Assembly (NCBI GenBank): GCA_041548245.1
Contig: JBFESZ010000043.1
Span: forward strand, 1 to 15,506
Origin: Sulfurimonadaceae bacterium
Lineage (GTDB): Bacteria; Campylobacterota; Campylobacteria; Campylobacterales; Sulfurimonadaceae
Length of the DNA stretch: 15,506 nt
Reading direction: 5' to 3'
Under the pieces are notes generated by a model. The model ran no database searches. It saw only the letters and a list, made by a program, of their open reading frames with translations, and was not told the DNA's origin. Every line of letters begins with the position of its first letter. Position 1 is the stretch's first letter. This document shows positions 1-15,506 of the stretch, in pieces. The translations under genes and the position numbers were made by a program.

Positions 1-89
1 AGAACGCTTGAAGACTACAAGCTTGATAGGCTGGGTGTGTACGCATAGCAATATGTTTAGCTGACCAGTACTAATAGTTCGTTTGTCTT
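1..89 (+). rRNA. rrl: 23S rRNA, 3' end (partial, runs off the window start)
   Basis: GAAGACTACAAGCTTGATAGGCTGGGTGTGTACGCATAGCAATATGTTTAGCTGACCAGTACTAATAGTTCG matches the conserved bacterial 23S 3' terminal region, and a 5S gene follows about 150 bp later. The exact 3' end is approximate. Confidence 0.93.
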
Positions 90-241
90 TTTTTATTAAT
101 CCGTTGTTCACTGCCTTATTAAGTATAAATAACTTAATGAGCACAAAGAATGAGTTGTAATATCTGTATTGACCAAAACATTGATCACTTCAACCCTTTT
201 AGTCCAGACATCTGAGCTAAGCACTATCCGTAGTCCTTATC

Positions 242-357
242 TCAGGTGGTAATAGAGAGGGGGAAACGCCTGGCCCCATTCCGAACCCAGAAGCTAAGCC
301 CCTCTTCGCTGATAATACTGCACCTTTCAGGTGTGGAAACGTAGGTCGCCGCCTGGA
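242..357 (+). rRNA. rrf: 5S rRNA
   Basis: Conserved CCCATTCCGAACCCAGAAGCTAAGC, GCTGATAATACTG and GTAGGTCGCCGCC motifs. Helix I forms between TCAGGTGGT (242-250) and GCCGCCTGG (348-356). Length is about 116 nt. Confidence 0.96.
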
Positions 358-507
358 CTTTCTTTTTTAACAATCTCCAATCAATCATTTGAACTACATC
401 TTAATCCAATAAAATCTAAATCTATATGTCTCTGTTTTTTCTGTATATATCTGACGTTACACTGTAAATTGTAAAGCCCACTGTAAGGGACAATCGGATA
501 ATCTTAA

Positions 508-526
508 TATAATTAATAACTTGGAG
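508..526 (+). promoter_or_regulatory. Candidate sigma70 -10 box (TATAAT, 508-513) and Shine-Dalgarno (GGAG, 523-526) for the AAA ATPase gene
   Basis: Perfect TATAAT in an AT-rich intergenic region, and GGAG 5 nt before the TTG start at 532. An alternative GATAAT lies at 497-502. Confidence 0.4.
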
Positions 527-531
527 ATAGA

Positions 532-2268
532 TTGAAATATTTAATAGATTTTATTGAGTCTACAAACGTAGAAAACACAATAATTTATGAACAACTGAAA
601 TGTTCAGAGAACGAAGGTATGATTCTACAATATATGGCAAAGAAGTTTGTCAGTGGTGTTGAAGATCATATTGTTTCAGAGATGCTCCAAGATATATTTG
701 GAGAGGATGGTTATGCATACCTTGGATTTCTAGGTGCCGTTAAGTCAGCATTAGAACTTGGTTGGATAGTTCAGCAATCATTTCAGCCGTTGAAGATAAG
801 TGACATGTCACATTTGGAGCTATTAAACAGTGCTGTATCATTGACACCATCCTTTTTGAAACTTCTTGAAGAGGGTAATAATGAACTTGCCCTACCTGAA
901 ATCAAACCGTATGATGACCATTTAGAATATTTACAAGATCAATTTTTCCGCATAGAGTCTTACCAAAAAATGAGTTCAATCCGTCATAATGTTCATGAGA
1001 ATGCCTTAGGAATTAACCGAGTGAAGAACAAGCTAGAGCTGCTTGAAAAGAGGATTTCAGACAGATTGGCTGTAACCAAACAGGAAGTCGTCCTCGAGAA
1101 GTTTTTTAAGCATAAGAAGCTTGAGACAAAAGAGCAGATTATATTTTTGGCATTATTAAAAGAAGAGTATTCTGCAGGTGATAACAACTTAAGGGAGATG
1201 AACTCACTGATTGACTTGATTTCTGTGGATGAGTATGAGCGTATAAAGAACCGTTCTTTACTTGAGGACGGTTCTAAACTAATTGAAGAAGAATTGATAG
1301 ATTACGAAGAGATGTTAAATCCCTTCGGCGGTATCAGTCGGGCTTTTTACATTGTTGATGATGTATTGCAAGAGATTATCCATCCACAAAAGAAGAAAAA
1401 AGTACGGAAACTCAAACTTGATATGTTGATAAAAGATCAGGATATCTTTGAGTTAGTAGAACCAATGACCTCATTAGATGATGTCGTGTTACACCCTAAA
1501 ACTGAAGAAACTTTAAACGCGTTAATGCGTCAAGTTGATAAAGAAGTGGTATCTCGACTTCAGGAATGGGGCATAAAGCAGAAGCGTTCAGGTATAGATG
1601 CCAGAGTGATGTTCTATGGTCATCCTGGAACAGGAAAGACAATGACGGCATACTCCTTGGCGAAGTCATTAAAACGACAGGTTCTGGTGTTTGATTGTTC
1701 TAAAATACTCTCGATGTATGTTGGCGAGAGTGAAAAAAATGTTCGTAAGATTTTTGATACCTATTACGATTTGACACAAAAGACAAAGTCAGAGCCAATT
1801 TTGTTACTTAATGAAGCAGATCAGTTTCTAGGTTCTCGTTCTCAAGGGATTGGAAGTTCGACAGATCAGATGCATAATCAGATGCAAAATATCTTTTTAG
1901 AGCAGATTGAAAATTTTGAGGGTCTTCTGGTTGCAACGACTAATTTGCTTGAAAACATTGACCCTGCTTTTTCCAGACGCTTTAATTACAAGATAGAATT
2001 CAAAAAACCAAATAAAGAACAGCGAATGTTGTTATGGGAAAAAATGCTTCCGAAAAATGCCCCGTATGAGGACTCTTTTGATAATAATATACTGAGTGAG
2101 TATGCTTTAACCGGAGGACAAATTAATCTGATAGTAAAAAATACAGCTTATGTCGTCGCTGCACGGGAAAAGCCACTTTTTATGCTTGATGACTTTATAA
2201 AAGAGATTGAAAAAGAGAAATCAGGCACGTTTGACTCTGAAAAATCTATGGGTTTTATGCATAACTAA
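532..2268 (+). CDS. AAA-family ATPase (classical AAA clade, single C-terminal AAA domain, long helical N-terminal region), function unknown
   Basis: Walker A GHPGTGKT (1618-1641), pore loop SMYVGESEK, variant Walker B LLLNE (1801-1815), and second region of homology ATTNLLENIDPAFSRRF with Arg fingers. TTG start with a GGAG RBS. Confidence 0.9.
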   Translation: MKYLIDFIESTNVENTIIYEQLKCSENEGMILQYMAKKFVSGVEDHIVSEMLQDIFGEDGYAYLGFLGAVKSALELGWIVQQSFQPLKISDMSHLELLNSAVSLTPSFLKLLEEGNNELALPEIKPYDDHLEYLQDQFFRIESYQKMSSIRHNVHENALGINRVKNKLELLEKRISDRLAVTKQEVVLEKFFKHKKLETKEQIIFLALLKEEYSAGDNNLREMNSLIDLISVDEYERIKNRSLLEDGSKLIEEELIDYEEMLNPFGGISRAFYIVDDVLQEIIHPQKKKKVRKLKLDMLIKDQDIFELVEPMTSLDDVVLHPKTEETLNALMRQVDKEVVSRLQEWGIKQKRSGIDARVMFYGHPGTGKTMTAYSLAKSLKRQVLVFDCSKILSMYVGESEKNVRKIFDTYYDLTQKTKSEPILLLNEADQFLGSRSQGIGSSTDQMHNQMQNIFLEQIENFEGLLVATTNLLENIDPAFSRRFNYKIEFKKPNKEQRMLLWEKMLPKNAPYEDSFDNNILSEYALTGGQINLIVKNTAYVVAAREKPLFMLDDFIKEIEKEKSGTFDSEKSMGFMHN

Positions 2269-2295
2269 AAATACAGCTCAAATGTATCATTTATT

Positions 2296-2320
2296 CACCG
2301 CTTGAAGGTGGTGTTTCTTT
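2296..2320 (+). terminator. Probable intrinsic terminator of the AAA ATPase gene
   Basis: Hairpin CACCGC-TTGAAG-GTGGTG (one G-U pair) immediately followed by TTTCTTT, starting 28 nt after the stop codon. Confidence 0.55.
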
Positions 2321-2360
2321 AGGTTACAGAGAACTTTTTCACCTTCAAATATCAATTCGA

Positions 2361-2383
2361 TTTAATCCTTATTACGTTAGTAT
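2361..2383 (+). promoter_or_regulatory. Candidate nuo operon promoter (TTTAAT-N11-TAGTAT)
   Basis: The -10-like TAGTAT (2378-2383) is preceded by G-N and an upstream TTTAA tract, resembling the periodic AT-rich sigma70 promoters of Campylobacterota. An alternative -10, TAAAAT, lies at 2427-2432. Confidence 0.35.
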
Positions 2384-2478
2384 GTCGCCATTATGTCTAT
2401 TTATGCAGAAAAATTGCAAATTCCTATAAAATAGGATTTTTGTGAGGGAATTAACTGCGTAATTTAAGAAAGGTTTTT

Positions 2479-2868
2479 ATGGAACATATTCCTGTAGATC
2501 ACCCATATTTTGGGGTATTTTTACTATTTGTGCTTACATTTGGAGCGTTTTATGCAACTACAGTGGCTGCTCGTTGGGTAAGTCATAAGCTAGCTGCCAA
2601 GACATCTGAAAAGATCAAACTGTCAATTTACGAGTGTGGACCGGAAGTAACTAAACAGCCTAGCCGTATCTCGACACAGTTCTATCTTTTTGCACTATTG
2701 TTTCTACTTTTTGATGTAGAGGTCGTTTTTATGTTCCCATGGGCAATCGATTTTAAACTGCTTGGTTGGTTCGGATTTGTTGAGATGATGTTATTTATCT
2801 TATTGCTTACAATTGGTTTTGTATATGCATGGAAAAAAGGAGCACTTGAATGGCACAGCATCAAGTAA
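2479..2868 (+). CDS. nuoA: NADH-quinone oxidoreductase (complex I) subunit A
   Basis: Three hydrophobic segments; YECG, FLLFDVE, FPWA and WKKGALEW motifs; AAGG RBS upstream. Confidence 0.97.
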
Positions 2869-3359
2869 ATTATACACAAGACGGTGGTCTTCCGGTAGCG
2901 TTGACTTCTGTTGATAAAATTATTAACTGGGGGCGTTCAAATTCACTTTGGGCTATGACTTACGGTCTGGCTTGTTGTGGTATTGAGATGATGGCTTCTG
3001 GTGCGTCACGTTATGACTTTGACCGCTTTGGTACAATCTTCCGTGCATCTCCACGTCAATCAGATCTTATGATTGTCGCAGGTACACTGACAAAAAAACA
3101 TGCTGAGTTTATCAAGCGTCTGTATGATCAAATGCCAGAGCCACGCTGGGTAATCTCTATGGGCTCATGTGCAAACACAGGTGGTATGTTTAACACCTAT
3201 GCAACGGTTCAGGGTGTCGATCGTATTATTCCAGTTGATCTATATCTTCCAGGTTGTGCTCCTCGTCCTGAGACACTTCAATATGCAGTTATGATGCTTC
3301 AGAAGAAGATACGTTCAGAAAAAGCAGGTAAATCACAACGTCAAAAGAGGTTAGTGTAA
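2850..3359 (+). CDS. nuoB: Complex I subunit B (carries cluster N2)
   Basis: GLACCGIEM tandem Cys, [18 protein letters not shown] and PGCAPRPE motifs. Overlaps nuoA by 19 bp. Confidence 0.98.
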
Positions 3360-4165
3360 TGAGAAGATACGTACCAAAAGATGATGTACAAAAGAAAGCG
3401 TACTACACAGACCGTTATTGGGTTGCACCTCAAGTGGCAAAGTCACCTGTTGAATCTGATGAAGTCTTTGCAGCTGATCTTGCAGCTATTAAAGCTAAAT
3501 GTGATGTACTTGATGCTTATATCCAAGTTGAGCAAATGGTGGTAGTCATTAATCCTAATGACAACTATACGGTTGCACAGATTTTAAGAGATGAGTGTGC
3601 GTATAATCAGCTTACAGAGTGTTCGGCGATCGACTGGTTGGCAAAACAGGGGCAATTTGAAGTTTTTTATCAGTTTCTTTCGATGAGCAAGCGCAAGCGT
3701 GTTCGTATTAAATGCTTTATTGATAAAGAACAGGCGGTTGAATCGTTGAATCCACTGTTCCGTTCGGCTGACTGGGCAGAACGTGAGATGTATGACATGT
3801 TCGGTGTCAAGGTGAACAATCATCCGTACATGAAACGTATTCTTATGCCGGACGATTGGGTTGGACATCCACTTCTTAAGACTTATCCTTTGCAGGGTGA
3901 CGAAGCTGCTTCATGGTATGAAGTTGATCGTATTTTTGGTAAAGAAGCACGTGATATCATCGGGCCGGAAAATCGGGATTCAGCCATGGTTGACCGTTAT
4001 GATACTGAACGTTTCGGACGTCTTGGCCATGAAGTTTCTCGTGGAGAAGAGTTCAAAGAAGATCAACCGGAAACTCCACTTGGATATCAAGAAGAAGGTG
4101 GTGTATTTGCCCTTTCTAAATTCATAGAAGACGAAGCTGTAACTATTACAGATCGTAAGCGTTAG
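3359..4165 (+). CDS. nuoC: Complex I subunit C (Campylobacterota type with N- and C-terminal extensions)
   Basis: [13 protein letters not shown] and [19 protein letters not shown] signatures. Start overlaps the nuoB stop (TAATG). Confidence 0.96.
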
Positions 4166-4172
4166 GATTGAC

Positions 4173-5411
4173 ATGCAACAGCCAAATAGATTAAGACCAT
4201 TTTTTGAAAATATCAGCTTTGACCGTAAAGATAACGAAATGGTTATCAACTTCGGTCCTCAGCACCCATCGGCGCATGGACAGTTACGTCTGATGCTGCA
4301 TTTACAGCAAGAGCAGATTACTAAGGCTCATCCAGACATCGGTTATCTTCACCGTGGTATGGAGAAGATGGCTGAGAACATGATCTACAATGAGTTCTTG
4401 CCAACTACCGACCGCATGGATTATATTGCATCGAGTTCGAATAACTACGGGTTCGCACTTGCCGTTGAGAAGTTGATCGGGCTAGAAGTTCCTCGTCGTG
4501 CAAAAGTTATCCGTATGATGCTTCTTGAGATCAACCGTTTGATGTCACACCTTTTTTGGTTGGCGACAACAGCACTTGATATCGGTGCGATGACAGTGTT
4601 CTTGTATGCTTTCCGTGAACGTGAATATTTAATGGATATCATCGAAGATTATTGTGGGGCACGTTTGACACACTCATCTGTACGTATTGGTGGTGTGCCA
4701 TTGGATATACCAGACAACTTTATTCCAGATCTGAAAGCTTTCTTGGATAAATTTCCTCAAGATCTTAAAGACTATGAGGACCTTCTTGATACAAACCGTA
4801 TCTGGCGTATGCGTATGGAAGATGTCGGCGTTATATCCACAGAGATGGCAAACTCATGGGGATGTTCAGGTGTTATGCTTAGAGCTTCAGGTGTTCAGTG
4901 GGATATTCGTAAGGAAGAGCCGTATGAACTTTATGACGAAGTCGATTTTGATGTTCCTGTTTCAAATAAAGGTGATAACTACGCGCGTTATAAGCTTTAT
5001 ATGGCAGAGATGCGTGAATCAGCTAAGATCCTTTATCAGACAATGGATATGTATAGAAAGTGTCAAGCGAACAACGAGACAGAGCTTATGGCTCATGCAC
5101 CTCAATATATCTCTGCACCTAAGATCGATATCATGACGCAGAACTACTCGTTAATGCAGCATTTTGTACTTGTTACACAAGGTATGCGTCCACCGGTAGG
5201 TGAAGTGTATGTTCCGACTGAATCACCAAAAGGTGAGCTTGGTTTTTACATCAATTCTCAAGGTGGTCCATACCCATACCGTCTGAAAATGCGTGCTCCG
5301 TCTTTCTGGCATACAGGCATTTTAACTGACTTGCTTCCGGGTTCTATGATCCCTGACGTTGTATCTATTATTGGTACAACTAATATTGTATTTGGTGAGG
5401 TGGACAGATAA
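4173..5411 (+). CDS. nuoD: Complex I subunit D (quinone-binding 49-kDa homolog)
   Basis: [25 protein letters not shown] and ESPKGELG motifs, ending in GEVDR. Confidence 0.98.
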
Positions 5412-5635
5412 TGAAACGTTACGACCTAAGACACTTAAAAGAGAACTTTGATGATCGTATGAGAGAAATCGTCACCAAAGAGATCACGGCGGGCGAAGTT
5501 ATCATTTTCTTATTTGAGATTGGTGACTTCTCTGGAATTCAACGTTCTGCTGACATGATGAAAGAGTGTGGCTGTGAGTTGTTAAACTCACTTAAATTCA
5601 ACGAAGTCGACTGGACGATCGTTGTTAGAAAATAA
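5411..5635 (+). CDS. nuoE: Small Campylobacterota-specific complex I subunit ('NuoE'/NuoX, Cj1575c/HP1264-like), not homologous to the [2Fe-2S] NuoE
   Basis: 74 aa with [19 protein letters not shown] and LLNSLKFNEVDWTIVVRK, recognised as the small subunit that follows nuoD in Campylobacter/Helicobacter. No four-Cys [2Fe-2S] motif. Coupled to nuoD by a TAATG overlap. Confidence 0.85.
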   Translation: MKRYDLRHLKENFDDRMREIVTKEITAGEVIIFLFEIGDFSGIQRSADMMKECGCELLNSLKFNEVDWTIVVRK

Positions 5636-5646
5636 GCGAGTAAATT

Positions 5647-7683
5647 ATGAGTAAAGTTTATTTTTCCACATGGCGCGGGGAGACGATCAACAATATTGGC
5701 AAACCTGAAGATCAGTGGGAAGAGTCAGCTTATAATCTGCCTGAACAATATGACTCGGCGCGAGATGCGAAAGCATTCATCGGCTGGGATGGTGTTGCCC
5801 TTTTCAAGGGTGATATTGACGTTGTTCGTTTAGCTACCGAGTATGCGGCGCAATACCAAGTCTATTCTGAGGCTTGTGGTCGTTGTGCACCGGGTCGCTG
5901 GGGTGGACGTATTTTGTATGACCTAATGGATAAAATCGCTCGTGGTGAAGGTACTGTTGCTGATATGGATCATTTGAAAGAGGTCTCTCGTACAATGCAG
6001 ACGACTTCAAAATGTGAGATCGGAAAGACGGTACCAAACCCACTTTTAGACTTGATGGAGCACTTTGAATCAGATTTTATGGATCTGATTGATAATCAAA
6101 AAGCTTCACCACATTATCATAAAGAAGACATAAGTTATATCGCAAAGATTACAGCACCATGTACAGATGCATGTCCGGCACACGTTGATATACCTGGTTA
6201 TATTGAAGGTGTGCGTGACTTACGTTTTGATGACTCTTTGAAAGCGACACGTCAGACTATGCCTTTAGCACACACATGTGGCCGTGTTTGTCCTCACCCT
6301 TGTGAGGATGAGTGTCGTCGTACAAATCTTGACGAACCGATTTCGATTATGGCTCTTAAACGTTTAGGCGCAGATTATGAGACAGACCATGGTTTCGGTT
6401 TCTTCCATCCAGAAGAGAAAAAACCGGATACTGGCAAAAAAGTCGCTGTCATCGGTGCAGGTCCTGCAGGCTTGACTACGGCATACTATCTTGCATTAGA
6501 GGGAGTACATTGTGATGTTTACGAAGAACTTCCGGTTCTTGGCGGTGAAGTCGCAGTTGGTGTTCCTGAATATCGCATGCCAATTGATAAGTATAATAAA
6601 GATATTGAAGCGGTAAAAGACTTAGGGGTTAACTTTATTGTCAATACAAAAGTGACTGCCGATATGATGCGTCAGTTTGAAAAAGATTATGATGCAATTA
6701 TGATCGCGACAGGTACACGTATCTCCAAGAAGGTTCGTTGTAATAACGAACGTCCTGAAATACAAGGGTACTGGGGTGCAATTGACTTCTTGGATAAAGT
6801 CAACTTATATGAAAAATATGGGTATACCGTCAGCGAAGAAGAGCAAAAGCGTTATATGTTACCGACAGACCATGTCGACCTTACAGGTAAAACTGTTGCC
6901 TGTGTTGGTGGTGGATTTACCTCCATGGACGTTGTGCGCTGTTCAATCCGTGCGGGAGCAAAGCGTGTTGTTATGCTTTATCGTCGTGATGAGAAGACGA
7001 TTATTCGTAATACCACTTATGAAGAGTATCATGAGGCGGTCGAAGAAGGTGTTGAGTTTATCTTCCACTCGGCTGTTGACAGTATGAATGATGAGAATGA
7101 TGTCCTGAAGTCTTTGACTATTGATAAATACGAACTTGTACCAGACCCAGATGGAGGAAGACCAAACCTTGAGAAGATCGAAGGTGCTTCTTTTGATATG
7201 GAAGTGGATTATTTGATCCCGGCCGTATCCCAATCAGCTGACCTTGACCTGGTTCCTGAGGAGTGGGAACTGGAGATGACCTCATGGGCAACGATCAAGA
7301 CCAATGGTAAAGACTATATGACTTCACGTAAAGGTATCTTTGCTTCAGGTGACTGTGAGTATGGTCCAATGACAATTGTCAATGCTGTCGGTCAGGCAAA
7401 ACGTGCTGCATCGGTTATGGCACGTTACGTCCAAACAGGTGAAGTAACATTATCAGATGATGAGATCATGGAAGACCATCTGCGTAAGATGAAAGTCTAT
7501 GACAAGAATGAAAAGATTACGGGCTGGCTTCCGGGGCTTCCGCGTCAGCAATCTGAGATTTTGGATGTTGATGTCAGAAAAGACAATAACAGAGAAGTCA
7601 ATCTTGGATTTACTCAAGAACAAGCTATAGCTGAAGCTGACAGATGTATGCGCTGTTACTATATAGCTATGGCAGCGGTATAA
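5647..7683 (+). CDS. sfrB: FAD-dependent NADPH oxidoreductase Fe-S flavoprotein, SfrB-like (NuoF-type 4Fe-4S domain fused to a glutamate synthase beta subunit/GltD-like core)
   Basis: N-terminal FSTW...AFIGWDG; EACGRCAPGRWG...SKCEIG (NuoF N3-like); APCTDACP and CGRVCPHPCEDEC Fe-S motifs; FAD Rossmann GAGPAG (6454-6471); GVPEYR; second Rossmann GGGFTSMD...YRR; GIFASGD; C-terminal EADRCMRCY. Architecture and length match my recollection of Geobacter SfrB, so the symbol is by homology. Confidence 0.82.
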   Translation: MSKVYFSTWRGETINNIGKPEDQWEESAYNLPEQYDSARDAKAFIGWDGVALFKGDIDVVRLATEYAAQYQVYSEACGRCAPGRWGGRILYDLMDKIARGEGTVADMDHLKEVSRTMQTTSKCEIGKTVPNPLLDLMEHFESDFMDLIDNQKASPHYHKEDISYIAKITAPCTDACPAHVDIPGYIEGVRDLRFDDSLKATRQTMPLAHTCGRVCPHPCEDECRRTNLDEPISIMALKRLGADYETDHGFGFFHPEEKKPDTGKKVAVIGAGPAGLTTAYYLALEGVHCDVYEELPVLGGEVAVGVPEYRMPIDKYNKDIEAVKDLGVNFIVNTKVTADMMRQFEKDYDAIMIATGTRISKKVRCNNERPEIQGYWGAIDFLDKVNLYEKYGYTVSEEEQKRYMLPTDHVDLTGKTVACVGGGFTSMDVVRCSIRAGAKRVVMLYRRDEKTIIRNTTYEEYHEAVEEGVEFIFHSAVDSMNDENDVLKSLTIDKYELVPDPDGGRPNLEKIEGASFDMEVDYLIPAVSQSADLDLVPEEWELEMTSWATIKTNGKDYMTSRKGIFASGDCEYGPMTIVNAVGQAKRAASVMARYVQTGEVTLSDDEIMEDHLRKMKVYDKNEKITGWLPGLPRQQSEILDVDVRKDNNREVNLGFTQEQAIAEADRCMRCYYIAMAAV

Positions 7684-7693
7684 GGGAGGTTTG

Positions 7694-9943
7694 ATGGTAA
7701 ATTTTACAATTAACGGTCAAGCTGTCTCTTGTGAACAGGGTGAGACAATATTAACGGTTGCTCGTCGCAACAATATCTATATACCGACAATGTGTTATCT
7801 GCAAAAGACGACACCGTGTGCATCATGTCGTCTATGTTCAGTTGAAGCTGAAGGCGTGGATGGGTTTGTTCTTTCATGCCAAGCGCCTGCAACAGAAGGC
7901 TTGGCTGTTATTACCGACTCTGAGTCTTTGCACACGGAACGCACTAATATTATGCGTATGTATGATGTGAATCATCCACTTGAGTGCGGTGTATGCGATA
8001 AATCAGGTGCTTGTGACCTTCAAAACAAGACCTTAGAGTTTGATGTCTCTTCACAGCTGTTCACAGCAAAAGATCAGCCACGTCAGATTGATCATTGGGG
8101 GAAGATCAATTATGATCCAAACCTTTGTATCTTATGTGAGAAATGTACACATGTGTGTAATGAAGTTATTGGTGATGATGCGATTGATCTACTTTTTGGA
8201 GGATATGGCTCAAAAGTTATTCCAAAGAATTCTGATACGTTGGATTGTACATATTGTGGTGAGTGTATTTCAGTGTGTCCGGTTGGAGCACTTATATCAG
8301 ACGACTTCCAATACACGTCCAATGCCTGGGAACTTAACAAAATTCCGGCAGCTTGTGCTCACTGTTCAGCAGCTTGTGCCTTAGAGTATGAAGTGAAGCA
8401 TGAAAGCATTGAGACGATGGACAAAGAGAAGATCTATCGTGTTACCAATGATTTTGAAGTTAACACATTATGTGGTGCAGGCCGTTTTGCATATGATTTT
8501 GAGAACTCAGTGTTTGAGAAGGACGAGATCGCCTTTAGCAAAGCAGTAAGTGCGATTAAATCAGGTGCTGTACGTTTTACTTCTTTGATTACGAATGAAG
8601 AGGCTCTGATCCTGCAAAGAGTGAAAGAAAAACTTGGGATCAAACTATTTAATGAAGAAGCACGTAAGTTCAAAAAGTTCTTGAATGCGTTTTCTACAAC
8701 TTCAGGAAATGCATTGTACACGGCAACACTTGATGATATTAGAAAATCAAATGCGGTGATCGTTATCGGGACAAGAATAGTGACAGACAACCCGGCAGTG
8801 CGTTATGCGATAACAACAGCACATAGGCACAATGGAGCGAAAGTTTCATATATGCACCCACTTGAAGATGCATACATGAAGAACACAGCTACACAGTTCG
8901 TTAAGTACGAGGTCGGTACAGAAGAGGGTGTTATGGCTCTCTTGGCCAAGACACTAATAGATGGCAGTAGTTTATCTGCAGAGAACAAATCGTTCTTCGA
9001 TGCTTTGGATGAGGGCTACTTAGAAGCTGAATCGAACGTTGGAAGCGAAGAGATGAGTATGCTTAGTAAGAATCTCACGCGAGCTAAAAAGCGTACATTG
9101 GTGTTAGGAGCTGATTTAATTGCACATGACAGAGCTGAAAACATTGCACGCCTTGCCGGTTTAATAGAAAAGCATACAGAGTTCAAGGTTATGATAGTGT
9201 CTCCTTCTACGAACACATTGGGTGTTAGCCTTATCTGTGAACTGGATGAAGATAAGAGCGGTGCAAGTGCAGTAGGCTATAACACCAAAGGTGATTTCGT
9301 TCTGTCATCATATGGAAATGGTCAGTTAGATATGCCGTCACTAAATCAGCAAGAGGGCACATTCACTTCGATCGATAAGCGTGTGATTCCGACAAATGTT
9401 GCACTTGGATATAACGGATATGTGTTAAATGATCTAGCCAATGCATTGGGTGTAAATGCAAAATACACTATAGATTATACACAGTATCTTCCTCAAGAGT
9501 CAGGGTATAAAGCCGTTGCATTTGATGACTTGGAAGTCCGTTATGCAAATGAGATTAAAGACAGTCGTGGTTATGAATTGGATAACAAAAGCGTTGTTGC
9601 AAATGGAACACTAGAACAAGTTTCAGAGCTTCCTGAGTTTAACGGTACGGTACTATACAACTGTAACCCGGTGTTACAGTTTACTCCGAATACACACAAG
9701 GCGCATCAATTAGATGATGAAGCTTCACTTGTAGGTTCAGAGCAGTTCGCTATTGCTGCAAAGCTTCAAGATGGAGACAGTGTAGAGTTTAATTTCGCTG
9801 GAACTACGCAAAGCCGTATTTTTAGAATCGATACAGAACTAAAAGGGACAATCGCCTTAAACCCAAGCTTTGATTTGGGGCTTAACGCTATCTCTAGTGA
9901 ATATCGTTATCAAGCAGTAAAAATTTCAAAGGTAGGAAGTTAA
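7694..9943 (+). CDS. nuoG: Complex I subunit G paralog 1 (short, SfrA-like N-terminus)
   Basis: [2Fe-2S] motif IPTMC...CRLC...SC; HPLECGVCDKSGAC (N5); CILCEKCTHVC...CTYCGECISVCP; CAHCSAAC...LCGAGR (N7); degenerate molybdopterin-enzyme-like C-terminal fold. ATG at 7694 is preferred over TTG at 7691 because GGAGG lies at 7685-7689. Confidence 0.88.
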   Translation: MVNFTINGQAVSCEQGETILTVARRNNIYIPTMCYLQKTTPCASCRLCSVEAEGVDGFVLSCQAPATEGLAVITDSESLHTERTNIMRMYDVNHPLECGVCDKSGACDLQNKTLEFDVSSQLFTAKDQPRQIDHWGKINYDPNLCILCEKCTHVCNEVIGDDAIDLLFGGYGSKVIPKNSDTLDCTYCGECISVCPVGALISDDFQYTSNAWELNKIPAACAHCSAACALEYEVKHESIETMDKEKIYRVTNDFEVNTLCGAGRFAYDFENSVFEKDEIAFSKAVSAIKSGAVRFTSLITNEEALILQRVKEKLGIKLFNEEARKFKKFLNAFSTTSGNALYTATLDDIRKSNAVIVIGTRIVTDNPAVRYAITTAHRHNGAKVSYMHPLEDAYMKNTATQFVKYEVGTEEGVMALLAKTLIDGSSLSAENKSFFDALDEGYLEAESNVGSEEMSMLSKNLTRAKKRTLVLGADLIAHDRAENIARLAGLIEKHTEFKVMIVSPSTNTLGVSLICELDEDKSGASAVGYNTKGDFVLSSYGNGQLDMPSLNQQEGTFTSIDKRVIPTNVALGYNGYVLNDLANALGVNAKYTIDYTQYLPQESGYKAVAFDDLEVRYANEIKDSRGYELDNKSVVANGTLEQVSELPEFNGTVLYNCNPVLQFTPNTHKAHQLDDEASLVGSEQFAIAAKLQDGDSVEFNFAGTTQSRIFRIDTELKGTIALNPSFDLGLNAISSEYRYQAVKISKVGS

Positions 9944-9945
9944 TA

Positions 9946-12435
9946 ATGAGTAATGTAACAATTACGATTGACGGACAGGAGATTGAAACACAGGAGGGCG
10001 AGTTTGTACTCAATGCCGCTCGTGCCAATGATATCTTTATTCCGGCAATCTGTTATCTGACGCGTTGTAGTCCTACATTGGCATGTCGTATCTGTTTAGT
10101 TGAAGCAGACGGTAAGCAGGTGTATGCATGTAATGCAAAAGCAAAAGACGGAATGCAGATAACTACATCTACGGAAAACATCGAGTTGGAACGTAGAGCA
10201 ATTATGGAAGTGTATGATGTTAATCATCCGCTTCAATGTGGTGTGTGTGACCAATCAGGCGAGTGTGAACTTCAGAACTATACATTGGAAATGGCTGTTG
10301 ACTCTCAGAGCTATTCTATACCTGATGTAGCACGTCCTGTATTGGATTGGGGACACATTCACTACGATGCGGGACTTTGTATTGTATGTGAGCGTTGTGT
10401 AACAGTCTGTAAAGATATGATTGGTGACAACTCACTGACAACGATTCCTCGCGGTTCAGAGGCAATTGCCAATGAACATAAAGAATCTATGCCTAAAGAC
10501 GCTTATGCGATGTGGAATAAATTGAACAAGTCAATTATCGGTCTGACAGCCGGTGGCGACATGCTTGATTGTACATCATGTGGTGAGTGTGCTGCTGTCT
10601 GTCCAGTCGGTGCACTGGTGAATACAGACTACATGTACACATCAAACTCATGGGAGTTGAATAGAGTCCCTTCGACGTGTACACACTGTTCTGCAGGTTG
10701 TCAAATCAGTTATGATGTGAAACATGAATCAATCGCAAATCCAGAAGACAAGATTTACCGCGTGACCAATGAATGGAACTATGTTTCGCTTTGTGGCGCT
10801 GGACGTTATGGTTATGATTATGAGAACAGGGGTGTAGCAAAAGATGAGATAGCATTTGCTAATGCTGTTGAAGCTTTCAAGAAAGCAGACACCATCAAGT
10901 TTACATCGACGATTACAAATGAAGAGGCTTATATTCTTCAAACTCTTAAAGAGAAGCATGGCTATAAACTTATCAATCCGGAAGCCAAAGCTTTCCAAAA
11001 CTTCTTGAATGACTATTCAGAGATTTCTGGAACAGCTTTATATGGATCAGACCTAAAAGTAGCGCATGATTCGAACTTTATCGTTTCTGTCGGTACAGCG
11101 TTAAAGACAGATAATCCGAATGCACGTTATGCATTTAATAACTCGATGACGATGAACAAGGGTGCAGGTCTTTATTTCCATCCGGTAGTTGATCCTGTCA
11201 TTGATCAGATGGGCAAATCGGTGATGAGTATCAATCATGCACCACTTCAGGAAGAGGCTGTACTTTATCTTTTGCTTGATCTTTTCGCGGACAAAGAGAA
11301 ACTTCCAACATCTATCGTTGAGTATCTTGCCGGTTTCCACTCTATGAAGACAATAACGGTTGAAGAGACGATCAAAGAAAAAGTCGTTGAGATCGTTAAA
11401 GAGATGAAGATCAACGAAGAGACAGGTGAAGAAGAGGAAGTTGAAGTCGAGAAGTCTAAGATGGTTCCTAAGAAGGTCTCCAAAGAAGTTGAAGTGGATG
11501 AAAACCGCCTACTTGAGATCTTGAACGCGCCGAAAGACTTTACTGAGAAAATGGAAAAGTTCTTAGCTAAAAAAGATGCATTCTCGCTAATCGTTGGACC
11601 GGACCTCTATACGCATCCGGCTTCTAGAAATCTTGCGCGCCTGTGTGCATTGATCGAGAAATACACAGCTTTTGAGTTGGTGATGATTCCTACCTTGACA
11701 AACTCACTTGGGGTAACTCAGATCTGTGATCTGGATGATGAAGCAGGTTCATACTCTGTTGGTTATAACACGGAAGCTGACTTTGTCCTTTCTGCTCTTG
11801 GCAATGGTGACTTGGATATGCCGGCAATGAATCAGCAAGAGGGGACAATGACATCGATCAACAAGCGTGTCAATCCTGCAAATGCTGCTCTTGGTTATGG
11901 AGGTTATGTGCTTAATGACCTGGCAAATGCACTTGGTCTTAATGCTGCACTTACAGTTGATTACACGGAACAACTTCCGACAGCGAAAGGTTTTAAAGCT
12001 GAGAAGTTTGATAACCTGCCTAACCATTATGAGAATGACGGTACGGAAAAACGCGGATATGTTCTTGAAAACGTTGCAGCCAAGATAAGCGGTGATGAAA
12101 GTGTACTTCCATTTGATGAGGGTGTCAAAATCTCTGAGAAGGCACTTTATCTTGCTAATCCTGTGCGTCAGTTCTCTGACTTTACGGCGAAAGCACATCA
12201 ATCTAAAGAGAAACCAGGTTTACATGCGTCCAAGTCTTATTTGGATGCAAATGAGTTGAACGAAGGCGATAAGGTTAAGGTTAAGACAGCTAAAGGCGAA
12301 GTGGAAGTTGAAGTTTCGCATGACCACTTTATCGATGGTGAGATCGCATATCTGACTACATTTGATTCTAAACTAAAATCAGAGGCATTGTTTGACGGGT
12401 ACCGTTTTACAACAGCTTCAATTGAAAGGGTATAA
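9946..12435 (+). CDS. nuoG: Complex I subunit G paralog 2 (long, typical Campylobacterota type)
   Basis: Same set of Fe-S motifs (IPAIC...CRIC...AC; HPLQCGVCDQSGEC; CIVCERCVTVC...CTSCGECAAVCP; CTHCSAGC...LCGAGR) plus two insertions relative to paralog 1. Directly upstream of nuoH. Confidence 0.93.
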   Translation: MSNVTITIDGQEIETQEGEFVLNAARANDIFIPAICYLTRCSPTLACRICLVEADGKQVYACNAKAKDGMQITTSTENIELERRAIMEVYDVNHPLQCGVCDQSGECELQNYTLEMAVDSQSYSIPDVARPVLDWGHIHYDAGLCIVCERCVTVCKDMIGDNSLTTIPRGSEAIANEHKESMPKDAYAMWNKLNKSIIGLTAGGDMLDCTSCGECAAVCPVGALVNTDYMYTSNSWELNRVPSTCTHCSAGCQISYDVKHESIANPEDKIYRVTNEWNYVSLCGAGRYGYDYENRGVAKDEIAFANAVEAFKKADTIKFTSTITNEEAYILQTLKEKHGYKLINPEAKAFQNFLNDYSEISGTALYGSDLKVAHDSNFIVSVGTALKTDNPNARYAFNNSMTMNKGAGLYFHPVVDPVIDQMGKSVMSINHAPLQEEAVLYLLLDLFADKEKLPTSIVEYLAGFHSMKTITVEETIKEKVVEIVKEMKINEETGEEEEVEVEKSKMVPKKVSKEVEVDENRLLEILNAPKDFTEKMEKFLAKKDAFSLIVGPDLYTHPASRNLARLCALIEKYTAFELVMIPTLTNSLGVTQICDLDDEAGSYSVGYNTEADFVLSALGNGDLDMPAMNQQEGTMTSINKRVNPANAALGYGGYVLNDLANALGLNAALTVDYTEQLPTAKGFKAEKFDNLPNHYENDGTEKRGYVLENVAAKISGDESVLPFDEGVKISEKALYLANPVRQFSDFTAKAHQSKEKPGLHASKSYLDANELNEGDKVKVKTAKGEVEVEVSHDHFIDGEIAYLTTFDSKLKSEALFDGYRFTTASIERV

Positions 12436-12437
12436 AT

Positions 12438-13421
12438 ATGGATACAGCATATATAATTGAGACGATCATCAAGATCGTTGTCATTTTAACTGTGTTTTCT
12501 GCGCTTGCAGGTCTTGGGACCTATTTTGAGCGTAAGGTACTTGCGTTTATGCAAAGACGTCTTGGGCCAATGGTCGTTGGACCTTACGGTCTTGCGCAGG
12601 TAGCTGCGGACGGTATCAAACTGTTCACAAAAGAGGATATCATCCCAACTAATGTTGTCGCACGTATCTTCAAGATAGCTCCTATTATTACGGCAGCAAC
12701 TGCTTTTATGGCGGCAGCAGCGATTCCATTTATGCCTTCTTTCACTATTGGTGATTATACGGTAAACCCTATTGTCGCTGATGTCAATGTCGGTGTTTTA
12801 TATGTATTGGCGGTTATGGCTGTAGGTCTTTATGGACCGCTACTTGGTGGTATGGCATCTGCAAATAAATATTCACTTTTATCAGCAGCTCGTGGTGCGG
12901 CTGTGTTTATCTCTTATGAGGTGATCACAGGTCTTTCACTTCTTGCTCCATTGATGATGGTAGGTTCATTCTCACTGATTGACCTTAACAACTTTCAAAC
13001 TGAAGGTATGTGGATGGTGGTCTATCAGCCGGTTGCCATGGTTCTTTTCCTGATTGCAGGTTTCGCTGAGACAGGTCGTACACCTTTTCACCTGGTAGCT
13101 AATGATCATGAGATTATTGACGGTTTTGGTACTGAGTACTCTGGTATGCGTTGGGGTCTGTTCTTCATCGGTGAGTATGCCAATATGTTCTTCTATGCTT
13201 TCTTGATCTCTATCATCTTCTTTGGTGGTTTTGGAGACGGTAGTGTTGCGGGTGCTTTCGCTCTTCTTGGTAAAGTAGCGTTCTTTTTCTTCTTCTTCTT
13301 GTGGACACGCGCGGCGTGGCCAGATGTAAGACCAGATCAATTGATGTGGTTATGTTGGAAAGTATTAATGCCATTAGCGGTGATCAACGTTGTTATCACT
13401 GGCTTTGTGCTGATGTTTTAA
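12438..13421 (+). CDS. nuoH: Complex I subunit H
   Basis: ERKVLAFMQRRLGP, ADGIKLFTKED, SANKYS, ISYE, EYSGMRWG and RPDQLM motifs; about 8 hydrophobic segments. Confidence 0.97.
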   Translation: MDTAYIIETIIKIVVILTVFSALAGLGTYFERKVLAFMQRRLGPMVVGPYGLAQVAADGIKLFTKEDIIPTNVVARIFKIAPIITAATAFMAAAAIPFMPSFTIGDYTVNPIVADVNVGVLYVLAVMAVGLYGPLLGGMASANKYSLLSAARGAAVFISYEVITGLSLLAPLMMVGSFSLIDLNNFQTEGMWMVVYQPVAMVLFLIAGFAETGRTPFHLVANDHEIIDGFGTEYSGMRWGLFFIGEYANMFFYAFLISIIFFGGFGDGSVAGAFALLGKVAFFFFFFLWTRAAWPDVRPDQLMWLCWKVLMPLAVINVVITGFVLMF

Positions 13422-13430
13422 GGGTTGATG

Positions 13431-14063
13431 ATGAGTAAATTACCAAGTCTAGAGAATTTTAAAGATAGAAATGTAACTGAGGGATCAGCTTACTATAATA
13501 TTGATGGTGAAGATTATCCGACAACAGGTTGGGGAAAATTCAAACGTGTGGTAAACCGAACATTCAGATTAGAACTGTTTGTTGGGCTGTGGGTTGTGTT
13601 GCGTGAGATGTTCAAGTTTGACATCCATACGGTTCAATATCCTGCAGAGAAGTTGCCTATTGGTCCGCGTTACCGTGCTGTGCATGAGATGCAACGTCTT
13701 TGGGAGTCTGGTACAGAGCGTTGTATCGGATGTGGTCTTTGTGAAAAGATCTGTATCTCTGATTGTATTCGTATGGATACGAGAATCGATGAGAACTCTC
13801 GTAAAGAAGTAACGGAGTACACGATCAATCTTGGTCGTTGTATCTTCTGTGGGTATTGTGCAGAAGTCTGTCCTGAGCTTGCAATTGTTCACGGCGGTCG
13901 TTATGAGAATGTCTCTGAACAGAGAGCACACTATATCGGTTTTGAAGACATGTTGACACCACTTGATATGGCTATTCAAGGAAAAGTTCCTGAATACCCA
14001 GGTTTTGGTGCCATCACACCACATGAAGACGAGCGCGTTAAGAAAACGCCTCTAGCTTACTAA
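13431..14063 (+). CDS. nuoI: Complex I subunit I (2x[4Fe-4S], N6a/N6b)
   Basis: TVQYPAEK, RCIGCGLCEKIC and GRCIFCGYCAEVCPELAI motifs. The start is uncertain among 13425 (TTG), 13428 and 13431 (ATG); AAGGG spacing favours 13431. Confidence 0.96.
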   Translation: MSKLPSLENFKDRNVTEGSAYYNIDGEDYPTTGWGKFKRVVNRTFRLELFVGLWVVLREMFKFDIHTVQYPAEKLPIGPRYRAVHEMQRLWESGTERCIGCGLCEKICISDCIRMDTRIDENSRKEVTEYTINLGRCIFCGYCAEVCPELAIVHGGRYENVSEQRAHYIGFEDMLTPLDMAIQGKVPEYPGFGAITPHEDERVKKTPLAY

Positions 14064-14073
14064 GGAGATAGGA

Positions 14074-14637
14074 ATGTTTGAAGCAGCAGCTTTTTATTTG
14101 TTTGCATTTTTAACGATTGCAATGTTCTGGATCACAGTCACAACTAAGCACTCGTTATATGCATTGACAGCTTTGGCAGCGGGTATGATATTTATCTCTG
14201 CCTTTTTCTTTATCCTAGAAGCGGATTTCATGGGTGTCGTTCAGATCATCGTCTATTCAGGTGCGGTAATGGCACTTTATGCCTTTGGGATGATGTTCTT
14301 CGACACGACACGTGAACTTCATGAGAAAGCAAGCAGTGCCAAGGTAGTTTTCATACTGGGCGGCCTGTCTGCAATTTTAGTTGTATGTATGGTGACTGCA
14401 CCGATCATCGGTGGAAATATTGAAGCACACTATCCGATCGTTGAGGGTATTGGTAATTCTCAGGCAGTGGGTATGGTCCTTTTCACAAAGTATCTAGTGC
14501 CGTTCGAAGTTGCAGCTGTCATGTTGTTGGTAGCGATGATCGCCGGTATTATCATGGCTGGAAAAAAGATGGATGATTCATACTCTGAACTGAGTGAAGA
14601 TGAAATCGATAGAAAAAATGCGGAGGTTATTTCATAA
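14074..14637 (+). CDS. nuoJ: Complex I subunit J
   Basis: Five hydrophobic segments; LEADFMGVVQIIVYSGAVMAL and YLVPFEVAAVMLLVAMIAGI motifs; AAGGAG RBS. Confidence 0.96.
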   Translation: MFEAAAFYLFAFLTIAMFWITVTTKHSLYALTALAAGMIFISAFFFILEADFMGVVQIIVYSGAVMALYAFGMMFFDTTRELHEKASSAKVVFILGGLSAILVVCMVTAPIIGGNIEAHYPIVEGIGNSQAVGMVLFTKYLVPFEVAAVMLLVAMIAGIIMAGKKMDDSYSELSEDEIDRKNAEVIS

Positions 14638-14942
14638 TGGAAATCACTTTAACACATTATCTTGTGCTTTCAGCAGTCTTATTCTCAATCGGTCTGATCG
14701 GTGTTATGCGCCGTAAGAACCTTTTGATGCTGTTTTTTGCAACAGAGATTTTATTAAACTCAGTCAATGTCGCTCTAGTAGCGATTTCACACTATTATGG
14801 TGACTTCACAGGTCAGATGTTTGCATTCTTTATTATTGCGATCGCTGCATCAGAAGTAGCTGTTGGTCTTGGTCTTCTTGTATTGTGGTTTAAGCGTTAT
14901 AACACAATCGATCTTGATAACATGACATCGATGAAAGGTTAA
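14637..14942 (+). CDS. nuoK: Complex I subunit K
   Basis: 101 aa with three TM segments, RRKN, and conserved Glu in TEILLN and AASEVAVGL. TAATG overlap with nuoJ. Confidence 0.97.
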   Translation: MEITLTHYLVLSAVLFSIGLIGVMRRKNLLMLFFATEILLNSVNVALVAISHYYGDFTGQMFAFFIIAIAASEVAVGLGLLVLWFKRYNTIDLDNMTSMKG

Positions 14943-14947
14943 TGTAA

Positions 14948-15506
14948 ATGGAAATGTATTTATATATCGCACTTTTTGCTCCGCTGGTAGGTTCACTTAC
15001 AGCAGGACTTTTTGGTGCGTCTAAAAAGACCCTGTTCACAGGTCTCTTCGCGTCAGGGATGTTGTTTGCTTCTTTTATAAGCTCACTGCTACTTCTGATT
15101 CAAGTTCTTCAAGGCAATACTTACCATGTAGAGATGATGACATGGATCGCTACAGGTGATCTTTATGTTCCATTCGGTTTTGTCGTCAATGAAGTAACTG
15201 TTACGATGATGATGGTTGTTACAACAGTATCAACGGTTGTTCATGTGTATTCAATCGGTTACATGGATCATGACAAAGCGTTTAACCGTTTCTTTGCTTA
15301 TCTAAGTGCTTTCGTGTTCTCTATGATGGTACTTGTCATGAGTGACAACCTTCTTGGTCTTTTCATCGGTTGGGAAGGCGTTGGTGTGTGTTCATGGTTG
15401 CTTATCGGTTTTTGGTATCATAAAGAGAGTGCTACATGGGCAGCAAACGAAGCGTTCATTATGAACCGTATTGCTGACCTTGCAATACTTATCGGGATCT
15501 TTATTA
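14948..15506 (+). CDS. nuoL: Complex I subunit L (antiporter-like), 5' part only, truncated by the window end
   Basis: Absent from the ORF track because there is no stop in the window. My translation from ATG 14948 gives MEMYLYIALFAPLVGS...VHVYSIGYMDHDKAFNRFFAYL...SDNLLGLFIGWEGVGVCSWLLIGFWY...AFIMNRIADL, which carries the NuoL/ND5 signatures. Confidence 0.96.
   Translation, partial: MEMYLYIALFAPLVGSLTAGLFGASKKTLFTGLFASGMLFASFISSLLLLIQVLQGNTYHVEMMTWIATGDLYVPFGFVVNEVTVTMMMVVTTVSTVVHVYSIGYMDHDKAFNRFFAYLSAFVFSMMVLVMSDNLLGLFIGWEGVGVCSWLLIGFWYHKESATWAANEAFIMNRIADLAILIGIFI

Follow-up and report, generated by a model that had tools for sequence, protein, structure and literature searches.

A complex I operon of a Sulfurimonadaceae bacterium with a putative NADP(H) arm, two NuoG subunits and a candidate ferredoxin port

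In the operon described here, a complex I core is encoded together with an NADP(H)-type flavoprotein and two NuoG subunits. Our preferred reading, which we hold tentatively and rate a little short of an even chance, is that both NuoG copies sit in a single complex, which passes electrons back and forth between NADP(H) and menaquinone with no flavin bifurcation involved. We infer the electron path, its direction, the carrier and every physical contact from the gene content, cofactor motifs, co-loss patterns and NuoY homology described below.

Results

Four genes occupy the nuoE-F-G position

The window, the whole stretch of 15,506 nucleotides analysed here, is an entire contig whose end falls inside nuoL, ahead of any nuoM or nuoN. 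It carries nuoA, nuoB, nuoC and nuoD of an epsilon-type complex I operon (2479..5411, + strand; nuoD alone 4173-5411), homologous to a canonical operon on contig C3 of the same genome, and, on the same strand, nuoH (from 12438), nuoI, nuoJ, nuoK and the start of nuoL (12438..15505). The original prediction placed four tightly packed genes between nuoD and nuoH, and the ORF calls bear this out: all four are on the + strand, with intergenic gaps of 11, 7 and 2 bp, a 1-bp overlap between nuoD and the NuoX gene, and 2 bp between the NuoG2 gene and nuoH. They encode NuoX (74 aa, in the HP1264/Cj1575c slot; 5411..5635), an SfrB-like FAD/NADP(H) Fe-S flavoprotein (678 aa; 5647..7683), NuoG1 (750 aa; 7691-9943, the likelier start being the ATG at 7694, with GGAGG upstream) and NuoG2 (829 aa, the copy kept with the core; 9946..12435). 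The GC content is flat (0.40-0.44) across 5001-12500, and promoter and terminator scans gave counts at chance level.

As had been claimed, no FMN/NADH-binding NuoF domain (PF01512) is encoded in the window; the sole match in the genome lies on contig C3, which bears a second, whole canonical nuoA-N operon. That second complex I gives the cell an ordinary NADH entry; it could also take over reverse transport, to NAD+, in place of the arm described below, which counts against our preferred reading. We detected no NfnA-type gene in the window and no HydBC/StnAB-type module in the operon, which has no NuoE and no full NuoF.

The layout itself is already known. McNichol and Sievert (bioRxiv 10.1101/717884), who cite Weerakoon and Olson 2008, describe it for Sulfurimonas denitrificans (Suden_1824, Suden_1823, Suden_1822): an NfnB/GltD-like protein in the NuoF slot is followed by two NuoG copies of unequal length, the shorter and first of which lacks the same two segments as NuoG1 here, and reverse transport to NAD(P)+ and ferredoxin is proposed. 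Our operon is likewise of this Sulfurimonas type, with NuoX (PF16514, 2LXR) in the NuoE slot, an NfnB/GltD-like flavoprotein in the NuoF slot and two NuoG in tandem, the first without two segments. Section 7 of that preprint mentions neither the N3 domain, nor SfrAB, nor a link to NuoY. The statement that no biochemical description is known stands insofar as we found no biochemical or structural study of the complex in the openly accessible literature searched, but both the layout and the idea of two reductants have already appeared in the preprint (10.1101/717884). What is added here comes from the comparison across relatives.

NuoX is not a small NuoE

The 74-aa protein belongs to PF16514 (E 2e-39) and matches H. 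pylori HP1264 (PDB 2LXR, E 2e-23). Conserved cysteines are absent from 60 NuoX sequences and the protein has no [2Fe-2S] thioredoxin-like NuoE domain, so that its description as a small 'NuoE' does not hold. The relative in H. pylori is described as FMN-binding, with a TusA-like fold (PMC6269979).

The flavoprotein has NADP(H) hallmarks and a lysine at the proximal cluster

The flavoprotein (PF10589, Fer4_20 and Pyr_redox_2) combines a NuoF-type N3 domain (residues 73-145; 5863..6081; PF10589 E 1e-20) with a StnC/NfnB-type GltD unit. This architecture and the motif for the 2'-phosphate of NADP(H), Y445-R446-R447, present in 44/44 sequences, support its identification as SfrB-like. Also invariant in all 44 are C172, C176, C215, C219, C223, C667, C670, K238 and R310. 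The N3-like domain has three cysteines only (C77, C80 and C123), Gly83 occupying the place of the third NuoF cysteine (44/44).

Compared with SfrAB-type NADPH oxidoreductases, such as SfrAB of Geobacter sulfurreducens, through stand-alone relatives rather than a named Geobacter sequence, the N3 plus GltD architecture, the glycine in place of the third N3 cysteine and the position of the flavoprotein gene directly before a NuoG-like gene are the same. The differences are that SfrAB-type pairs stand alone (63/63 outside loci), whereas the pair here lies inside nuo and its NuoG-like gene is duplicated, and that stand-alone SfrB relatives carry an extra cysteine (CCxxC) that campylobacterial proteins lack. 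SfrAB-type flavoproteins are found labelled as 'formate dehydrogenase (NADP+) beta subunit'.

The AF2 model of the flavoprotein (pLDDT 93.5, pTM 0.91) has its fold matches in NfnABC/StnC (NfnB, 33% identity), and the StnC/NfnA(BC) GltD domain (PDB 8OH5, 9BOV, 9N5U; PMC10482914) gives the best matches in both sequence and fold. These systems share with ours the lysine at the proximal cluster, a C-terminal RCxxC motif and a NuoG-like partner in which the FdhF-like part is inactive. In StnC systems, however, the GltD unit forms an insertion within the NuoG chain, and a HydBC-like StnAB module, which is not encoded in the operon here, carries out bifurcation. K238, a lysine in 44/44 sequences, aligns with StnC K170 and with the position of a glutamate in NfnB. 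The FAD of StnC was reported to be non-bifurcating, and StnC carries an FAD-near arginine without a hydrogen bond to FAD N5 (PMC10482914); the corresponding position, R310, is invariant.

Cluster ligands of the two NuoG copies trace a probable path

The two large proteins are both recognised by the campylobacterial NuoG model PRK08493 and share 41% identity. According to ligand motifs, each NuoG at this locus has five clusters; in the Fe-S half of NuoG1 (residues 1 to about 250; 7691..8440) these are N1b, His-ligated N5, N4, an extra ferredoxin-type cluster and the start of N7. The ligands of N1b, N4 and N5 of NuoG1 are kept in 41/41 sequences while the side-branch clusters decay in 4/41 (the extra cluster) and 2/41, suggesting that the working path is N1b-N4-N5.

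These data bear on the proposal of McNichol and Sievert of a bifurcating complex I in which oxidation of two menaquinols would be coupled to the reduction of both one NAD(P)+ and two ferredoxins, the electrons parting at NuoG N4 via the extra cluster and N7. Arguments for it are that the flavoprotein is homologous to NfnB (33% identical in the fold match), the invariant R310, the five clusters in each NuoG and the published rationale (10.1101/717884). However, the flavoprotein has at the proximal-cluster position the lysine of non-bifurcating StnC where NfnB has glutamate (44/44), the operon lacks any HydBC/StnAB-type or NfnA-type gene, and the arm is kept despite loss of the extra cluster of NuoG1 (4/41) and of N7 of NuoG2 (3/39 long-form loci). 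Bifurcation is disfavoured by a single checked residue, and we regard it as improbable.

NuoG2 carries a basic patch, whose residues, specific to this copy, are K57, K65 and K67 (within 10066-10146) and K179, K184 and K195, the latter three lying in an insertion (10468-10557). The patch hardly varies among 39 long-form and 38 short-form loci and is largely kept in five loci without nuoY. Together with NuoX, NuoG2 probably forms a ferredoxin/flavodoxin port. Flavodoxin was reported as the donor in C. jejuni and H. pylori (PMC4178425), whereas here Flavodoxin_1 had no match in the 96%-complete genome, which makes ferredoxin the likelier carrier.

The flavoprotein and the NuoG1 Fe-S half travel together

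Among 401 genomes, which include kin and are not independent, the flavoprotein N-terminus is found in 92 and two NuoG N-termini in 92, with 90 shared. The mismatches between the distributions of the flavoprotein and NuoG1 are three contig ends and one unrelated gene. In eight loci of close relatives, loss of the flavoprotein went together with loss of NuoG1 from residue 1 to about 250, and these natural deletion variants put the boundary of the module near residue 250 of NuoG1. The expected co-occurrence and co-loss of the sfrB-like gene and nuoG1 is therefore observed, the distributions are not independent, and the pairing of the flavoprotein with NuoG1 is supported for the Fe-S half. Likewise the suggested pairing of NuoX with NuoG2 is supported, both travelling together across genomes. 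This gives three putative modules: NuoX with NuoG2, the flavoprotein with the NuoG1 Fe-S half, and the cofactor-free back half of NuoG1.

The flavoprotein occurs in 0/63 genomes lacking nuoX and nuoG2, a count of little weight because losses of complex I fall mostly in lineages already without the arm. McNichol and Sievert consider the layout universal in Sulfurimonas and Sulfurovum, whereas a truncated NuoG1 occurs in records so named. The arm is present in 15/118 Helicobacteraceae-type genomes and is not confined to autotrophs.

Swappable heads and a soluble enzyme as alternatives

The original prediction favoured two interchangeable heads, the core binding either the flavoprotein with NuoG1 for NADP(H) or NuoG2 with NuoX for ferredoxin/flavodoxin, at the same N5/NuoI site. 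We consider this possible but doubtful. The two modules can be lost independently of each other, some genomes have a NuoG2 that works without NuoY, and the N5 ligands are invariant in both NuoG copies, the N5 neighbourhood being conserved alike in both, which fits swapping as well. In addition, G100, S105 and M88 are common to both copies and differ in stand-alone SfrA-like proteins. On the other hand, V101, Q122 and F124 on the N5 face, also common to both copies, occur in stand-alone SfrA-like proteins too and are not marks of core docking; we therefore dropped the argument that the shared N5 face proves swapping, since this face is mostly inherited from SfrA. Furthermore, NuoG1 never occurs without NuoG2 in genomes whose locus is intact, and locus L173 and three database proteins show a fusion of NuoX to NuoY, a NuoG1 remnant, joining parts of both supposed heads. 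Both observations speak against interchangeable heads. Both NuoG genes are reported to be expressed at similar levels in S. denitrificans (10.1101/717884), which favours the reading of one complex with both copies.

The closest outside relatives of the flavoprotein-NuoG1 pair are stand-alone sfrB-sfrA pairs: sfrB is followed by a NuoG-like gene in 34/34 outside loci having at least 1 kb downstream, and a nuo gene is present in 0/63 loci, which means that such an arm can function independently of complex I. The N-terminal half of NuoG1 has 40% identity to SfrA-like proteins, against 26% to the canonical NuoG of contig C3, and NuoG1 has 11 diagnostic residues in common with stand-alone SfrA-like proteins, against 4 for NuoG2. 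With the basic residues K104 and K113 of NuoG1 adjoining N5 and a putative role of the NuoG1 back half outside complex I, these observations are arguments for a soluble SfrAB-like NADPH:ferredoxin oxidoreductase that would be co-transcribed with nuo and linked to it by a diffusing carrier only. We nevertheless judge this unlikely, because all campylobacterial loci examined have the pair embedded in the nuo operon, flanked by nuoX and nuoG2, and because this genome already encodes what we take to be an FqrB-like protein. A soluble NADPH-carrier link thus probably exists separately. The idea that the flavoprotein arm replaces FqrB is unsupported, as both are present in this genome, the only one considered for this point.

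NuoY corresponds to the back half of NuoG1

The cofactor-free back half of NuoG1 (8441..9943) is homologous to stand-alone NuoY, the protein of the Cj1574c/HP1265 slot: residues about 345-505 (8723-9205) and about 630-750 (9578-9940) are equivalent to it. A separate 220-350-aa NuoY gene between nuoX and nuoG is absent here, NuoY being found only within full-length NuoG1. The complex I of C. jejuni and H. pylori (Cj1575c/Cj1574c; HP1264/HP1265) resembles ours in NuoX, in a NuoG2 with the basic patch and in a NuoY-slot gene homologous to these two parts of NuoG1; it differs in lacking the flavoprotein and the NuoG1 Fe-S half. The view that these species replaced NuoE and NuoF by two lineage-specific proteins missed that NuoY is the NuoG1 back half. 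In the openly accessible literature searched, this derivation of NuoY was not found, and PMC13147460, PMC4453560, PMC7894505 and PMC2825233 contributed nothing to the question. ESM Atlas labels some NuoY clusters 'chain G-like protein', so that the homology already exists in database labels.

NuoY is retained in 54/63 genomes lacking nuoX and nuoG2, complex I exists without NuoY in 5/5 loci checked, taken from nine genomes that lack nuoY, and the NuoY gene directly follows hemN in 3/3 loci of one deep-branching family. The back half has conserved acidic residues (E407, D440, E447 and E454). From sequence comparison, NuoY of C. jejuni and H. pylori would be a leftover NuoG1 back half with a job outside complex I, and we propose that this second, complex-I-independent role is why it survives.

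Three other roles were considered. Orphan nuoY genes and nuoY-less operons speak against the back half being kept as an anchor to NuoG2. A partnership with the upstream AAA ATPase was rejected, since the ATPase is present in 20/20 genomes that lack nuoY and was not detected in 6/30 that have it. Binding of the NuoG2 basic patch to the NuoY acidic ridge is weakened, each being kept without the other. A NuoY-NuoG2 complex prediction (full length, locus L167, 90-row alignments) scored 0.01 and counts for neither side.

Discussion

In the single complex that we prefer, NuoG2 would dock on the NuoBCDI core via its His-ligated N5 cluster, and NuoG2 and NuoX would present a basic docking face to an acidic ferredoxin or flavodoxin. 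The NADP(H) arm, which would go back to a stand-alone sfrB-sfrA pair, would consist of the flavoprotein and NuoG1, with FAD as a plain, non-bifurcating two-to-one electron converter. Electrons would pass reversibly between NADP(H), FAD, two [4Fe-4S] clusters, the N3-like cluster, NuoG1 N1b, N4 and N5, NuoG2/core and menaquinone. The reverse-TCA setting claimed previously agrees with the ATP citrate lyase encoded in the genome; in such a host the arm would most likely make NADPH by proton-driven reverse electron transport, while in heterotrophic relatives it would oxidise NADPH.

We give an even chance to a second proposal, that the campylobacterial NuoG pair is a captured, duplicated SfrA and not a canonical NuoG, NuoY being what erosion has left of the first copy's cofactor-free back half, kept for the job of its invariant acidic ridge outside complex I. 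That job might be, for instance, adaptor in Fe-S, radical-SAM or haem metabolism.

An outstanding question (10.1101/717884) is how sulfur-oxidising Campylobacterota supply their reverse TCA cycle with NADPH and reduced ferredoxin. Among bioenergetic machines, a proton-coupled complex I linked to NADP(H) would be unusual; a candidate ferredoxin port is now defined on NuoG2, and the predictions are testable. For NuoY of Campylobacter and Helicobacter, the comparison provides an origin and a fold and points to a role beyond complex I. If the second proposal is true, it would explain why Cj1574c is essential, and the NADPH-armed complex I would be the ancestral form in the order.

Gene content between nuoD and nuoH

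The window is the entire contig C43 of the genome (G000), whose closest named relatives belong to the Sulfurimonadaceae. ORF calls gave four closely packed genes between nuoD and nuoH, with even GC across the interval: nuoX (74 aa), a flavoprotein gene (678 aa), nuoG1 (750 aa) and nuoG2 (829 aa). Domain matches agreed with this arrangement, as originally predicted. The 74-aa product is NuoX, since it matches PF16514 and is a relative of HP1264 (PDB 2LXR), described as FMN-binding and TusA-like (PMC6269979). The 678-aa product is an Fe-S flavoprotein that opens with the C-terminal N3 domain of NuoF, and NuoG1 and NuoG2 are paralogues (41% mutual identity). The expected lack of an FMN/NADH-binding NuoF domain in the window was also borne out: the single PF01512 match of the genome is part of a second, canonical operon on contig C3 (G000:C3:1-13039, part in L001), a complete nuoA-B-CD-E-F-G-H-I-J-K-L-M-N with a short 503-aa NuoG. 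Its GC is 0.419 versus 0.408 for the genome; with 5.67% contamination in the assembly, it is not certain that this operon belongs to the genome. Sulfurospirillum multivorans is likewise described as having two types of complex I.

Just 5' of nuoA (532-2268) lies an AAA ATPase with a winged-helix domain, placed similarly in many relatives; a second copy with 86% identity (G000:C163:360-2093) may come from a contaminating strain. The distributions of this ATPase and of nuoY do not coincide.

The locus belongs to a known kind of operon, for which the literature searched yielded no biochemical study. According to McNichol & Sievert (bioRxiv 10.1101/717884), S. denitrificans has this layout, and Weerakoon & Olson 2008 are credited with noticing it.

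Flavoprotein and NuoG paralogues

Three cysteines (C77, C80, C123) and Gly83 mark the N3 domain in 44 campylobacterial flavoproteins, and in their GltD unit the cluster cysteines, K238, R310 and the NADP(H) motif Y445-R446-R447 are all invariant. AF2 predicted the chain to be a single folded unit (pLDDT 93.5, pTM 0.91), with NfnABC and StnC as the top fold matches. By alignment, K238 corresponds to K170 of StnC and to a Glu of T. maritima NfnB; the FAD of StnC is reported as non-bifurcating, with Lys-for-Glu one of its two differences from NfnB (PMC10482914). McNichol & Sievert proposed that reverse transport bifurcates, reaching both NAD(P)+ and ferredoxin, which we regard as improbable for this locus. 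The second Rossmann motif (window 6907-6930, residues 421-428) reads GGGFTSMD in 44/44 campylobacterial sequences, unlike distant relatives, which have Asn after the glycines; this variant may affect nucleotide binding. One Helicobacteraceae-type genus (L045, L047, L051) carries large insertions in the flavoprotein, NuoG1 and NuoG2, which reach up to 962, 1046 and 1012 aa.

The N1b, N5 and N4 ligands are present in 41/41 NuoG1 sequences, with the extra cluster gone in four and N7 changed in two; in NuoG2 these ligands and the extra cluster are kept in 54/54 and N7 is lost in 12. We call the flavoprotein plus the Fe-S half of NuoG1 the arm, and loci with or without it long-form or short-form. 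In a larger set, N7 loss from NuoG2 concerned 3/39 long-form versus 25/38 short-form loci. K57, K65, K67, K179, K184 and K195 are near-invariant in NuoG2 alone and mostly retained in loci without nuoY. Judging from known NuoG structure, these basic residues would map to the surface usually occupied by NuoF, where they form a candidate port for an acidic carrier.

Relatives and distribution of the arm

The flavoprotein architecture is common outside Campylobacterota. For P0126, the best full-length outside relative, 63 metagenome loci were found: none had a nuo gene, and all 34 with at least 1 kb downstream had a NuoG-like gene there. This is the sfrB-sfrA pattern, named after the Geobacter genes. 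The N-terminal halves of NuoG1 and NuoG2 share a median identity of 40% and 36% with SfrA-like partners, versus 26% and 30% with the genome's canonical NuoG, a single sequence.

Among 401 sampled genomes of the phylum, nuoX occurs in 337; the N-terminus of the flavoprotein and a pair of NuoG N-termini occur in 92 each, and 90 genomes have both; mismatches came from cut contig ends (G188, G382, G264) and from an unrelated gene giving a second match (G268). The arm is present in 34/34 genomes of the window's own family and in 15/118 of the family with H. pylori-like genomes, which was recognised by NuoX near identity to 2LXR; we inferred the other family names. Of the 80 named loci closest to the window, 61 extend more than 5 kb downstream (56 long-form, five otherwise). 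Dollo counting on a tree of NuoD+NuoG2 from 96 loci gave 12 arm losses, so that the long form looks ancestral; this tree was rooted at the midpoint, had several weakly supported nodes and used a thinned set of the named long-form loci. In L155 and L156, nuoG2-nuoH is separated from the upstream nuo genes, and the queries used found no nuoY or flavoprotein in these genomes.

NuoY corresponds to the back half of NuoG1

In loci without the flavoprotein, the gene between nuoX and nuoG2, by position the Cj1574c/HP1265 slot (NuoY), matches NuoG1 residues of about 345-505 and 630-750. A profile built from 16 such proteins scored a median of 210 bits against NuoG1 (41 sequences, 40-249) and 53 bits against NuoG2 (54 sequences, maximum 86). 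In a tree, NuoY and NuoG1 stand apart from NuoG2 for 93/93 rows (support 0.87); matches named H. pylori and C. fetus are among the NuoY relatives.

Intermediates exist as well. Eight named loci have lost the flavoprotein together with roughly the first 250 residues of NuoG1 and retain a 483-511-aa ORF, 40-48% identical to the window's NuoG1, versus 77-82% for intact close relatives. A similar cut is seen, judging by the protein sequences, in proteins named Sulfurovum that are about 448 aa long, and L127 has NuoY itself. The predicted NuoY fold is confident (pLDDT 96.8) and consists of a Rossmann-like domain and a double-psi barrel on the molybdoenzyme/NuoG scaffold (Z 17.3, rmsd 3.0, 222 aligned).

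Between nuoX and nuoG2, a close relative (L063:6184-6450) retains just 88 aa of NuoG1, its N- and C-terminal ends fused, which reflects either a genuine deletion or an error of assembly. Natural NuoX-NuoY fusions of about 351 aa occur in L173:1812-2867, P0302, P0304 and P0309. The NuoY-like P0297, which one source labels as from the eukaryote Anaeramoba, is probably bacterial contamination in a transcriptome.

NuoY is kept without complex I

NuoY or the NuoG1 back half was found in 380/401 genomes (367 in a first search, 13 in a second, leaving out nine weak matches to NuoG2). One of the 64 genomes without nuoX reflects a contig break; the other 63 also lack a NuoG match in genus tallies, from which we counted 54 that keep nuoY. 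None of 17 orphan loci read has nuoX, nuoG2 or nuoH beside nuoY; two have hydrogenase-like nuoB/nuoD matches, one a confirmed hydrogenase. Orphans of campylobacter, arcobacter and helicobacter type branch within the operonic NuoY of their own family. In L144:545-5657, L145:649-5702 and L146:632-5642 (3/3), orphan nuoY follows four size-matched genes, hemE-hemB-hemC-hemN in L144 and likened to them by ORF size in the two others. NuoY does not appear to be universal: it was not found in 21/401 genomes (20 Helicobacteraceae-type), and five Helicobacteraceae-type loci (L182-L186) have a nuoD-nuoX-nuoG order, with nuoX directly before nuoG2 and no nuoY.

Weerakoon & Olson reportedly found Cj1574c essential and nuo genes not. 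In a supplementary list of PMC10077673, taken to be an essential-gene table, the C. jejuni 11168 column includes Cj1574c, Cj1575c and nuoD, Cj1573c being absent.

Possible mechanisms and meaning

By content and co-loss, the gene data sort the four genes into three modules. The original prediction, which had anticipated gene pairings, is partly supported; its two interchangeable heads on one core are now a rival that we hold less likely than a single complex I with both NuoG copies. This single complex is our leading, still tentative reading, because NuoG2 is never the lost copy, within this phylum the arm was never seen outside the nuo operon, natural fusions of NuoX with NuoY occur and both nuoG genes are reported to be expressed at similar levels. 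A soluble SfrAB-like enzyme, the arrangement that the outside loci recall, appears somewhat less probable here than the swappable heads, and bifurcation the least probable of all.

The genome encodes ATP citrate lyase, small ferredoxin-like ORFs and an FqrB-like reductase, and Flavodoxin_1 had no match in it (96% complete). Three TrxB-like reductases without CxxC lie on C116, C120 and C121 (L261, L257, L258); that of C116 is 44-46% identical to FqrB-type proteins of two relatives. For C. jejuni, reviews treat both the replacement by nuoXY and the use of flavodoxin (PMC6682613, PMC4178425, PMC3144371). With the single complex, electrons would presumably flow by reverse transport to NADP+ in autotrophs and from NADPH oxidation in heterotrophs.

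Neither the origin of NuoY nor its complex-I-independent retention was found in the literature searched, and database labels partly anticipate them. The main new content is the proposed origin of NuoY and the finding that this protein is kept independently of complex I.
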